Shown piece after piece: positions 1 to 64,000 of a stretch of 64,000 bases of DNA. The stretch covers positions 434,001 through 498,000 of IMG/VR virus record IMGVR_UViG_3300017917_001342; one strand, given 5' to 3'. The notes beneath the pieces are model-generated. The model saw only the letters and a program-made list of their open reading frames with translations. It did not search any database and had not been told where the DNA came from. Numbering within the stretch: position 1 is the first letter of the stretch; the number at the start of each line of letters is the position of its first letter. The translations under genes were made by a program, and so were the position numbers.

Positions 1-2
1 CT

Positions 3-3000
3 CAGCGAGAGTATTTGCGTTTTTACAACAGATTTATATCTGCACTGTTCAATTTGTATTCTAACGGTTATACTCTTAATCAATCGCCTAGCGACTGGGT
101 AAGTGTTGCGCTTAAACAAATTAACCTTGGCAAAACTCCTGCTAGTGCATTTGCTAATAGTGGACCAAGTACAACACAGGGTGCGTACTGCGATGTTAAG
201 AGTACTGATCCTACATATGTACCTCCAACAGCTACTCGTCTGGGTTGTGCTCCTGCATATCTTCCAACTGTTTATTACGACCGTGACAATCTAGTAATAC
301 AATGCCATGATGGTGCAAGAATTGTAATGGCAAAAGATGGCTTACCATTGGGCGGTATTGCAAATGGCTTGGCTAGTACAATTAGTCCTGCACTGTTGAC
401 CAATCCTGTTGCAGCAGCATGGTTGCAGTTTGAAATAGATCTGTATTTTAACTTACCATCAAGATATAGAAATCCGCAGGCAACACTTGCATTGGATATC
501 AGAGAATACACACCTGGAAAATGGCGTCAAGGTGATTACACAGTAGACGAATTTAAACAAATCCTGTCTCCTATGTTTGATAAGTGGGTAATTACCAATC
601 AAGTTGATTATCGAGCAAACACTACCTACGACGCAAATGATCCATTCACCTGGAACTACCATAACAGTGCAGATAAAGATGGACTGCCTGTGCCTGGATA
701 TTATCAGGGAATTTATCGCTGGTTCTACGACACAGACAGACCACATACACATCCTTGGGAAATGTTAGGTTTCACACAAGAACCAGATTGGTGGACAGTT
801 GAATACGGTGCAGCACCTTACACCGCAGGCAACGCAGTTATGTGGGAAGACCTAAGAGATGGCTATATAAGACAAGGACCAAGAGCAGGTTACCATCCTA
901 CTTGGGCAAGACCTGGTCTTATGTCATGTATACCAGTTGACAACCAAGGAAATCTATTGCCGCCGCTTGCAGCAGGCACAGTAACAAGTTTGCCTAGCAG
1001 TCAACAAGCACAAGCTGAGTGGGTATTTGGGGATGGGTCTCCGGTAGAATCTGTATGGATATACAGCAACGACTATAATTTCTCTATAGCAGAATACAGT
1101 TACTTGATGAAACCTGCACAGTTCATCGAATACAACTGGGACACAATACGCAGTAAATTAGTGTTTGGTGATCAACCTACTGGACAGTGGGTTTACATTG
1201 ATACCAACAACCGTCGACCAAACGGAGAATTTTATGTACACAGAGAAAATCCGTTAGCAATAGGCGGTAACATACATATACCAAACGAAAGTACGTTAAG
1301 CTACTTTGGTAGTTGTGGTGTTCAACACTGGATAAGCGAGTACCTTGTTAATAGAAATCTCAGTGTAACTCAATATTTCGGTAATATTATAAGAGGTACT
1401 AATGTACAACTTGCTCACCAAATGGGCAGTTTTGTCAGTAGTAATCTTTACTTAACTGCTGATAGTTTTGGTCAAATTGGTTATAAGAGTCAGATAGTAC
1501 CAGCAGAAAACGTAAAAACATATCTGTATAAAAGTTCCAGCATTAAAACAGCGTTCTACACTGGTGTAATCATTACACAGTTAAAAAATGGTTATCGTGT
1601 TGTAGGATACGACGGTGTTAAGCAGTATTTTGAAATCATACCAAGCAATGCGTTTGGGCCAAAGAGCTATGTTGTTGTAGGCAACGAACGTGTAGTATGG
1701 TTTAAACAGGGTGTTGACACTGTTCAACAGATACCATATGGTTATGTGTTTGGTACTAAACAAGAAGTTTTTGACTTCTTAATTGGTTTACAGCGTTTCC
1801 AAGAGCTAGAAGGTTGGGTATTTGACACATATAATAACGACGGAAACTATGTATATGATTGGCAACAAAGTGCTAAAGAATTCCTGTTCTGGAGTCAAGG
1901 TAACTGGGCAAATGGCAATTTTATTGCACTCAGTCCGCTTGCTAATCGTGTAAAATTCCTACAACGTTTTGGCAATATACAGTTTGTCAACGGTATTGTT
2001 GGCGGTACATATCCGCTGCTAGATAAAACTGGTAGTCCTATACAAGGTCAAAACGTAGAAGTATTGCGATACGATGATGAAATTGTAGTTGCTACAACAA
2101 ACATACAAAGCATCTATGGAATACGACTGTTTGCAACCACGCTAGAAAGTATTGTTGTCATAGACAATCAGACAGCGTTTGGAGATATAATTTACGATCC
2201 ATTATATAATCAAGCGCAACCGAGATTAAAACTCTATGCATATCGTACCAATGATTGGAACGGCCGAGTAGATGCACCCGGATATTTCTTGTACCAAAAT
2301 GGTACAGATAACCAGTGGAATCTAGTTGCTAACTTTGAAAAAACTGCTAACGATTTCAGAAAATACTTCAACATAGAACAACCTAAAAACTATGTTACGT
2401 TTGATCCGGTATCTGGTAATTTGGTACAAGCAAGCACAAGTCTTGCAGTTATTGATAATCAGCCTATATCAGAAATAAGCAAACATCTCATAGGTTACCA
2501 GCAAAGAGGATACCTACAAAATCTATTATTAGAAGATAGCACTGAGTTTCAATTCTATCAAGGGTTTATTAGACAAAAAGGTACACGAGGTGCCATTGAC
2601 AAAATACTACGTAATGACAGTGTAATACCTGTCACAAGTGACTTTGTGTATTATGAAGAATATGCGTTACGTATTGCAAGATTTGGTGACACTGCTCTTA
2701 ACATTGGTATTGATTTTATCATACCACAGTCGCTATATGTCAATGACCCGCAACAGATAACAGTGTACGGTACTCAAGGAACTGATAGAGACCTTGATGG
2801 TATCATAGTGCTTATACCTAATGATCCAAGAATTGTAGTACCGCCGCAGAGTTATAGTAGTGTAACCAATCCGTTATTCCCTACACGACCACAAAATGAC
2901 GAATACCGAGACAATGACTATCCAACTACTGGTTACGTTTTAATCGGAGAAACTGACTACACAGTAACAAACACTGCTGCTCTTACCAGTTTGTATAGTA

Positions 3001-6000
3001 CACAATTAGAGTCCAATGTCAGACTTAAAGACGGCGACACCATATGGCAATTTGTTGATGATCAAAACAGTTGGACAGTGTGGCAATATTCAAAAGCCAA
3101 TGTAAACATTGTCAACACATCACCGATTATATTGTCCGGTCAATCTACTGTTATCAACGCAAGCGGTAATGTAGGTGTGTCGCCGGGCGATATTGTAGTA
3201 TTGACAGGTATAAGCAACGTCAATGCGTTGGAAGGTACATGGACTGTTGGTAACATCATAGGCGATGGTAATAGCTTTACAGTTGACACTACTACATTCA
3301 CAGTTGGATCTGGTGGTGAATATTATGCATATAAAAAAGTGCGTTTTGACGACACTGCTGCTAGAGATGCATATCCACCGTTTGGTGGATGGAAGCAAGG
3401 TGATCTAGCCTGGGTCGACAAGACAAATATTGGTCTGCAAGGTTGGGCAGTTTATGAGTATGTAAACAATGCATGGATGCCTAAGCGACTTGAACAACCA
3501 AAAGTTGATGCGGCATTGATGCTTCAAGCTAAACTATACAATAAAAATCAATTAAACGTCTATGGTGATTTAGAATACTATGATCCAGCCAAAGGCTTTA
3601 TACCTAAGCAAGCAAGAAATAATATAAACTTTTCATCTCTATATGATCCAGCATCATACACAGATGGTGATCCAATGCTGTATCCTATAAACTCTTCAAG
3701 AGCATGGGGTCCAGAACATGTTGGCCAAACATGGTGGGATCTAAATGCTGTTCGCTATTATGATTATGAAATAGGTGATACTGCATATCGTTGGCAGCAT
3801 TGGGGAGAAATTGCAACTGACACAACCGTAGATGTGTACGAATGGGTGCAAAGTCCAGTGCTTCCAACTAAATGGGCAGAATTTGTAAAAAATGGATCAA
3901 ATTTTAATCAATATGGTATAGACTATACTCCAAGTGGCACAGTTCTTAATGCAGATAATCCAGCATGGACTACTGCAACAACATACACTGCTGCTGGTAC
4001 TCCTACTACCTACTATTACTTCTGGGTAAAAAATGCATACACAATACCATTCCCACCCGGAAGAGCCGTAACTACCATAGAAATATCAAACCTTATAGCT
4101 GATCCAACTGCATATGGGGTTCCGTGGTATGCTGCTATAGATGATAGAAACATAATAGTTGCAAATGTCGGTAGCATGCTGGTTGCCGATAGTACAGTTC
4201 TTAGTTTGCTCTATACACATAAAGCAAACGAGCAAGTGGACTTTAAAGAGTGGGATCTGGTAAGAGAAAATGATCCCACTAGCATGCCTGCTGACTATTA
4301 TTGGACTAAACTGAAAAACAGTTTAACTGGTAAAGATGGTCTCAGTAATATTGTACCAGATCCATATCTCAGTGATTTGATGAGATATGGTACACTTATA
4401 CGTCCAAGACAAAGTTGGTTTAAAGACCGTACTGCTGCTGCTGCAACATATGTTACCAAAGCAAACCAGTTGCTTCTTGATATATTGCTAGTACCAGATT
4501 CAAACCGCAGCACCTGGGTTGATTATTTCTACGCTGCTGAACCACCACCTGAGGCAGATTACACTGTAGGTACAATCAGCAGTAGAAATGCACTAGGCGG
4601 TACTATCAGTGATGGTAGCACAGTGTTGGTACTTGGCGGCGCAGATACTGCAAATCTTTGGATACTGTATGAATATTCATACAATGGCGGTAACTATCTG
4701 TGGACTGCGATTCGTGTACAAGAATACAACACTCCGAACTACTGGTCGTTTGTTGACTGGTATATGCCAGGATCTGGTGTAACTGCTAACACTATTCCTA
4801 CATATACAGTACCCGACTTGGCAAGCAGAATTACCTATGCTGGAATGCAAAACATCACGGTTAAAGTACTCAACATTGGTGATGGCCGTTGGGCTATATA
4901 TCGCTGGGGTAGTTTTGACGGCATTAATGGGTGGGTAACTGTTGGTTACCAAGATGGTACAATTCAAATCAATGATGGCATCTACAACGGCACTATCAAC
5001 ACTATGATGTGGGATACTACACCGTTTGACAGTGTTACATTTGACATCTATCCATATATAGAATTTGGTTACATCATTGACGGTTTGAGATATTCAGTGT
5101 TCGAAGACATTGATCCTCATAACTCATCTGGCAGCGCACCACTTAACAATCTATTCTTTACTATGATAAACTATGTGTTGGTAGAGCAAGGATTTGTTGA
5201 TTGGATAATCAAAACCAGTTACATTGTCCTTAAAGGTTTCAATATACCTCTAAGTACAAGTACTCTTTATAAGCCAGATAGTACAAGTTCGTTGTTGGCC
5301 TACATCAATGAAGTCAAACCATACCATGCCAAGGTGCGCGATTTTGTTACAGGTCGCACTTGGCAAGACAATGCCTATGTACATTCTACCGATTTTGATA
5401 ATCCTGCAAACGTATCAGTCTCAACAAACATTGCATATAGCAATGTAGACTGGCAAAACAATTATCTTACAAATCCGCAGCTTATACGTACACTAAAAAC
5501 CAAATTGATATTTGACCGAGTAGCTTCATTCCCAGAAGGCTGGGATACTAAACCTTGGGCCTCTGTTGGTTGGCAGCTTGAATCTGGTGCATTGAACCCA
5601 GAATTGATTGATTGGGGTGCCTGGACTCGTATTCAAGAATACTATGCACCTGGTCCGGATATGATAAGAAAAGATGATCCAAACTTGATCACTAATAGTG
5701 ATTACAGAGGCATCATCATTGACAGTATAGGTTTTAGATTCAGACCAGGCTGGGATCTTGCACCATGGGATTCGATAACTGGTTGGCAAGCAGACCAACG
5801 CAGTTTTGACAACTATCTTGATTTAATCATTGAAGGTGGTGTTGCGCCTCAATATGATTACTACTACGGCACAGGTACCAAAGTGTCGTTCAAGCTATCG
5901 AGAATACCACAGGACCCAGCAAGTGTTGTAGTATGGTCGGATCAGGTACTGCGAGACTATGGTGTGGATTGGATAATACCAAACCACGTTACATCTATGT

Positions 6001-8909
6001 TAATAGTACAAGGTGGTTCTCTGTATAGTGTAGGAGACAAGCTACAACTTGATTTCGAACCATACAATTCACCTACCTGTGTTACAGTAACTGAAGTTGA
6101 TGTCAATGGTGCAATCGTTTCAGTATCTATTGACACTAAAGGTCAATATGACATATTCACTGGTACAGAACTGCCATTGATTTACAGACCATATTACTAT
6201 GGTAGTGGTACAGGTGCTATTGTTAAACCTGTATGGGGCAGTAACACACTGGTATTTAGAAATCCACCAAGCAGTAATGCTTCACCTAATGTGTATGTAC
6301 TGTATGTTGGTACTACATTTATTGAAGCACCTACTGGTTCGCTTGATATCATTACAGATGGCAATCAATTTGTACAACCATATATTGCAGAAGATCATGC
6401 TGAGGAACTCTACACTACAAATATTCTAGAAAATATCAGAATGGACACCTACACAGAGCCTGCAGGTGGTGCACCAGTCATTTACATGAGAGTGTACCAG
6501 TTGAATGGTTTACAGGACCAATTTGATATGGGCCTACGTCCTATGAATACCAGCAGTGTTATTGTACAAAAAGACGGTGTGGTGTTAACATACGGTTTAG
6601 CAAATGATTACATTATCAATTGGGAAAGTAACCGTGTGGTGTTCTTACTACCGCCAACTGGTACATCACTACAGATAATGACTATATCCTCCGGTGGTAC
6701 TGGAACCGGAATTTACAATCCAATAGTTGTTAACAACGGTATAGGCTATGCTACTGGTGATATTGTTACATTTGCAGGCGGCAACGTTGTAGATTATAAT
6801 TTTGCATCTGTACAAGTAACTGCTGTAATGGCATCGCAATTAGAAATTGTAAGCAGTGGTAACGGTTATGCAGTTGGCGATGTTCTGATATTAGAAGACG
6901 ATTTTGCAACAGCAAAAACCTATGCTGTAGAATTAACTGTTACAGGTGTTGCAACCAATGGCGCAATAACAACTGTGGAGATTACTCAATCTGGTGAATA
7001 TCAATATACACCGTTATCAAACGTATGGCGCACTTCCGGTAACGGAACCGGTGCAGTAATTGATATACTTTGGGGTATTGAAAGTGTATCAAGCGTTAAC
7101 ACTGGTCTTTATATAAATCATCCGGAAACACCAATTCAACAATTGACTACAACTGGTAACGGTGTAGATGCAACATTCTCTTCGTTGTATACATTTGTAC
7201 GATGCCAAAATGTGTTCAAAGCAAATGGTTCGGTAAATCAATTTGAAATAGATTTCCCTGTTCCAAACAACGACACTAGTATGTTACTGGTAACAGTTGA
7301 CGGTGTGGTAACTAACTTTGTAAATGCAAACGGTCGTGACATAACAGTAATAAACGTACCGCCTGCAAACAGTATTGTTAGCATCACATTGTTTACAAGT
7401 AACAATTTCAGTGTTGTAAATGACCAGACAGTTATTTTACAAACTGGCATTTATGCTTATGCATTGTCTAGTTTGCCATACAGTACAACACCTCCATACT
7501 TGAGCACTACAGTAACACTGAATGGTAATGAATTAACTGCACCATACAGCGACCTGTTTAAAGCAAACGGATATGTAAACGAATACACTGCAACATACAT
7601 GCCATCTAATACTGCATATTTGCAAGTATGGCTCAATGGTTATCTGTTAACAGAGAACACAGAATACACAATTTCTGGTAATAAGGTAATATTCTATGTT
7701 GCACCAACAGCAGGTGCAATTGTTGTGCTTCTAGTAACAGACCCAACATATCCATATGATTATACTATAGAAGGTAACTTTATACGATTGGCAACAACTG
7801 TACCGTTTGTGAACGGCGACGAACTTAAAATAGTAACTTACAGCGAAGATACTAGTTATAAGTTTAGAACACAGACTTTTGCTGGTCCTATGTATCCTAT
7901 AGTACCTGGCAATGCGCCCGGTACATATCTATTAGCAGATAGACCGTGGAACGACAATGCCTTGATGGTCTGGGTTAACAACACGATACAAACCCTAATG
8001 TACGACTATAGATATGAAATAACAGATGGTATATCTGGTTGGGACGTAACACCTTGGGACACATATGGTTGGAATGCTGAATTTGCAGGCGACGGTGTAA
8101 TTATATTTGGTGACAATATTGCACATAGTTCAAGCGACACCGTTTATGTACAATACATGAGTGGTATGCCACAGAAGGTTGCAACCGCATTCAGAACCGT
8201 GAATACTGGCAATACAACCGTCAACAGCATTGCAATTAACAATGCTAGAAGCACCGTACTGCTATCAAATATGTCTGTGCTAGCTGATGCAATAGAAGTA
8301 TCGGACTATACAGTATTGAGCATGCCAACTGAATCTCAACCTGGTGCAGTGTGGATCAACAACGAACGAATTGCATTCTGGACAGTTGACTATGCACCTA
8401 CTATTGAATATCCAAATCGTGCATTCTTAAAAACATTACAGCGCGGTACGTACAACACACCAAGTGGTAATGTAAGCACATTGTATAACACGATATTTTA
8501 CGATGGCGATGGTCAGACCACATACTTTGCAACAGCGGAAGGTACACAGCCATTAGGCGGACCCGAAGTAGTTTATGTAGGAAATGCAATACAAGTGGAC
8601 GTTACTGTCGATTCTGATATAGGTACATACAGTATTGTGATTAATCCCGACGGATATCCAGCTGGCAGATATGTTAAATTTGAAACTGCACCACCATCTG
8701 GTTGGAGAAACGTTAGACTGTGTGCTCCTACATTAGAAGCAAAAATCACTAGTTTTGTTAGCCATCCAGTAAATTCGACTGTATTGGATGGCGGGTATGA
8801 CGTAGAAATACCAGGCGGATACGGATGGCAACCTGCACCAAATGGTTTGCAATACAATAAAACAGCTATGGCAAACTTCCTATTAGAGAACTCTGGTACA
8901 AGGAACTAA
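3..8909 (+). CDS. Giant virion structural protein, probable baseplate wedge/hub (5'-truncated by the window edge)
   Basis: The frame is open from base 3, so the true start lies upstream. >2960 aa, rich in beta-strand/Tyr/Trp, with repeated YxGxGxxxxF and DYxIxxNxxxF modules and GWDxxPWD motifs. Followed by other structural genes. Resembles large baseplate proteins of jumbo myophages (recall). Confidence 0.7.
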   Translation, partial: QREYLRFYNRFISALFNLYSNGYTLNQSPSDWVSVALKQINLGKTPASAFANSGPSTTQGAYCDVKSTDPTYVPPTATRLGCAPAYLPTVYYDRDNLVIQCHDGARIVMAKDGLPLGGIANGLASTISPALLTNPVAAAWLQFEIDLYFNLPSRYRNPQATLALDIREYTPGKWRQGDYTVDEFKQILSPMFDKWVITNQVDYRANTTYDANDPFTWNYHNSADKDGLPVPGYYQGIYRWFYDTDRPHTHPWEMLGFTQEPDWWTVEYGAAPYTAGNAVMWEDLRDGYIRQGPRAGYHPTWARPGLMSCIPVDNQGNLLPPLAAGTVTSLPSSQQAQAEWVFGDGSPVESVWIYSNDYNFSIAEYSYLMKPAQFIEYNWDTIRSKLVFGDQPTGQWVYIDTNNRRPNGEFYVHRENPLAIGGNIHIPNESTLSYFGSCGVQHWISEYLVNRNLSVTQYFGNIIRGTNVQLAHQMGSFVSSNLYLTADSFGQIGYKSQIVPAENVKTYLYKSSSIKTAFYTGVIITQLKNGYRVVGYDGVKQYFEIIPSNAFGPKSYVVVGNERVVWFKQGVDTVQQIPYGYVFGTKQEVFDFLIGLQRFQELEGWVFDTYNNDGNYVYDWQQSAKEFLFWSQGNWANGNFIALSPLANRVKFLQRFGNIQFVNGIVGGTYPLLDKTGSPIQGQNVEVLRYDDEIVVATTNIQSIYGIRLFATTLESIVVIDNQTAFGDIIYDPLYNQAQPRLKLYAYRTNDWNGRVDAPGYFLYQNGTDNQWNLVANFEKTANDFRKYFNIEQPKNYVTFDPVSGNLVQASTSLAVIDNQPISEISKHLIGYQQRGYLQNLLLEDSTEFQFYQGFIRQKGTRGAIDKILRNDSVIPVTSDFVYYEEYALRIARFGDTALNIGIDFIIPQSLYVNDPQQITVYGTQGTDRDLDGIIVLIPNDPRIVVPPQSYSSVTNPLFPTRPQNDEYRDNDYPTTGYVLIGETDYTVTNTAALTSLYSTQLESNVRLKDGDTIWQFVDDQNSWTVWQYSKANVNIVNTSPIILSGQSTVINASGNVGVSPGDIVVLTGISNVNALEGTWTVGNIIGDGNSFTVDTTTFTVGSGGEYYAYKKVRFDDTAARDAYPPFGGWKQGDLAWVDKTNIGLQGWAVYEYVNNAWMPKRLEQPKVDAALMLQAKLYNKNQLNVYGDLEYYDPAKGFIPKQARNNINFSSLYDPASYTDGDPMLYPINSSRAWGPEHVGQTWWDLNAVRYYDYEIGDTAYRWQHWGEIATDTTVDVYEWVQSPVLPTKWAEFVKNGSNFNQYGIDYTPSGTVLNADNPAWTTATTYTAAGTPTTYYYFWVKNAYTIPFPPGRAVTTIEISNLIADPTAYGVPWYAAIDDRNIIVANVGSMLVADSTVLSLLYTHKANEQVDFKEWDLVRENDPTSMPADYYWTKLKNSLTGKDGLSNIVPDPYLSDLMRYGTLIRPRQSWFKDRTAAAATYVTKANQLLLDILLVPDSNRSTWVDYFYAAEPPPEADYTVGTISSRNALGGTISDGSTVLVLGGADTANLWILYEYSYNGGNYLWTAIRVQEYNTPNYWSFVDWYMPGSGVTANTIPTYTVPDLASRITYAGMQNITVKVLNIGDGRWAIYRWGSFDGINGWVTVGYQDGTIQINDGIYNGTINTMMWDTTPFDSVTFDIYPYIEFGYIIDGLRYSVFEDIDPHNSSGSAPLNNLFFTMINYVLVEQGFVDWIIKTSYIVLKGFNIPLSTSTLYKPDSTSSLLAYINEVKPYHAKVRDFVTGRTWQDNAYVHSTDFDNPANVSVSTNIAYSNVDWQNNYLTNPQLIRTLKTKLIFDRVASFPEGWDTKPWASVGWQLESGALNPELIDWGAWTRIQEYYAPGPDMIRKDDPNLITNSDYRGIIIDSIGFRFRPGWDLAPWDSITGWQADQRSFDNYLDLIIEGGVAPQYDYYYGTGTKVSFKLSRIPQDPASVVVWSDQVLRDYGVDWIIPNHVTSMLIVQGGSLYSVGDKLQLDFEPYNSPTCVTVTEVDVNGAIVSVSIDTKGQYDIFTGTELPLIYRPYYYGSGTGAIVKPVWGSNTLVFRNPPSSNASPNVYVLYVGTTFIEAPTGSLDIITDGNQFVQPYIAEDHAEELYTTNILENIRMDTYTEPAGGAPVIYMRVYQLNGLQDQFDMGLRPMNTSSVIVQKDGVVLTYGLANDYIINWESNRVVFLLPPTGTSLQIMTISSGGTGTGIYNPIVVNNGIGYATGDIVTFAGGNVVDYNFASVQVTAVMASQLEIVSSGNGYAVGDVLILEDDFATAKTYAVELTVTGVATNGAITTVEITQSGEYQYTPLSNVWRTSGNGTGAVIDILWGIESVSSVNTGLYINHPETPIQQLTTTGNGVDATFSSLYTFVRCQNVFKANGSVNQFEIDFPVPNNDTSMLLVTVDGVVTNFVNANGRDITVINVPPANSIVSITLFTSNNFSVVNDQTVILQTGIYAYALSSLPYSTTPPYLSTTVTLNGNELTAPYSDLFKANGYVNEYTATYMPSNTAYLQVWLNGYLLTENTEYTISGNKVIFYVAPTAGAIVVLLVTDPTYPYDYTIEGNFIRLATTVPFVNGDELKIVTYSEDTSYKFRTQTFAGPMYPIVPGNAPGTYLLADRPWNDNALMVWVNNTIQTLMYDYRYEITDGISGWDVTPWDTYGWNAEFAGDGVIIFGDNIAHSSSDTVYVQYMSGMPQKVATAFRTVNTGNTTVNSIAINNARSTVLLSNMSVLADAIEVSDYTVLSMPTESQPGAVWINNERIAFWTVDYAPTIEYPNRAFLKTLQRGTYNTPSGNVSTLYNTIFYDGDGQTTYFATAEGTQPLGGPEVVYVGNAIQVDVTVDSDIGTYSIVINPDGYPAGRYVKFETAPPSGWRNVRLCAPTLEAKITSFVSHPVNSTVLDGGYDVEIPGGYGWQPAPNGLQYNKTAMANFLLENSGTRN

Positions 8910-8912
8910 ATA
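8907..8912 (+). promoter_or_regulatory. T4-type late promoter core (TAAATA)
   Basis: CTAAATA lies 4 nt before the ATG at 8917. The same motif recurs in correct orientation before many genes. Confidence 0.6.
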
Positions 8913-8916
8913 ACTC

Positions 8917-9054
8917 ATGATAGATAAACAAAATGTACCAGATGAAACAGCTAATAAACCGTTACCTGACGAAGATGGCACTGTCATGGTGTATGGCTTT
9001 GTTCAAATCAAAGATTTGGACACGGGCGAAGTTATTGTGAATGTGAGGTCTTAA
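8917..9054 (+). CDS. 45-aa small protein (absent from the ORF track)
   Basis: Translates as MIDKQNVPDETANKPLPDEDGTVMVYGFVQIKDLDTGEVIVNVRS*. It fills the gap exactly, follows TAAATA, and resembles the N-terminus of the next gene. Confidence 0.75.
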   Translation: MIDKQNVPDETANKPLPDEDGTVMVYGFVQIKDLDTGEVIVNVRS

Positions 9055-9057
9055 TAC

Positions 9058-9654
9058 ATGGCAATGATAGATTCGTCAGATCAATGGATTACAGGACATG
9101 TCCTGATTAAAGACTTGTCTACAAATGAAATATTAGTAGACAAGTTTAATGCTATCAACTACGAAAATTTCAGTATCAGTTTAGCAAGAACTATTGCAAA
9201 CAGACCTGATAGTTGGATACAGGAAATGTGTTTTGGTAACGGTGGCGCTCAAGTTAGCGAAACTGGTACTATAACATATCTACCTCCTAACGTAGTAGGA
9301 CAAACAGCAGAGTTATACAATCAAACCTATTATAAAGTTGTTGACGATCAAAGTCCATTGGACGTAGACCCGGCACAGAATTATATTAGCGTTTCTCACA
9401 TCGATGGCGCTACATTTACTGATGTAATAGTAACTTGTACCCTTGGATTATCCGAACCATCTGGACAAGATGCATTTGATACTGCAACAAATTTATCTGG
9501 AGATTACGTATTCAATGAATTAGGTCTAAAGGCTTACAGTTCTAATGGCCCGAATACAGGACGACTATTAAGTCACGTTATATTCAGTCCTGTACAAAAA
9601 AGTCTAAATAGACAAATTCAAGTAGTTTATACAATACGTATTCAAACAGTGTAA
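9058..9654 (+). CDS. Baseplate/tail-associated structural protein
   Basis: 198 aa with FGNGG...ITY...LYNQTYYKVVD and EPSGQDAFD...VFNELGL motifs; located in the structural cluster. Confidence 0.6.
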   Translation: MAMIDSSDQWITGHVLIKDLSTNEILVDKFNAINYENFSISLARTIANRPDSWIQEMCFGNGGAQVSETGTITYLPPNVVGQTAELYNQTYYKVVDDQSPLDVDPAQNYISVSHIDGATFTDVIVTCTLGLSEPSGQDAFDTATNLSGDYVFNELGLKAYSSNGPNTGRLLSHVIFSPVQKSLNRQIQVVYTIRIQTV

Positions 9655-9662
9655 GAAGGGAT

Positions 9663-9668
9663 TAAATA
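9663..9668 (+). promoter_or_regulatory. Late promoter core TAAATA overlapping a small hairpin (aaatatg-ccag-catattt, 9664-9681)
   Basis: Intergenic, correctly oriented upstream of the ATG at 9696. Confidence 0.55.
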
Positions 9669-9695
9669 TGCCAGCATATTTCACAGGTAAACAAC

Positions 9696-10817
9696 ATGGC
9701 AACTAACATATATCAATTTAACGGAACTTTGTTGGCGACCGTGGCAGATGGCACGCTTAACACTTCTGCGGCACCAATAGCATTCCCTGGTAAGGGATAT
9801 AGTAACTACGGCGCACCCGTAATGCAAGACATTCTTTGGGTGATGCAAAATTTTGCAGGTGCAGTAACACCTACTCCTGCAATGCAAGGGATGTTTTGGT
9901 ATGACACTGGTAGCAGTAGCTTAAAACTCTATACAGGCAGCACTTGGAATAGTGTTTTCAAAGATAACCAAAACAATTTACCGGCTGCCGACGGTACGTA
10001 TTCTTTAGGATCACCTACATTTAAATTCAGTGATGTTGTAGCTAATACTTTAATTGCACAATCTGAAGAAGCTACAGGTGCTGCTGGTCCAGACGTTGCG
10101 CTGTTTAGAAATAGTCCTTCGCCCGCAGCCAATGATGATATTGGTAGAATAGTTTTCAGCGGTAACAATTCTTCCAATAGTGAAATTGTATACGGTCGCA
10201 TAAAAAATAAAATTGTAAGTCCAACTGGCGGCAATGAACAAAGCACTTTGCAATTTGCTGTGCAGAAAAACGGTTCAATAACAACAGTGCTTAACCTCAA
10301 CAGTGATGGTTCAACTGAGATGCTGTACAATGCATCAGTGGCCGGTAATTTAACTGTTACAGGCAATGTTGTATCAACTACTGGTGGCATGTATGCAGAT
10401 GTGTTCTACGGTGTTGCAACATCTGCTAGATATGCAGACGTTGCAGAACGTTATGAATCTGATGCTGTTTTAGAAGTAGGCGATGTTGTTGTCATAGGCG
10501 GCGAAAAAGAAATTACCAAATCTACAATTGACTGCGACGTTAATGTATTTGGCGTAATATCTGATAAACCTGCATTAAAGATGAACGATAAAGCAGGCAA
10601 CGACAAAACACATCCACTTGTTGCACTGTTGGGTAGAACACCTTGTAAAGTGCTAGGACCTGTAGGCAAAGGTCAACGTTTAGTAGCAAGTAGTATACCT
10701 GGTGTTGCTCGAGCAGCACATGGTAATGAACCTTCGCTATCTATTTTAGGCAGGTCATTAGAAGCAAAAACTACTGATGGTATCGAATTAGTTGAGATTG
10801 TTATAGGACGTTCGTAA
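9696..10817 (+). CDS. Tail fibre/spike protein with C-terminal peptidase G2-like intramolecular chaperone domain
   Basis: N-terminal GKGYSNYG...QNFAG...QGMFWYD baseplate-attachment motif. C-terminal ARYADVAERY...GDVVVIGG...VALLGRTPCKV. Confidence 0.65.
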   Translation: MATNIYQFNGTLLATVADGTLNTSAAPIAFPGKGYSNYGAPVMQDILWVMQNFAGAVTPTPAMQGMFWYDTGSSSLKLYTGSTWNSVFKDNQNNLPAADGTYSLGSPTFKFSDVVANTLIAQSEEATGAAGPDVALFRNSPSPAANDDIGRIVFSGNNSSNSEIVYGRIKNKIVSPTGGNEQSTLQFAVQKNGSITTVLNLNSDGSTEMLYNASVAGNLTVTGNVVSTTGGMYADVFYGVATSARYADVAERYESDAVLEVGDVVVIGGEKEITKSTIDCDVNVFGVISDKPALKMNDKAGNDKTHPLVALLGRTPCKVLGPVGKGQRLVASSIPGVARAAHGNEPSLSILGRSLEAKTTDGIELVEIVIGRS

Positions 10818-10818
10818 T

Positions 10819-11772
10819 ATGACTTATTCCGTTGGTAGTATAGCACAGGCATCAGATTACAACAGTTTTGTTGGTAACACTGCTGTTAATACTGCATATG
10901 CCAGTAGTGCTGCTGCACAGAATAAAATTTCTGCACTGATTGGTGTTGGATATGGTGACAGAGGTTATGGACAAACTTCTACTAACGTATCACCTACATC
11001 AACTGGACTAGTAATCACTGCGGGGCAGTGGAACAACCTGCGCAATGCAATGAGTACTGTGAACACGCATACTGGTTCTGCGTTGACATTACAACCTGCG
11101 GTTTCAACAACTACATTAATAGAAGCACAAAACGGTACACTAGGTAGACCAGATATTGCAACACTGTTAAGTACCTTGGATACCAATAGACTGAATGCCA
11201 GTATTTTACAAATGGCAGTATCAAGTGCATTAACCAGTACTCGTACCACAGCCTGGGGTACAATTATCAGGCATGAATTTACAGTTGCGTTCTTAGATGA
11301 AAACGCAGCTAGATACTTTTTTAACTCCAGTGGGGAAATTCGTTTTTCTGGATTTAGAACAGGTGGAACAGCCAGTACTATAAACGCTGCATGGACAGCA
11401 TTGTTGATACTAGTGGGTACTGTGAAATTTGGTGCAACATCTACTACCTATACTGGATCGGGTGGATTCCCAACTACTATAGGATATTATGATCTAACTG
11501 ATACATATCAGCAGGTATTTTCCCATAATGGTGCCGGTCCATATTACTCTAGCATCAGCTATATTATACAAGCTCGTAGAGAAAACTATGTTGGTGCTAA
11601 TGGCGGCAATGGATCAACAATTCGATTCGTAGTCACATTCAACGATTCATCTGCGTACACTTATTATGGTAATACAGTAGATGGTACCATTGTTAGTCAA
11701 ATTGACCAATACAAAGCAAGCGGTGTACTAACAATAGCGTCACCTACCTACACAACTGTAGTTAATCTATAA
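10819..11772 (+). CDS. Virion structural protein (tail-associated)
   Basis: 317 aa, S/T/G-rich, starts MTYSVGSIAQASDYN; last gene of the structural run. Confidence 0.55.
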   Translation: MTYSVGSIAQASDYNSFVGNTAVNTAYASSAAAQNKISALIGVGYGDRGYGQTSTNVSPTSTGLVITAGQWNNLRNAMSTVNTHTGSALTLQPAVSTTTLIEAQNGTLGRPDIATLLSTLDTNRLNASILQMAVSSALTSTRTTAWGTIIRHEFTVAFLDENAARYFFNSSGEIRFSGFRTGGTASTINAAWTALLILVGTVKFGATSTTYTGSGGFPTTIGYYDLTDTYQQVFSHNGAGPYYSSISYIIQARRENYVGANGGNGSTIRFVVTFNDSSAYTYYGNTVDGTIVSQIDQYKASGVLTIASPTYTTVVNL

Positions 11773-11774
11773 AT

Positions 11775-11803
11775 TTGACATCTGTTTAAAAATGCATCAT
11801 GCT
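11775..11803 (+). promoter_or_regulatory. Possible sigma70-type promoter (TTGACA-17-CATGCT)
   Basis: Perfect -35 and 17-bp spacer but an imperfect -10. Intergenic, ahead of the glycosyltransferase cluster. Confidence 0.4.
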
Positions 11804-11833
11804 GTAGTGTGAGTACTTCGCACGGGTGTATAT

Positions 11834-12193
11834 ATGGATGAACGATTAAAGAAAGCGTTGGAGTTTTCTAACTACAGAATAAGTCTTTTTCAGAAAAAAG
11901 AAGACCTTAAACTCAACTTGTCTAACATGCTTACATATGCAAACAATGGTGGTATATTTAAAATAGATCAGTCATTGATATGTTTTGTAAAAGCTATTAT
12001 CGATCAAGGCAAAGAACGTATTGTATTGATCGATTCAAACGAAAATCCCATTGTTGTTACCGACATTAAAGAATTTTACAATGAAATATTCAATAGATAT
12101 TTCGAAGCAACTAATCTCTACCACACTGAATACACTAAACTTAAAAAAAGCCGCACTGTGGGCAGTTTACATGATTTCATAGAGGAAGAATAA
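11834..12193 (+). CDS. Hypothetical protein (119 aa)
   Basis: Clean ORF, first gene of an overlapping operon. Confidence 0.75.
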   Translation: MDERLKKALEFSNYRISLFQKKEDLKLNLSNMLTYANNGGIFKIDQSLICFVKAIIDQGKERIVLIDSNENPIVVTDIKEFYNEIFNRYFEATNLYHTEYTKLKKSRTVGSLHDFIEEE

Positions 12194-12194
12194 C

Positions 12195-13076
12195 GTGGAC
12201 AAAGGTTATCTAATGTTTGCGTATAATAACACCAGCATTGATTATATATCAATGGCACTATGCAATGCATTGCTTATCAAGAAACATTTAAAACACAACA
12301 ACGTTGCATTGGTTACCAACGAATATTCTATGACCTATTTAAAATCAATAACCAATGACGAATTAATTGAACGTGCATTTGATATTGTAATCTATGATGA
12401 TATAAAAGATGGTAACAACGCAATTAGAGTTTTTAAAGATACTCGTTATACCGAATTTAGAGACAAGTACCAAAATATAAACAGAATAAATGCCTACAAT
12501 ATAACACCGTTTGAACAAACTGTTGTATTAGACACAGATTATCTCATGTTAGATTCTAGCATGGACCTGGTTTGGGATTGTGAAGAAGATTTTATGTGTA
12601 ATAGAAAAACTGTTACATTGGATCATGAAAAAAACTCATTTGGTTTTAATAATCGTTTCAATGAAATGAGCATACCGCTGTATTGGGCAACAGCAATATA
12701 TTTTAAAAAATCTGAACGCAGTAGATCTGTCTTTGAACTTATTAATTTTATCAAAGAAAATTACGAATATTACGGCTATTTGTATAGTTTTCAACCATGC
12801 GGATATTTCCGTAATGATTTTGCATTGAGTATTGCTATACATATGATTGACAATTGTATGGAATACAACTCAGTTAAACCATTTCCAATTGATTATATTC
12901 TAGTAAGTTTAGATGTAGATGAAATACATTCTTTTAAAAATGGTAGATTCCATATAACATCTGAACCAGATCCCGGTCAATTCAAATTGCACAACACATT
13001 TAATAACGTTCATGTCATGAATAAACGTGCAATACTTCGATACAAAGATGAGATTATAAATTATGCCTGTTTATAA
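12195..13076 (+). CDS. GT-A fold glycosyltransferase-like protein (GT8-like)
   Basis: GYLMFAYNN...DYI, RINAYNITPFEQTVVLDTDYL (DxD motif), WATAIYF. Confidence 0.6.
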   Translation: MDKGYLMFAYNNTSIDYISMALCNALLIKKHLKHNNVALVTNEYSMTYLKSITNDELIERAFDIVIYDDIKDGNNAIRVFKDTRYTEFRDKYQNINRINAYNITPFEQTVVLDTDYLMLDSSMDLVWDCEEDFMCNRKTVTLDHEKNSFGFNNRFNEMSIPLYWATAIYFKKSERSRSVFELINFIKENYEYYGYLYSFQPCGYFRNDFALSIAIHMIDNCMEYNSVKPFPIDYILVSLDVDEIHSFKNGRFHITSEPDPGQFKLHNTFNNVHVMNKRAILRYKDEIINYACL

Positions 13077-13938
13077 AACACCTGATCCTACCAGAGGGTT
13101 TTTTACTATTGCGCAAAACAGTGGTGACAATGATTATGTTAGAATGGCATATGCATTGTCGTTGAGTTTAAAAGCAAGTCAATCTAAGGTTAAAAATCTC
13201 AGCATTGGAATTACACCCGGTACTACTGTGCCAGATGAGTATGCCTGGGCATTTGATCACATTGTAGAAATTCCCTGGGGCGACCACGCTGCCAATAGCG
13301 AATGGAAATTGGAAAATGAATGGAAAACCATTCATATGAGTCCCTATGATGAAACTGTAAAACTTGATGCAGATATGCTGTTTTTCAACGATATTAATCT
13401 ATGGTGGGATAAAATGGCAATAGAAGATTTTACATTCTGCAATCAAGTGTTGTCTTATAGGGCCGAAGTTGTTAACAGTGATTATTATAGAAAAACTTTT
13501 ACTTCTAATAACCTACCAAATATATACACAGCTTTTATGTTTTTCAAAAAAACACCAATCTGTTATGACCTCTTTAGTCTCGCTAAAATTGTTTATTTTA
13601 ACTGGGAACGATTTTTTGAACAGTATCTGTTGCCAGAAGACCGACCAAAATACCCAAGTACAGATGTGATATTTGCATTGGTTCTTAAAATTTTTGATAT
13701 AGATCAGACGCTATACAAACGCAGATCTATTCCAACCTTTACACATATGAAACCAAAATTGCAAGGATGGAATATAGCAGATGTAAAAAATTGGCAATCT
13801 AAAATTCCTGTATTTTTTACACCAGAATTGCAATGTAGAATAGGAAATCATTTGCAATTTTTCCCGTTGCATTATCACAATAAAACTTTTGTCACCGATA
13901 ACATATTGAGCTATTATGAACAACAACTTAATACCTGA
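13063..13938 (+). CDS. GT-A fold glycosyltransferase-like protein (paralogue of 12195)
   Basis: GFFTIAQN...DYVRMAYAL, SPYDETVKLDADMLF (DxD motif), YTAFMFF. Confidence 0.6.
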   Translation: MPVYKTPDPTRGFFTIAQNSGDNDYVRMAYALSLSLKASQSKVKNLSIGITPGTTVPDEYAWAFDHIVEIPWGDHAANSEWKLENEWKTIHMSPYDETVKLDADMLFFNDINLWWDKMAIEDFTFCNQVLSYRAEVVNSDYYRKTFTSNNLPNIYTAFMFFKKTPICYDLFSLAKIVYFNWERFFEQYLLPEDRPKYPSTDVIFALVLKIFDIDQTLYKRRSIPTFTHMKPKLQGWNIADVKNWQSKIPVFFTPELQCRIGNHLQFFPLHYHNKTFVTDNILSYYEQQLNT

Positions 13939-14458
13939 TTTAACCAATGCCTGGGCCTGGTTTGAAAAAGACACTGGTTTAATAAAACACGTGAGTTTTA
14001 TTGACAACCAGTTATCGGAAGATAGCGGTCTAACTAAGATTAAAATTGACCCTAAAACTGCAACTGACATTATCACAGGTGTTAGCAATTTCTCACATTA
14101 CAAAGTTGTACAAAAAAACAATGAATATGTTGCAATTTACATAGCGTCTAACCTACTGAGTATGATTTCAGTTTTTTGGTCATTGAAAGAACTTAAACCA
14201 TTTGATCGAAAATGGTTACTATTTACTGAACCCGAAAGTCCTATTAGATTAGTGACTACTGAAACCGGATACGACATGTATGTAGTATCTTATGTACAAA
14301 ACGGTAAACTTTATATTACCATTAAAGAAGACCCAAGTTGGTTAGTAAAAACTGTAGACATTTCATCTGCTGTAGCTAATAATGGTTTAGGACCAATACC
14401 AATTTCATTAGACATGAGTAGAAATTACAGTGTATATGTGAGGCAAGATGCAGCGTAA
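13916..14458 (+). CDS. Hypothetical protein (180 aa)
   Basis: Overlaps both neighbours in the operon; no recognised motif. Confidence 0.65.
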   Translation: MNNNLIPDLTNAWAWFEKDTGLIKHVSFIDNQLSEDSGLTKIKIDPKTATDIITGVSNFSHYKVVQKNNEYVAIYIASNLLSMISVFWSLKELKPFDRKWLLFTEPESPIRLVTTETGYDMYVVSYVQNGKLYITIKEDPSWLVKTVDISSAVANNGLGPIPISLDMSRNYSVYVRQDAA

Positions 14459-15353
14459 TATTATTGAATTTGATTTTGTATTTTTAAGTTACGATGAACC
14501 AAACGCAGAAATGCTATATGCAGAACTGTTAAACGTTGTACCGTGGGCAAAGAGAGTACACGGAGTCAAAGGATTTGATGCTGCGCACATTGCATGCGCA
14601 GATGCGTCCGACACTGATTTTTTTGTAACAGTTGATGGTGACAATCGCATAGATCCAAAATTTTTAGACATTTCTATCGAAATTGAAGATTATCAGAATG
14701 ACCATGCATGGACTTGGGCTAGTCGCAATCACATAAACGGATTGGTATATGGCAATGGCGGTTTAAAATTATGGAGTAAATCGTTTGTGTACAACATGAA
14801 AAGCCATGAAAATAGCAGTACAGATGCTGGTAAGGTAGATTTCTGTTGGAATCACAAATACCATGATGTGTTCGGTACGTACAGTACTACTATGGCAAAT
14901 GGCAGTGCCTATCAAGCATGGAGAGCAGGATACCGCGAAGGTGTCAAAATGAGCCTCAATAACGGCAAACGAGTAAACCCGCCGGACTTTGCAAGAACTA
15001 TATGGGTATACAACCTACACAAACTTTTAATTTGGTGCAGTGTAGGTGCAGACGTTACCAACGGCATATGGAGTATTTTAGGTGCTAGACAGGGTGCATA
15101 CGATTGCAATTTAACTGATTGGGATTATACTCAGATACATGACTACAATTGGTTCAAGTCTAAATGGGATACGATAAAAGACTGTGATCCTGCTGCTAAA
15201 GCAATGGAGTTTGGTAAGGACCTAAGAAAAGGGTTAAACATCGACATTGCAGATTTTGATGCACAACAAAGTAAATTTTTTAAGAGTGTGTATATCAATC
15301 CGCCAAGACCACTAATTGGCTACGATATGATTTCTCATATATCTGCAACATAA
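14448..15353 (+). CDS. GT2-like glycosyltransferase-fold protein, paralogue 1
   Basis: FLSYDEPNAE...VHGVKGFDAAH...TVDGD, NGLVYGNGGLKLW, AWRAGYREGVK. Confidence 0.6.
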   Translation: MQRNIIEFDFVFLSYDEPNAEMLYAELLNVVPWAKRVHGVKGFDAAHIACADASDTDFFVTVDGDNRIDPKFLDISIEIEDYQNDHAWTWASRNHINGLVYGNGGLKLWSKSFVYNMKSHENSSTDAGKVDFCWNHKYHDVFGTYSTTMANGSAYQAWRAGYREGVKMSLNNGKRVNPPDFARTIWVYNLHKLLIWCSVGADVTNGIWSILGARQGAYDCNLTDWDYTQIHDYNWFKSKWDTIKDCDPAAKAMEFGKDLRKGLNIDIADFDAQQSKFFKSVYINPPRPLIGYDMISHISAT

Positions 15354-15371
15354 TTTAAATCATTTACAAAA

Positions 15372-16535
15372 TTGAGCAGTTTAATGTACGATATAGTATA
15401 TGTAAAACTGTCAGACAATTTAGATGGGTATAATTCGTTAAAACAACAGTACCCACATATTATATTGCTTGACGGTTATACAGACTTAATAGACACTATG
15501 CATAGAGTAAAATCATTGTGTTTTACTAATATGTATTGGTTGGTATCAGACTGCGACGATGACAACCTAAATACTATATTGCAATGGCGGCCCTGGGATT
15601 GTGATAAACTGGTACCATATTTTTGGAAAAACAGCAAACACAGTGATGCCAACTTAGATGATGTCAAGACAGGCAACAACACATTAACACAGGGTGCATA
15701 TCTCTTACCGTTGGATTATCAGTTCAACAGTGAAGAAATTAAAAACCACAGACTGTTAGATATTGCAATTATCAGCGGCAACAGTCCTGGGTCGTTACCC
15801 TTTGACATATTTTTTGTTAGCTATAACGAACCAAATGCAGATGAAAATTGGCAGCGTGTCGTTGATAGATTTCCTTACGCTAGACGAGTACATGGTATTA
15901 AAGGTATTGACAAGGCACACAGGCGCTGTGCTGAACTTAGTCGGTCTGGTATGTTTTGGACAATCGATGCCGATGCTGTGATACATGACGACTTTAATTT
16001 TGATTATGTTCCTGACATAAAAGAACGACCGTATCTATACATATGGCACAGTTTGAATCCTGTTAACGGATTAGAATATGGCTGGGGTGCAGTTAAGTTA
16101 TGGCCTACCAAACTGGTTTTAGATTTCGACGGCAATTGGTTAGATTTTACTACAACTGTGGGCAACATTCGTATGATGCCAGAAGTTGTTGCAACCAGTG
16201 CATTTAATATCGATGCGTGGACATCCTGGCGAAGTGGATTTAGAGAAACAATCAAACTCTGTGTTAATGTATCCAATGGTGATCACGAAGAAAGTCTATA
16301 CAGACTCATAACCTGGTTGACTGTTGCAAAATCGGTACCGTATGCTAATGATACAAGAAACGGTGCAATAGAAGGGGTTGAATTCTTTTTGTCTGCTACA
16401 TCTCTATCTGATCTATTAGTAATCAATGATTTTGATAAACTAAAACCCATATTCAATAATAGAAAAACAACTGTGGTTTTTGATACACCGTTAGACAAGC
16501 TTGTTGAAAAATTAAAGGCCCATTGTCTTGTATGA
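15372..16535 (+). CDS. GT2-like protein, paralogue 2 (degenerate N-terminal copy plus intact C-terminal copy)
   Basis: C-terminal half has FFVSYNEPNADENW...VHGIKG...TIDAD...NGLEYGWGAVKLW...WRSGFRE. N-terminal half is a diverged copy (YDIVYV...MYWLVSD). Confidence 0.6.
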   Translation: MSSLMYDIVYVKLSDNLDGYNSLKQQYPHIILLDGYTDLIDTMHRVKSLCFTNMYWLVSDCDDDNLNTILQWRPWDCDKLVPYFWKNSKHSDANLDDVKTGNNTLTQGAYLLPLDYQFNSEEIKNHRLLDIAIISGNSPGSLPFDIFFVSYNEPNADENWQRVVDRFPYARRVHGIKGIDKAHRRCAELSRSGMFWTIDADAVIHDDFNFDYVPDIKERPYLYIWHSLNPVNGLEYGWGAVKLWPTKLVLDFDGNWLDFTTTVGNIRMMPEVVATSAFNIDAWTSWRSGFRETIKLCVNVSNGDHEESLYRLITWLTVAKSVPYANDTRNGAIEGVEFFLSATSLSDLLVINDFDKLKPIFNNRKTTVVFDTPLDKLVEKLKAHCLV

Positions 16536-17220
16536 TATTGTTTTTATAAGCTACAACGAAACCAATGCAGAAGAAAACTGGGAACTGCTAAAACGTAGAA
16601 TGCCTAGAGCTATGAGATTGCATGGTATAAAAGGTTTACATGCTGCACACGCAACTGCCGCAGCTATGGTATCTACTGACATGTTTTATGTTGTTGACGG
16701 CGATGCAGAAATACTGGATAATTTTGATTTTGACTATAATGTAGATGATCACAAAAAACAGTGTGTCCATGTGTTCAGAGCTAAAAATCCAGTAAACGAT
16801 CTTGTGTATGGGTACGGTGCAGTAAAACTACTGCCTACTAAAGATGTGTTATCTATTACGTCAACTAAACTCAAACCAGATGTTACCACAAGCATCAATC
16901 GACGTTATGAAATAATTCATAAAATATCTAACATAACCAGATTCAATACCAATGAATTTAACACTTGGAGAAGTGCATTTAGAGAATGTGCTAAACTTGC
17001 TAGTAAAATAATACCAGAACAAGTAGACACAGAAACAGAACATCGTTTGAAAATCTGGTGTAATGTTGGGTCTGATCGACCCTTTGGTGAATGGTCTATT
17101 TTGGGTGCGCAAGCAGGTAAAAATTTCGGATTAACCTATAGAAACGATGTTGATCGTATGATGATGATTAACAACGTAGACACAATGCGTCTACTCTATG
17201 ATAGATACAAGTTGGTGTAA
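16528..17220 (+). CDS. GT2-like protein, paralogue 3
   Basis: YDIVFISYNETNAEENW...LHGIKG...VVDGD...YGYGAVKL...WRSAFRE. Confidence 0.6.
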   Translation: MYDIVFISYNETNAEENWELLKRRMPRAMRLHGIKGLHAAHATAAAMVSTDMFYVVDGDAEILDNFDFDYNVDDHKKQCVHVFRAKNPVNDLVYGYGAVKLLPTKDVLSITSTKLKPDVTTSINRRYEIIHKISNITRFNTNEFNTWRSAFRECAKLASKIIPEQVDTETEHRLKIWCNVGSDRPFGEWSILGAQAGKNFGLTYRNDVDRMMMINNVDTMRLLYDRYKLV

Positions 17221-18112
17221 TATGAACACTGCACCTTTAACTGATAGCTTCACTGTTAACACTCTTGATATATTTTTTATCAGCTATGACGAACCTAATG
17301 CAGAAACCAATTGGAAACATCTACAAGAAATTACCAATAACCGAGCAAAGCGTATTCATAATGTAAAAGGTTTCGACAAAGTACATAAACTCTGTGCTAA
17401 ATCAAGTACCACACGGCGCCTCGTTATTGTAGACGGTGACAGTTGGGTAAATTCCAACATCTTAGATGTCACGTTAGACGATGCCGAACACAAGACTGCA
17501 TGTTTTAGTTTTAAAAGCATTAATTTTATCAATGGTCTGGAATACGGCAACGGTGGTATAAAAATCTGGGACAAGAACACACTGTTAGATTCCAATACAC
17601 ACGAATCATCGAATACAACAGACTTTTGCTGGGATATACCATATTATCAAATTGACCAAATAAGTGGTACTACCGTTCAAAACGCTAGCCCATATCAAGC
17701 ATGGCGGGCAGGTTACCGCGAAGGTGTTAAATTAACATACCTAAACGGTAAACCCATTAACAACTGGAACAGTGATCGCAAAAAACTATGGAAAGGCAAT
17801 TTGAGTAAATTGTCAGTGTGGTGCTCAGTTGGTCGTGATATAGAAAACGGAATCTGGGCAATACTAGGTGCTAGACAAGGACTGTGTGAAACATTAGGGT
17901 CTGAGCTAGATACTACTGTTATCAATGACTACGACTGGTTCAATACTAAATGGCAAACCGTACAAGACGGCAATCCAGAATCTTTGGCAATACAATATGC
18001 AGCTACTCTCGACACACATTATGATTTTTATATACCAGAACTTGATGTTAAGAGCAGCAAATGGTTTAAGAACACCTATATCAATCCTGCAAGACAGGGG
18101 CTAATGAAATGA
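17198..18112 (+). CDS. GT2-like protein, paralogue 4
   Basis: DIFFISYDEPNAETNW...IHNVKG...IVDGD...NGLEYGNGGIKIW...AWRAGYREGVK; closest to paralogue 1. Confidence 0.6.
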   Translation: MIDTSWCNMNTAPLTDSFTVNTLDIFFISYDEPNAETNWKHLQEITNNRAKRIHNVKGFDKVHKLCAKSSTTRRLVIVDGDSWVNSNILDVTLDDAEHKTACFSFKSINFINGLEYGNGGIKIWDKNTLLDSNTHESSNTTDFCWDIPYYQIDQISGTTVQNASPYQAWRAGYREGVKLTYLNGKPINNWNSDRKKLWKGNLSKLSVWCSVGRDIENGIWAILGARQGLCETLGSELDTTVINDYDWFNTKWQTVQDGNPESLAIQYAATLDTHYDFYIPELDVKSSKWFKNTYINPARQGLMK

Positions 18113-19179
18113 CAATGCAATTACACGATAAAAATATTTTAGTTCAGTTACATAATGATCCTGCAATATTAAGTTTCATTCTTAAATTAACTGACAGCGA
18201 TAAAGTTGCATTCAAACAGTTATTGGTTTGGCCTCGATCATTGATTAGTATGATGTCTAAAAGTGACACTAATGTTATTGAATTTTTAAACAAATGTACT
18301 CAAGATGAAATGGTATATGTAAAAGACATAGTGTCGTGGCCTCAAACACTGTTTGCACTATTGACAAAAAACAATAACAAAGTACTGAAGTTTCTAAATA
18401 GGATTTCTGATACTGAACGTTTTAGCATTGAACAAATATTAGAATGGTCGCCAGTACTGTTGAAAACGCTGCGTGACACACCAGAACACGTTACCGTAAT
18501 ACATCGTATGTGGGATATCGTACCCGACATGCCACGGTTCCTTAAAACCTATTTTGCAGTATACACGCATCCAAACTTCAACAATAAAGAAATGATGGAT
18601 GCCTTTAGTAATGGACAGCTTAATAGCAAACTATGGTTAATTGATACTGTTGAGTCATTGAACATATCGTTGAACAGAGTATGGACGCTGTGTGGGTGGA
18701 TAGGCACATTGGCCTATTTGATGTTTATTCGTAGACAGAGTCTTGACATAACTCATATTCGCAGTTTTGATATAGATGATAACTGTCACGAATTAGCAGA
18801 TACAATGAACAGAGAGCAGGTAGTAGAAGGTTGGGATTTTAAAGCATCTACATTAGACGTGAATCTATTGCAATATGACGACTTTACATTTAACACTATG
18901 AGACGCAATGGTACTGTTCAGCCTGTGTTTGATTCGGCTGACACTATAATCAACACCAGTTGTGACCATATGGGCAACTCGGACGTTTGGTGGAACAATA
19001 TTCCAAGTGGTAAATTGGTTATATTACAAAACAACGATTTCTTTGAACATGACGAACACAGCAATTGTTGTTTTTCGTTAGAGCAATTTAAGTTAAAATA
19101 TCCTATGCAACAAATTCTATATGAAGGTGCTCTTGATTGCACAATATACAATAGATTTATGTTGATAGGCTATAAATGA
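18109..19179 (+). CDS. Class I SAM-dependent methyltransferase-like protein with three N-terminal 36-aa repeats
   Basis: C-terminal DAFSNGQLNSKLW...LCGWIG...RSFDID...IINTSCDH Rossmann-like pattern. Trp at residues 41/77/113 marks the repeat. Confidence 0.55.
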   Translation: MTMQLHDKNILVQLHNDPAILSFILKLTDSDKVAFKQLLVWPRSLISMMSKSDTNVIEFLNKCTQDEMVYVKDIVSWPQTLFALLTKNNNKVLKFLNRISDTERFSIEQILEWSPVLLKTLRDTPEHVTVIHRMWDIVPDMPRFLKTYFAVYTHPNFNNKEMMDAFSNGQLNSKLWLIDTVESLNISLNRVWTLCGWIGTLAYLMFIRRQSLDITHIRSFDIDDNCHELADTMNREQVVEGWDFKASTLDVNLLQYDDFTFNTMRRNGTVQPVFDSADTIINTSCDHMGNSDVWWNNIPSGKLVILQNNDFFEHDEHSNCCFSLEQFKLKYPMQQILYEGALDCTIYNRFMLIGYK

Positions 19180-20519
19180 CAGTGGATTTGTCAACTTTAA
19201 CAATTAGGCAATTACAAGAAGAATCTGCAAGAGTACTTGCCGCAGGAGATGGCTTTGGCAACAATGAATTGGTAAAATTCAATAAAGTTGCTAACCATAA
19301 CAGTCATGATTGGTATCGTGCTGTTATCGCATGGTACATAGAGCAGTATGGCAATTTGCCAAGTGTTGCAGGACCAGGTAAACAGGTTAAGTTGCTATTA
19401 CAAAACACACCGACTGTGCAGCAACCTGTTTCACAGATATATCCCTATGATAAAATCAGTGTAGTACATCTTGAAATCACATCTAAGTGCAATGCCAGTT
19501 GTCCGATGTGCGCAAGAAATAAATTCGGCGGACCTGTAAATGATCTGTTGCCACTAACTGAACTCAGTCTCATTGATATACAGCGTATCATGCCAATTGA
19601 GTTTGTACAGCAATTAACCAGACTTTATATGTGTGGTAACTATGGTGACCCTATTGTTGCCGCTGACATGTTAGAAGTGTGCGAATGGCTAAGGTCTATA
19701 AACCCTGGAATAAAATTAGGCATACACACAAATGGTAGTGCAAAAACCGAGGGGTGGTGGAAACAACTTGGCAAATTGCTTTGTAAAAAAGGTGATTATG
19801 TAAAATTTGGTATAGATGGCTTACAAGACACAAACCATATCTATCGCAGAGGCACCTATTGGCAAAAGCTTATGAATAACGCACAGGCATTTATCAACGC
19901 TGGTGGTATTGCGCAATGGGAATTTATTGTTTTTAAACACAACGAACATCAAATCGAAGAAGCTGAACAACTGAGTAAATCTATGGGTTTTCAACAGTTC
20001 AGAGTTAAGAAGACTGGCAGGTTTTTCAGTAATACGCGATTAGAAGGTAAAGACCGTCAAGAAGTATGGAATAGAAACGGCGACGTAGAATACTATATCG
20101 AAAAACCAACTAATCCTGTGTATACTAATGACAGTTTAGAAAAAGAACAACAGCTTGTAGACACCTTCGGCAGTATGCAAAATTATGTAGATCAAACCTG
20201 TGTTAAGTGTAAAGTTGCTGAAGATCATAGCATTTACATATCTGCTGAAGGATTGGTGTTCCCATGCTGCTGGACTGCCAATCAAATGTACATATGGTAT
20301 ACGCCGTTTAAGAAGAATGAAATATGGTCGTTGTTAGACGGTGATACTACACAGATAAGTGCATTAGAAAATGACCTGAAATCTATAATAGAGGGTAAGT
20401 TTTTCAATGACATAGCTAGTAGCTGGTCGAAGTCTAACACTAGTGACGGTAAACTAAAAGTCTGTGCTAAAACCTGTGGTACAGGCTTTGACCAATTTGC
20501 AAGCCAATTTAAAAAGTGA
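19176..20519 (+). CDS. Radical SAM protein with C-terminal SPASM/twitch-like domain
   Basis: CNASCPMC (CxxxCxxC), CGNYGDP, HTNG, C-terminal C...GLVFPCCW...CAKTC. Confidence 0.85.
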   Translation: MTVDLSTLTIRQLQEESARVLAAGDGFGNNELVKFNKVANHNSHDWYRAVIAWYIEQYGNLPSVAGPGKQVKLLLQNTPTVQQPVSQIYPYDKISVVHLEITSKCNASCPMCARNKFGGPVNDLLPLTELSLIDIQRIMPIEFVQQLTRLYMCGNYGDPIVAADMLEVCEWLRSINPGIKLGIHTNGSAKTEGWWKQLGKLLCKKGDYVKFGIDGLQDTNHIYRRGTYWQKLMNNAQAFINAGGIAQWEFIVFKHNEHQIEEAEQLSKSMGFQQFRVKKTGRFFSNTRLEGKDRQEVWNRNGDVEYYIEKPTNPVYTNDSLEKEQQLVDTFGSMQNYVDQTCVKCKVAEDHSIYISAEGLVFPCCWTANQMYIWYTPFKKNEIWSLLDGDTTQISALENDLKSIIEGKFFNDIASSWSKSNTSDGKLKVCAKTCGTGFDQFASQFKK

Positions 20520-21922
20520 ACACTATGACAAACGATTTACCAAGTCCAACTTTTTGTGTATTACCTTGGATACACCTAAGCAGTAGACCAGACGGTGCTA
20601 TGCGTGTTTGCTGCACAGCCAATGCCAGCAGTGTTCAAGATCCTGACAGTACTAAAAAAAGCGGCGGCGGTCAGATAGGTGTACTACGCACTGCTGATGG
20701 TACACCAGCCAATCTCAACAACACTACACTAATGGAAGCGTGGAACAACGATTACATGCGCAATGTTAGAAAGATGATGTTGCGAGGCGAAAAACCACCT
20801 AGCTGTTTAAAGTGCTATAAAGAAGAAGCCGCAGGAGTACAAAGCAAACGCAATTGGGAAACTGCTTATTGGATAGGTCAGCTTGGTTTGGATGATATTA
20901 TAGGAGACACTGCCGAAGATGGATCTGTAAGTCCTAGAATACGTTATATAGATCTCAGACTTGGTAGCAAGTGTCAGCTGGCATGTGTAATGTGTAGTCC
21001 CCATGATTCCAGTGGGTGGGTCAAGGAATGGACACAGATGCATCCTCAGATTCAAAATCAACGTCTCAAAGAAAGTTGGAGTTGGGAAAACAAAGGCAAA
21101 GCCCATGGTGCCAGTTACAATTGGCATTTGAATAATCCTGTGTTTTGGGAACAGCTTTATGACCAAATACCGCATATGAAGCAGCTTTATTTTGCAGGCG
21201 GCGAAAGTACTATCATCGACAAGCACTATACACTGCTAGAAGAAGTAATTCGCAGAGGCTATGCCGATAAAATAGAATTGCGTTACAACAGCAACGCAGT
21301 TGAACTACCAAACAAATTGTTTATGCTTTGGGATCAGTTTAGAGAAGTAAAGTTTCATTTCAGTATTGATTCGATCGGTGCAAAAAACGATTATATCAGA
21401 TATCCCAGTAACTGGGACCAACTGGTTACCAATATGGAATTATTAGACAGCACTGCTGACAACATAACGGTGACCACTGCGGTAACAGTTATGGCATTGA
21501 ACATCTATTACATACCAGACATGATAAAGTGGAAAATGCAAAAGAATTTTAAAAAATTCAACGCATGGCCCAATGGTGCAGGAATGATAAATTGGCATTT
21601 AGCGTATTGGCCGCCACAATTAAATGTTAAGGTTTTGCCTAAGTGGGCAAAACAAATGGTTAGAGAAAAATTTGAAGAATTTTTTACATGGCTTGATGAA
21701 AATTGGAAACAAACAACAGGATTAGATGAAACAGTCAGTAAGGACACATTCATGTCTGCTGGGTATGGTATAAAGCGTTTACGAAGTCTACTAGACTTTA
21801 TGGATAGTGAAGATTGGAGTGAACGCATGCCTGAATTGCAAGAGTGGATATGTCTTATAGACAAACAGCGAAATCTTGATTTTAAACAGATATTTCCGGA
21901 GATGGCCGGATTATTAGATTGA
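20516..21922 (+). CDS. Radical SAM protein with N-terminal Cys-rich SPASM/twitch-like domain
   Basis: N-terminal FCVLPW...VCC...CLKCY; CQLACVMC; FAGGE; YNSN. Confidence 0.85.
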   Translation: MNTMTNDLPSPTFCVLPWIHLSSRPDGAMRVCCTANASSVQDPDSTKKSGGGQIGVLRTADGTPANLNNTTLMEAWNNDYMRNVRKMMLRGEKPPSCLKCYKEEAAGVQSKRNWETAYWIGQLGLDDIIGDTAEDGSVSPRIRYIDLRLGSKCQLACVMCSPHDSSGWVKEWTQMHPQIQNQRLKESWSWENKGKAHGASYNWHLNNPVFWEQLYDQIPHMKQLYFAGGESTIIDKHYTLLEEVIRRGYADKIELRYNSNAVELPNKLFMLWDQFREVKFHFSIDSIGAKNDYIRYPSNWDQLVTNMELLDSTADNITVTTAVTVMALNIYYIPDMIKWKMQKNFKKFNAWPNGAGMINWHLAYWPPQLNVKVLPKWAKQMVREKFEEFFTWLDENWKQTTGLDETVSKDTFMSAGYGIKRLRSLLDFMDSEDWSERMPELQEWICLIDKQRNLDFKQIFPEMAGLLD

Positions 21923-21955
21923 GGAAAAACATGCAATTTGGACTACCAGGTACCA

Positions 21956-21961
21956 TAAATA
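21956..21961 (+). promoter_or_regulatory. Late promoter core TAAATA
   Basis: ATAAATA lies upstream of an AAGGGG RBS and the ATG at 21991. Confidence 0.5.
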
Positions 21962-21990
21962 GTAGTGTAAGCTCGCAAGGGGTAACTGTT

Positions 21991-22413
21991 ATGGCAACTT
22001 CTCAAAAAAAGACCACTGCTGCTGACGAATACTGGAACGAGATATTCGATAGTTTAGTAATTGAAAACGAACCTCCAATTGAATACATTAAAAGGGTAAT
22101 AATCGTAACAAAAGATGGCAATCAGTACAAAGTAAGTGCTCAACATTTTGCTCAAATAATTGAACACGAAAAACACTTGCATCCAGATGAAAGTGAAATA
22201 CGCAGTTGTAAAATGAGCATAGACTATAACAAACTGCGATATGATGTAGAAAATTGGGCAGGCCAGCTTTTGAGTGATTTAGAAGGTGTGCCGTTTGAAA
22301 AAGAACAGCCAGTTAAACCTACGAGAAAACCTAGAGCAGTTAAATCAAAACCTGAGACTGCCGAAGAACAACCGACAAAAACACGTCGTAATAAACCTAA
22401 GCCGTCAGAGTAA
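21991..22413 (+). CDS. Hypothetical protein with basic K/P/R-rich C-terminal tail
   Basis: Start moved from the track's 21919 to the ATG at 21991, which has an RBS and late promoter. Confidence 0.65.
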   Translation: MATSQKKTTAADEYWNEIFDSLVIENEPPIEYIKRVIIVTKDGNQYKVSAQHFAQIIEHEKHLHPDESEIRSCKMSIDYNKLRYDVENWAGQLLSDLEGVPFEKEQPVKPTRKPRAVKSKPETAEEQPTKTRRNKPKPSE

Positions 22414-23640
22414 CGGCTTAGGTAACCATTTTGCCAGCAATGGCATTGATTCGTGTACGTCACGTTTGAATAGTTTGTCTTCTAAATAGACACTGTTAGC
22501 AAAATCCTGCCATGTTGGTATACCCATTGAAGGTAAGCCATAAGGTAATTCGTTTATGTCACCCAACATGTAATTAATTGGATGACTACCCACTGCTTTA
22601 GCCCGTGCATATTTCACAGGGTCGTTTATACTAGCAAGATAATCATTCCACTTTGACAAAATCTCCTGTTTAACTTCGTCCGGTGCAACTCTTGGGCTTA
22701 TTATCAATGGTGACTGTACTATTGCACTGCTTAGATCTATTGACAAATTGTTATCATAGAGATAGTCTATAGTTTCAGATAGATAAAACAATTGATACAC
22801 ACTACAGGTTATCTCAGAGTATACATCATACCCTGCTGCACGAAATGCTCTCATGTTTTTTTCAACAACTGACCAATTGGCACCTTGTCTGAAATAATTG
22901 TAACGTTCTAACACCCCATCGGTGCTAACAACTACTACAACCTTTTTGAATTTTTTCCAAAGATCAAACACGTTGTATTTTTTATACTCTGTAACTGTGC
23001 CATTGGTTACATATAACAGTTGTATGTGTGCAGCATGCTCTTCTGGTATTGCTGCGATAAATTCATAATGCTGTTGCTGATACAGTGTTTCACCTCCTGC
23101 AAATGATATGTGCATGAGATTAGGAACTAGATTTTTTAAAATGTCGTCTATGTATTCCTGTCGTAGATTTTTTCCGTCAACTGGTTCTGCATCCTGCCAT
23201 AATAACGGTTGCCATAGCGTCGGATTGCGCTTTAGCAATGCTGCCCATTTGCTGCTGTATGCAGGGCTGCAATGCCTGCATGACAAATTGCATTCGTTGC
23301 CAAATCTAATTTCGATAGTTTTTAAATGCGATATTTCGCCAGTAGTATGGTCATAGTCATTGAGATTTAATCCAAATTCAGGATGCTGCAACCCTTCAAG
23401 TCTTGTACTAATAAGACCACTGGCTTCAAAATCTCTGCACGACCCGCAGCCTTCTGGCCACTCACCGTTCATCAATGTCTGTCTATGAGTTCTTGCTTCT
23501 TGCGAATTAACAATTTCACTCATTAATTGTTGTTTATGATCACCTAGTTTGGCGACACATCTAAAACACGACGATACGCGGTCTTGTTGTAGTTGATGGT
23601 TTAGATGTCCTAATGCATATGCACAGATTTTTGGAGTCAT
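22405..23640 (-). CDS. Radical SAM protein with N-terminal Cys-rich domain
   Basis: N-terminal C...SSCFRC...CGSC; CNLSCRHC; FAGGE; VTNGT; STDG. Confidence 0.85.
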   Translation of the reverse strand: MTPKICAYALGHLNHQLQQDRVSSCFRCVAKLGDHKQQLMSEIVNSQEARTHRQTLMNGEWPEGCGSCRDFEASGLISTRLEGLQHPEFGLNLNDYDHTTGEISHLKTIEIRFGNECNLSCRHCSPAYSSKWAALLKRNPTLWQPLLWQDAEPVDGKNLRQEYIDDILKNLVPNLMHISFAGGETLYQQQHYEFIAAIPEEHAAHIQLLYVTNGTVTEYKKYNVFDLWKKFKKVVVVVSTDGVLERYNYFRQGANWSVVEKNMRAFRAAGYDVYSEITCSVYQLFYLSETIDYLYDNNLSIDLSSAIVQSPLIISPRVAPDEVKQEILSKWNDYLASINDPVKYARAKAVGSHPINYMLGDINELPYGLPSMGIPTWQDFANSVYLEDKLFKRDVHESMPLLAKWLPKPLL

Positions 23641-23684
23641 GCTGATATTTGATATCCGAATTGATTGATATATTATGTATGTCG

Positions 23685-23702
23685 TTATAAACTAGTTTAT
23701 AA
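23685..23702. promoter_or_regulatory. 18-bp perfect palindrome TTATAAACTAGTTTATAA between divergent genes
   Basis: Equals its own reverse complement; lies between the radical SAM gene (-) and the queF-like gene (+). Confidence 0.6.
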
Positions 23703-23720
23703 AAATCAGCAGGCAAATTA

Positions 23721-24116
23721 ATGAAATTATGGCAATCCATCGAAAATACTTTAAAGTCTCTACCAAACGCAGCAGAAGGCTATGAGCAGCAAATAGACAT
23801 ACCTGAATTTACATTTCTTGGTGTAAAGAATCAGCCAGATTTTGGACATATTAAAATATGGTTTCATGGCAAAGAAAAAACCATTGAACTCAAAAGCCTA
23901 AAAGAATATCTGCTGCAATATCGAGACACTGTTATCAGCTACGAACGTGCAACAGATGTAATGTATAAACATCTAATGGAAGCCTATGCTCCGTTTAGAT
24001 TGCGTATGGAAATTGCGTTTAGGCCGCGCGGTGGCATCAGCAGTAAAATGGTAGTAGACAGCGATTGGGGTCATCTAGGTGGCACTGATAAACTTTGGCA
24101 ACATCACAAGGACTAA
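23721..24116 (+). CDS. queF: QueF-family T-fold protein lacking the catalytic Cys
   Basis: PEFT, QPDF, ELKSLKEY, SYE and PRGGIS align with B. subtilis-type QueF, but EFTSLCP reads EFTFLGV. Confidence 0.75.
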   Translation: MKLWQSIENTLKSLPNAAEGYEQQIDIPEFTFLGVKNQPDFGHIKIWFHGKEKTIELKSLKEYLLQYRDTVISYERATDVMYKHLMEAYAPFRLRMEIAFRPRGGISSKMVVDSDWGHLGGTDKLWQHHKD

Positions 24117-24119
24117 GCT

Positions 24120-24605
24120 ATGATACGTGCAATACTAGCCTGCGACGACAACTGGGGCATTGGTAAAAATGGCACACTGCCTTGGCCACATAACAGTGCA
24201 GATCTCAAATGGTTTAAAGAATCAACAACAGGTGGCGTTGTTGTTATGGGTAAAACTACCTGGGACAGTTTACCAGAAAAAAGTAAACCATTGCCGAACA
24301 GAAATAACATTGTGGTTACATCATCTATTAAAGATAAAGATGGCCCGTATCATTTTGTTAAGTTTGAAAATGCCAAAGACCATATTGTGTCTATGAGTAA
24401 ACTACAACCAGTTTGGATCATCGGTGGTGCAAAATTAGTTGAAAGCATGATAGATATTATGGATGAACTTTGGTTAAATCGAATCGCTGGTAACTTTGAC
24501 TGTGATACCTTTTTGCCAAGCGAGTTAATAATGAGACAGTTTGTGCAAGCAGATGTTGCACAACATAATACTGAATTAAACATAACACGATGGGTTAGGA
24601 GATAA
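24120..24605 (+). CDS. folA: Dihydrofolate reductase
   Basis: GIGKNGTLPW...DLKWFK, VVMGKTTWDSL, PLPNRNNIVV, WIIGGA, CDTF. Confidence 0.95.
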   Translation: MIRAILACDDNWGIGKNGTLPWPHNSADLKWFKESTTGGVVVMGKTTWDSLPEKSKPLPNRNNIVVTSSIKDKDGPYHFVKFENAKDHIVSMSKLQPVWIIGGAKLVESMIDIMDELWLNRIAGNFDCDTFLPSELIMRQFVQADVAQHNTELNITRWVRR

Positions 24606-24606
24606 C

Positions 24607-25452
24607 ATGCAAAATTACTTAGACTTATTGCAAAAAATATTAGACCGTGGTATAGACAGTGCCGATCGTACAGGTGTAGGTACTAGAAGCCTGTTTGCTG
24701 AACAGCTACGCTTTGATCTTAAACAGGGATTTCCTGCTGTAACTACTAAAAAGTTAGCATGGAAATCAATGGTAGCAGAACTGCTATGGTTCCTCGAAGG
24801 CACAGGCGACGAACGCAGACTTGCTGAAATACAACACGGTACACGTAAGCCAGAAAAGACCACAATATGGACTGCAAATGCCAATGCAGACTACTGGAAA
24901 CCCAAAGCACGCTATGAAGGTGACCTTGGTCGTGTCTACGGTGTACAGTGGCGCAACTGGCGCAAAGTTGATGGTTGGAAAACTGTCGATCAACTTAAGA
25001 ACTTGATCGAAGGCTTGCAGAACGACCCAACTGGCCGCAGACATATTATAAGTGCATGGAACCCAGGTGAAATTGATCAAATGGCATTGCCTCCGTGTCA
25101 TATGATGGCACAGTTCTACATTAGGAACAATCAGCTAAGTTGCCAAATGTATCAGCGTAGCTGTGATGCATTTTTGGGATTGCCCTTTAACATTGCCAGC
25201 TACGCACTGCTTACTCATTTGATTGCAAAAACCATAGGTGCAGAAGTTAATGAACTCATCATCACGCTTGGCGATGTGCATATCTATAACAATCACTTTG
25301 ATGCAGTGACTACACAGTTATCAAGGACACCATATGCATTGCCAAAACTGCATATTGCAGACTCTGCAACAGTATGGAACTCTAAACTTGATGACTTTAC
25401 ACTAGTTGATTATCAGCATCATCCTGCTATACAAGCAGAGATGGCGGTATAA
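24607..25452 (+). CDS. thyA: Thymidylate synthase
   Basis: DRTGVGT, ELLWFL, GRVYGVQWR, MALPPCH, QRSCDAFLGLPFNIASY, HIYNNH. Confidence 0.97.
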   Translation: MQNYLDLLQKILDRGIDSADRTGVGTRSLFAEQLRFDLKQGFPAVTTKKLAWKSMVAELLWFLEGTGDERRLAEIQHGTRKPEKTTIWTANANADYWKPKARYEGDLGRVYGVQWRNWRKVDGWKTVDQLKNLIEGLQNDPTGRRHIISAWNPGEIDQMALPPCHMMAQFYIRNNQLSCQMYQRSCDAFLGLPFNIASYALLTHLIAKTIGAEVNELIITLGDVHIYNNHFDAVTTQLSRTPYALPKLHIADSATVWNSKLDDFTLVDYQHHPAIQAEMAV

Positions 25453-25453
25453 G

Positions 25454-25481
25454 AAAAAGGACGGTAAAACCGTCCTTTTTT
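25454..25481. terminator. Bidirectional rho-independent terminator
   Basis: AAAAA-GGACGGT-AAA-ACCGTCC-TTTTTT between convergent genes. Confidence 0.9.
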
Positions 25482-25499
25482 CCTAACTATTTCAAAGAT

Positions 25500-26225
25500 T
25501 TATTTTTTAGCTAATACAGATGTTTTGCGTTGTACAGCAGGTGCTTTTGCAGGCGTAGCAGCTTTAGTAGCAGCCTTTGCAGCAGCTTTGGTCACTGTGG
25601 GTACTGCAACAGTTTCCTCGGCTTTAACAGACTTATTTGCAGGGTTTAACGTGGGGTCTATTCTGTATGCTTCTGCACGTTTACTAACAGCATCTGCTTC
25701 TAGCATTTCTGCCATACGTATTAGATTCCTTGCTGATTCAGCCTGACCTTCTGCGGTAGTGCCTTCCATGTTGGTCTTATGCACATTGAACTTGCCCATT
25801 TCTGCAATGACCTGTGCTCTAGTCACGGGATCTAGATCATTAAGGTCTGCGGGTGTTTCCGTTTCAACTTGTTTCATAGTTTCAAGTATCTGACGAAGTG
25901 GGAACTTCATACCACGACGCGGGGTCATGTGTACTAGATCAACCGGCACTTTCATTAGTCGCTGACTTACATGAAGCTTTTGTAGCATAGTTTGTCCACT
26001 GCCATCTGGACTAGGTCTACGACCAAGAATGTCGCCTAGATCCTTTGCTTGTTGACCTTCTACACTTTCAACAATACGACGCAGTGCTTCGTTGTATTGA
26101 TCTGGTAATGCGTCGGTATCAATTACCAATGCATTTTCTTCGTCTTGTGGCAAACTCATGAACACAACTACAACGTTCTTGCCTGTATTTTCGAGCATGC
26201 CTATATGTTTAAGCATATCAGCCAT
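25500..26225 (-). CDS. Hypothetical protein (241 aa) with A/K/T-rich tail
   Basis: Clean ORF overlapping its upstream neighbour. Confidence 0.75.
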   Translation of the reverse strand: MADMLKHIGMLENTGKNVVVVFMSLPQDEENALVIDTDALPDQYNEALRRIVESVEGQQAKDLGDILGRRPSPDGSGQTMLQKLHVSQRLMKVPVDLVHMTPRRGMKFPLRQILETMKQVETETPADLNDLDPVTRAQVIAEMGKFNVHKTNMEGTTAEGQAESARNLIRMAEMLEADAVSKRAEAYRIDPTLNPANKSVKAEETVAVPTVTKAAAKAATKAATPAKAPAVQRKTSVLAKK

Positions 26226-26442
26226 TGACTTGTTGACCTTCCTGTTGTGCTGCGTTCAATGCAATAGCATTGTCTACAAAGCGTTTAAATTTGTTGTAAA
26301 GTTGTCCTACTGGTTCTAGCTCGGGTCCACGGAATGCACCTCGGCTGCTAGCTAGATCCAATACTGAAATGATGTTTTGCAAATCAGTTAGCGTGATAGA
26401 TGCTTCTTCTGATTGCTGTTCAGTTACTGGTTGATCGTTCAT
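26218..26442 (-). CDS. Hypothetical protein (74 aa)
   Basis: AAGGAG RBS; ITLTDL...ASSRGAF...VGQLYNK. Confidence 0.75.
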   Translation of the reverse strand: MNDQPVTEQQSEEASITLTDLQNIISVLDLASSRGAFRGPELEPVGQLYNKFKRFVDNAIALNAAQQEGQQVNG

Positions 26443-26517
26443 ATAATTCTCCTTGACACACCGAGTCTAAAAATTATTGACTATAATCTAGTCGGAGGTC
26501 AAATTAATTTATCGGAA

Positions 26518-26703
26518 TTATACTATACTATTATAGATATGCATCGCATAATGGCCTAAAAAACCAAAAGATCCTAGAAACGACACAGTGCTGACAACTA
26601 AATCGTTGTGAAATTTTTCACATAATATACCAACGCAGCCGGCTACGATGAACACAGCAAATAACAAAGCAAACATACCGAGGTACTTCAACATTTTACG
26701 CAT
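26518..26703 (-). CDS. Small membrane protein (two hydrophobic segments)
   Basis: 61 aa; preceded by TATAAATA (26739-26746, minus strand). Confidence 0.55.
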   Translation of the reverse strand: MRKMLKYLGMFALLFAVFIVAGCVGILCEKFHNDLVVSTVSFLGSFGFLGHYAMHIYNSIV

Positions 26704-26738
26704 CGCATAACTCGCCCCATTAACATATGGTATTAAAC

Positions 26739-26746
26739 TATTTATA
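26739..26746 (-). promoter_or_regulatory. T4 late promoter consensus TATAAATA
   Basis: Exact match upstream of the 26703 start. Confidence 0.6.
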
Positions 26747-26757
26747 GTACGAGTTAA

Positions 26758-26783
26758 ATGTACCGCCTAATGTGGCGGTACAT
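26758..26783 (-). terminator. Stem-loop, probable terminator
   Basis: ATGTACCGCC-TAATGT-GGCGGTACAT, a 10-bp stem just after the stop at 26788; short U tract. Confidence 0.6.
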
Positions 26784-26787
26784 CTAG

Positions 26788-27015
26788 TTACTGTTTTTGC
26801 GACAATGCAGATCGTTGCTGTAGGGCTTTAATAGCATCAGCAATGACACGTTGATCGTCTGGACGCATGTCATTGATAGATTTAGGCATTCTTGGTGCAC
26901 CTAGCTGTGTCAGTATTTGACCAATCCTTGCCCAATCGCAGCACTGCTTATCATCTTGCAGATCGCCGCTTGCTATCATCATTTCTCTACCTAGATTCAT
27001 ATGGTCCATTTTCAT
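26788..27015 (-). CDS. Hypothetical protein (75 aa)
   Basis: AGGAG RBS; tightly packed ORF. Confidence 0.65.
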   Translation of the reverse strand: MKMDHMNLGREMMIASGDLQDDKQCCDWARIGQILTQLGAPRMPKSINDMRPDDQRVIADAIKALQQRSALSQKQ

Positions 27016-27018
27016 CTC

Positions 27019-27282
27019 CTAGTGGCTAAGTACAAATCTCAATGCATCTTCCTGTTTAGAAAATCTTATCTTAACAGTATCGTAATTCTTCTTTTTGTAT
27101 TTTGTATCGTTTGACTCTGTTAGTATTGCAGCATCTGGGTATTCCATTTGCAAGTGCATTTCTAAAATAGCCATAGCGAAGCTGTCGCAGTTAACAAGCT
27201 CTACCACCACGTCATTGCCTTGTAACTTTGTACCTAGTATCAATCCAGACTTATGAATTTCTTGGCCCATGTATCGGCCCAT
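27019..27282 (-). CDS. Hypothetical protein (about 87 aa, start uncertain)
   Basis: Fills the operon gap. Confidence 0.55.
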   Translation of the reverse strand: MGRYMGQEIHKSGLILGTKLQGNDVVVELVNCDSFAMAILEMHLQMEYPDAAILTESNDTKYKKKNYDTVKIRFSKQEDALRFVLSH

Positions 27283-27512
27283 TCGTCTAGGTGTTCTTCT
27301 AAGTACTGTACTCCCTGTGCGCTGTGCAAGCTAGGTGTTTTAGCAATGGTGTTTGCAATAACTGCTGGCAACTGTCCTTCTATCATATCCATAACACGCT
27401 TTCGTTCTGCGCTATTGATATCTTTACTCCAGTGCGCAAGTCTTTCTGCTACCATTACACTGAGCTGAGCAGTGAGTTGCATAAGCTGCGGTTTAAATTC
27501 TCCCGGTGTCAA
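27240..27512 (-). CDS. Hypothetical protein (90 aa)
   Basis: 4-bp overlap with the upstream stop codon. Confidence 0.65.
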   Translation of the reverse strand: MTPGEFKPQLMQLTAQLSVMVAERLAHWSKDINSAERKRVMDMIEGQLPAVIANTIAKTPSLHSAQGVQYLEEHLDEWADTWAKKFISLD

Positions 27513-27712
27513 CGTGATTCTCCTGATCGGTTGTGAACAAAGCCATTGTTCTTACATAGTATATCTATCCGATCTTTGAGCATGAGTTTTTGTTTTTTTA
27601 ACTCATGAACTTCAATAGTGTCATAACCAGGGTGTGCAGTTAGATGTTTGATCTGTTCGTCTAACACCTTGTGTTCTTTTACAAGACGATCTAGATGACC
27701 TTCTATACTCAT
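27509..27712 (-). CDS. DUF465/YdcH-like coiled-coil protein
   Basis: HLDRLVKEHKVLDEQI...ELKKQKLMLKDRI; AAGGAG RBS. Confidence 0.65.
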   Translation of the reverse strand: MSIEGHLDRLVKEHKVLDEQIKHLTAHPGYDTIEVHELKKQKLMLKDRIDILCKNNGFVHNRSGESR

Positions 27713-27763
27713 GCTGAGATTCTCCTTTAACAGCTATCAAAGTATAACCGCAGAAATAGAGAA

Positions 27764-28072
27764 TCACGAATATTTCAGTCGCGCTTCCATAAAAAGAGGG
27801 CAGTTATCGTCGAAGTCTAAACCGTATGCAGCACTACCAGATCCATCACCTAGATCGGGTAGCGACCATAGATCTACTTTCCAATTTTTAGTCTTTGCCC
27901 ATTTGATCAAATATGGCAAACCTCTGCGATAATCTGCTAGATATTTTTTAAATGTGTGGGAGATCTTAATGTCATGATCGCTACAAAAGTCTGCAATCAT
28001 GTTTTCAAGTATGCTGTTGACTACATCATGACCGCGACCTAAACTGGTCTTGCTGTGCATATTACACTTCAT
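27764..28072 (-). CDS. Hypothetical protein (about 100 aa)
   Basis: Fills the gap on the operon strand. Confidence 0.55.
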   Translation of the reverse strand: MKCNMHSKTSLGRGHDVVNSILENMIADFCSDHDIKISHTFKKYLADYRRGLPYLIKWAKTKNWKVDLWSLPDLGDGSGSAAYGLDFDDNCPLFMEARLKYS

Positions 28073-28102
28073 GATAACCCCAATTGGTAATAGTGCAGTC
28101 TC

Positions 28103-29386
28103 TTACGAGACTGCACCGATTTCACTAACACCTTCTGCGTGATCGTAGTAAGCATACTCGCCGAACGGCGGCTTAACACGAGTCTTAGCACCTTCTGTGA
28201 TAACCCACAGCGTGTCGCAGTAGTTTTCGGGACCCCAAGTACCAAACGGATAACCGTCGGTGAACACCACAGCCTTCTTAGGCTCAATGTCGTTCTCCAT
28301 CCAGTAATTCCAGAACGCCATGAAGTCAGTGCCGCCGCCACCTTTGCATTCGTAGCTAAGCAGATCATCAGCAGTGTCCTTGGTAAACACCTGATAGTTG
28401 TAGGTCTGCGTATCGAAGCAGATGATGCTGATAGTAAAGTCGTTGTAGCAGCTCATCATACCGTAGACTTCGCTAAGGAAATCCTTGGCCATACGATCGC
28501 TGATAGACCCCGACATGTCAATTGCAACTGCAATGTCAATAGTCTCATCCTTGTCAAGCACAGGAAGGAACACACCTGAATACATGTGCTTACGGTTAGG
28601 ACGCATCCAAGTAAAGTCATCAGTGATGCAGCTTTGGATGTTTTGTTGCAGCAGATCGCGCCAGCTGATCTTAGGCTCAACAAGATCGTCAATCAGTCGC
28701 TGCATGCTAGCAGGCATCTTACCCGCAGCAGCCTGCGCAGCTTGCAGAACCTTGTTCTTGAATTCGTCACGGATCTTCTTGAGATCTTCTTCGCTGATCT
28801 TAATGGGATTGCCATTGCCATCAACAGGCTGCTTACCACCTTTACCGTTCTTGTTGTTACCGTCCTTACCCATTTCAAGGTGAACGTCGAGTGTCATCTG
28901 CTTCTTGACCTTGCGCTTTTCAAGATCGTCATACACAGCTTCTGACGTCCAACCAAGATAGCGTTCGTCGTAAAGACCAACACGCTGGTTAGTTTCGCCG
29001 TTTTCATCAACGTCCATTACCTTCTTAGTAGGCATCTTACCGATCTTGTCAGTAGTCAGCATACCGTTGATAATGTAGTCGTTGGCCATGTTCCACCAGC
29101 TGGGATCACGATGTGTACGACGACCAAAGTGATCAAGTGCAACGTGCAGCACTTCGTGACACAGAACGAACACGATCTCATCGACATCCAGTTCTGCGAA
29201 AAACTCACGGTTGAAGTAGATGTTACGGCCATCAACCGCAGCAGTCTTACACCAACCCGAATCAGTTGCATCAACGAGCGGCAGTTGCATAGTCAGCGTA
29301 CCAAAGAACGGCTGCGAGAACAGCAGTTTAAGCCGTGCCTGGCTGATCTTCTTCTTAACAGCTTCTTTGTTAACAGTCATTGCCAT
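28103..29386 (-). CDS. DUF2201-type metallopeptidase-like/VWA domain protein
   Basis: HEVLH (HExxH); MIDAS motif DMSGS; GGGGTDF; VFTDGY; GGAGGA RBS. Confidence 0.85.
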   Translation of the reverse strand: MAMTVNKEAVKKKISQARLKLLFSQPFFGTLTMQLPLVDATDSGWCKTAAVDGRNIYFNREFFAELDVDEIVFVLCHEVLHVALDHFGRRTHRDPSWWNMANDYIINGMLTTDKIGKMPTKKVMDVDENGETNQRVGLYDERYLGWTSEAVYDDLEKRKVKKQMTLDVHLEMGKDGNNKNGKGGKQPVDGNGNPIKISEEDLKKIRDEFKNKVLQAAQAAAGKMPASMQRLIDDLVEPKISWRDLLQQNIQSCITDDFTWMRPNRKHMYSGVFLPVLDKDETIDIAVAIDMSGSISDRMAKDFLSEVYGMMSCYNDFTISIICFDTQTYNYQVFTKDTADDLLSYECKGGGGTDFMAFWNYWMENDIEPKKAVVFTDGYPFGTWGPENYCDTLWVITEGAKTRVKPPFGEYAYYDHAEGVSEIGAVS

Positions 29387-29424
29387 GTTTTAGTCCTCCT
29401 ATACACCGCATAATAGCATAGATT

Positions 29425-29454
29425 AAACGAGCGTCAATCACAATGACGCTCGTT
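29425..29454 (-). terminator. 12-bp stem-loop between the AAA+ and VWA genes
   Basis: AAACGAGCGTCA-ATCACAA-TGACGCTCGTTT. Confidence 0.6.
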
Positions 29455-29469
29455 TTGTTGTCGTTGATC

Positions 29470-30666
29470 TTACATGCTCGGGATAAGATCGGTGTAACGC
29501 TTGGTGAACTCAACCCAATTCTTGAGTTTCGGTGCGTTGATCGGCAGCTTGTAAAGACCGAGCACAGTCTTAGCAGCCATAACAGCCAGTTCGTCCTCAA
29601 AGTTGTCCATGATGAACCGGAAGAACCGGTCGGTCATCTCGTGGAACTCAGTGAACGCCTTGGGGTTGGTCTTCACGTCGCGGCTAGCATCTTGCAGTTC
29701 GTAGCACAGCGCAGTGGTCAGCGCATACATGATGTCGATCTGCTTGCTGTTCAGCTTGGTGACCTTACCGCTAAGAATGTCTTTAGCAGCCGGCAGGTTA
29801 GCAGCCTGTTTGCGATAAGTCATAAACTTAACGCCCGGACCTTCCCCAACGGTACCTTTGATCAAGTCACCCAGCACTTCGGTCGGAAGATCGGTGTCAA
29901 CCAAGTCACCGTTGTCGTCGGGTTCTTGCAGCAGTTCGCTAGCAAAGTACCACGAACGCGGAGTTGCAAACGCATAGCTGTCGCCGCTGGGTTTGAACTG
30001 GTTCAGGTCGTTCGGTTGGAAGCTGAGGTAGCCAACAATGTCCTTGTGGACACGATTCAGCACAGCCCATTCTTGCCAATCGTCGAAGCTAACGTCCAGC
30101 GTCACGTGAGTGAAGCGGTTAGCCAGCGGCATCGGCATGTTGTATGCAACACCCTTGTCCTTAACACGGTTACCAGCAGCAACGATAACCACATCCTTAG
30201 GCAGCGTGTAAGTACCAATCTTACGGTTAAGGATGATCTGATAGGTTGCAGCTTGAACGCTGGGCGGAGCCGCGCTCATTTCGTCGAAGAACACCAGCGC
30301 ACGGCTGTTGGGATCAGTTGGCAAGTCCGACGGAGTGGACCAGCGGAAAACCTTGTCAGTCAGCGGCACACCAGATTCATCTTTAACAAGGTTACCGTCC
30401 TTGTCGTAGATTTTCACATCTGCCAGATACGGGATACCGCGCATGTCAGTGGGTTCCATCAGCGGCAGACGAATGTCGATCAGCGGACGATTTTGTTCGC
30501 GAGCAACTTCGGCAACAATGTCCGATTTACCAATGCCCGGAGGACCCCAAACGAACAGCGGACGCTTGCGATTCAAGCTATGGCGCATAGCCATCTTAAG
30601 GCGGGAGGGAGTGACGCTTGCAGTTTCAAGCATACGATTCTTAGTAGCAGTGTTAGCGTTAGCCAT
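29470..30666 (-). CDS. MoxR-like AAA+ ATPase
   Basis: Walker A GPPGIGKS, Walker B FFDEM, AAGNR, LANRF, ATPRSW; paired with a VWA gene. Confidence 0.88.
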   Translation of the reverse strand: MANANTATKNRMLETASVTPSRLKMAMRHSLNRKRPLFVWGPPGIGKSDIVAEVAREQNRPLIDIRLPLMEPTDMRGIPYLADVKIYDKDGNLVKDESGVPLTDKVFRWSTPSDLPTDPNSRALVFFDEMSAAPPSVQAATYQIILNRKIGTYTLPKDVVIVAAGNRVKDKGVAYNMPMPLANRFTHVTLDVSFDDWQEWAVLNRVHKDIVGYLSFQPNDLNQFKPSGDSYAFATPRSWYFASELLQEPDDNGDLVDTDLPTEVLGDLIKGTVGEGPGVKFMTYRKQAANLPAAKDILSGKVTKLNSKQIDIMYALTTALCYELQDASRDVKTNPKAFTEFHEMTDRFFRFIMDNFEDELAVMAAKTVLGLYKLPINAPKLKNWVEFTKRYTDLIPSM

Positions 30667-30702
30667 CTTGTGTGTCTCCGTAGTGTTGTTGTCGATGAGT
30701 TA

Positions 30703-30730
30703 CATTTAGCACATTATTAGATACTGTCAA
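30703..30730 (-). promoter_or_regulatory. Possible sigma70-type promoter for the AAA+ gene
   Basis: TTGACA-16-TAAATG preceded by TGTGC; the -10 is imperfect. Confidence 0.45.
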
Positions 30731-30914
30731 CCACTTTTTTCTCTGTGGGTTGCAGTGTTTCTGTGTCAATCCATTGAGCGCAGAATGCTTCGGTGTAATC
30801 AGCATTGGGATTAGGACCGATACCAAACCGACGCTTGTAGCTGGCAACAAACTGTGCCCACAACTGCGGATTGCAGCTATAGCAGGGTTCATTGCAAGGG
30901 AATTCGTCAGTCAT
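30717..30914 (-). CDS. Small Cys-containing hypothetical protein (65 aa)
   Basis: CNEPCYSC motif; on the operon strand. Confidence 0.5.
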   Translation of the reverse strand: MTDEFPCNEPCYSCNPQLWAQFVASYKRRFGIGPNPNADYTEAFCAQWIDTETLQPTEKKVVDSI

Positions 30915-30975
30915 GTGCAGTTCGCTTTCTTAGTTAACAATTGAACTATACAGCTATTGCACCTAACAAAGCAAG

Positions 30976-31374
30976 CTAGTTTTTAAAGCCTATGTACTGT
31001 TGTGCGCTACCGTTGCACATTTGCAACTCGAAATGTATGGTATGGTCAAACACTATAATAGTAGCGTCTTTATAACCCCATGGACCTTTCACAGCATTGT
31101 CCATGTTTAACAATACTTTACCTGTCATGATACGATTATCTTCATGTGTGCTAGTGTAATGGTTATACATGCTAGTAAAGAGGTTTACACCGCGTCGTGA
31201 CAGTCGCCATCCTTGGTTAACAAACAACTGCTGTCTCAACAGTATGTGTTGTTTGTATGTGGGATCTTGTTCTTCTGTAAAGACCAATTCAGGCTGCGGC
31301 GACCGCAGCCCGTATTGTTTGATCCATGTCATTGGATCACTGCATGGTATCCAATCTGTTAGATTATTTTTCAT
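30976..31374 (-). CDS. Hypothetical protein (132 aa)
   Basis: Overlaps the upstream gene by 11 bp. Confidence 0.7.
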   Translation of the reverse strand: MKNNLTDWIPCSDPMTWIKQYGLRSPQPELVFTEEQDPTYKQHILLRQQLFVNQGWRLSRRGVNLFTSMYNHYTSTHEDNRIMTGKVLLNMDNAVKGPWGYKDATIIVFDHTIHFELQMCNGSAQQYIGFKN

Positions 31375-31654
31375 CTATCTGCTGACCGCTAGTTAACAGT
31401 ACAACAGTGAATTTGTCAGTCTTAAACAGGCTGTTTAACTTTGTGCAAAGATTAAACGCATGTCCCGGATTACTAAAACTGACTTTGCGATATTTTGGAC
31501 CTGGGTAACTGATCAAACTGTTTAGAGTGCGAAGATTGATCGGTTTATTCTCATAAAAAACTGCGTATATACCAGTGGCTTCTAATATTTCTTCAGCTTT
31601 GTAAGTCTTTGGATCTGTGTAAGAAAGTAACACATTTGGCTTTGGTCTTGACAA
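31364..31654 (-). CDS. Hypothetical protein (96 aa, MSRPKP...)
   Basis: AGGAG RBS, TTG start, TAAATA at 31679-31684. Confidence 0.75.
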   Translation of the reverse strand: MSRPKPNVLLSYTDPKTYKAEEILEATGIYAVFYENKPINLRTLNSLISYPGPKYRKVSFSNPGHAFNLCTKLNSLFKTDKFTVVLLTSGQQIDEK

Positions 31655-31697
31655 TATCGTAACTCCTAGACAGCACGATATTTATCAATTACAGGGT

Positions 31698-31919
31698 TTA
31701 AAACCCTCCGCCATCCTGTTGAACTTCTGCACTGGCAATCTGTGATTGCAACTCAATTATCTGATTGGCCATGTCCAATTCTTTACTTAACAAGATTCCC
31801 AGTGCAATGCCCAACTGTTCTGCTTCTTGTATGGTAACACGTATTTCTTTACTGTTTGCAGATTTTGCAACACGTACCTTGTCGAGAAAACTGCGTATTT
31901 GTAATGTGTCGTTATTCAT
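31698..31919 (-). CDS. Hypothetical protein (73 aa)
   Basis: ATGA overlap with the upstream gene. Confidence 0.7.
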   Translation of the reverse strand: MNNDTLQIRSFLDKVRVAKSANSKEIRVTIQEAEQLGIALGILLSKELDMANQIIELQSQIASAEVQQDGGGF

Positions 31920-32395
31920 AGTTTACTGACTCTCTTTTTCTGCGACATAGCATTCTGCATTTCTAGTTTACTGCGGAATGGTCCAATGTATGTGTTGTTT
32001 AATACAGTTTGTATTCTCGGACAGTAGCTAGGTGTCCATCCATGATCAAACTCAATAGCAAAATAACCAGCAGCATATCTAGCTTTGCTTTTAGTTGCTT
32101 TGGTATAGGTAACAATTTCATCTTCTACAATGTCAAATGCTACACGATGTTTGATAGGATAGCCGTTTACCTCACCTATTTCATCACCATCTTCATTGTC
32201 AGCATCGCGAGATTCGATAGTTAGTGTGCCACCTAGATAAGAACCTAGTTCGTCAGCACTTTCAAACAGTTTGCGTTCAACATTGCCGATGACTTTTAAG
32301 CCGTCTGCTGTTGCAACAACCAATGCAGACATAGTACCGTCTTTTGACAATATCCAACTGTTTTCAGATACGTCTTTTAATTGCCAATGTATCAT
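31916..32395 (-). CDS. Hypothetical protein (159 aa)
   Basis: ATGA overlap with the RNase H gene. Confidence 0.7.
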   Translation of the reverse strand: MIHWQLKDVSENSWILSKDGTMSALVVATADGLKVIGNVERKLFESADELGSYLGGTLTIESRDADNEDGDEIGEVNGYPIKHRVAFDIVEDEIVTYTKATKSKARYAAGYFAIEFDHGWTPSYCPRIQTVLNNTYIGPFRSKLEMQNAMSQKKRVSKL

Positions 32396-33381
32396 TGAGA
32401 CTCCATTTTAAGATTGCCTTCGTATAGCGAACTCAGTGTAGACGAAAATTCACCTACTTGCTTTTCAATTCTTACCAACCCGTGTACATTACAGAAACGC
32501 ATGAGATTGATACCGATTTGCTTACGAGGTTCTTTATTTGTACTCTCAATAATAACTCTGTCAAACTTTTCAATTAGGTCAATTGGCTGTTGAGTTAGAT
32601 CAATCAGTTGACGGTTGCGTTCGTAATCATCGCGAACTCGATGTTCAACATTTTCATGATCTAGCCATTTGCTAAGCATGAGATTATTCCACACATAGCC
32701 TTTGGTATGTCGGTCTTGAAATGCTGCTTCTAGTTTAGTTTTGCGAACACCTGGGAATGCACTCATCACATTGTCACTGTCGTCACCGCGCATGCACTTT
32801 TCAAACAGCAACCATTCTGGATTAGGTACTGCAAGATCTGCGCCCTGTTTGTTTTTAGCAATCTTCCCATCTTTATCGAAGATACCTTCGTGTGTGTATA
32901 GTAGACCTGCAATGCCGTTATAGATGACAACATTTTTAGCAATCAACTGCTGGAAGTCGCTGTCGCTGCTGATAACAACATGCTGATCATCTGGATGCAA
33001 TGCAATCCATCTTGCAATCATATCGTCTGCTTCTGCATTGGGATGTCGTAGCACAGTACAATTAGTTTGATCAGTAACAAACTTTATAAATTCGTCCATG
33101 CTTTCAAAGAATACTTTGTCTTCTTCGACTTCACGTTCTGATCGCTTTGCTGCGGCAACTTTTCTGTTGGCCTTGTATGGCGGATAAAAGTCTTTACGCC
33201 AACTGCGACCTTCAAGGCAAAACACTGTATGTGTGCCATTGAACTCGTTCCACACTTTTTTAACACTGTTGAAAATAATGTGAAGCGCCATACCAATTTG
33301 TTGGTCGATATCGGGTGCTCGAATACCGTGACGAACACGCATAAACAGATTTTGTGTATCGATTACAATGTAAGTTGCCAT
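32392..33381 (-). CDS. rnh: T4 RNase H-like 5'-3' exonuclease (FEN fold)
   Basis: IVIDTQN, RSWRKDFYPPYKANR, EADDMIA, ISSDSDFQQL, MRGDDSDNV...PG. Confidence 0.85.
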   Translation of the reverse strand: MATYIVIDTQNLFMRVRHGIRAPDIDQQIGMALHIIFNSVKKVWNEFNGTHTVFCLEGRSWRKDFYPPYKANRKVAAAKRSEREVEEDKVFFESMDEFIKFVTDQTNCTVLRHPNAEADDMIARWIALHPDDQHVVISSDSDFQQLIAKNVVIYNGIAGLLYTHEGIFDKDGKIAKNKQGADLAVPNPEWLLFEKCMRGDDSDNVMSAFPGVRKTKLEAAFQDRHTKGYVWNNLMLSKWLDHENVEHRVRDDYERNRQLIDLTQQPIDLIEKFDRVIIESTNKEPRKQIGINLMRFCNVHGLVRIEKQVGEFSSTLSSLYEGNLKMESQ

Positions 33382-33408
33382 GTTATAGAATCCTGATTGC
33401 TAACGTAT

Positions 33409-33437
33409 ACTGTAGCACATTAACAATAGATGTGCAA
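33409..33437 (-). promoter_or_regulatory. Sigma70-type promoter for the rnh operon
   Basis: TTGCAC-17-TACAGT with TG just upstream of the -10. Confidence 0.6.
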
Positions 33438-33442
33438 CTGTT

Positions 33443-34033
33443 TTAATTGTCGGTTTTATACCAAAACCAGCATTCGTTAGGTGCTTGCTTTAAAAGGGAA
33501 AGATCCCAACCTTTGCTTTTGTACCAACTTGAAACTGCAAAATTCACACTGAACAAATTGCTGTCATGCCCTGCAATAATGCCGCCAGTTCGTACCTTTG
33601 GATACCAACTGTCAAGGTCGGACAACACCTGCTTCATGCTGTGTCCACCATCTATAAACACAAAGTCGTATACATCGTCATCTAACATACTAGCAGCAGT
33701 TTGACTATCTTCTTTTATCAACTTAAAGCGATCGCCCATCAACGGTATGTTTTTCAACAACACACGGTAGTTCAACTCTTGTTCAAGTTTGGTAATTGGT
33801 CTATCCCAATCAATGTATGGTTGGTAATGGTCAACACCTATCAGAGAACTGATATTCGGACATTCCTGCAACATATACCAACTGTTTATACCTCGATTGA
33901 CACCTATTTCTATGCCAATTGCTGGATAAGGTAATTTCTTAAGTTCTTTCACAATGCCACGAGCAGCCTGCTGTTTGTATATCGCAGGCCAATCGGCACT
34001 TTCTAATAATGAGTTAATAGATTTGTCGTTCAC
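33443..34033 (-). CDS. Class I SAM methyltransferase (Methyltransf_24-like)
   Basis: IEIGVNRG, DFVFIDGGH, GGIIAGHD. Confidence 0.8.
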   Translation of the reverse strand: MNDKSINSLLESADWPAIYKQQAARGIVKELKKLPYPAIGIEIGVNRGINSWYMLQECPNISSLIGVDHYQPYIDWDRPITKLEQELNYRVLLKNIPLMGDRFKLIKEDSQTAASMLDDDVYDFVFIDGGHSMKQVLSDLDSWYPKVRTGGIIAGHDSNLFSVNFAVSSWYKSKGWDLSLLKQAPNECWFWYKTDN

Positions 34034-34037
34034 ATAG

Positions 34038-34045
34038 TATTTATA
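34038..34045 (-). promoter_or_regulatory. T4 late promoter consensus TATAAATA, 4 nt before the GTG start
   Basis: Exact match overlapping the upstream stop codon. Confidence 0.6.
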
Positions 34046-34577
34046 TTGGTTTTTGCCATAACCAACTGGTAACTATGCCATAACCTTGATTTGGTACAGA
34101 CGGATCAACTTCCCTATGATCGGGTATCAATTCACAACAGGCCTGTTTGACGCCTTCATGTTGCGGATGATTGTAGTCATGTCCGCCCATCCATCCTCCG
34201 GGTTTTACTTTTGGCAACCACGCAGTGATGTCTTGTACAACAGCTTCGTACGAATGATCACCATCTATCCATACAAAGTCTAAACTGTGATCTTCGTATT
34301 CAGTTGCAGCTTCTGTGCTAGGAATCTGTTTGTGAGTATAGCGTCCACAGACTTGAATCAAATTGTTGTTAAATTCAGTTTGATAGCCTACGTCAACACA
34401 GTCTAACTTGATGTTCTTGCCGCTATTAATAATCTCTACAAGCATGTATGCTGCACTTCTGCCCATGTAAGAACCGACCTCTACAAAATGTGCAGAGTCT
34501 GATACCTGTGCAATCATATCGTCGTAGATACCGGGATAGTCAAACCATCCTTCGATTTTGTTATAAAAGTGTTCCAT
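34041..34577 (-). CDS. Class I SAM methyltransferase (Methyltransf_24-like)
   Basis: VEVGSYMGRS, DFVWIDGDHSY, PGGWMGGHDY. Confidence 0.85.
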   Translation of the reverse strand: MEHFYNKIEGWFDYPGIYDDMIAQVSDSAHFVEVGSYMGRSAAYMLVEIINSGKNIKLDCVDVGYQTEFNNNLIQVCGRYTHKQIPSTEAATEYEDHSLDFVWIDGDHSYEAVVQDITAWLPKVKPGGWMGGHDYNHPQHEGVKQACCELIPDHREVDPSVPNQGYGIVTSWLWQKPI

Positions 34578-34601
34578 TAACCTATCCTGTTAATGGTGTA
34601 T

Positions 34602-35195
34602 TTAACTGTGTTCTATCTTGCCATCGTCGCGACGTATTTTTCTCACTGTGGTGACAAAATCAGTATCAACAGGTTCCATTTCACTGAGAATACTGTTGCA
34701 TACATCGTTCAACCAACGAGAAATAATGTCATCTTCGGCACCAGTGTAGCCATTACTTTGTAGATATTCTACAAACGCAGGATTGTAATCTAACTCAAAA
34801 AATGTCTTGCTTGGATCAGTGGGATCCCAACTGATTTTTGGCATTGCCATATAGGGTTCGTTTAACAGATCAGCACGTTTACGATCATACTCTTGTTGTG
34901 CAATGCGACTATGCTTGAGATCAAGATCTAGCTTTGCAAGTTCTGTGGCATTTGGATTATCTGCATTATCAAGTTCTAACAGTTTCAATTCTGCTAGATA
35001 TTGATCAATACGACCGTATTGCAGATCAATTTTAATCACTGACCTTGTAAATTCTCTACTGTCTTCACCGTGCTCAATCTTTGCAAGTTCCACAGCAAGA
35101 TCGTAGCCACTGAGATTGTATTCTGCTTCGGCAATCAATCTTGATTTGCCTTTTAAGCCCCAACTTGCAGGCAAATATTTAAACGGTATTTTCAT
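34602..35195 (-). CDS. Hypothetical protein (197 aa)
   Basis: Clean ORF with FFELDYNPAFV...GYTG. Confidence 0.75.
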   Translation of the reverse strand: MKIPFKYLPASWGLKGKSRLIAEAEYNLSGYDLAVELAKIEHGEDSREFTRSVIKIDLQYGRIDQYLAELKLLELDNADNPNATELAKLDLDLKHSRIAQQEYDRKRADLLNEPYMAMPKISWDPTDPSKTFFELDYNPAFVEYLQSNGYTGAEDDIISRWLNDVCNSILSEMEPVDTDFVTTVRKIRRDDGKIEHS

Positions 35196-35206
35196 TATGA
35201 GTATCC

Positions 35207-36079
35207 TTATGCCAGACTAGCATACAAGTGTATTTGCAAGTTTAGAGTAAATCCATACTTGACACAATATTCTGCTGCATATTCATGGTTGCGTTGATTA
35301 GATTCTGCGTTAAGCAGGCCCGGGGTCCAGAATGAAACTACTTCGTCAATAGTGCTGCGCTCTTGCATAGTTGTCTGGTTAGAAGTTAGTCGCAGTTTCT
35401 TTGATGCAAGTGGTACTTCGTTATAGACATTCATTGGACTTACATAGATTTCTTTGCCTGTCTTGTTGCGCCACTCATGCGCCCAATCCGGTACCTCTGC
35501 ATATGGAGAACCTTCTGTAGCTTCCATAACAAATTTCAAACAGTCTGCACGTTCGAGTATTTCTGGACGCGGTTTCAAATACCGCACTGCAATCTTATTC
35601 TTTTCTAAACATTTTGGTGAACATACTAACACAGTGGACGCTGGTATAGCTGTATTCTGTGTACCGTTTGATTCAATCTGAGTTTTAGTAAAAATTCTGT
35701 CCATGTATTCTAAAAACGGACCAATGTTGTCTTGCAGCATTGGTTCCCCACCTGTCATAACAAGCACCATTTTTTTACGAGCAACGTCGCTATGATGTGT
35801 CCATGCAGGCCTATCTAGTTTTTTATCTGTGTAGAATTGCTCGATTGTCTGTTCTACACGTTCTGCGATCTGATCAAATGTTAGCCAATCACCGTCGTCG
35901 AAGAATGTATCACAGAATTGACAATCTAAGTTACATTTTGCAAGACGAATAAAGAACGCAGGTTCTCCACGAAAGGGTCCTTCACCTTGCAGTGTCATAA
36001 ACATACTAGTTACAAACAGTTGATCTTTGCTTGCGTCTTTAAAGTATTTTTTACCAATGATTTCGTTTGTACCAAACAT
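35207..36079 (-). CDS. queE: 7-carboxy-7-deazaguanine synthase (radical SAM)
   Basis: FMTLQGEG, FIRLAKCNLDCQFCDT, TGGEPMLQ, IESNGT, CSPK, LQIH. Confidence 0.9.
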   Translation of the reverse strand: MFGTNEIIGKKYFKDASKDQLFVTSMFMTLQGEGPFRGEPAFFIRLAKCNLDCQFCDTFFDDGDWLTFDQIAERVEQTIEQFYTDKKLDRPAWTHHSDVARKKMVLVMTGGEPMLQDNIGPFLEYMDRIFTKTQIESNGTQNTAIPASTVLVCSPKCLEKNKIAVRYLKPRPEILERADCLKFVMEATEGSPYAEVPDWAHEWRNKTGKEIYVSPMNVYNEVPLASKKLRLTSNQTTMQERSTIDEVVSFWTPGLLNAESNQRNHEYAAEYCVKYGFTLNLQIHLYASLA

Positions 36080-36082
36080 GTT

Positions 36083-36268
36083 TTAACCTTTGTTATCTAT
36101 TGTATGATTATGTGCTACATCGTCTGATATATCAAGTGTATCTATAGAATCCCATCCAACTTGGTCCATTGAGTCTAAAGATACAACTAATTCTACCAGA
36201 TCATTACCGTCTTTGACCTGTATTACCCAACGTCCGTCTTCAAGTTTATGTGGATATGTTTTCATCAT
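36083..36268 (-). CDS. Hypothetical protein (about 60 aa)
   Basis: Fills the gap before queE. Confidence 0.5.
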   Translation of the reverse strand: MMKTYPHKLEDGRWVIQVKDGNDLVELVVSLDSMDQVGWDSIDTLDISDDVAHNHTIDNKG

Positions 36269-36479
36269 CTTTACTCAAAATATATAACAGTTTAACTTGT
36301 GCGATCATTTCAGCCAATGCAGTATTGGTTTCAGCGGCAGCAAGAATATCGCGCCACTGCGGTTCTTCCTGTTTAGGCGATGTTGATTTGAATCGGTCTA
36401 GTAGTGGCCCTGGTAGAAACCCAAACTCTCTAGAGTATACTGTTTTGCCACCATCTGGACTTTCGTAGATCTTAGGCAT
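36246..36479 (-). CDS. Hypothetical protein (YESPDGGKTVY motif)
   Basis: Start moved to the ATG at 36479, which overlaps the upstream stop. Confidence 0.65.
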   Translation of the reverse strand: MPKIYESPDGGKTVYSREFGFLPGPLLDRFKSTSPKQEEPQWRDILAAAETNTALAEMIAQVKLLYILSKDDENIST

Positions 36480-36681
36480 TAGGTCCAACAGGGCCTTCTG
36501 TCTTAGCCTTGCGAGCAACTACTCTACCGTGGTCGTCTGTGTCCCATTCAATGACATCACCTTCTTGCCATCCAAGATGTGCAATCATTTCTTCTGGAAA
36601 TGTGATATACAGTTCGCCGTGTTCATCTTCTTCTACTGTGCCAATAAATGTCACTGCGTCTTGGTTTAGGGTCTCGGGCAT
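36472..36681 (-). CDS. AbrB/MazE-like swapped-hairpin DNA-binding protein
   Basis: EDEHGELYITFPEEMIAHLGWQEGDVIEW matches the AbrB/SpoVT pattern. Confidence 0.65.
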   Translation of the reverse strand: MPETLNQDAVTFIGTVEEDEHGELYITFPEEMIAHLGWQEGDVIEWDTDDHGRVVARKAKTEGPVGPNA

Positions 36682-37085
36682 TGATCTGAATCCTTGGTTA
36701 ATGCATGATATACTTTGGCTTCGTTTTTTAAACGTTCGTAATCATCTGCATGTTGTTTCATAGTGTTAATCGCAATGTTCATAATATCTGCAATGGCATC
36801 GTCCAACACTGCGTCATACTTATCGCCAGCTTCTCTCAGGGGTTCGTAGGCATTTTCTAGAGCTTTGTCTCTACGCAGTATTCCCATCATGCGTTCAATG
36901 CGTTCTAATCTATCGAACACACCGTCTTTGACTTGATTACCTGTTGTCATTCTATAGATGTCTCCATCTTGTAAAGTAATACCACTGCGAGTTATATCAA
37001 CTGTGGTAAGTGCAGGTTCCCAGCCATTGGTTGTGAGAATAGAACCTTCTATTAGATTAGCGGGTACTGTTATTACGCTAGTCAT
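36666..37085 (-). CDS. Hypothetical protein (139 aa)
   Basis: ATGA overlap with the upstream gene. Confidence 0.65.
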   Translation of the reverse strand: MTSVITVPANLIEGSILTTNGWEPALTTVDITRSGITLQDGDIYRMTTGNQVKDGVFDRLERIERMMGILRRDKALENAYEPLREAGDKYDAVLDDAIADIMNIAINTMKQHADDYERLKNEAKVYHALTKDSDQCPRP

Positions 37086-37381
37086 CCGTTCCTCAGATGA
37101 TGCTGCATTATGATACTGGAAACTTCTTGTCCCAGATCTTTATCTTCGCTGATAATGTAAAGTTCTGATTCATATCTATCACGTTTTGAATCATACCAAC
37201 TAACCTGTGCAACAGTACCACCGTTTGCAGTGTGAAATTTAAAATTTGCACTGCTTCTGGTACTGAGGTCATCATCAACAGCAGATGCCTTAACAATGCC
37301 AGATGATCTGCTGTTAGTAAGACGCTGATTGTCCCAGTCTTCGCGTATCCATTTAATCACTAGTTTTTTTAGAAAATTCAT
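37082..37381 (-). CDS. Hypothetical protein (99 aa)
   Basis: ATGA overlap with the folE stop. Confidence 0.7.
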   Translation of the reverse strand: MNFLKKLVIKWIREDWDNQRLTNSRSSGIVKASAVDDDLSTRSSANFKFHTANGGTVAQVSWYDSKRDRYESELYIISEDKDLGQEVSSIIMQHHLRNG

Positions 37382-38073
37382 CTAGGTGCAAACTCCTGTT
37401 GCAATTTGATATTATCAAAGAATTCTTTCTTAGTACCGGTGTCGTGATTAAATGCACCTTTCAACACTGTGGTTTGTGTTAGGCTGCTGTGTGCCATAAT
37501 ACCACGATTTTCGCAACAGCCATGTGTTGCCTGAATATACACACCTACGTCTTTACTGCCGGTGGCTTTCATAATCTCCCTGGCTATATCGTTACAGAGT
37601 TCTTCTTGTAGTGTACCACGTCGAGCACACCACTGTGCAATACGAGTATATTTGCTAAGTCCAATTAGTTTTTGTGCAGCAATAATACCGATATATGCAA
37701 CACCAGTTACTGGTTGATGATGATGGCTGCAAACGCTTTTGATTTCACTGCGTACTACCAACATACCTTCGTAACGGTCTTCGCTGTCGTTGGGAAATGC
37801 AGTTGGATTGGGAGACTTATCATAACGTCCTGACATCAGTTCGTTATAATACATCTTAGCAAGCCTGCGTGCTGTGCCTTTGCTGTTTGGATCTGTTTCT
37901 TTGTCGATTAACAGAGTATCTAACACTGCTTCAAATGCCAGTTCGGCTTCGTCAATCAGTTTCTTTTTTATGTCTTCTGTAATGAATTGAGAAATGTTAT
38001 CACCTGCCCAGTATCTTGTACCAGATGATTTGAGTTGTTCGCGAATTTTCGCGCTAACGGGATAGTTTGTCAA
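37378..38073 (-). CDS. folE: GTP cyclohydrolase I
   Basis: SVCSHHHQP, IGLSKYTR, LQEEL, HGCCENRG, TTVLKGAF. Confidence 0.95.
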   Translation of the reverse strand: MTNYPVSAKIREQLKSSGTRYWAGDNISQFITEDIKKKLIDEAELAFEAVLDTLLIDKETDPNSKGTARRLAKMYYNELMSGRYDKSPNPTAFPNDSEDRYEGMLVVRSEIKSVCSHHHQPVTGVAYIGIIAAQKLIGLSKYTRIAQWCARRGTLQEELCNDIAREIMKATGSKDVGVYIQATHGCCENRGIMAHSSLTQTTVLKGAFNHDTGTKKEFFDNIKLQQEFAPR

Positions 38074-38130
38074 TATTGTCTCCGATGGTAAGCAGTGGAT
38101 TGCTAAGAACTTCTTAAGTTACTTAAAATG

Positions 38131-38159
38131 ATTATAGTCTAAAATAGTAGTCAATGCAA
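38131..38159 (-). promoter_or_regulatory. Sigma70-type promoter for folE
   Basis: TTGCAT-17-TATAAT. Confidence 0.7.
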
Positions 38160-38165
38160 CATTGA

Positions 38166-38600
38166 CTACACTCTTAATTTTGCGCTGGCAGACGACACAC
38201 TGATCATGCCATTATACGAGCCTGTGCCACCGTTGGTAATACTGCTAGATGCACCAACTGCACCCATTGCACCAATTGATGCTAAGTTATAGTGTCTGTC
38301 ATGCCACAGTGTTTGTTGTTGATGTTCTTCAGTCTTTAGTTTAGCTTCTACTGGATCACAGCCAGTATCTAGCATAAATGTAACGATTCTGCGCATTCTG
38401 TTAAGTCGTTGGTATAGTTCTTCACTAGACTCTTGTAGATCACTCATTAAATGATTAAATCGTTCTTCTTCGTCTTTTATTCGTGTTTTAATATTTGCAA
38501 ATTGTTCAGCAGCTTGACGGTATTCTTCAAAATACTGTTCTCTAGCAGCAACTCGTTCTTCGTTGGTCATATAGGTTGGTCCTTTCCATATTCTTGCCAT
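38166..38600 (-). CDS. Hypothetical coiled-coil protein (144 aa)
   Basis: Helical N-terminal half, G/S-rich tail. Confidence 0.6.
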   Translation of the reverse strand: MARIWKGPTYMTNEERVAAREQYFEEYRQAAEQFANIKTRIKDEEERFNHLMSDLQESSEELYQRLNRMRRIVTFMLDTGCDPVEAKLKTEEHQQQTLWHDRHYNLASIGAMGAVGASSSITNGGTGSYNGMISVSSASAKLRV

Positions 38601-39109
38601 GATGTAAATGTATCACGTGTCATCAATTCGTGTAGACTATGACACCAAACACCTGGGTTAGATGCTTTGAAATCAGTGTCATCTATTTTCAACATTGTGT
38701 TGTAGTTGAACTGTTTGATATAGGGTATTTTGACACTGATCTGTGGAATGAAATTATCATACTCGCACCATCCAGATTCTAACACTGTGTTGCAATGCGT
38801 TACATCAAAATCCAATGTTACTAGATAATCCAGCTTCAACAATGGTTTGATCATACTATCCCATTTTTGCATAGCATCGTACAAATCCACGTTGTATTTT
38901 GACATTGTTGCAGCAGGATCAAAACACTGATTTGCACCAACAAATATGTGCTTACAATCATGCTTGTTTGCATAATCTACAATAGCAATTGGACTTTGAA
39001 TATCTACCACAAACAGTGTGCGTTGACCATATGCCGGTGTGCGTTCTATTTCTGTACCAACAAAAAATACCACATTGTTTTTTACGCCGTCTGCATAATC
39101 TCGTTCCAT
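38567..39109 (-). CDS. Uncharacterised protein directly downstream of dpdA (180 aa)
   Basis: FFVGTEIERTPAYGQRTLFVV...KIDDTDFKASNPGVWC; its start overlaps the dpdA stop (TAATG). Confidence 0.75.
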   Translation of the reverse strand: MERDYADGVKNNVVFFVGTEIERTPAYGQRTLFVVDIQSPIAIVDYANKHDCKHIFVGANQCFDPAATMSKYNVDLYDAMQKWDSMIKPLLKLDYLVTLDFDVTHCNTVLESGWCEYDNFIPQISVKIPYIKQFNYNTMLKIDDTDFKASNPGVWCHSLHELMTRDTFTSWQEYGKDQPI

Positions 39110-40767
39110 TACATATCCTCTATGTCCATACTGACATCGTTGTTGGCATCCATGCCTGTGATCTGCTGTAGCATTTTTGCATGTTTATTGATCAAATCCA
39201 TTGGACGCTCGCTAGTGAATATTTCCGGACAGAGATCTCTAAACTCTAATAGGTCTGGTGTTAGATGATGCCTAGCTTCTTCGATTGCCATGTCTTGATA
39301 TTTGTTTGCAGTTTGAATTGCATCAATGTGTACTTCCACATTGTGATTCATTGCCAACAGATAACTGAACCCATCCATGCTGCTTGGCCACTTGAGCTGA
39401 TACTTGTTGCGGTCATTGTTATAGTCTACATTACCCATATCAAACAAGCCACCATTTTCGTGACTGTGCAACAGATACTCTTTGTATTCTTTAGTCCAAC
39501 GGAACTTGTCACCTGCACGACCTTCGGGTGTTTTACTCCATTCGCCGTTTTCAATTTCTTTCTTTGTAAACTGTACTTTCTTGTATTCGAGATCATCATA
39601 GCCGCGAACACAGATATCACCAACTGTACAAGCATCGCCGATACGCGAACGATAGGGATAGCAACTTTTAATACGGTTTTCAATTAACCAGTCATTTAGA
39701 CTCTGCATACCGCCCTTGAGTTCTTTTTTATCAACAATTGGTCCACCTTTGAATCCTACACTGGTTGGACTTAGTTCGTATCCATAGTACATCTGACCTT
39801 TAGCTGTCATAACAAAAGGTGATGCAGCATCAAAGCTTACAGTAAGTTCCGGATCTACATATTTTCTCAATGCACGCTGTACAGTGGTTAATGCACAGCC
39901 TGCTTTGATCTTACCGTTACCAAGATAATGCAGCCATTCACGACCTTGTAGATAACCATCGTCGCGCATGATAATCAGTCGACGTAGATTGATGCTAAAG
40001 TTACTGGCCTGTACGTTTGAGAATGCCCAGCTTTCAAATGGCAAGTCTTTGGTTGCTTCCCACCATATATCGCCTTCTTCTTGGTTACGACCTTGAAGAA
40101 CGTTTAGGAATTTAGTAGCACCTTCTTTGCGATTCTTAATAAAGAACTCGTGATTTTCTAAACTACCACGTAGGCAGTCGCCGAAGTTTTTCAAACTTGG
40201 ATGTAGACTTGCACCAGTTACTGGATCAAGACCAAACTTAACCAGTGCATAGGTAGGCCAGTCTAGTACCATACTGTAGTCACTAGTTGCTTCTAACCAG
40301 CGCAGCAGTTTCATACGAACATCATCTTTATCATTTAGATGCTGTTCGGGTGTTTGATTTGGCTTAGGATGCCATGGGTATTTTAGCACACCTGTTGCAG
40401 CTTGGAAACCACCACTGTCACCAATCATCACAGTGCGACTTCTGTCACGCTGTTGAACTAGGCTTTCTTGTTCCCAACTCTGTTCTGGATCAAGTATTGC
40501 ATGTCCTGCCGAATACAGTGCAACAGGATAATAAAACATGCTGTTTGCAGGATCTAGAAAATCTAGATCCTTGAGTCCGTTGACCATACCTGGTGGCAAC
40601 GATTCTCTCATGTTGTAGTTTTTCATGCTGGCAATTCTAGCATAGATAGCACTGATACTAGGCAAGAAACATGCATAGTCTTTTTGCGGATCAGCAAGAT
40701 TTTTAGCAGCGGGATTTAGGTTTAATCCGTCTGTTGTGAATTGAAATCGTTTAAATGTGTTTGTCAT
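39109..40767 (-). CDS. dpdA: TGT-fold guanine transglycosylase, probable DNA 7-deazaguanine insertase (DpdA-like)
   Basis: GDSGGFQ TGT motif, VLDWP, LNVLQG, HYLG, SFDAASP; no CxCxxC zinc site seen; flanked by folE and queE. Confidence 0.72.
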   Translation of the reverse strand: MTNTFKRFQFTTDGLNLNPAAKNLADPQKDYACFLPSISAIYARIASMKNYNMRESLPPGMVNGLKDLDFLDPANSMFYYPVALYSAGHAILDPEQSWEQESLVQQRDRSRTVMIGDSGGFQAATGVLKYPWHPKPNQTPEQHLNDKDDVRMKLLRWLEATSDYSMVLDWPTYALVKFGLDPVTGASLHPSLKNFGDCLRGSLENHEFFIKNRKEGATKFLNVLQGRNQEEGDIWWEATKDLPFESWAFSNVQASNFSINLRRLIIMRDDGYLQGREWLHYLGNGKIKAGCALTTVQRALRKYVDPELTVSFDAASPFVMTAKGQMYYGYELSPTSVGFKGGPIVDKKELKGGMQSLNDWLIENRIKSCYPYRSRIGDACTVGDICVRGYDDLEYKKVQFTKKEIENGEWSKTPEGRAGDKFRWTKEYKEYLLHSHENGGLFDMGNVDYNNDRNKYQLKWPSSMDGFSYLLAMNHNVEVHIDAIQTANKYQDMAIEEARHHLTPDLLEFRDLCPEIFTSERPMDLINKHAKMLQQITGMDANNDVSMDIEDM

Positions 40768-40797
40768 GTCTAAGTATGGTCACTGGTTATTATATTG

Positions 40798-41898
40798 TCA
40801 AGCTGATTTTACTAAACTGTTTACCAATGGCGTCGCATCAGTAAACTGTGATATTTTGTTAACTTGTTCTGCAATATCCTGTTGCAATTGGTTGTCTCGA
40901 TTTAGTACAGCGTTTACGTCTGCTTTTATACGAGCAATTAGATTATCTTTATTTTTGAGGTAATTGTCAAAATTAATTGTCCATTCGCTAGGATACTTAA
41001 AACGATCATTCCACATTTCTTTATAGCTTAGCCTATCTGGTACCATTGGCACAGCACCTGCAAGCAGACCTTCGATAACACTAATGCCATAGGTCTCTTG
41101 CAAATTAGCACTGAACACTATTGCAGCAGATCCCAGTATCTCATGATATTGATCCTTTGTTAGGGTACGTTCTTGACACACTATCCATTCATACTCGGGC
41201 ATTGACTCTGCAAGGTCTTTGAAAATCACTAGTTGCTTTTCTGGTGCTAGTCTGTGTGGGAATACAATCTGTGGCTTCTTAACTGGTTGTGCATACGCAG
41301 GCATAATATCATGTAGATATTCCATTGGCCAGCCTGTTAGCTGTACGCGGCCTTGAGAATTCTCATGCCATTTGTTCCATTCTTCGATACTGCCGTTGTC
41401 ATCAAACAGTGTATTCAAAAACAGTTCGGCATGAAAATCAGTTGCAAACCAATTTACATCATAGGTGTAGAACATTGTGCCTTCTGCATTGCGAACCCAG
41501 GGTTTGTTGCCAATCAGCCTACCTAAGAAGTCTTGCGGGTCATAGCTGCCAGCATGCCACATGCCATGTATTTCAATATTTTTCCCAAGTAATTCAGCCA
41601 TGTAGCGTAGCTGAATTACAGTTGGGTTCCATGCATCTGTATACAAAAATTTGTCACCATCTTGTATTTTGCCGTCTCTGAATAGCTGTGCAATTACACT
41701 TAGTTGCGAACCTTTATAGATGTTTGTTGCACCAAAATCTAGAAATGCACCCGGTGTTGGTTGTGCCGGTACATCTTCACCTTCTATGACTGCAACGGTT
41801 TCTGCACCTGCTGCGTCTAGCAGTTTGGGAATATGATCATACCATTGTCTGGTATAGCGAGTGTCAATTGGTTCAATTGGTACTACGTATATAGTCAT
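40798..41898 (-). CDS. GT-B fold (GT4-like) glycosyltransferase
   Basis: FPHRLAPEK, SANLQETYGISVIEGLLAGAVPMVPDRLSY (ExFG...E-type signature). Confidence 0.8.
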   Translation of the reverse strand: MTIYVVPIEPIDTRYTRQWYDHIPKLLDAAGAETVAVIEGEDVPAQPTPGAFLDFGATNIYKGSQLSVIAQLFRDGKIQDGDKFLYTDAWNPTVIQLRYMAELLGKNIEIHGMWHAGSYDPQDFLGRLIGNKPWVRNAEGTMFYTYDVNWFATDFHAELFLNTLFDDNGSIEEWNKWHENSQGRVQLTGWPMEYLHDIMPAYAQPVKKPQIVFPHRLAPEKQLVIFKDLAESMPEYEWIVCQERTLTKDQYHEILGSAAIVFSANLQETYGISVIEGLLAGAVPMVPDRLSYKEMWNDRFKYPSEWTINFDNYLKNKDNLIARIKADVNAVLNRDNQLQQDIAEQVNKISQFTDATPLVNSLVKSA

Positions 41899-41899
41899 G

Positions 41900-42352
41900 T
41901 TACATTCCCCACATGTTGTCTTCGTATCGACGTATCACACGTTCGATTATATCTTGTGCATCTTTATTGGCTTTGGTAGTGTGAATAGCATTCTTCAACG
42001 ACCGTATCATATGCTTGCGCATAATTTCTTGATTTTCTATGTATCGATCCATAGATATTTTACCAATGTCATTGCTGTTAGAATGCCATTCATTGTAAAC
42101 GCGAACTAATTCATCAAAGTTGCGTTTGCTTTCTTCGTCCCACATGCTAACTGGCTCATAGGGATCGTCACAACCATTGATATAGTTGCACAATCCGCTA
42201 TCCATTAGATTAACAATACTTTCTAAGTCTTGAATACGTTTTTGTTGATCGACGATAGTGTCAATGGCTTCTTTGATCAAAAGATGTACTTTACTATCAG
42301 CCATATGCGATTCTAATCGGTTTACCAAATTAGCAAGTGTGGCGTCATTCAT
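41900..42352 (-). CDS. Hypothetical protein (150 aa)
   Basis: Start overlaps the upstream stop (TAATG). Confidence 0.65.
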   Translation of the reverse strand: MNDATLANLVNRLESHMADSKVHLLIKEAIDTIVDQQKRIQDLESIVNLMDSGLCNYINGCDDPYEPVSMWDEESKRNFDELVRVYNEWHSNSNDIGKISMDRYIENQEIMRKHMIRSLKNAIHTTKANKDAQDIIERVIRRYEDNMWGM

Positions 42353-42759
42353 TATGCTAGTCCTTTAATGTGTTCAGCACGGTCCCACTTGATTAGTGCG
42401 CCGTTTTCATTGTCTTCGCTAACTTCGATCCACACACTGCGATTTGGATAACGAGCAGAAATTTCTGCATACAAATCATCTGCAATCATCTCGCAGCTTT
42501 TGTAATCTAGATTGAGTATGTTGTCGCCATAGAGATTTTGCAGCCAACGTTTGAACTGAATAAATTCAATGTCCCTGTCGTCGTGTGTTACACTGATCCA
42601 AACTTGAAAGTGAAAAATGTGACGATGCGGATGCCCTAGAAAACTAACATCATATTTGTCACCAGTTGCAAGTTTTGGATCAGTTAATGCCGCAGGATAT
42701 CTGTGAATACCTTCCTGGGTAAACTTTACCCAGATCATTTTGCTTGTAGCATCAACCAT
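42352..42759 (-). CDS. dpdL: QueD-like T-fold protein with LxxxHRHxF motif (DpdL-like CDG decarboxylase candidate)
   Basis: LGHPHRHIF replaces the QueD CxxxHGH motif; SCEMIADDL...EVSEDNENG C-terminus; AGGAG RBS. Confidence 0.6.
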   Translation of the reverse strand: MVDATSKMIWVKFTQEGIHRYPAALTDPKLATGDKYDVSFLGHPHRHIFHFQVWISVTHDDRDIEFIQFKRWLQNLYGDNILNLDYKSCEMIADDLYAEISARYPNRSVWIEVSEDNENGALIKWDRAEHIKGLA

Positions 42760-42818
42760 TAGAAGTCTCCTATACTGTGATTCTACAGTATAGCGTCAAT
42801 ACCGCAAATCAGCTAGTA

Positions 42819-45800
42819 TCAAAGATCGATAGTAGTTCTAACGGTTTTAATAACCATAGTACCACTATTAGCAGGAGTGAATATTAATTCCACAACTCCG
42901 CCTACAATGTCTGCATCAAACTCGCCTAAGCTGCCACTGGTATAGATGTAGTTGTATTCGGTAATGTACACATCAGTACCGTCATGTATTAACATAACCT
43001 GTCCGGATTGATAAGTGCTATTGGTTTGATCTGTAATCTGTATAAAGTAGTGAGCAGTTCTGTATTCTGTTGCAGGCCATGAGTCTACTACCTGTTGGAA
43101 CGTGCTAGAACTAGTATATGAATTACCATCTAGTACCCAGGTGTTACCGCTTACAGTAGAATTGCTGTTGAGTTTTTCTACAGTAACAGTACCTCTAGAA
43201 GTCAATGCACTGACGTTAGCATGACCGGCAACAGCAATGTTACCGCCCGCATTAACATCACCGCCAAGACCTATGCCACCACCTACTACCAATGCACCTG
43301 TGGCAGTGTTTGTGCTTGCATTAGTTGAGTTAACTGTTACATTCTGTCCAAACTGACCATAGACGTTGCTTACCAATGCATTTACTGTTGCAGTACCACT
43401 ACTCTGTAGTGATGTAACTGTAAATGCAGTGCCGCTAATAGCACCATTTGATATCAAACTGCCTACTGAGAGACTGCTGTTAAAATTGGATGCACCGGTA
43501 ACACCAACACCGCCGCGTACATCCAAGTTACTGTTTGGTGTTGTAGTGTTTATACCAATACTGCCAGTGAATGCAGTATAACCACTCAGGCCACCGGTTA
43601 TATCTAGATAAGCACCTGTATCGTTATTGATACTGCCTCTAAAACTAGCAACGTTGCTTACATATAATCCAGTACCCGGTCCGTCTGCTAAGATTGCACC
43701 GCCCATAACTTCAAGTTGTGTAGCTGGATTATTAGTGCCGATACCAACACGACCTGCGAAATAGTTTACACTACCACCAGTGACAATGTTGCCACCTATA
43801 CCAATACCGCCGCCTACAACCAACGCACCGGTAGTTGTACTGATACTAGGATTGGTACTGTTAACAGTTACGTTTTGACCAAACAAACCATAGACGTTTG
43901 AAATCAATACGTCTGTTAAGGTTGTGGTGCTGCTTTGTATAGATGTAAATCCGGCATGTGTACCCGTAACTGTGCCGTTACTAGCTAGAGAACTTACACT
44001 GGCTCTACCAACTGATTGTATGTTAGTTGCTACAACATTGGTATTACTTGATAAACTGTTAACAGATGTGTGACCGATGACTTTTAATTCGTTGACAGTC
44101 AGTCTTGTTGCATTGTTGTCCCAGAATAAGTTGTCACCGTTACCTGAGAAGCTGTTTGCTGCGCCCGCAAATTGCACTGTACCTGGAATACCATAACTCA
44201 GTGTGCTGGTAGCAGATGTAGTTTGGAAACTGCCGTCTGGGAATATTATGCCGCTGGCTGTATTGGAATTACCTATATGTATATTTCCGTATACGTCCAA
44301 TGGATAATTGTAAGTTGCAGTGCCTATACCGATTGCAACATTGGCAATAATGTAAGTACCAGCAGTAATACTGGTGTTGCTAACCAACACATTGAACTGC
44401 GAACTACCGCCAACAGTTATATTGTTAGCAGTAAATCCTATATTTGCAACAACATAATTTGCTTGTAACGTGCCACTTGATTGAATATCACCGTTGCTTA
44501 CTAATCGTTGACCGGTGATAGTACCGTTTGCTTGTATAAATGTATTACTGCGTAGAGAATCACCTACGATTTTATCGTTGGCCTGTATGGCAATATTAGA
44601 ATAGAGATTCTGTGCAACAATCTGGCCGGTGGATTGTATAAAACTGTTACTGTAAATTTCGCCAGCCCACAGTGTACCATTGGCCTGTATTGTAGTATTA
44701 CTTGTTAGTTTGTTACCTAATACGTAACTATCAGCCTGAACAAAGTTATTACTATAATATCCATTGGCATATACAAAAGATGCTGCTCGTACAGTGGAAT
44801 TACTTGAAAATGTGTCAACAATTACAATACCAGTAGCATTCAAACTACCAGTTTTCATGTCAACGTTGCTGTAAATGCTGTCCCCTAAAATTACAGTAGC
44901 AGCTTGAATTGTAGAATTGCTAAAAATTCTATTTGCAGTTATATCACTGCGAGCAGAAATGCTGTCTGCATTCACATAGGTATTGGAGTCTAAATATCCA
45001 GTCTGTGTACCTAAATGTGTATAGGTATAATTTGATACAGTTTGAGAAAAATTACCTTGTGTTGCATTTAACACAGATGCTTGTACAAAGGAATTGCTGA
45101 TAATAGCATTGGCTATTATTCTGTCAGATGCATTAACTACTGGTGAAAATACTGAAATGTTACCAACTAGAACATTACCAGTAATATAGTTTAATGCTGT
45201 AATATTGTTACTAGTAACCGAATCATTTGCTGCCAACAACAATCCAGTTATTGTGTTTGTAGCAGACATGTTGGTAGCACTGATTGCAGTGTTACTCTGT
45301 ATATTATTACCTGTGATAGTACCTGCGGCGCTGACAAAACTGTTGCTTCTTATACCGTTTGATTGTATGTCGTTTACAGCTCGTATACCGTCTAGCGAAG
45401 AAATTTGACCGCCGGTGTTCAGAGAATCTCCGATACCAACACCACCTGCAACAATTAATGCACCTGTGGTAGTATTAGTACTTACAGTAGTATTGCTGAG
45501 ATATTGACTACCAAAGTGAGCTCTACCATAGACATATCCGGCTATCGCTTCAAATGGGTTATATACATTACTAGAATTTGGTTGCACATTGGTGATGTAA
45601 ATGAGATCACCTGTGCTGTTTTGCCAACCTAAGAATGCATTATTATCATCAATGACATAATAATTCATTATCATGCCACGATCATAACCATCGTTAACAG
45701 TTAATGGGTCATTGTTAATCGATTCGTTACCAACTATGATAGTTGGACCTAGTATAGAAACTACGTTACTGTTGATAATAGAACTGTTACCAGTGACGAT

Positions 45801-47597
45801 TAAGTTACCGGCAACACGCAGGTTACCAGCTATAAATGCAGCACCTCCTACGTTAAGGTTGCCGCCAATTCCCACACCGCCTGTAACAGTCAATGCACCG
45901 CTTGCTGTACCATAGCTCTGTGCAGTGTTTGTAACGTTAACGATACCGGATACATTTAAATCTGCTGTGACAACTGTGGTATTTGCAGTTATGATATTTG
46001 CACTTATTTGATTAAATGCATTGATGTTTTCAGAAGTTACGTTGAGATTTGCGTATATTTGATCGGCTATTACATCAGCAGATTGAATGGTAGTATTACT
46101 GACAATTTGTTGCGATACTATACCGGTAATTACGTTTACAGTGTTTGCAGTTATCTCAGTGTTGGTAATTACAGAATTTAACTGTGCAACACCGACAGAT
46201 TTTATAGTAGATGCTTCTACAAATCCATTACTGCGAATATCGTTGCCTATTATTAAATCTGCGGCGGTCATAGTAGACAAACTGTCAACTGCCCCGCCTA
46301 GTATTCTACCGGCAGCATAGATCACAGTATTACTTGATAGAGAATCTACATTTGCGTGAAAATGTACGGTTATTCTCTGAGTTGTGGTACTACCAGTTAC
46401 TTCTAATGTGTTAAGCGTAGTGTCACTCAACACCTGTAGATTATTTGACGTAATGGTATTATTAGTGTTTAAACTGTCTACACTAGTTAAACCAGTTGAT
46501 TGTAGATTGGTAGCAACTACATTGGTATTGCTATTCAAACTTTGAACAGTGGTAGTTCCACTATTTTGCAGCGATGTAAATGTGCCAGCAGTACCGTTTA
46601 TAGTAGTACCAACAATTGCGCCGTTGCTATTCAATGAATTTACAGTAGCAACTCCGGCGGTATTAAAATCACCGCTATACAGCGTGTTAGTAAATGTGCC
46701 GTTGACTGCGTCTACATAGGTATTGCTTGTAAATGCGTTGACAACTGCATTACCACTTACCTGCAGATTGGTAAATGTACCAGTGTTAAAATTGATTACA
46801 TTGCCACTAATAGTGGTATTGCTTACAAGTGCGTTTACTGTTGCTGTTCCGCTGCTTTGTAAACTGTTAAATGTACCATCAGTGCCATTTATACTTGTGC
46901 CATTGATTGCACCATTACTCGCAAGCGCATTTACTGTTGCAGTACCAGAAACATTTAACTGGCCAGCGTAGGCATCACTGGCAAATATACCAGTTAAACC
47001 GCTAACCGCAGTGTTGCTTGCTAACGAGTTGACAGTAGCAACACCCGCAGTGTTGAGCTCAGCACTATAGATTGCAGTATTTGATACAAAATTGTTAACG
47101 GTTGCAGTGTTTGAAACAGTTAAGTCGTTGCCGATGATATTAAGTGCAGCAGCATAACCATTTACAATTAGATTCGCACCGTTGTCTAACACAAGGTTAT
47201 TGCTGGTGTAATCCCAAAATAAGTGCGACGAATCGCCGGCAAATGCGTTGCCAACACCGGCAAACTGTATAGTACCTTGAATACCAAAGCTTGGTGTATT
47301 TTTAGTAGCAGTGCTTTGAAATGTTCCGTCTGGAAATATTATACCGCTTGAAGTTGCAGTATTGCTGATATGCACATTACCCCAAACATCTAATGGATAG
47401 ACGATTTGAGATGTGCCTATGCCAATAGCTGTAAAATTACCTTGGTTTATTATTACGTTGCCTGGTAATCCGGATGCAGTTAGCAGTTGAAGGTCGCCGC
47501 CAGAATTGACTAAGCGAGGTCCGCCTTTGCCAAAGCTCAGGTCTCCAGAAACGCCACTCTGTCTAAAATCAAAAGTTGGGTTAGTTGGTAAAGTCAT
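42819..47597 (-). CDS. Long tail fibre-like protein (1592 aa)
   Basis: N/S/T/G-rich, repeated TVNxLxSN and GALxVxGGxGIG motifs, internal duplication, globular C-terminal domain; late promoter upstream. Confidence 0.75.
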   Translation of the reverse strand: MTLPTNPTFDFRQSGVSGDLSFGKGGPRLVNSGGDLQLLTASGLPGNVIINQGNFTAIGIGTSQIVYPLDVWGNVHISNTATSSGIIFPDGTFQSTATKNTPSFGIQGTIQFAGVGNAFAGDSSHLFWDYTSNNLVLDNGANLIVNGYAAALNIIGNDLTVSNTATVNNFVSNTAIYSAELNTAGVATVNSLASNTAVSGLTGIFASDAYAGQLNVSGTATVNALASNGAINGTSINGTDGTFNSLQSSGTATVNALVSNTTISGNVINFNTGTFTNLQVSGNAVVNAFTSNTYVDAVNGTFTNTLYSGDFNTAGVATVNSLNSNGAIVGTTINGTAGTFTSLQNSGTTTVQSLNSNTNVVATNLQSTGLTSVDSLNTNNTITSNNLQVLSDTTLNTLEVTGSTTTQRITVHFHANVDSLSSNTVIYAAGRILGGAVDSLSTMTAADLIIGNDIRSNGFVEASTIKSVGVAQLNSVITNTEITANTVNVITGIVSQQIVSNTTIQSADVIADQIYANLNVTSENINAFNQISANIITANTTVVTADLNVSGIVNVTNTAQSYGTASGALTVTGGVGIGGNLNVGGAAFIAGNLRVAGNLIVTGNSSIINSNVVSILGPTIIVGNESINNDPLTVNDGYDRGMIMNYYVIDDNNAFLGWQNSTGDLIYITNVQPNSSNVYNPFEAIAGYVYGRAHFGSQYLSNTTVSTNTTTGALIVAGGVGIGDSLNTGGQISSLDGIRAVNDIQSNGIRSNSFVSAAGTITGNNIQSNTAISATNMSATNTITGLLLAANDSVTSNNITALNYITGNVLVGNISVFSPVVNASDRIIANAIISNSFVQASVLNATQGNFSQTVSNYTYTHLGTQTGYLDSNTYVNADSISARSDITANRIFSNSTIQAATVILGDSIYSNVDMKTGSLNATGIVIVDTFSSNSTVRAASFVYANGYYSNNFVQADSYVLGNKLTSNTTIQANGTLWAGEIYSNSFIQSTGQIVAQNLYSNIAIQANDKIVGDSLRSNTFIQANGTITGQRLVSNGDIQSSGTLQANYVVANIGFTANNITVGGSSQFNVLVSNTSITAGTYIIANVAIGIGTATYNYPLDVYGNIHIGNSNTASGIIFPDGSFQTTSATSTLSYGIPGTVQFAGAANSFSGNGDNLFWDNNATRLTVNELKVIGHTSVNSLSSNTNVVATNIQSVGRASVSSLASNGTVTGTHAGFTSIQSSTTTLTDVLISNVYGLFGQNVTVNSTNPSISTTTGALVVGGGIGIGGNIVTGGSVNYFAGRVGIGTNNPATQLEVMGGAILADGPGTGLYVSNVASFRGSINNDTGAYLDITGGLSGYTAFTGSIGINTTTPNSNLDVRGGVGVTGASNFNSSLSVGSLISNGAISGTAFTVTSLQSSGTATVNALVSNVYGQFGQNVTVNSTNASTNTATGALVVGGGIGLGGDVNAGGNIAVAGHANVSALTSRGTVTVEKLNSNSTVSGNTWVLDGNSYTSSSTFQQVVDSWPATEYRTAHYFIQITDQTNSTYQSGQVMLIHDGTDVYITEYNYIYTSGSLGEFDADIVGGVVELIFTPANSGTMVIKTVRTTIDL

Positions 47598-47630
47598 TAT
47601 GTTTCCGGCCGGTGTAAATACCTACGACGA

Positions 47631-47636
47631 TATTTA
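47631..47636 (-). promoter_or_regulatory. Late promoter core TAAATA forming one arm of an inverted repeat (47615-47636)
   Basis: Minus strand reads TAAATATC-GTCGTA-GGTATTTA, upstream of the tail fibre ATG at 47597. Confidence 0.55.
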
Positions 47637-47666
47637 GTTGAACCTGTTTTTGTAAAACCGGGTTGG

Positions 47667-49685
47667 TCAATTGTAATCTAATACGATTTTAAATTCTCCA
47701 GAGGTACTAGACCCTGGATTTATAAATGCTTTGACACTGGTTGTAGATAATACTGGATATGACAATGTTGTTGTGTATAGACCCACTGTTGTTGGATCAA
47801 TTAATGCACCGTCCATTAATAAACCATGCACAGTGTCAGTGCCAATTTCAATGTTGCTGCTGTTGTCGTTGAATGCCTGTATGATTTCGATGTTTAATCT
47901 AGTCAAAGTTTTAGTCGGCGCTAGTATACCAACTGTAACAGGACTAGTACTGAGATAACTGCCGGTTGCAGTAAAACTATTCACTAGTGTTGTATCACCA
48001 GATGTAGTGTTGCCAACGTTTTGACCATTCTGACTTAGCCCTAGTTGCATCCATACAGTCGGACCGGTATCAACTGCTACATATGCTTGGTTGTGACCAG
48101 CACCGTCGTTATAAACAAACGCAATAGCACCTCGTGTGGGTGTTAGTGCATTTCTAGCTGCAATATCTTGTACAAAGTATCCAAACGCAACACCAGTTGG
48201 ACCTGTTGGACCTGTTAATTGGCTTAGACTTGATATTGACCATGCGATAAGGTCAACCTGATCACCTGCAACAGACGGTGCATTTAATGTAACAGTTATA
48301 CCATCATCTGCTGTGTACTCAGTTGGCGGTAATTTGAGTCCATTTACATACACATCTATATATGGTGCTGTATATAGAGCATTGAATATAGTCTGGCCGC
48401 TTGTAGCGGTGTAGTTATATTCTTGGTATGCACCAACTGCGGCCGGACCAGTTGGACCTGTTACATCGCTGGCAGCACCAGTTGGACCTATAAAACCCTG
48501 TGGACCAGTAGGACCAGTTACTACGCTGTCTGCGCCAGTCGGGCCAATAGGACCAGTAGGACCGCCTAACGGACCAGTGGGACCTGTAGCACCTACTCCT
48601 GTTGCTCCCGTAGCACCAGTTGGTCCAGTAGGACCTGCTGCACCACCTACGCCTAGACGTTGCCAATTTGCATTACCAAGTGTAGGGTTAATACAAATGT
48701 ATGCAGTGTTTGTGCCGATGTCTATCCAAAGACTACCGTAACTGTAACCAAATGCTTCATCATCGTAGATAGTAGGCGGTACTACACTGGTAAAATTGTT
48801 TAGAGGTCCTGATAAACTGCCTTGTGATAATTTTACTGCGCTGGTATTGTTTATTTTTATAAACAATGGCATAGCAAAATTATTTGGTTTAACTGCGGTT
48901 AGTTTTCCCGGTACAGTGGTACTTAGATATAGGACATCACCTGGATTACCAGGCAGTGTAGGTAAATCATAAAGTACTTTGCCTTTTGGTTCCCAGCTAA
49001 AGTAATCATATCCAGGAATGCCTAATTGTCTTACAGTACCAATTACATTAACAGTTGAAATGTCATCAGCAATTGCCAGCGCATAGGTGCCATCAGATTT
49101 AAGATAGATCTGATCGCCTATATCAAATCCATTGCTGGGTTGTAAAACAGTTAACAGATTCTGTTTAATGTTTCTAGCATTGAATTTGCTAATAACATCT
49201 TCTAAAAATCCCGGATAGGGTTGAAGAAAACTGTTGTATAAGGTTAGTGTATGGAATACTGGAATGCCATCTTCGTCTAACGCAAAAATAAAACCAGGCT
49301 CACCTGTTGCTGCAACACCGTCTGGAGCAGAAAACTGCTCATATCTTCCGGTATCTTCTATTGTACAAACCAGTGTTGTGCTGTTAGTTAATAGTGGGTC
49401 TATTGCAATGATCTGGCAGCATTTACCAGTGGATGCTTCCGCATACCACATGCCTACTTTGATATCTAATGCATTATAAACATAGAGTTGTTCGGTACTG
49501 AAACTGCTGTGGTTTTGTTGAGTTACAGCAGCAGTCATAATAAAACGATATGGTTGCGGTGCTGGCCCGCCAGCCCACCATTGATCTTCTCCGTATATAG
49601 GACCTTCGTCTACAGGCCAATACCCATCAGGTACAATACTGATATTGTCTACATATAACGTAATGATAGGAAGTATAGATGCCAT
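47667..49685 (-). CDS. Collagen-like tail fibre/virion appendage protein (672 aa)
   Basis: Central (Gly-Pro-Thr)n tract, followed by the YTATSGQT...VYVNG fibre module. Confidence 0.75.
48438..48653 (-). repeat. Gly-X-Thr collagen-like coding repeat
   Basis: [13 protein letters not shown]... interrupted triplet repeat. Confidence 0.9.
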
Positions 49686-49698
49686 CAGTTAAATCCTA

Positions 49699-50763
49699 TC
49701 ATGCTGTGAATATCAGCGTCACCCAGAGATATCCATTGCCGGATGCAGGTACACCTGTATTACCAGGTGACAATGCATATAAACTTGTACTGTTAACAGT
49801 AGTACTCAGCGCAGAATAGCTACCAGTTGTAGCACCAGATGGTATTGTTTGTCTAAATGCTCCGGCTGGTAATACACCCGGCCCGCCTTGACAAGATATC
49901 ATAACAGGATAGAGATTTCTGTTGTGATTTACAGTGATCTGTGTATCGCCCAGTCTTGTGATTTGACCTAATGTGATATTTGTTAAATTGTCAACATAGT
50001 CAGATGGCAATATTACACCGTCTGCAAACAGCAATCTGAAATTGATAAGCGATGTTGCAGCAGGGCCTGTTGCACCAGTTGGTCCTACAACACTAGAACC
50101 AGTTGCACCAGTTGGACCTGTAATTGTGCTAGCTGCACCAGTTGGGCCTTGATCTCCCTGTGGTCCTGTAGCACCTTGATCACCTTGACTACCAGTAGGA
50201 CCAGTTGGACCGCCTAAAGGACCAGTAGGACCAGTTACAGTACTATCTGCACCTTGAGGACCAGTTACGCCAGTAGGACCAGTTGGACCTAACGGACCAG
50301 GTGGGCCCATTGCACCACCGCCGCTACCACCGGATGGTAATGGATTGCTAGGAGCAATTGCGCCATAATTTAAAAGTATTTGAAGAACTTCGCCTACTAG
50401 ATAGGAATTACTTGGTGGTGGCACCAAATAGGTTCTGTCAATTTTTGCACGAACCCAAACATAGTTGCCAGAGAAACTATATGCATAGTTACCTGTATCA
50501 CCAGTTTGTCCTGTGGGATATGCAGGGTCTAGTGGATATTGTACATATGGTGCAGTTGTACCAATTGGTATATCAAACCAGTCGAGTTCACCCGGGTCTC
50601 TAGCTAGACTGCCCTGAATGTATATACGACCAGTAAAATTGCTAAGCGATATACTAACGGTATGATTGTTACCGATAGTGTTATTGTAGCCAGCGCCTTT
50701 TTGTTTCTGGCCTGTTACATTGATTTGTTCGTTGGTAGTTGATAAAAGAATTACACTGATCAT
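49699..50763 (-). CDS. Collagen-like virion protein (354 aa)
   Basis: Central GPT/GAT/GPQ tract; late promoter upstream. Confidence 0.75.
50055..50320 (-). repeat. Gly-X-Thr collagen-like coding repeat
   Basis: [30 protein letters not shown]... Confidence 0.9.
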
Positions 50764-50784
50764 GATGCCGCCTAATACTTGAAT

Positions 50785-50790
50785 TATTTA
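50785..50790 (-). promoter_or_regulatory. Late promoter core TAAATA inside an RBS-sequestering hairpin (50766-50796)
   Basis: Minus strand reads TGCCGC-TAAATA-ATTCAAG-TATTA-GGCGGCA-TC-ATG. Confidence 0.65.
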
Positions 50791-50801
50791 GCGGCAGCGC
50801 A

Positions 50802-50984
50802 TTACTCTAATTCTGCAAGTTCCACTATAACCGAAGAGTCGTTCAATACTTCGTCTACAAGAGCTGGAACCGTGGCAAGCAACAGTGCTTTTTGCTCATC
50901 GCTTAAGACACTGTTGTTACCACTGTGATCTTTTACTAATTTACTGAGTTTTAAAACTACAATTTCTTCAACAAGTTTGGCCAT
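50802..50984 (-). CDS. Hypothetical protein (60 aa)
   Basis: AAGGTG RBS before the ATG at 50984; TAAATA at 51015-51020. Confidence 0.7.
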   Translation of the reverse strand: MAKLVEEIVVLKLSKLVKDHSGNNSVLSDEQKALLLATVPALVDEVLNDSSVIVELAELE

Positions 50985-51036
50985 TTTAAACACCTTATGT
51001 TAGGCAATACTTGATATTTATTAAATTAGTAGTTAA

Positions 51037-51369
51037 TTATACACGAGGTTTTGGTTTTCTACCACGTTTGCGGCCAGTTGATCTGTTACTGCCATCTGCA
51101 TTTATGTTGTAGACTTCTGCGTATCTGTCTAAACTCATGCCTTCTATACTGGTAATTAGATCCATTGATATTTTTATTGCTGCTGAGGTATACGGGTCCC
51201 TCAGCAGCAAAATGTATCCATCTACAGCACCGTCGATTTTATCTATTACCATATCTCGATAATGATGAGTGACTGTTCCATATTTAGAATGCTGTGGTAT
51301 TTTTGCTGTAACCACAGTGTCTTCAACTAATACTCCTGATAGAATCAATCGTTCTATAACTGCTGTCAT
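51037..51369 (-). CDS. Hypothetical protein with basic C-terminal GRKRGRKPK motif
   Basis: ATGA overlap with the clpA stop. Confidence 0.7.
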   Translation of the reverse strand: MTAVIERLILSGVLVEDTVVTAKIPQHSKYGTVTHHYRDMVIDKIDGAVDGYILLLRDPYTSAAIKISMDLITSIEGMSLDRYAEVYNINADGSNRSTGRKRGRKPKPRV

Positions 51370-53660
51370 TCATTGACCTCAGTAATACTGGTAGAATCTA
51401 ACAATAGCAATTCTGTTTCATTAGTGAATTCCGGATTGCTAAGATAGTCAAAAACCAACTGCGAATCCTTTACAGTGATCATCACTGCACCACCGTTTTT
51501 CAATTTACCAAACAGTATTTCTTTACTGATAGGCTTTTTAACATTTTCTGCAATGACTCTCGACAGCGGTCTAGCACCCATCTTTTTGTCAAAGCCCTTG
51601 TCAATAAGCCACTGTTTAGCAGCAGGATCACAAATTATGTTAACATTCTTTTTAGCAGACAGTTCATTCATTTGATTGATAAACTTGTCAACAATGTGTT
51701 CCATATTTTCTTTAGCAAGGCTACCAAACCGTACTATTGCATCAAGACGGTTACGGAATTCGGGAGTAAAGTATCTATTGATTGCTTGAGTATCTTCGTC
51801 TCTCAACGCATTCTCACTACCAAACCCGATACGGTCTTTTTCCATATCTGCTGCACCTAGGTTACTGGTAAAGATAACAATTGCATTTCTTGCACTTGCA
51901 CTCTTACCTTGACTACCTGTCACAGTACCGCTATCCATCATAGCAAGGAACACGTTATAAACATCGGGGTGTGCTTTTTCGATTTCATCAAACAGCAACA
52001 CACAATGCGGATGTGTTTCTAATTCATTGATAAGAAGACCGCCACCTGCTCCACCGTCGCTGTATCCTACATAACCCGGAGGGCTACCTAGGAATTTACT
52101 GACAGTGTGTCGTTCTTGGAATTCGCTCATATCAAATTTAGTAAAGTGAATTCCCAGACTCTTTGCCAATTGTTTAGCAACTTCTGTTTTACCTACACCA
52201 CTTGGCCCACTAAACAGGAAACTACCTATAGTTTTGTCATTTTCACGTAGACCGCTACGGCTCATGTAGATTGCATCAGTTACACGATTAATTGCTTCGT
52301 CTTGTCCGAAGATCACTGTTTTAAGATCAGACTCTAAACGTTCTAGACGATCTGCTTCTTTACTCTTAACTGAAGTCACTGGCACTTTGGCAACACGGCT
52401 TACTTCTGCTTCGATTTCAGTTTTAGTAATAGTTTTAATACGTAGTTCTTCTGGGCGTATTTTTTGCCATGCTGCTGCACTGTCAATTACATCAATTGCT
52501 TTGTCTGGCAAAAATTTATCATGCATATGACGGCTAGTAAGTTCAACTGCTGCATCCAGTGCCGCGGTTTCATATTGCACGCCATGGAATTCTTCGTAGT
52601 ATTTGGCAATACCTCTGAGAATACGCTTGCTGTCCTCGATGCTGGGTTCAAAAATATCAAGTTTTTGGAAACGTCGTACCATTGCACGGTCTTTTTCAAA
52701 ATGCTTGCGATATTCTTCAGCAGTTGTACTACCTATGCAGCGAATGTCGCCTCGACTCAGAGCCGGTTTAAGCATGTTGGCAGCATCCATACTGCCTGAA
52801 CCACCGCCACTGCTACCTGCACCCATGATCATATGTATTTCATCAATGAACATAATGTGTTCAGGTAGTGCTGTAAACGCAGCAATGATATGCTTCATGC
52901 GTTCTTCAAAGTCACCGCGGAATTTTGTACCTGCTACTAGGCTTGCAATATCTAGATTCCAAATTGTGCAGTTAGCAAGACTTTCTGGTACATCGCCTTC
53001 AACAATGCGTTTTGCAAGACCTTCGACAATAACAGTTTTACCAACACCAGGGTCACCTGTCATAATGACATTGTGTTTGTTGCGTCTTGCAAGTATTTGA
53101 CAGATTTGTTCAACTTCGCGTTCACGTCCGATCAATGGGTCAATACGACCCGCTTCGGCTTTTGAATTAAGATTGATACAATATGTCTGCAATATTTCTA
53201 TAGCAGAATTTTCATCCATTGTTGATTGTTCTTCTGCTGCAACCTGATTTATCTGTGCAACTATTTTGTCTTTTGATGCAGAGTGCTGTTGAATGATCCA
53301 ACTTGCAGGACTATCTTGAATGCCATACAGTGCAAGGTAGATGTCTTCTGGACCAATTTCTTTTCTGCCACTAAACATGCTGTGTGTTTTGGCTTTTTTA
53401 ATAACCTGTGCAAGCAATGTAGTGTGTCTTGGTTGATATGAACCCTGTTTAACAATTACATGATTGCGATCATCGTTTAACCAATCGCTAGTATCTTTGA
53501 TCATTGCATCAAGATCGCCGCCTGTGCGTTTGATTAGTTTTTGAATAATACCATTTTCAAGCAGTCCAGCCAATAGATGTTCAAGAGTCACTAATTCGTG
53601 ATTCATGCTTGCAGCCAATTGGTATGCACGTTGAATAGTCTGTTCGAAGCTGTTTTCCAT
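51366..53660 (-). CDS. clpA: ClpA-type Hsp100 AAA+ unfoldase
   Basis: Clp N domain; NBD1 GDPGVGKT/FIDEIH; NBD2 GPSGVGKT/LLFDEIEKAHP; IGF ClpP-docking loop; no ClpB middle domain. Confidence 0.92.
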   Translation of the reverse strand: MENSFEQTIQRAYQLAASMNHELVTLEHLLAGLLENGIIQKLIKRTGGDLDAMIKDTSDWLNDDRNHVIVKQGSYQPRHTTLLAQVIKKAKTHSMFSGRKEIGPEDIYLALYGIQDSPASWIIQQHSASKDKIVAQINQVAAEEQSTMDENSAIEILQTYCINLNSKAEAGRIDPLIGREREVEQICQILARRNKHNVIMTGDPGVGKTVIVEGLAKRIVEGDVPESLANCTIWNLDIASLVAGTKFRGDFEERMKHIIAAFTALPEHIMFIDEIHMIMGAGSSGGGSGSMDAANMLKPALSRGDIRCIGSTTAEEYRKHFEKDRAMVRRFQKLDIFEPSIEDSKRILRGIAKYYEEFHGVQYETAALDAAVELTSRHMHDKFLPDKAIDVIDSAAAWQKIRPEELRIKTITKTEIEAEVSRVAKVPVTSVKSKEADRLERLESDLKTVIFGQDEAINRVTDAIYMSRSGLRENDKTIGSFLFSGPSGVGKTEVAKQLAKSLGIHFTKFDMSEFQERHTVSKFLGSPPGYVGYSDGGAGGGLLINELETHPHCVLLFDEIEKAHPDVYNVFLAMMDSGTVTGSQGKSASARNAIVIFTSNLGAADMEKDRIGFGSENALRDEDTQAINRYFTPEFRNRLDAIVRFGSLAKENMEHIVDKFINQMNELSAKKNVNIICDPAAKQWLIDKGFDKKMGARPLSRVIAENVKKPISKEILFGKLKNGGAVMITVKDSQLVFDYLSNPEFTNETELLLLDSTSITEVNE

Positions 53661-54175
53661 TAGCGTCCCTTTGTCAAAATAGCTTTAAGCCTAGCGTTCT
53701 TAGCGGCTTTTTTCTTTGCTAGCATAAGCTTAACTGGTCCTACACGATCGTCAATCAGTATTCCTTGCAAATGGTCAAATTCGTGCAAGAATATTCTTGC
53801 CCACCATTCATCAAAGTCAGTTACCTGTTGATTACCGTGTTCATCTCGATACATGGCTTTGATACGTTTGCTACGTGGTATATCTAACACAAGCCCTGGT
53901 ATGCTCAAACAGCCTTCTGGTTGTACAGACATTTCGTCGCTGGCTTCTATTACCACAGGATTAATAAAAACGTAGTCTTGTCCTTCGAGACTGATTACAA
54001 ACAAACTGAGATCACTACCAACCTGCGGTGCAGCTAAACCAACTCCGCCATGTTTTTTAAGTGTATCAAACATGTCGCGAATCAGTGTTTGATGATTGAC
54101 AATATCTTCCGGTTCAATGACAGTGGTCTTTTGCCTAAGTATGGCATTTGGTTTTTTAACGATATCTAATATCAT
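53660..54175 (-). CDS. def: Peptide deformylase
   Basis: GVGLAAPQ, EGCLS, HEFDH. Confidence 0.95.
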   Translation of the reverse strand: MILDIVKKPNAILRQKTTVIEPEDIVNHQTLIRDMFDTLKKHGGVGLAAPQVGSDLSLFVISLEGQDYVFINPVVIEASDEMSVQPEGCLSIPGLVLDIPRSKRIKAMYRDEHGNQQVTDFDEWWARIFLHEFDHLQGILIDDRVGPVKLMLAKKKAAKNARLKAILTKGR

Positions 54176-55044
54176 AAAGTTGGTTCGCCTCTTTGTTGTG
54201 CTATTGTTTTGATTTGCTCAAACTGTTCAACATTTAAATCTTTTGGTATACTGATGTTAACAGTGATAAACAAATCACCGCGTTGTCTTGCATTGTTGTG
54301 TACAGGCATACCGTTTCCGGCTACTCGTAAAATTGCACCAGTCTGTGTGCCTGCCGGAATGTTAATAGACAGATGTGTACCATCTATAGCTGTTAGCTCA
54401 CGCTTTGTTCCAACTATTGCAGATAGTGCATCTAACTTCAATGCCATGTGCAGATGCGGTCCATCTCTCCTAAAAACAGGATGATCGTTGATACTCACTG
54501 TTACAAACAAATCACCTGGTGGTAAATTGTTGATAGACTTGTCACCGTAACCTTGATAGCGCAATCGTGTACCATGTTGCACACCTGCTGGTATGTTGAC
54601 AACTATGTTTCTAGATTGGCCATTTACTTCAAAGTTTATCGGTAAACTTTTACCTGCAAATGCTTCTTCTAATGTGATATTCAGAGTAAATTGATAGTCT
54701 TTGTTTTTTACAGGATGTTGTTGTCTAAATGCCTGTCCAAAGAACTGATTGATCATGTCGTCAAATGGGTTACCATGACCAAAATCAAATGTAAACCCAC
54801 CTGGTCCAAACGGCGATCCGCCATTCATATTACCAAACTTGCGCTGTTGGTCATATTGAGCACGTTTTTGCGGGTCGCTTAATATATCATTGGCTTCGTT
54901 TATTTGTTTAAACTTAGCTTCAGCATCGGGATTATCTTTGTTGAGATCCGGATGCCATTTTTTTGCGAGATTGCGATACGCAGTTTTTATTTCATCCTGC
55001 GACGCAGAGTCTGATAATCCTAAAGTACTATAATGGTCTGTCAT
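54172..55044 (-). CDS. dnaJ: Class II DnaJ (CbpA-like) co-chaperone
   Basis: J domain with HPD, G/F-rich linker, C-terminal GDL/LRVAGNGMP domains; no zinc finger. Confidence 0.9.
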   Translation of the reverse strand: MTDHYSTLGLSDSASQDEIKTAYRNLAKKWHPDLNKDNPDAEAKFKQINEANDILSDPQKRAQYDQQRKFGNMNGGSPFGPGGFTFDFGHGNPFDDMINQFFGQAFRQQHPVKNKDYQFTLNITLEEAFAGKSLPINFEVNGQSRNIVVNIPAGVQHGTRLRYQGYGDKSINNLPPGDLFVTVSINDHPVFRRDGPHLHMALKLDALSAIVGTKRELTAIDGTHLSINIPAGTQTGAILRVAGNGMPVHNNARQRGDLFITVNISIPKDLNVEQFEQIKTIAQQRGEPTL

Positions 55045-55050
55045 ATCATA

Positions 55051-55078
55051 AGTTTATAAATTTTCTAACGTTTGTCAA
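55051..55078 (-). promoter_or_regulatory. Sigma70-type promoter for the dnaJ-def-clpA operon
   Basis: TTGACA-16-TAAACT; the -10 ends 6 nt before the dnaJ ATG. Confidence 0.6.
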
Positions 55079-55091
55079 GGTATTAGATTTC

Positions 55092-55099
55092 TATAAATA
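55092..55099 (+). promoter_or_regulatory. T4 late promoter consensus TATAAATA
   Basis: Exact match, followed by an AAGGTG RBS and the GTG at 55128. Confidence 0.7.
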
Positions 55100-55127
55100 T
55101 TGCGACTTGCGAAAAAAGGTGCATAAA

Positions 55128-55841
55128 GTGGCAGAATCGAGAAAAATACCAACATTTTCAAGAGCAGTACCTATTCTGGATGCATTGTTAAAGTATCTAA
55201 CTAGAACTTCTCCATTGATGTTAGCAGTGCATTTAATTTATATCAGCACTGCTAGTATATTCATAAGCATGGCATATGTTGTTAGTTTCCATTGGGAAAG
55301 TCTAGTACGACTATACGAAGAAGCACACGATATACAATCATTTTCTGCCAATTTGAAAACATCTGTAGAAAACGACAACAAAATCTACGGACACCTCAAT
55401 ACTATTATCAGCAATTCTGGAGGTATGCGTGCTTATGTATATCGCTATCACAACGGACTAGCTGCAATTTCAGGTGTGCCTTTTTTCTTTCAAACTATGA
55501 CACACGAAGTAATCGCCAATGGTGCAACTCGTATTATACAATTTGAACAGCGTATACCAGCAAGCATACATATGGCAATTAACAATGATTTTGTAGAAGA
55601 TAAATGTGCTATTATCGAAAATGCAGATAAAGATCCAAGCAGCCAAAACTATTACTTCTATCAAAGCAAGAACGCTAAGTCATTGATACGTTGTCCAATT
55701 TATATGGAAAATGGTGATTTGTTTGGATTTGTTGGAGTTGACTTTGCAGATCATATTCCTTCTGATACTAAGAAAACTGTAGATGAAATCAAAAACACTG
55801 CTAAAGATATAGGTAGATTATTCGCTACTACTGCCAAGTGA
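55128..55841 (+). CDS. T4 gpT-like holin candidate (single TMD plus GAF-like periplasmic domain)
   Basis: Amphipathic N-terminus, one hydrophobic span, C-terminal RCPIYMENGDLFGFVGVDF similar to T4 T SCPYFNLDNIYAGTITMYW. Start reassigned from 54963. Confidence 0.55.
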   Translation: MAESRKIPTFSRAVPILDALLKYLTRTSPLMLAVHLIYISTASIFISMAYVVSFHWESLVRLYEEAHDIQSFSANLKTSVENDNKIYGHLNTIISNSGGMRAYVYRYHNGLAAISGVPFFFQTMTHEVIANGATRIIQFEQRIPASIHMAINNDFVEDKCAIIENADKDPSSQNYYFYQSKNAKSLIRCPIYMENGDLFGFVGVDFADHIPSDTKKTVDEIKNTAKDIGRLFATTAK

Positions 55842-55871
55842 TTTTTTTAGGTAATCCGCCGTTTATGCCAT

Positions 55872-55877
55872 TAAATA
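55872..55877 (+). promoter_or_regulatory. Late promoter core TAAATA in the loop of an RBS-sequestering hairpin (55852-55897)
   Basis: TAATCCGCCGTTTATG ... CATAACGGATGGATTA flanks TAAATA; ATG at 55900. Confidence 0.65.
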
Positions 55878-55899
55878 TGTACATAACGGATGGATTAAC

Positions 55900-56622
55900 A
55901 TGCAGATTCTTATACCAATGAGCGGAGCCGGCAAGAGATTTGCCGATATGGGTTATCAAAAACCAAAACCTTTAATAGAGTTTTTTGGTAAACCTATGAT
56001 AGAACATGTGTTGGAAAATCTAGGTGCAGACAACGATTACATTCTCTGTGTGCAAAAAGCACACTATGATGCAGACCCAACTCTGTTCGAAAGATTAAAA
56101 ACCAAAGTTAAAAGTTTATCTATAGTTCTAGTAAACGGTGTAACACAGGGTGCAGCAGAAACCTGTCTGCTTGCAAAACAGCTATTGGATCTAGATAAAC
56201 CGTTGTTCATTGCCAACTGTGATCAAATGATGGTATGGGATCAAACACATTTTGAAAATTGGTTTGCAGCAGAGAACCTGGATGGTGTTATGTTTGTGTT
56301 TGACAGCGACAGTACAAAAAACAGTTATGTAGAATTAGATAGCAACGGTATTGCTGTTAGAACTGCTGAGAAACAGGTTATCAGTCCCTATGCTACCAAC
56401 GGCATCTATGTATGGAAACGTGCAGGCGACTTTGTCTGGGCAGCCGAAAAGATGATTGCAGATGATATACGTGTAAACAACGAATTCTATGTGTGTCCTG
56501 TATACAATGAAAACATTGCAAGAGGTGATCGTATAGGCATCTACTATCCAACTGAGCATTGGCCTATTGGAACACCAGAAGACCTGGACATCTACATAAA
56601 GGCACACTATGAAACTGTTTGA
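55900..56622 (+). CDS. Sugar-phosphate nucleotidyltransferase (BcbE-like)
   Basis: IPMSGAGKRF...PKPLI, GAAET, ANCDQ, EKQVIS, NEFYV, GTPEDL. Confidence 0.85.
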   Translation: MQILIPMSGAGKRFADMGYQKPKPLIEFFGKPMIEHVLENLGADNDYILCVQKAHYDADPTLFERLKTKVKSLSIVLVNGVTQGAAETCLLAKQLLDLDKPLFIANCDQMMVWDQTHFENWFAAENLDGVMFVFDSDSTKNSYVELDSNGIAVRTAEKQVISPYATNGIYVWKRAGDFVWAAEKMIADDIRVNNEFYVCPVYNENIARGDRIGIYYPTEHWPIGTPEDLDIYIKAHYETV

Positions 56623-56941
56623 TCCTGACGAATTTAAAGGCGGATGGTTTATAGGAGATTTTGAACCTAGTATTTGGCGTACAACTGGTTTTGAAATAGG
56701 TTATAAACATCATATTGCAGGCGAAGCATGGCCTGCACACTACCATGAACACATGGACGAAGTTACTTTTCTTCTAGAAGGTACAATGCAAATTTGCAAT
56801 CAGACCATAACTGGTCCTATTATATTTTTAATAGGCCGTAATGAAATCGCTGACCCCGAATTTATAACAGACTGCAAGGTATTCATAATAAAAACTCCGT
56901 CTGTACCCGGAGATAAAGTTTTAATTGGAGATAAAACATGA
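56609..56941 (+). CDS. Cupin-fold protein (possible sugar epimerase/isomerase)
   Basis: GGWFIGDFEP, HYHEHMDEVTFLLEG cupin metal motif. Confidence 0.75.
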   Translation: MKLFDPDEFKGGWFIGDFEPSIWRTTGFEIGYKHHIAGEAWPAHYHEHMDEVTFLLEGTMQICNQTITGPIIFLIGRNEIADPEFITDCKVFIIKTPSVPGDKVLIGDKT

Positions 56942-58161
56942 GCGCAATTGACATTGTGAGAGACGAAAAAAATCTTGCAAAATATTTTTATGTAACATAC
57001 GACGTTGAAAGTACAAAAAGCGTATACGATGCTGCCTGGAATATTGCAGTCGGACAAAGTATAGGTAATCCAAATACTCGCAGTATTTGGGAAACTGACG
57101 ATATGATCGAAGCATACAGTGCTAAGATTTTACGCAATAGTAATTTTGAAAAGAAAAAAGGCAAAGTTGTAATTGCATACCCCAATGCTAATATTGACTG
57201 GGACACCGATGGTATTGCACAGCTATTGTGTATAGTACAAGGTGGTCAGGTTGATATTGACAGCATTAAAAAATGCAGAGTGTTGGATATAGAAATACAT
57301 CCTCAAATAATAGACAGCCACTTTAAAAAGCCTGCGCATGGTATAACAGGTATGCGCGAGTTCACTAACACCTATGGTAAACCAATGTTCGGCGGTATCG
57401 TAAAACCAAAAACAGGTATTACTCCTCAGGTACTGTTGGACATGACCAAAGAACTTGTAGAGGGTGGTGTTAACTTTATCAAAGAAGATGAAATTCTCAG
57501 CAACCCTGCTGTATGTAGATTGCAAGATCGAGTAGAACTTATCAGCAATTACATACAAGGTAAGAACGTAGTATACTGTTTCTGTATCAACAGTGATCCT
57601 GCATACGTAGTAGACCGCGCACGCTTTGTTGCACAGAATGGCGGTAATGGTGTGCATGTTAATATTTGGAGCGGATTAGGCAGCTATCGCAGTATACGCA
57701 ACGCAGACCTCGGTCTGTTTATACACTATCAAAAGAGCGGCGACAAAGTAATTACAGGTAAACAAAATCCCTTTGGTATTGAGTGGACAGTGCTTTGTAA
57801 ACTGGCTGCAATGTGTGGTGTAGACACTATTCATGCAGGTATGTGGGGCGGATATCTCAGCGACGACGAAGAGGAACTGCGTAAAACACTTGCTGTACTG
57901 CATGATAGAAACGTATTACCTGCACTAAGCTGTGGTATGCATCCTGGTATTGTTAACGCAACATCTGAGAAATTTGGTGTAGATTTCCTTGCTAACGTTG
58001 GCGGTGCTATTCACGGACACCCAGGTGGTACACTTGCTGGCGCTAAGGCTATGCGTCAAGCAATAGATAAGACTCCGGGTCCAGAATTCAAAACTGCAAT
58101 TGACAAATGGGGTTATGAAACCAACGGTGGTTCAATGCCGGAATGGGTATTGGAATTCTGA
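56938..58161 (+). CDS. RuBisCO-like protein (form IV RLP)
   Basis: GGIVKPKTG, FIKEDE, DTIHAG, LSCGMHP, VGGAIHGHP; the Lys334 position is Tyr. Confidence 0.9.
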   Translation: MSAIDIVRDEKNLAKYFYVTYDVESTKSVYDAAWNIAVGQSIGNPNTRSIWETDDMIEAYSAKILRNSNFEKKKGKVVIAYPNANIDWDTDGIAQLLCIVQGGQVDIDSIKKCRVLDIEIHPQIIDSHFKKPAHGITGMREFTNTYGKPMFGGIVKPKTGITPQVLLDMTKELVEGGVNFIKEDEILSNPAVCRLQDRVELISNYIQGKNVVYCFCINSDPAYVVDRARFVAQNGGNGVHVNIWSGLGSYRSIRNADLGLFIHYQKSGDKVITGKQNPFGIEWTVLCKLAAMCGVDTIHAGMWGGYLSDDEEELRKTLAVLHDRNVLPALSCGMHPGIVNATSEKFGVDFLANVGGAIHGHPGGTLAGAKAMRQAIDKTPGPEFKTAIDKWGYETNGGSMPEWVLEF

Positions 58162-58667
58162 TAGAAAGGTATAGGATTTTGCCATCTGTAATAATTGCAC
58201 ATAGAGGGTTGTTGGAGGGACCAGATGTAAATCTGCAGAATCGTCCAGATCAGGTGAAGAAAGCAATTGGCTTAGGCTTTCAAGTTGAAGTTGATGTGTG
58301 GTATATAGATGGCAAATGGTTTTTAGGACACGACGGACCTGAGCATAGTATAGATTGGCAGTTTCTAGCTGATCACAGCAATGACCTTTGGATACACTGT
58401 AAAAATCTAAATGCGTTCTTTGAGCTAAAAACTGATAGATCACATCAGTTAAATTACTTTTATCACGACAGTGACGCAGTTGTGTTAACAGCTAAAAACC
58501 ACGTTTGGACATATTTTGGTAAACGCGAAACCATGCATCGCAGCAGTGTATGTGTAATGCCGGAAGTTAGTTATGAGTGGGAAGAAATAGTACAAATGGC
58601 AACAAACAATCAATGGTTTGCCATTTGTACGGATTACCCAAGAAAGCTCAAGGAATGTCTCGCGTAG
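58143..58667 (+). CDS. GDPD/PI-PLC-like phosphodiesterase-fold protein (start uncertain, possibly TTG 58179)
   Basis: IIAHRG, GFQVEVDVW, FLGHD, LWIHCKN. Confidence 0.7.
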   Translation: MGIGILIERYRILPSVIIAHRGLLEGPDVNLQNRPDQVKKAIGLGFQVEVDVWYIDGKWFLGHDGPEHSIDWQFLADHSNDLWIHCKNLNAFFELKTDRSHQLNYFYHDSDAVVLTAKNHVWTYFGKRETMHRSSVCVMPEVSYEWEEIVQMATNNQWFAICTDYPRKLKECLA

Positions 58668-59317
58668 CACTTTGCTTTGCAGGTCTACCAAGAATGTCTA
58701 CAATCAGCACAGATAGCTGGCGTAGATTAATATCTCAACACCATACAGATGTTTTTGTACATACTTGGGCTGATAATGATCCGCAACAGCTACAGCAATC
58801 TATTGCTGCAACCTATGCACCAAAAGAATTGATTGTTGAACAACAACGTCAATTTGATACAGCTATCTATACTGATCGCATATGGGCATACCGTAGTTTT
58901 CCCAACAATGTATTGAGCATGTGGTACAGCATAGCACAGAGCCTACAGATGGCTGATAGATATGCTGCAAAATACAACATCACATATGATTATGTTTGTC
59001 GTGCTAGATTTGACTGGCACTGTAATCAATTTGATTTGCAACCATTTGATGGCTTAACAGTACCAGATGATCCCGGTTTAAGTGGACATCATTTTCAACA
59101 TAGAGGCCACTGGTATGTTGCACATAACGATCAATTTGGCTATGGCAGCATGAATGTCATGCGCGATTATGGTGAGACCTTTTATCGCATACCATGGTTA
59201 TATCAAATCGACAAAATAGACTTTTGCAGTGAATTATTCCTTACAACAAATATGATTACAAAAAAAATTCCTGTAAAATTACAAAAGGGATGGGTTTATA
59301 GGATGGTACGCGAATGA
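58655..59317 (+). CDS. Glycosyltransferase-like protein
   Basis: VALCFAGLPR, DVFVHTW, SMWYS, YDYVCRARFD, NDQF; start moved to the ATG at 58655 (AAGGA RBS). Confidence 0.5.
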   Translation: MSRVALCFAGLPRMSTISTDSWRRLISQHHTDVFVHTWADNDPQQLQQSIAATYAPKELIVEQQRQFDTAIYTDRIWAYRSFPNNVLSMWYSIAQSLQMADRYAAKYNITYDYVCRARFDWHCNQFDLQPFDGLTVPDDPGLSGHHFQHRGHWYVAHNDQFGYGSMNVMRDYGETFYRIPWLYQIDKIDFCSELFLTTNMITKKIPVKLQKGWVYRMVRE

Positions 59318-60387
59318 AAATAGCTGTATATACAATTGCACTTAATGAAATAAAACACTGTGAACGCTGGGCAGAATCTGTAAAAGATGCAGACTATCGA
59401 ATCGTTTTAGACACTGGTAGTACAGATGGTACAGTAGAAAAACTGCGCGAACTAGGTGTAACTGTATACGAACAGCAGTTTACACCTTGGCGTTTTGATG
59501 TTGCACGCAATGCTGCATTGAATTGTGTACCAGAAGATGCTGATATCTGTATAAGCCAAGACATGGATGAATTTTTAGAGCCGGGATGGCGTGCAAAAAT
59601 GGAAGCAGTTTGGCAGAAAGGTCAAACTACTAGATTGGCTTACACCTATGTATTTGATTATAGACCAGGTGGTAAGAATGACGGCTATCGTATGGATAAG
59701 ATTCATGCTAGACAGGGTTACGAATGGCGCAGGCCAGTGCATGAAACTGTATGGAGCACACTGAGTTACGAAAACATTGCAGAAGATCTGTCTATTGTAT
59801 TGAATCAAATACAAGACAGAAACAAAACAACTCGCAGCAACTATTTGCCATTGATGGCTATGGCCACAGCAGAAAATCCCAATGACAGCCAATTGAGCTT
59901 TTGGTATGGACGCGAGTTAATGTACGCAAATCAACATGAAGCTGCTATCACAGAATTGAAACGCTATCTTGATCTAGAAACCAGTCGTTGGCCAGTAGAA
60001 CGTAGCGAAGCTATGATTTATCTGTCTAGACTAACAGACAGCAGCAAATTTGACTATTTGCACAGGGCATTGATCTGTGCGCCAGAACGCAGACAGGTAT
60101 GGTTAGAACTTGCTAGATATTATTACAGTAAACAAGACTGGCATGGATTGCTATGGGCCTGTGGTAGCGGGCTTGAACACAGCCGCAGGGACAACAGCTA
60201 TCTTGATCATGCAGATGCCTGGGGCAATCAACTACACGATTTTGGAAGCATTGCAGCAGCTAACTTAAAATGGTACGAAAAAGCTGTGGAATGGTGCCAA
60301 TTAGCGATAAACATACAACCAACTGATGATAGATTGCGTGCAAACTTAAATTGGATGCAAAGCAAACTAGGAGAGATTTCAAAATGA
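59314..60387 (+). CDS. GT2 glycosyltransferase with C-terminal TPR domain
   Basis: IAVYTIALNE, LDTGSTDGT, FDVARNAAL, QDMDE, followed by TPR-like helices. Confidence 0.85.
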   Translation: MKIAVYTIALNEIKHCERWAESVKDADYRIVLDTGSTDGTVEKLRELGVTVYEQQFTPWRFDVARNAALNCVPEDADICISQDMDEFLEPGWRAKMEAVWQKGQTTRLAYTYVFDYRPGGKNDGYRMDKIHARQGYEWRRPVHETVWSTLSYENIAEDLSIVLNQIQDRNKTTRSNYLPLMAMATAENPNDSQLSFWYGRELMYANQHEAAITELKRYLDLETSRWPVERSEAMIYLSRLTDSSKFDYLHRALICAPERRQVWLELARYYYSKQDWHGLLWACGSGLEHSRRDNSYLDHADAWGNQLHDFGSIAAANLKWYEKAVEWCQLAINIQPTDDRLRANLNWMQSKLGEISK

Positions 60388-61448
60388 AAATAGCTATATA
60401 CGGTCCGGCAAAAAACGAATTCAAACATGTCGAAGCATGGTATGACAGTTGCAAAGATGCAGACATTATCTGCGTTGCAGACACTGGTAGTACAGATGGT
60501 ACACCAGAATTAATGCGACAACTTGGTGTACAAGTTACAGATGTACGTATATCACCTTGGCGATTTGATGATGCATTTAATACAGCAATGTATCTGGTGC
60601 CCGATTGGGTCGATGTTTGTATTCGATTAGACACAGACGAGCGTCTTGTAGAAGGTTGGAGAGCAGCGTTAGAAGCAGCATGGACACCTGAAACAACACG
60701 TTTACGTTACCCTTATGTATGGAATTGGAACCCAGATGGCACACCAGGCCGTACATGGTATGGCGATCGTATCCACAAGCGAGTTGGTTACAGATGGATG
60801 GGTGCAACACACGAAGGGCTTGTTAGCAGGTTGCCGGAAATTCAAACCTATACAGACACTGTGAAGATACATCATTTCCCGGATGTAAAAAACAAATCGG
60901 GCGATTTGCCATTGCTGTTAGAATCTGTAAAAGAGTGGCCGCATGATGCTAGAATCCGTGCTTACCTTGCTAGAGAATACATGTATGCTAGAAACTACGA
61001 GAAAGCAGCAGAAACCTACAAAGAATTCCTAGGAATGAGCTGGGACACTGCCGAACGCTGTCAGGCAATGACATCACTGGCACAAGCAGAACCAGAAAAT
61101 AAAATCTACTGGTTAAGGCAAGCTGCGTATGAAGTACCAACACACAGAGAACCTCTAGTATATCTTGCACAACACTATTACGACAAAAGTGAATGGCAAA
61201 AGTGTTATGAATATGCACACAAGGCTTTGGCAATTACCAGACATCCTATGGATTATACCTGCACACCGGAAGCATGGGGATGGCAACCACACGATTTGTT
61301 AAGCATTGCAGCATGGAATCTCAAGCTGTACAAAGAAAGTCTCGAACATGCTAAACTGGCATTGTCACATGCTACACATGATGTAAGGCTGCAAAACAAT
61401 GTCAAGCTCATTGAAGAATTTATAGCTAAGAATCTCAGTGACAGTTGA
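60384..61448 (+). CDS. GT2 glycosyltransferase with C-terminal TPR domain (paralogue)
   Basis: IAIYGPAKNE, DTGSTDGT, LDTDE, HEGL, TPR helices; start moved to the ATG at 60384. Confidence 0.85.
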   Translation: MKIAIYGPAKNEFKHVEAWYDSCKDADIICVADTGSTDGTPELMRQLGVQVTDVRISPWRFDDAFNTAMYLVPDWVDVCIRLDTDERLVEGWRAALEAAWTPETTRLRYPYVWNWNPDGTPGRTWYGDRIHKRVGYRWMGATHEGLVSRLPEIQTYTDTVKIHHFPDVKNKSGDLPLLLESVKEWPHDARIRAYLAREYMYARNYEKAAETYKEFLGMSWDTAERCQAMTSLAQAEPENKIYWLRQAAYEVPTHREPLVYLAQHYYDKSEWQKCYEYAHKALAITRHPMDYTCTPEAWGWQPHDLLSIAAWNLKLYKESLEHAKLALSHATHDVRLQNNVKLIEEFIAKNLSDS

Positions 61449-61452
61449 TCAC

Positions 61453-61458
61453 TAAATA
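61453..61458 (+). promoter_or_regulatory. Late promoter core TAAATA, 5 nt before ATG
   Basis: CTAAATA-TCACT-ATG. Confidence 0.6.
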
Positions 61459-61463
61459 TCACT

Positions 61464-61640
61464 ATGAGAGCAACTGAATTCATAAATGAGTCAGGCGGAG
61501 CAGGCCGCGTTGTGCCAGGTGTGAATACCACACCTGATGTTGGACCGGATGAAATACCAAAGCAAGCTGCAAAGCTAGGTATGAAAACTGATAGAGACGG
61601 TAGACCGCCTATTGCTAGAACTGATGGGAAAATTGAATAA
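61464..61640 (+). CDS. 58-aa late protein (absent from the ORF track)
   Basis: Translates as MRATEFINESGGAGRVVPGVNTTPDVGPDEIPKQAAKLGMKTDRDGRPPIARTDGKIE*; bounded by a late promoter and a terminator. Confidence 0.8.
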   Translation: MRATEFINESGGAGRVVPGVNTTPDVGPDEIPKQAAKLGMKTDRDGRPPIARTDGKIE

Positions 61641-61641
61641 T

Positions 61642-61668
61642 AAAAAAGGGCGCCTAAGCGCCCTTTTT
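61642..61668. terminator. Bidirectional rho-independent terminator
   Basis: AAAAAA-GGGCGC-CTAA-GCGCCC-TTTTT between convergent genes. Confidence 0.9.
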
Positions 61669-61670
61669 AG

Positions 61671-61868
61671 TTAGATACGACTGCGTCGACTTGCAGCTTC
61701 TGCGTCTTCTTTTGTACGCTCAATTGCGATAGGAACCCACCGTTGCGGAATAGCAAGGCCGCTCTTGCGGTAATAGTCTAGATCAGCATCGGGATCATCT
61801 ACCTGAGCCCAAACTGTCCACTTACCATCAAAAGGACGCTGCGTAATTTCGTGTCGGGATTTTTCCAT
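61671..61868 (-). CDS. Hypothetical protein (65 aa)
   Basis: GAGG RBS; ends at the terminator. Confidence 0.65.
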   Translation of the reverse strand: MEKSRHEITQRPFDGKWTVWAQVDDPDADLDYYRKSGLAIPQRWVPIAIERTKEDAEAASRRSRI

Positions 61869-61954
61869 TATCTTAATTGCCTCATATTTTGAGTTAGTGT
61901 TATGCGTATTACTACGCGGCTAATATTATTGCATGTTATTATGCAATAATTTCG

Positions 61955-62470
61955 TTATGGTGTAGTCTTGCTCCACCATTTGTCCCAAGGAAAGCTAATT
62001 TCTGTATCGGTTGATTCAGTTGCGCTGTAGTTAACTATAAAGTCACTTTCGACGTTGTCAACCAATACTGCAAATTTTGTAGATTTATACCAAACATCGT
62101 CCCAGATGTTTGACATAGGCATGCAGCCACTTTGCCAATCTTTTTTGATCCAATTAAAAACAGTTGGATCATTTACATGATTGACAATGAGAATATTTTT
62201 TGGTGTACAAGGTTTCCAATTATTGTTGCAATCTAAACCAAATGCATCCTCTGCCATCCATAGGTTAGATTCAGCCGAATCGATATGTAGCTGTGTGTTG
62301 AGAGTGTAACAAGGTACATCAAACCATTCACTGATGAGCGCAGCAGGTAATGTACCGTTCTTAACAAGACCTACGACGTAGTCTGGTTTCCAGTTGTTGC
62401 AGTGCATCTGTTGAACAATGTCTAAACATTGTGCATGAACATCTTTATATGTAAATGCTGTTGCGGCCAT
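61955..62470 (-). CDS. Type I phosphoribosyltransferase-fold protein with degenerate PRPP loop
   Basis: WKPDYVVGL...GTLPAALIS, KNILIV; the expected VDDxxxTG motif reads VNHVNDP. Confidence 0.65.
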   Translation of the reverse strand: MAATAFTYKDVHAQCLDIVQQMHCNNWKPDYVVGLVKNGTLPAALISEWFDVPCYTLNTQLHIDSAESNLWMAEDAFGLDCNNNWKPCTPKNILIVNHVNDPTVFNWIKKDWQSGCMPMSNIWDDVWYKSTKFAVLVDNVESDFIVNYSATESTDTEISFPWDKWWSKTTP

Positions 62471-62491
62471 AGTGTCTCCAATCTATGCCGC

Positions 62492-62519
62492 AGTATAACA
62501 CAGTGTTGTTAGTTGTCAA
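62492..62519 (-). promoter_or_regulatory. Sigma70-type promoter
   Basis: TTGACA-16-TATACT with TGn extended -10; GGAG RBS downstream. Confidence 0.75.
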
Positions 62520-63303
62520 CTGCCAATGTTAAGTTGAAAGTACCGTCTGTAACAACAACATGCCCGTCGCCACATTCGACATGATAAGAAGGACCTAGCA
62601 GCGATTGCAATGCAATGCTTTCTCTTAGTGCAGAGTTACCTATAGTAAGTCCGAATACTGGCATCGGAGATGTGCCTTTGCGCCAATCAGTGATTTGATA
62701 CACTCTGTCGCGGCCTCTGTCAGAAATACAAATCCAGTCGCCTTTGATTTCGACACTTTCTACTAGCGAATGCTTTAAAAACTCACCAACTTGTTCGTAG
62801 ATTTTTACTTCACCTGCTGGTGCAACTTCAAGTTTATCTTCTGGTGATTCAACCGGCGGCTCAGTTGTGTCGCCTTCAATCTCAATTTTGTCTGGATTTA
62901 GATTAACGTATTCTCTAACGTTGTCTTCGGTTAGATCTAAAAACTCGTCGTCGCCGAGACCATAAGGCTTGAATTTCCATTTGTTGACAAATGTTAGATT
63001 TTTCAGTTGATTTGCCATGTCTATTAAACGTGACGGATAATCTTCGTTTCTGGACATTTCCACGAACACCATGTAGAATCCGTCATCTGTTGGTGCAGGA
63101 CTAACTTCTGTGTCCAGCGGTCGTATGCTGCTTTTTTCTACAAACACACTTAGATCAGCTGCTGGATTTTTATCTTTTACATAAAATCCGGTAACAATTA
63201 CTCTGCGATCATCGATCTTGCTTTCATATTCGTCAACTGAAATCAACGGCAATACTAGATGTTCTAATGCACCTCGATCAAGACCTTCGTTTATTCTTTT
63301 CAT
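62509..63303 (-). CDS. Hypothetical protein (264 aa)
   Basis: ISVDEYESK...FYVKD...PAADL...YMVFVE; ATGA overlap with the upstream gene. Confidence 0.75.
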   Translation of the reverse strand: MKRINEGLDRGALEHLVLPLISVDEYESKIDDRRVIVTGFYVKDKNPAADLSVFVEKSSIRPLDTEVSPAPTDDGFYMVFVEMSRNEDYPSRLIDMANQLKNLTFVNKWKFKPYGLGDDEFLDLTEDNVREYVNLNPDKIEIEGDTTEPPVESPEDKLEVAPAGEVKIYEQVGEFLKHSLVESVEIKGDWICISDRGRDRVYQITDWRKGTSPMPVFGLTIGNSALRESIALQSLLGPSYHVECGDGHVVVTDGTFNLTLAVDN

Positions 63304-63812
63304 TGCTGTGGCGCTCCATCAGCATCAACACCTGCTGCTGCTGCGTCGTCAAGTGTTTCAACGTCAACTTCTTCTTCGTATTGGTCCATGATTTTATTAT
63401 CAATGTTTTGAACAAACTTACGAGGTATAAGCATATCTATCAGCCAAATCTTACGTTTTTTCATCTTTGGCTTTTTAGTACCTGGTTGGTAGTCAGCTTC
63501 GCTTTTTACCTTGACAGGATATTTTTCCAGTGCAACACGATATGAAATTTTTGTACCGTGCATAAGAAGTCTTAGACCGCCTTCGGGGTCTGGCATTTTT
63601 TCGTATGGATATTTCAGTGTGATCTTTACCCAATACTGTTTGGTATAAGGGCCAGCTACAACTTCACCAAGTTTCCAATTTTTGTAAACGTACAGGTTGT
63701 TACCATCGAGGTAATCCTCAATGTCAATTAGTATATCTACAAGATCTTCAGAGTCCGTAATTCTACGGACTACTTCTGCTGCTTTTGATGTGTTAAATTC
63801 TTCGTGTGCCAT
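63300..63812 (-). CDS. Hypothetical late protein (170 aa)
   Basis: Start moved from 63833 to the ATG at 63812, 5 nt after TATAAATA; LYVYKNW...GEVVAGP...MPDPEGG. Confidence 0.75.
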   Translation of the reverse strand: MAHEEFNTSKAAEVVRRITDSEDLVDILIDIEDYLDGNNLYVYKNWKLGEVVAGPYTKQYWVKITLKYPYEKMPDPEGGLRLLMHGTKISYRVALEKYPVKVKSEADYQPGTKKPKMKKRKIWLIDMLIPRKFVQNIDNKIMDQYEEEVDVETLDDAAAAGVDADGAPQQ

Positions 63813-63817
63813 GTAGA

Positions 63818-63825
63818 TATTTATA
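63818..63825 (-). promoter_or_regulatory. T4 late promoter TATAAATA within a perfect 12-bp inverted repeat (63804-63835)
   Basis: GTGTGCCATGTA-8 nt-TACATGGCACAC. Confidence 0.75.
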
Positions 63826-63848
63826 CATGGCACACAAGTTTCGTTATA

Positions 63849-64000
63849 TCATTCTTCGCCGTACATGCGAAGAATATCTGTTATCACAGGATGGCGTTCT
63901 ACACTGTCTTTATCAAACTTACAGATTCGTATACGGGACGATCCGTCGAAGCGATTAACAAAGTCTGCAAGTCCATTATTGTTCATACCTCTATCGCTTT
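63849..64000 (-). CDS. phoH: PhoH-family ATPase, C-terminal fragment (5'-truncated)
   Basis: Manual translation SDRGMNNNGLADF...KFDKDSVERHPVITDILRMYGEE* matches the PhoH C-terminus. Confidence 0.8.
   Translation of the reverse strand, partial: SDRGMNNNGLADFVNRFDGSSRIRICKFDKDSVERHPVITDILRMYGEE

What the first reader, a model, noticed from the sequence alone, without database searches (positions are those of the whole stretch)
63804..63835. Perfect 12-bp hairpin enclosing TATAAATA and burying the AUG: strongest case of a window-wide late-translation switch
Seen: GTGTGCCATGTA-TAAATATC-TACATGGCACAC on the minus strand, with the promoter at the stem/loop junction and the start codon in the 3' arm, right after phoH. 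The same logic appears at 26708, 31653, 50766 and 55852, i.e. at five junctions where a late promoter sits directly downstream of another gene on the same strand. Established: a few T4 genes use it. Inference: systematic use here, combined with leaderless initiation so that late RNA starts essentially at the AUG.
Basis: partly seen in the sequence, partly recalled or inferred. Interest (0 to 1): 0.66.

Follow-up and report, generated by a model that had tools for sequence, protein, structure and literature searches.

The report
Promoter-in-hairpin masking a leaderless start
In a 519-kb freshwater jumbo phage, a conserved hairpin between phoH and a virion-protein gene holds that gene's late promoter in its loop and its start codon in its stem, so only RNA begun at that promoter, right at the AUG, should be translatable; the hairpin trick is known from T4, but late genes without leaders were not found described.

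Summary
The hairpin is real. It is a perfect 12-bp stem with an 8-nt loop on the minus strand at 63835-63804. TATAAATA sits at the stem/loop junction and the SD-less ATG lies in the 3' arm, 36 nt after the phoH stop. It is not chance: five such repeats occur in the window against 0.15 in shuffles. Six relatives keep it, with 4-5 compensatory pair changes.

The genome encodes a gp55-like late sigma. TAAATA is 16-fold enriched upstream of genes. A sharp class of about 22 genes has TAAATA exactly 4-5 nt before the ATG, which predicts leaderless late mRNAs. T4 and Atu_ph07 lack this class.

The geometry matches the T4 e/soc/49/I-TevI switch: upstream-initiated RNA buries the AUG and own-promoter RNA cannot.

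The "systematic window-wide early/late switch" is only partly supported:
- Masking of start regions is modestly enriched genome-wide (p about 0.015 against matched controls).
- Only 2 of 18 co-directional leaderless genes are strongly buried.
- Most orthologous junctions lack a hairpin.
- phoH itself has only a conserved late-type promoter.

A boundary hairpin that serves phoH mRNA remains a serious rival. No RNA data exist.

The parts
63804..63835 (-). Whole stem-loop: perfect 12-bp stem and 8-nt loop. RNAalifold extends it to 14 pairs (63802-63837).
   Evidence: The hairpin alone is -21.1 kcal/mol. The sequence is unique in the 518-kb genome.
63824..63835 (-). 5' arm GTGTGCCATGTA. It lies wholly upstream of the predicted late start site, so it is absent from own-promoter RNA.
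   Evidence: The geometry follows from T4 promoter positions -13 to -6 (PMC1524935).
63818..63825 (-). gp55-type late promoter TATAAATA at the stem/loop junction, with 5 nt between its last A and the ATG.
   Evidence: TAAATA-N5-ATG is kept in L002, L003, L004, L006, L010 and L011.
63804..63815 (-). 3' arm TACATGGCACAC, holding the start codon and codons 2-3.
   Evidence: Compensatory changes alter codon 2 (Ala/Pro) and codon 3 (His/Gln).
63810..63812 (-). ATG start codon with no Shine-Dalgarno sequence; predicted 5' end of the late mRNA.
   Evidence: It is the only possible start in L002, L003, L004 and L006. An SD-like motif is found in 4% of the leaderless class against 60% of all genes.
63300..63812 (-). 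170-aa virion structural protein gene (phrog_12928), the regulated gene.
   Evidence: 3.8e-39. The Atu_ph07 orthologue gp306 is annotated as a virion structural protein.
62509..63303 (-). 264-aa virion structural protein gene (phrog_13138), overlapping the previous gene by 4 nt and probably co-transcribed with it.
   Evidence: The same gene pair occurs in Atu_ph07.
63849..64000 (-). 3' end of phoH. The gene runs beyond the window to genome 498607-498619; its stop TGA is at 63851-63849.
   Evidence: Its only upstream promoter motif is the late-type CATAAATA, conserved in relatives.
31648..31688 (-).
   Evidence: -12.2 kcal/mol. Opening cost 13.4 in read-through RNA against 5.5 in own RNA.
50766..50796 (-). 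The gene is tail-fibre-like.
   Evidence: The stem is kept in L096-L099 with a variable loop and one compensatory change. Opening cost 12.3 against 3.1.
55852..55897 (+).
   Evidence: -14.2 kcal/mol. Relatives L094 and L095 have different stems but again hold the motif in the loop.
26710..26754 (-). A separate terminator-like hairpin lies upstream at 26755-26786.

Best explanation
The element is a cis-acting RNA stem-loop. It ties translation of the virion-protein gene to firing of that gene's own gp55-type late promoter.

RNA that begins upstream, at the phoH promoter, carries both arms. It folds at about -21 kcal/mol, and the SD-less AUG then costs about 16 kcal/mol to expose. RNA polymerase carrying the phage late sigma starts at the TATAAATA inside the hairpin. 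With 5 nt between the motif and the ATG, the transcript begins at or within 1 nt of the A of AUG. That RNA lacks the whole 5' arm, has a free 5'-terminal AUG (0.3 kcal/mol to open), and should be translated as a leaderless mRNA.

Shown here: the structure, its selection, the promoter class and the fixed spacing. Inferred: the transcription start site, formation of the hairpin in RNA, and its effect on translation.

At this junction the upstream RNA is probably also late. The element therefore acts as an insulator between two late units rather than as an early/late timer. Elsewhere in the genome the same design does sit mainly at early-to-late junctions.
For: - Structure and rarity.
- Covariation: 94% of cells paired against 83% shuffled (0 of 500 shuffles as high). 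Pairs changed on both sides number 4 or 5 (RNAalifold), some at the cost of amino-acid changes. One U-G wobble in L011 fits the sense RNA only.
- Late promoter class: a gp55-like sigma, motif enrichment and depletion, and the same motif upstream of nearly all the roughly 80 orthologous genes inspected.
- Leaderless spacing: offsets 4 and 5 hold 31 of 204 motif copies, 21 of which open ORFs of 50 aa or more. T4 and Atu_ph07 have none with ATAAATA. A second complete jumbo phage has 23 matches against 3 in the control. The tail-tube gene keeps TATAAATA-N5-ATG in relatives at 70% identity.
- Opening energy: 16.0 kcal/mol in read-through RNA against 0.3 in own RNA.
- Genome-wide trend in co-directional but not divergent contexts, and against matched controls.
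- Junctions fed by an early promoter are masked in 6 of 7 cases, against 14 of 39 fed by a late promoter (p = 0.02).
- A twin site at genome 238782-239513 has a 17-pair stem with CTAAATA in the loop and the ATG in the 3' arm, and follows an early-promoter gene.
- The mechanism is established for T4 e, soc, 49 and I-TevI (PMC3014915).
Against: - No RNA data exist: no RNA run holds this sequence.
- An SD-less internal AUG should be poorly translated anyway, so the mask looks partly redundant.
- phoH has only a late-type promoter, so no temporal switch is needed here.
- Only 2 of 18 co-directional leaderless genes are strongly buried.
- L014 has the same phoH-to-gene junction with 5-nt spacing but no hairpin, and L012 has a terminator-like hairpin upstream of the promoter instead.
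- Hairpins are common throughout co-directional spacers and overlap early promoters just as often, so enclosure of the promoter could be a by-product of packing.
- Watson-Crick covariation cannot separate an RNA hairpin from a DNA palindrome.
Confidence: 0.55

Rival explanations
1. The hairpin is a boundary element that serves the upstream gene. It would act as a 3'-end stabiliser, processing site or weak terminator for phoH RNA, in a composite terminator-promoter arrangement like a PeSL. In a 36-nt spacer, a promoter that must sit 5 nt from the ATG can only fit inside the loop, so burial of the AUG would be a by-product.
For: - Stable hairpins are 2- to 9-fold denser in intergenic than in coding DNA, and occur in co-directional but hardly in divergent spacers.
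- Loop centres are spread evenly from -70 to +20 around late motifs.
- 17 of 38 early promoters are also overlapped by hairpins, where no start region can be masked (window 29425-29455).
- L012 has a 13-bp, T-tailed hairpin between phoH and the promoter.
- The tail-tube gene has a terminator, then the promoter, then the ATG.
- PeSLs are described in T4-like phages (PMC4122927).
Against: - There is no U-tract after the stem on the sense strand, in the window or in relatives.
- The stem reaches 9 nt into the coding sequence and is kept by changes that alter amino acids.
- Masking correlates with early-promoter-fed junctions.
- Start regions of promoter-bearing genes are more occluded than those of genes with similar spacers but no promoter.
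Confidence: 0.3
2. The element works as a DNA-level palindrome. It would be an operator for a dimeric regulator overlapping the late promoter, or a cruciform that modulates promoter opening (compare the hairpin promoters of phage N4).
For: - It is a perfect inverted repeat centred on the promoter.
- Watson-Crick covariation is equally expected for a symmetric operator.
- On the plus strand the same palindrome scores as terminator-like.
Against: - Promoter-enclosing stems at other sites share no half-site sequence.
- The sequence is unique in the genome.
- G-U pairs occur in L011, L094 and the twin site. Among strongly structured sites the sense strand is the more stable in 22 cases against 14 (p = 0.03).
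- The excess is absent in divergent contexts, where a DNA-level promoter feature would be equally needed.
Confidence: 0.08
3. The hairpin is a chance palindrome, or a relic of an insertion, without function.
For: An 8-nt direct repeat CGAAGAAT flanks the element at 63858-63851 and 63804-63797.
Against: - Only 0.15 such repeats are expected per window.
- It is conserved with compensatory changes across relatives at 73-86% amino-acid identity.
- The flanking repeat is absent in relatives.
- The sequence is not repeated elsewhere in the genome.
Confidence: 0.02

Closest known systems
T4 genes e (lysozyme), soc, 49 and I-TevI: start-region hairpins with late promoters in the 5' strand (Uzan and Miller 2010, PMC3014915)
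   Same: A TATAAATA late promoter lies in the DNA that encodes the 5' strand or loop of a helix sequestering the start region. Longer transcripts fold and are repressed, while late transcripts lack the 5' strand.
   Different: - In T4 the late RNAs keep an SD-bearing leader. Here the spacing predicts no leader, and only the AUG and two codons are buried.
- In T4 the long RNAs are early or middle. Here the upstream gene has a late-type promoter.
- There is no experimental proof here.
Aeh1 mobE hairpin sequestering the ribosome-binding site (Gibb and Edgell, cited in PMC3014915)
   Same: A hairpin masks the start region of a gene embedded in a longer transcript in a T4-like phage.
   Different: That case concerns a homing endonuclease inside nrd genes. 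It has an SD-bearing start region and is not leaderless.
PeSLs, composite early-promoter/stem-loop cassettes of T4-like phages (PMC2839356, PMC4122927)
   Same: A stem-loop and a promoter are fused at gene boundaries. This genome's early promoters (TTGACA-N14/15-TGCTAT) often overlap hairpins in the same way.
   Different: PeSLs carry sigma70-type early promoters, are repeated and mediate recombination. This element carries a late promoter, is unique in sequence, and overlaps the start codon.
Leaderless mRNAs such as lambda cI from PRM (from my own knowledge; reference 27 in PMC5312081 covers ribosome binding to a 5'-terminal AUG)
   Same: A 5'-terminal AUG without an SD, and the promoter-to-AUG distance fixed by the transcription start.
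   Different: Those are single genes driven by sigma70 promoters. Here it is a whole class of about 22 genes driven by a gp55-type promoter, including tail tube and tail fibre.
Phage N4 virion RNA polymerase hairpin promoters (from my own knowledge)
   Same: A promoter embedded in an inverted repeat.
   Different: The N4 hairpins are short DNA structures read by a dedicated single-subunit polymerase. Nothing here points to DNA-level recognition.

Membership tests
T4-type late-promoter/start-region-hairpin translational switch | A gp55-type late promoter (TATAAATA-like, -13 to -6) directly upstream of the gene, in a phage that encodes gp55 | tested here: met
   TATAAATA at 63825-63818. gp55-like sigma: phrog_12791 at 6e-84, and T4 gp55 by phmmer at 1e-6. 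Motif statistics.
T4-type late-promoter/start-region-hairpin translational switch | A stable helix sequesters the SD and/or AUG in longer transcripts | tested here: met
   Prediction only. 12-14 bp, -21 kcal/mol, AUG in the 3' arm, opening cost 16.0 kcal/mol. Covariation.
T4-type late-promoter/start-region-hairpin translational switch | The late transcript starts inside the structure and lacks its 5' strand | tested here: inconclusive
   The geometry fits if +1 lies 6 nt after the motif, as in T4 (PMC1524935), and the sharp 4-5 nt spacing class supports this. No 5' ends could be mapped.
T4-type late-promoter/start-region-hairpin translational switch | Read-through RNA of an earlier temporal class enters the gene | tested here: not met
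   At this junction phoH has only a conserved late-type motif and no early-type promoter. Elsewhere in the genome the feature is met: 6 of 7 early-fed junctions are masked.
T4-type late-promoter/start-region-hairpin translational switch | Translation is repressed on long RNA and relieved on late RNA | not testable with these tools
   This needs reporter, toeprint or Ribo-seq data.
Leaderless mRNA | The transcription start is at, or within a few nt of, the start codon | tested here: inconclusive
   Inferred from promoter spacing only.
Leaderless mRNA | No Shine-Dalgarno sequence, and AUG as the start codon | tested here: met
   No SD in the window or in the six relatives. Across the class, 4% have an SD-like motif against 60% of all genes, and 23 of 24 start with ATG.
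Intrinsic (Rho-independent) terminator | A GC-rich hairpin followed by a U-tract on the transcribed strand | tested here: not met
   There is no T-run after the stem on the minus strand. The scan calls it terminator-like only on the plus strand.
PeSL (early-promoter stem-loop cassette) | A sigma70-type early promoter joined to a stem-loop, repeated in the genome | tested here: not met
   The promoter is late-type and the sequence is unique. PeSL-like elements do exist at this genome's early promoters.
Known RNA family (Rfam) | A match to a curated covariance model | tested here: not met
   No match at E of 1 or below in 63600-64000.

The most novel reading that the evidence does not exclude
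A clade of freshwater jumbo phages runs a programmed class of leaderless late genes. gp55-type promoters sit exactly 4-5 nt from the ATG for about a quarter of promoter-bearing late genes, including tail tube, tail fibre and virion proteins. Late in infection much structural-protein synthesis would then start from 5'-terminal AUGs. Hairpins such as this one would insulate those AUGs from the AU-rich, otherwise unstructured context they have on read-through RNA. T4 and Atu_ph07 lack this class, and no description of it was found in the searched literature.
Probability: 0.5. Interest if true: 0.75.

Novelty: new variant of a known kind. Interest (0 to 1): 0.55.

Why it matters
The hairpin-plus-late-promoter switch has been studied in a handful of T4 genes. 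Here it is conserved by covariation in uncultured jumbo phages and is joined to something T4 does not do: late promoters placed so that the mRNA starts at the AUG.

If 5'-end mapping confirms this, gp55-type transcription would be linked to SD-independent, 70S-type initiation for major structural genes. That bears on three things:
- how giant phages with large tRNA sets take over translation;
- gene calling in phage metagenomes, where starts without an SD are mis-set;
- the design of compact promoter/insulator parts.

If it is not confirmed, the site is still a well-supported new example of a known regulatory hairpin.

Tried and rejected
- RNA evidence: no RNA run holds the region. Laying DNA contigs gave a variant table cut off at 63651, before the hairpin, so it says nothing about microdiversity in the stem.
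- Twin site (genome 238782-239513): no relatives in viral contigs, so no covariation test was possible.
- A profile of MFE-paired positions around promoters was uninformative, because about half of all positions pair anyway.
- The sense-versus-antisense stability test on sites chosen by sense energy was biased. The unbiased version is only weakly positive.
- Translation-factor or ribosomal-protein genes that might explain leaderless translation: no Pfam S21 or IF3_C hit. No gp45 C-domain hit either. These absences are weak evidence.
- Identity of the 170-aa protein: no Pfam family, no relative among solved structures, and only a PHROG 'virion structural protein'.
- No Rfam family matches.
- Mobile-cassette idea (8-nt flanking direct repeat): rejected, because the repeat is absent in relatives and the element is unique.
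- An early-type promoter for phoH: the best candidate, TTAACA-N16-TGCCAT, has a poor -10 element and was not accepted.
- PMC150520 (T4 genome review) is not held. The -13 to -6 position was taken from PMC1524935 instead.
- Two family-scan calls failed on wrong coordinates and one script failed on an index error. All three were repeated correctly.

Full report
**What is there.** On the minus strand, 63835-63804 reads GTGTGCCATGTA / TAAATATC / TACATGGCACAC. This is a perfect 12-bp inverted repeat with an 8-nt loop. TATAAATA lies at 63825-63818 and spans the end of the 5' arm and the loop. The ATG at 63812-63810 lies in the 3' arm and opens a 170-aa frame (63812-63300). The gene just upstream is a PhoH homologue (Pfam PF02562, 2e-68) whose stop is at 63851-63849, which leaves a 36-nt spacer. 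The 170-aa product and the next gene (62509-63303) match the PHROG families phrog_12928 and phrog_13138, both 'virion structural protein'. The same pair follows phoH, two genes further on, in Agrobacterium phage Atu_ph07, where both are annotated as virion structural proteins.

**Chance.** A 91-nt RNA around the site folds at -26 kcal/mol, z = -5.06, and none of 200 shuffles does as well. The window holds 5 perfect inverted repeats of 12 bp or more with a short spacer, against 0.15 (maximum 1) in dinucleotide shuffles. The sequence occurs once in the genome, so it is not a repeat family.

**Genome context.** The window is positions 434001-498000 of a 518,643-bp contig with an 89-bp terminal overlap, 40.7% GC, 55 tRNA genes and a tmRNA gene. 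This is a jumbo phage, found in pond and freshwater metagenomes. I called 645 genes with a simple dicodon model.

**The promoter class.**
- TAAATA occurs in 82 oriented intergenic regions against 5 expected (16.5-fold), and ATAAATA is 28-fold enriched.
- Genome-wide the hexamer is about 3-fold depleted (204 found, 567-708 expected). Of the copies, 59% lie in the 10.5% of the genome outside called genes.
- The genome encodes a gp55-like late sigma at 419800-420666 (phrog_12791 at 6e-84, phrog_234 at 6e-21, T4 gp55 by phmmer at 1e-6).
- Nearly all of the roughly 80 orthologous genes inspected in IMG/VR and metagenome contigs (34-86% identity) carry [A/C/G]TAAATA upstream.

The motif is therefore the late promoter of this phage group. 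Exact TATAAATA is not enriched in the window (4 found, 6.15 expected); the core TAAATA is what matters. A separate early class, TTGACA-N14/15-TGCTAT, is also clear.

**Leaderless spacing.**
- The distance from the end of TAAATA to the start codon has a sharp peak at 4 nt (8 genes) and 5 nt (14 genes). A broad second peak at 18-31 nt carries SD sequences.
- Without any annotation, ATG follows TAAATA at offset 4 or 5 in 31 of 204 copies, against 0-5 at neighbouring offsets. Of these, 21 open frames of 50 aa or more.
- T4 late promoters lie at -13 to -6 (PMC1524935), so a 5-nt gap puts +1 on the A of ATG.
- The class has an SD-like motif in 4% of cases, against 60% for all genes, and 23 of 24 members start with ATG.
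- It includes a tail-tube gene, a tail-fibre gene, virion proteins and a homing endonuclease.
- T4 and Atu_ph07 have no ATAAATA-N4/5-ATG that opens an ORF.
- A second complete 364-kb jumbo phage from IMG/VR has 23 matches against 3 in the reversed-pattern control.
- The tail-tube gene of relatives at 70% identity keeps the order terminator, TATAAATA, 5 nt, ATG.
- About half of the 75 distinct orthologous junctions of the 170-aa gene have spacing of 8 nt or less.

I found no paper that describes leaderless gp55-type late mRNAs. That search covers open-access text only.

**Selection on the hairpin.** Six relatives keep the phoH-to-gene synteny, TAAATA-N5-ATG and the stem: L010 at 86%, L011 at 76%, and L002, L003, L004 and L006 at about 73% amino-acid identity. 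On the 12 pairs, 94% of cells pair against 83% in shuffles (0 of 500 as high). Sliding the partner by 1-3 columns gives 15-50%, and 4 pairs change on both sides. RNAalifold independently predicts 14 pairs, 5 of them with compensatory changes. Some changes alter codon 2 (GCA Ala to CCG Pro) and codon 3 (CAC His to CAG Gln). L011 has one U-G pair that would be a C-A mismatch on the other strand. The events trace to only two or three lineages, so the count is small.

**Does it work like the T4 switch?** In T4, genes e, soc, 49 and I-TevI have start-region helices whose 5' strand is encoded where late promoters lie. Long early or middle RNAs are repressed about 100-fold for e, while late RNAs lack the 5' strand (PMC3014915). 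Here the computed cost of exposing the AUG and the next three nucleotides is 16.0 kcal/mol in read-through RNA and 0.3 in RNA that starts at the AUG. The geometry therefore meets the sequence-level criteria.

One criterion fails at this junction. phoH sits after a divergent 116-bp region that holds only a late-type motif (CATAAATA), a GGAGG SD and a TTG start. This arrangement is conserved in L003, L004, L006 and L010, and there is no early-type promoter. The long RNA is thus probably late too. The element would then insulate two late units rather than time expression.

A leaderless AUG without an SD should be weakly used inside a long RNA anyway. On my own knowledge that SD-less initiation depends on local lack of structure, the AU-rich promoter just upstream would otherwise leave this AUG in an open context, and the stem would close it. 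This last step is inference.

**Is it systematic?**
- Against flank shuffles, hairpins that enclose the motif are enriched: mean -6.4 against -3.5 kcal/mol, and 28 sites at -10 or lower against 7 expected.
- Start-region nucleotides paired to partners upstream of the predicted start site are enriched in co-directional contexts (5.71 against 2.91, 5.5 sd) but not in divergent ones (2.85 against 3.26; Mann-Whitney p = 0.007).

Stricter controls weaken this.
- Stable simple hairpins are common across co-directional spacers, and their loop centres are spread evenly from -70 to +20 around the motif.
- Early promoters are overlapped by hairpins as often (17 of 38).
- Against matched genes, the opening cost for late-promoter genes with 15-45-nt leaders has a median of 7.9 kcal/mol. 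Co-directional genes with a similar spacer but no promoter have 6.3 (p = 0.015), and tightly packed genes have 5.7 (p = 0.0003).
- Of 18 co-directional leaderless genes, only this one and the gene at genome 238782-239513 are strongly buried (16.0 and 14.4 kcal/mol). That second site has a 17-pair stem with CTAAATA in the loop and the ATG in the 3' arm.
- Of 75 orthologous junctions, only the 7 closest show strong burial. L014 has phoH and 5-nt spacing but no hairpin, and L012 has a T-tailed hairpin upstream of the promoter.

In favour of the timing idea, junctions whose upstream unit has an early promoter are masked in 6 of 7 cases, against 14 of 39 for late-fed ones (Fisher p = 0.02).

**The four other named sites.** All four show the pattern in weaker form, and all four genes have leaders and SD sequences.
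- Site 50766: the stem TGCCGC/GCGGCA is kept in four relatives with a variable loop and one compensatory change.
- Site 55852: two relatives have unrelated stems that again hold the motif in the loop.
- Seven other co-directional late junctions in the window are not masked, with opening costs of 0.5-7.7 kcal/mol.

**Rivals.**
- The main rival is a boundary hairpin that serves phoH RNA as a stabiliser, processing site or weak terminator, packed over the promoter for lack of space. It explains the contrast between co-directional and divergent contexts, the hairpins at early promoters (PeSL-like, PMC4122927) and the L012 arrangement. It does not explain the missing U-tract on the sense strand, the reach into the coding sequence at the cost of residues, or the link with early-fed junctions.
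- A DNA-level palindrome (operator or cruciform) fits the symmetry. It does not fit the lack of a shared half-site, the G-U pairs, or the weak sense-strand bias (22 against 14, p = 0.03).
- Chance is excluded by the covariation.

**Verdict.** Its scope is narrower than claimed, and the temporal framing does not hold at this junction. The more unusual result is the leaderless late-promoter class.

Noticed in passing
Whole genome (G000:C1), outside the window: 50823-164763, 300236-300312, 311343-311751: This 518.6-kb phage carries 55 tRNA genes. One has anticodon CTA (129519-129593), which ARAGORN calls tRNA-Pyl and which could act as an amber suppressor. There is also a tmRNA gene with tag ANDNVAPSYALAA.
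   Followed up: no
Genome 116846-116883 (outside the window); also 107102-107152: Two divergent genes 38 bp apart each have a late motif 5 nt from their ATG. The spacer reads CAT-ggtaa-TATTTATA-12 nt-CATAAATA-ttgac-ATG. It consists of little more than two back-to-back leaderless promoters.
   Followed up: partly
window 29425-29455 (minus-strand gene 28103-29386): A perfect 12-bp inverted repeat overlaps the -35 element of an early-type promoter (TTGACG-N14-TGCTAT). Genome-wide, 17 of 38 co-directional early promoters are overlapped by stable hairpins, which resembles the PeSL cassettes of T4-like phages.
   Followed up: partly
Genome 102575-104029 (locus L090): A 506-aa ORF has a strong Sigma70_r2 domain (72 bits). 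It is a full-length sigma70-family factor encoded by the phage, in addition to the gp55-like late sigma.
   Followed up: no
window 3-8909 (+): A very large ORF of at least 2968 aa runs off the 5' end of the window. It was not characterised.
   Followed up: no
window 33443-34033 and 34041-34577 (-): Two adjacent ORFs both match the same region of a DNA methyltransferase PHROG (phrog_2675). This may be a split or duplicated gene. The downstream ORF starts with GTG 4 nt after a TATAAATA, in a 7-nt spacer.
   Followed up: no
window 63851-63875 (-): The last codons of phoH form a 9-bp stem, ATTCTTCGC/GCGAAGAAT. L010 keeps it but the L002 group and L011 do not, so it is probably incidental.
   Followed up: partly
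window 63858-63851 and 63804-63797 (-): An 8-nt direct repeat CGAAGAAT flanks the spacer plus hairpin. It is absent in relatives, so it is probably chance rather than a target-site duplication.
   Followed up: yes
window 25454-25480 and 61638-61673: Strong A-tract/stem/T-tract hairpins lie between convergent genes. They look like bidirectional terminators.
   Followed up: no
window 26518-26703 (-): A 61-aa ORF with an N-terminal hydrophobic segment ending in AGC looks like a lipoprotein or membrane protein. My gene caller missed it. It is the likely target of the TATAAATA at 26746-26739.
   Followed up: partly
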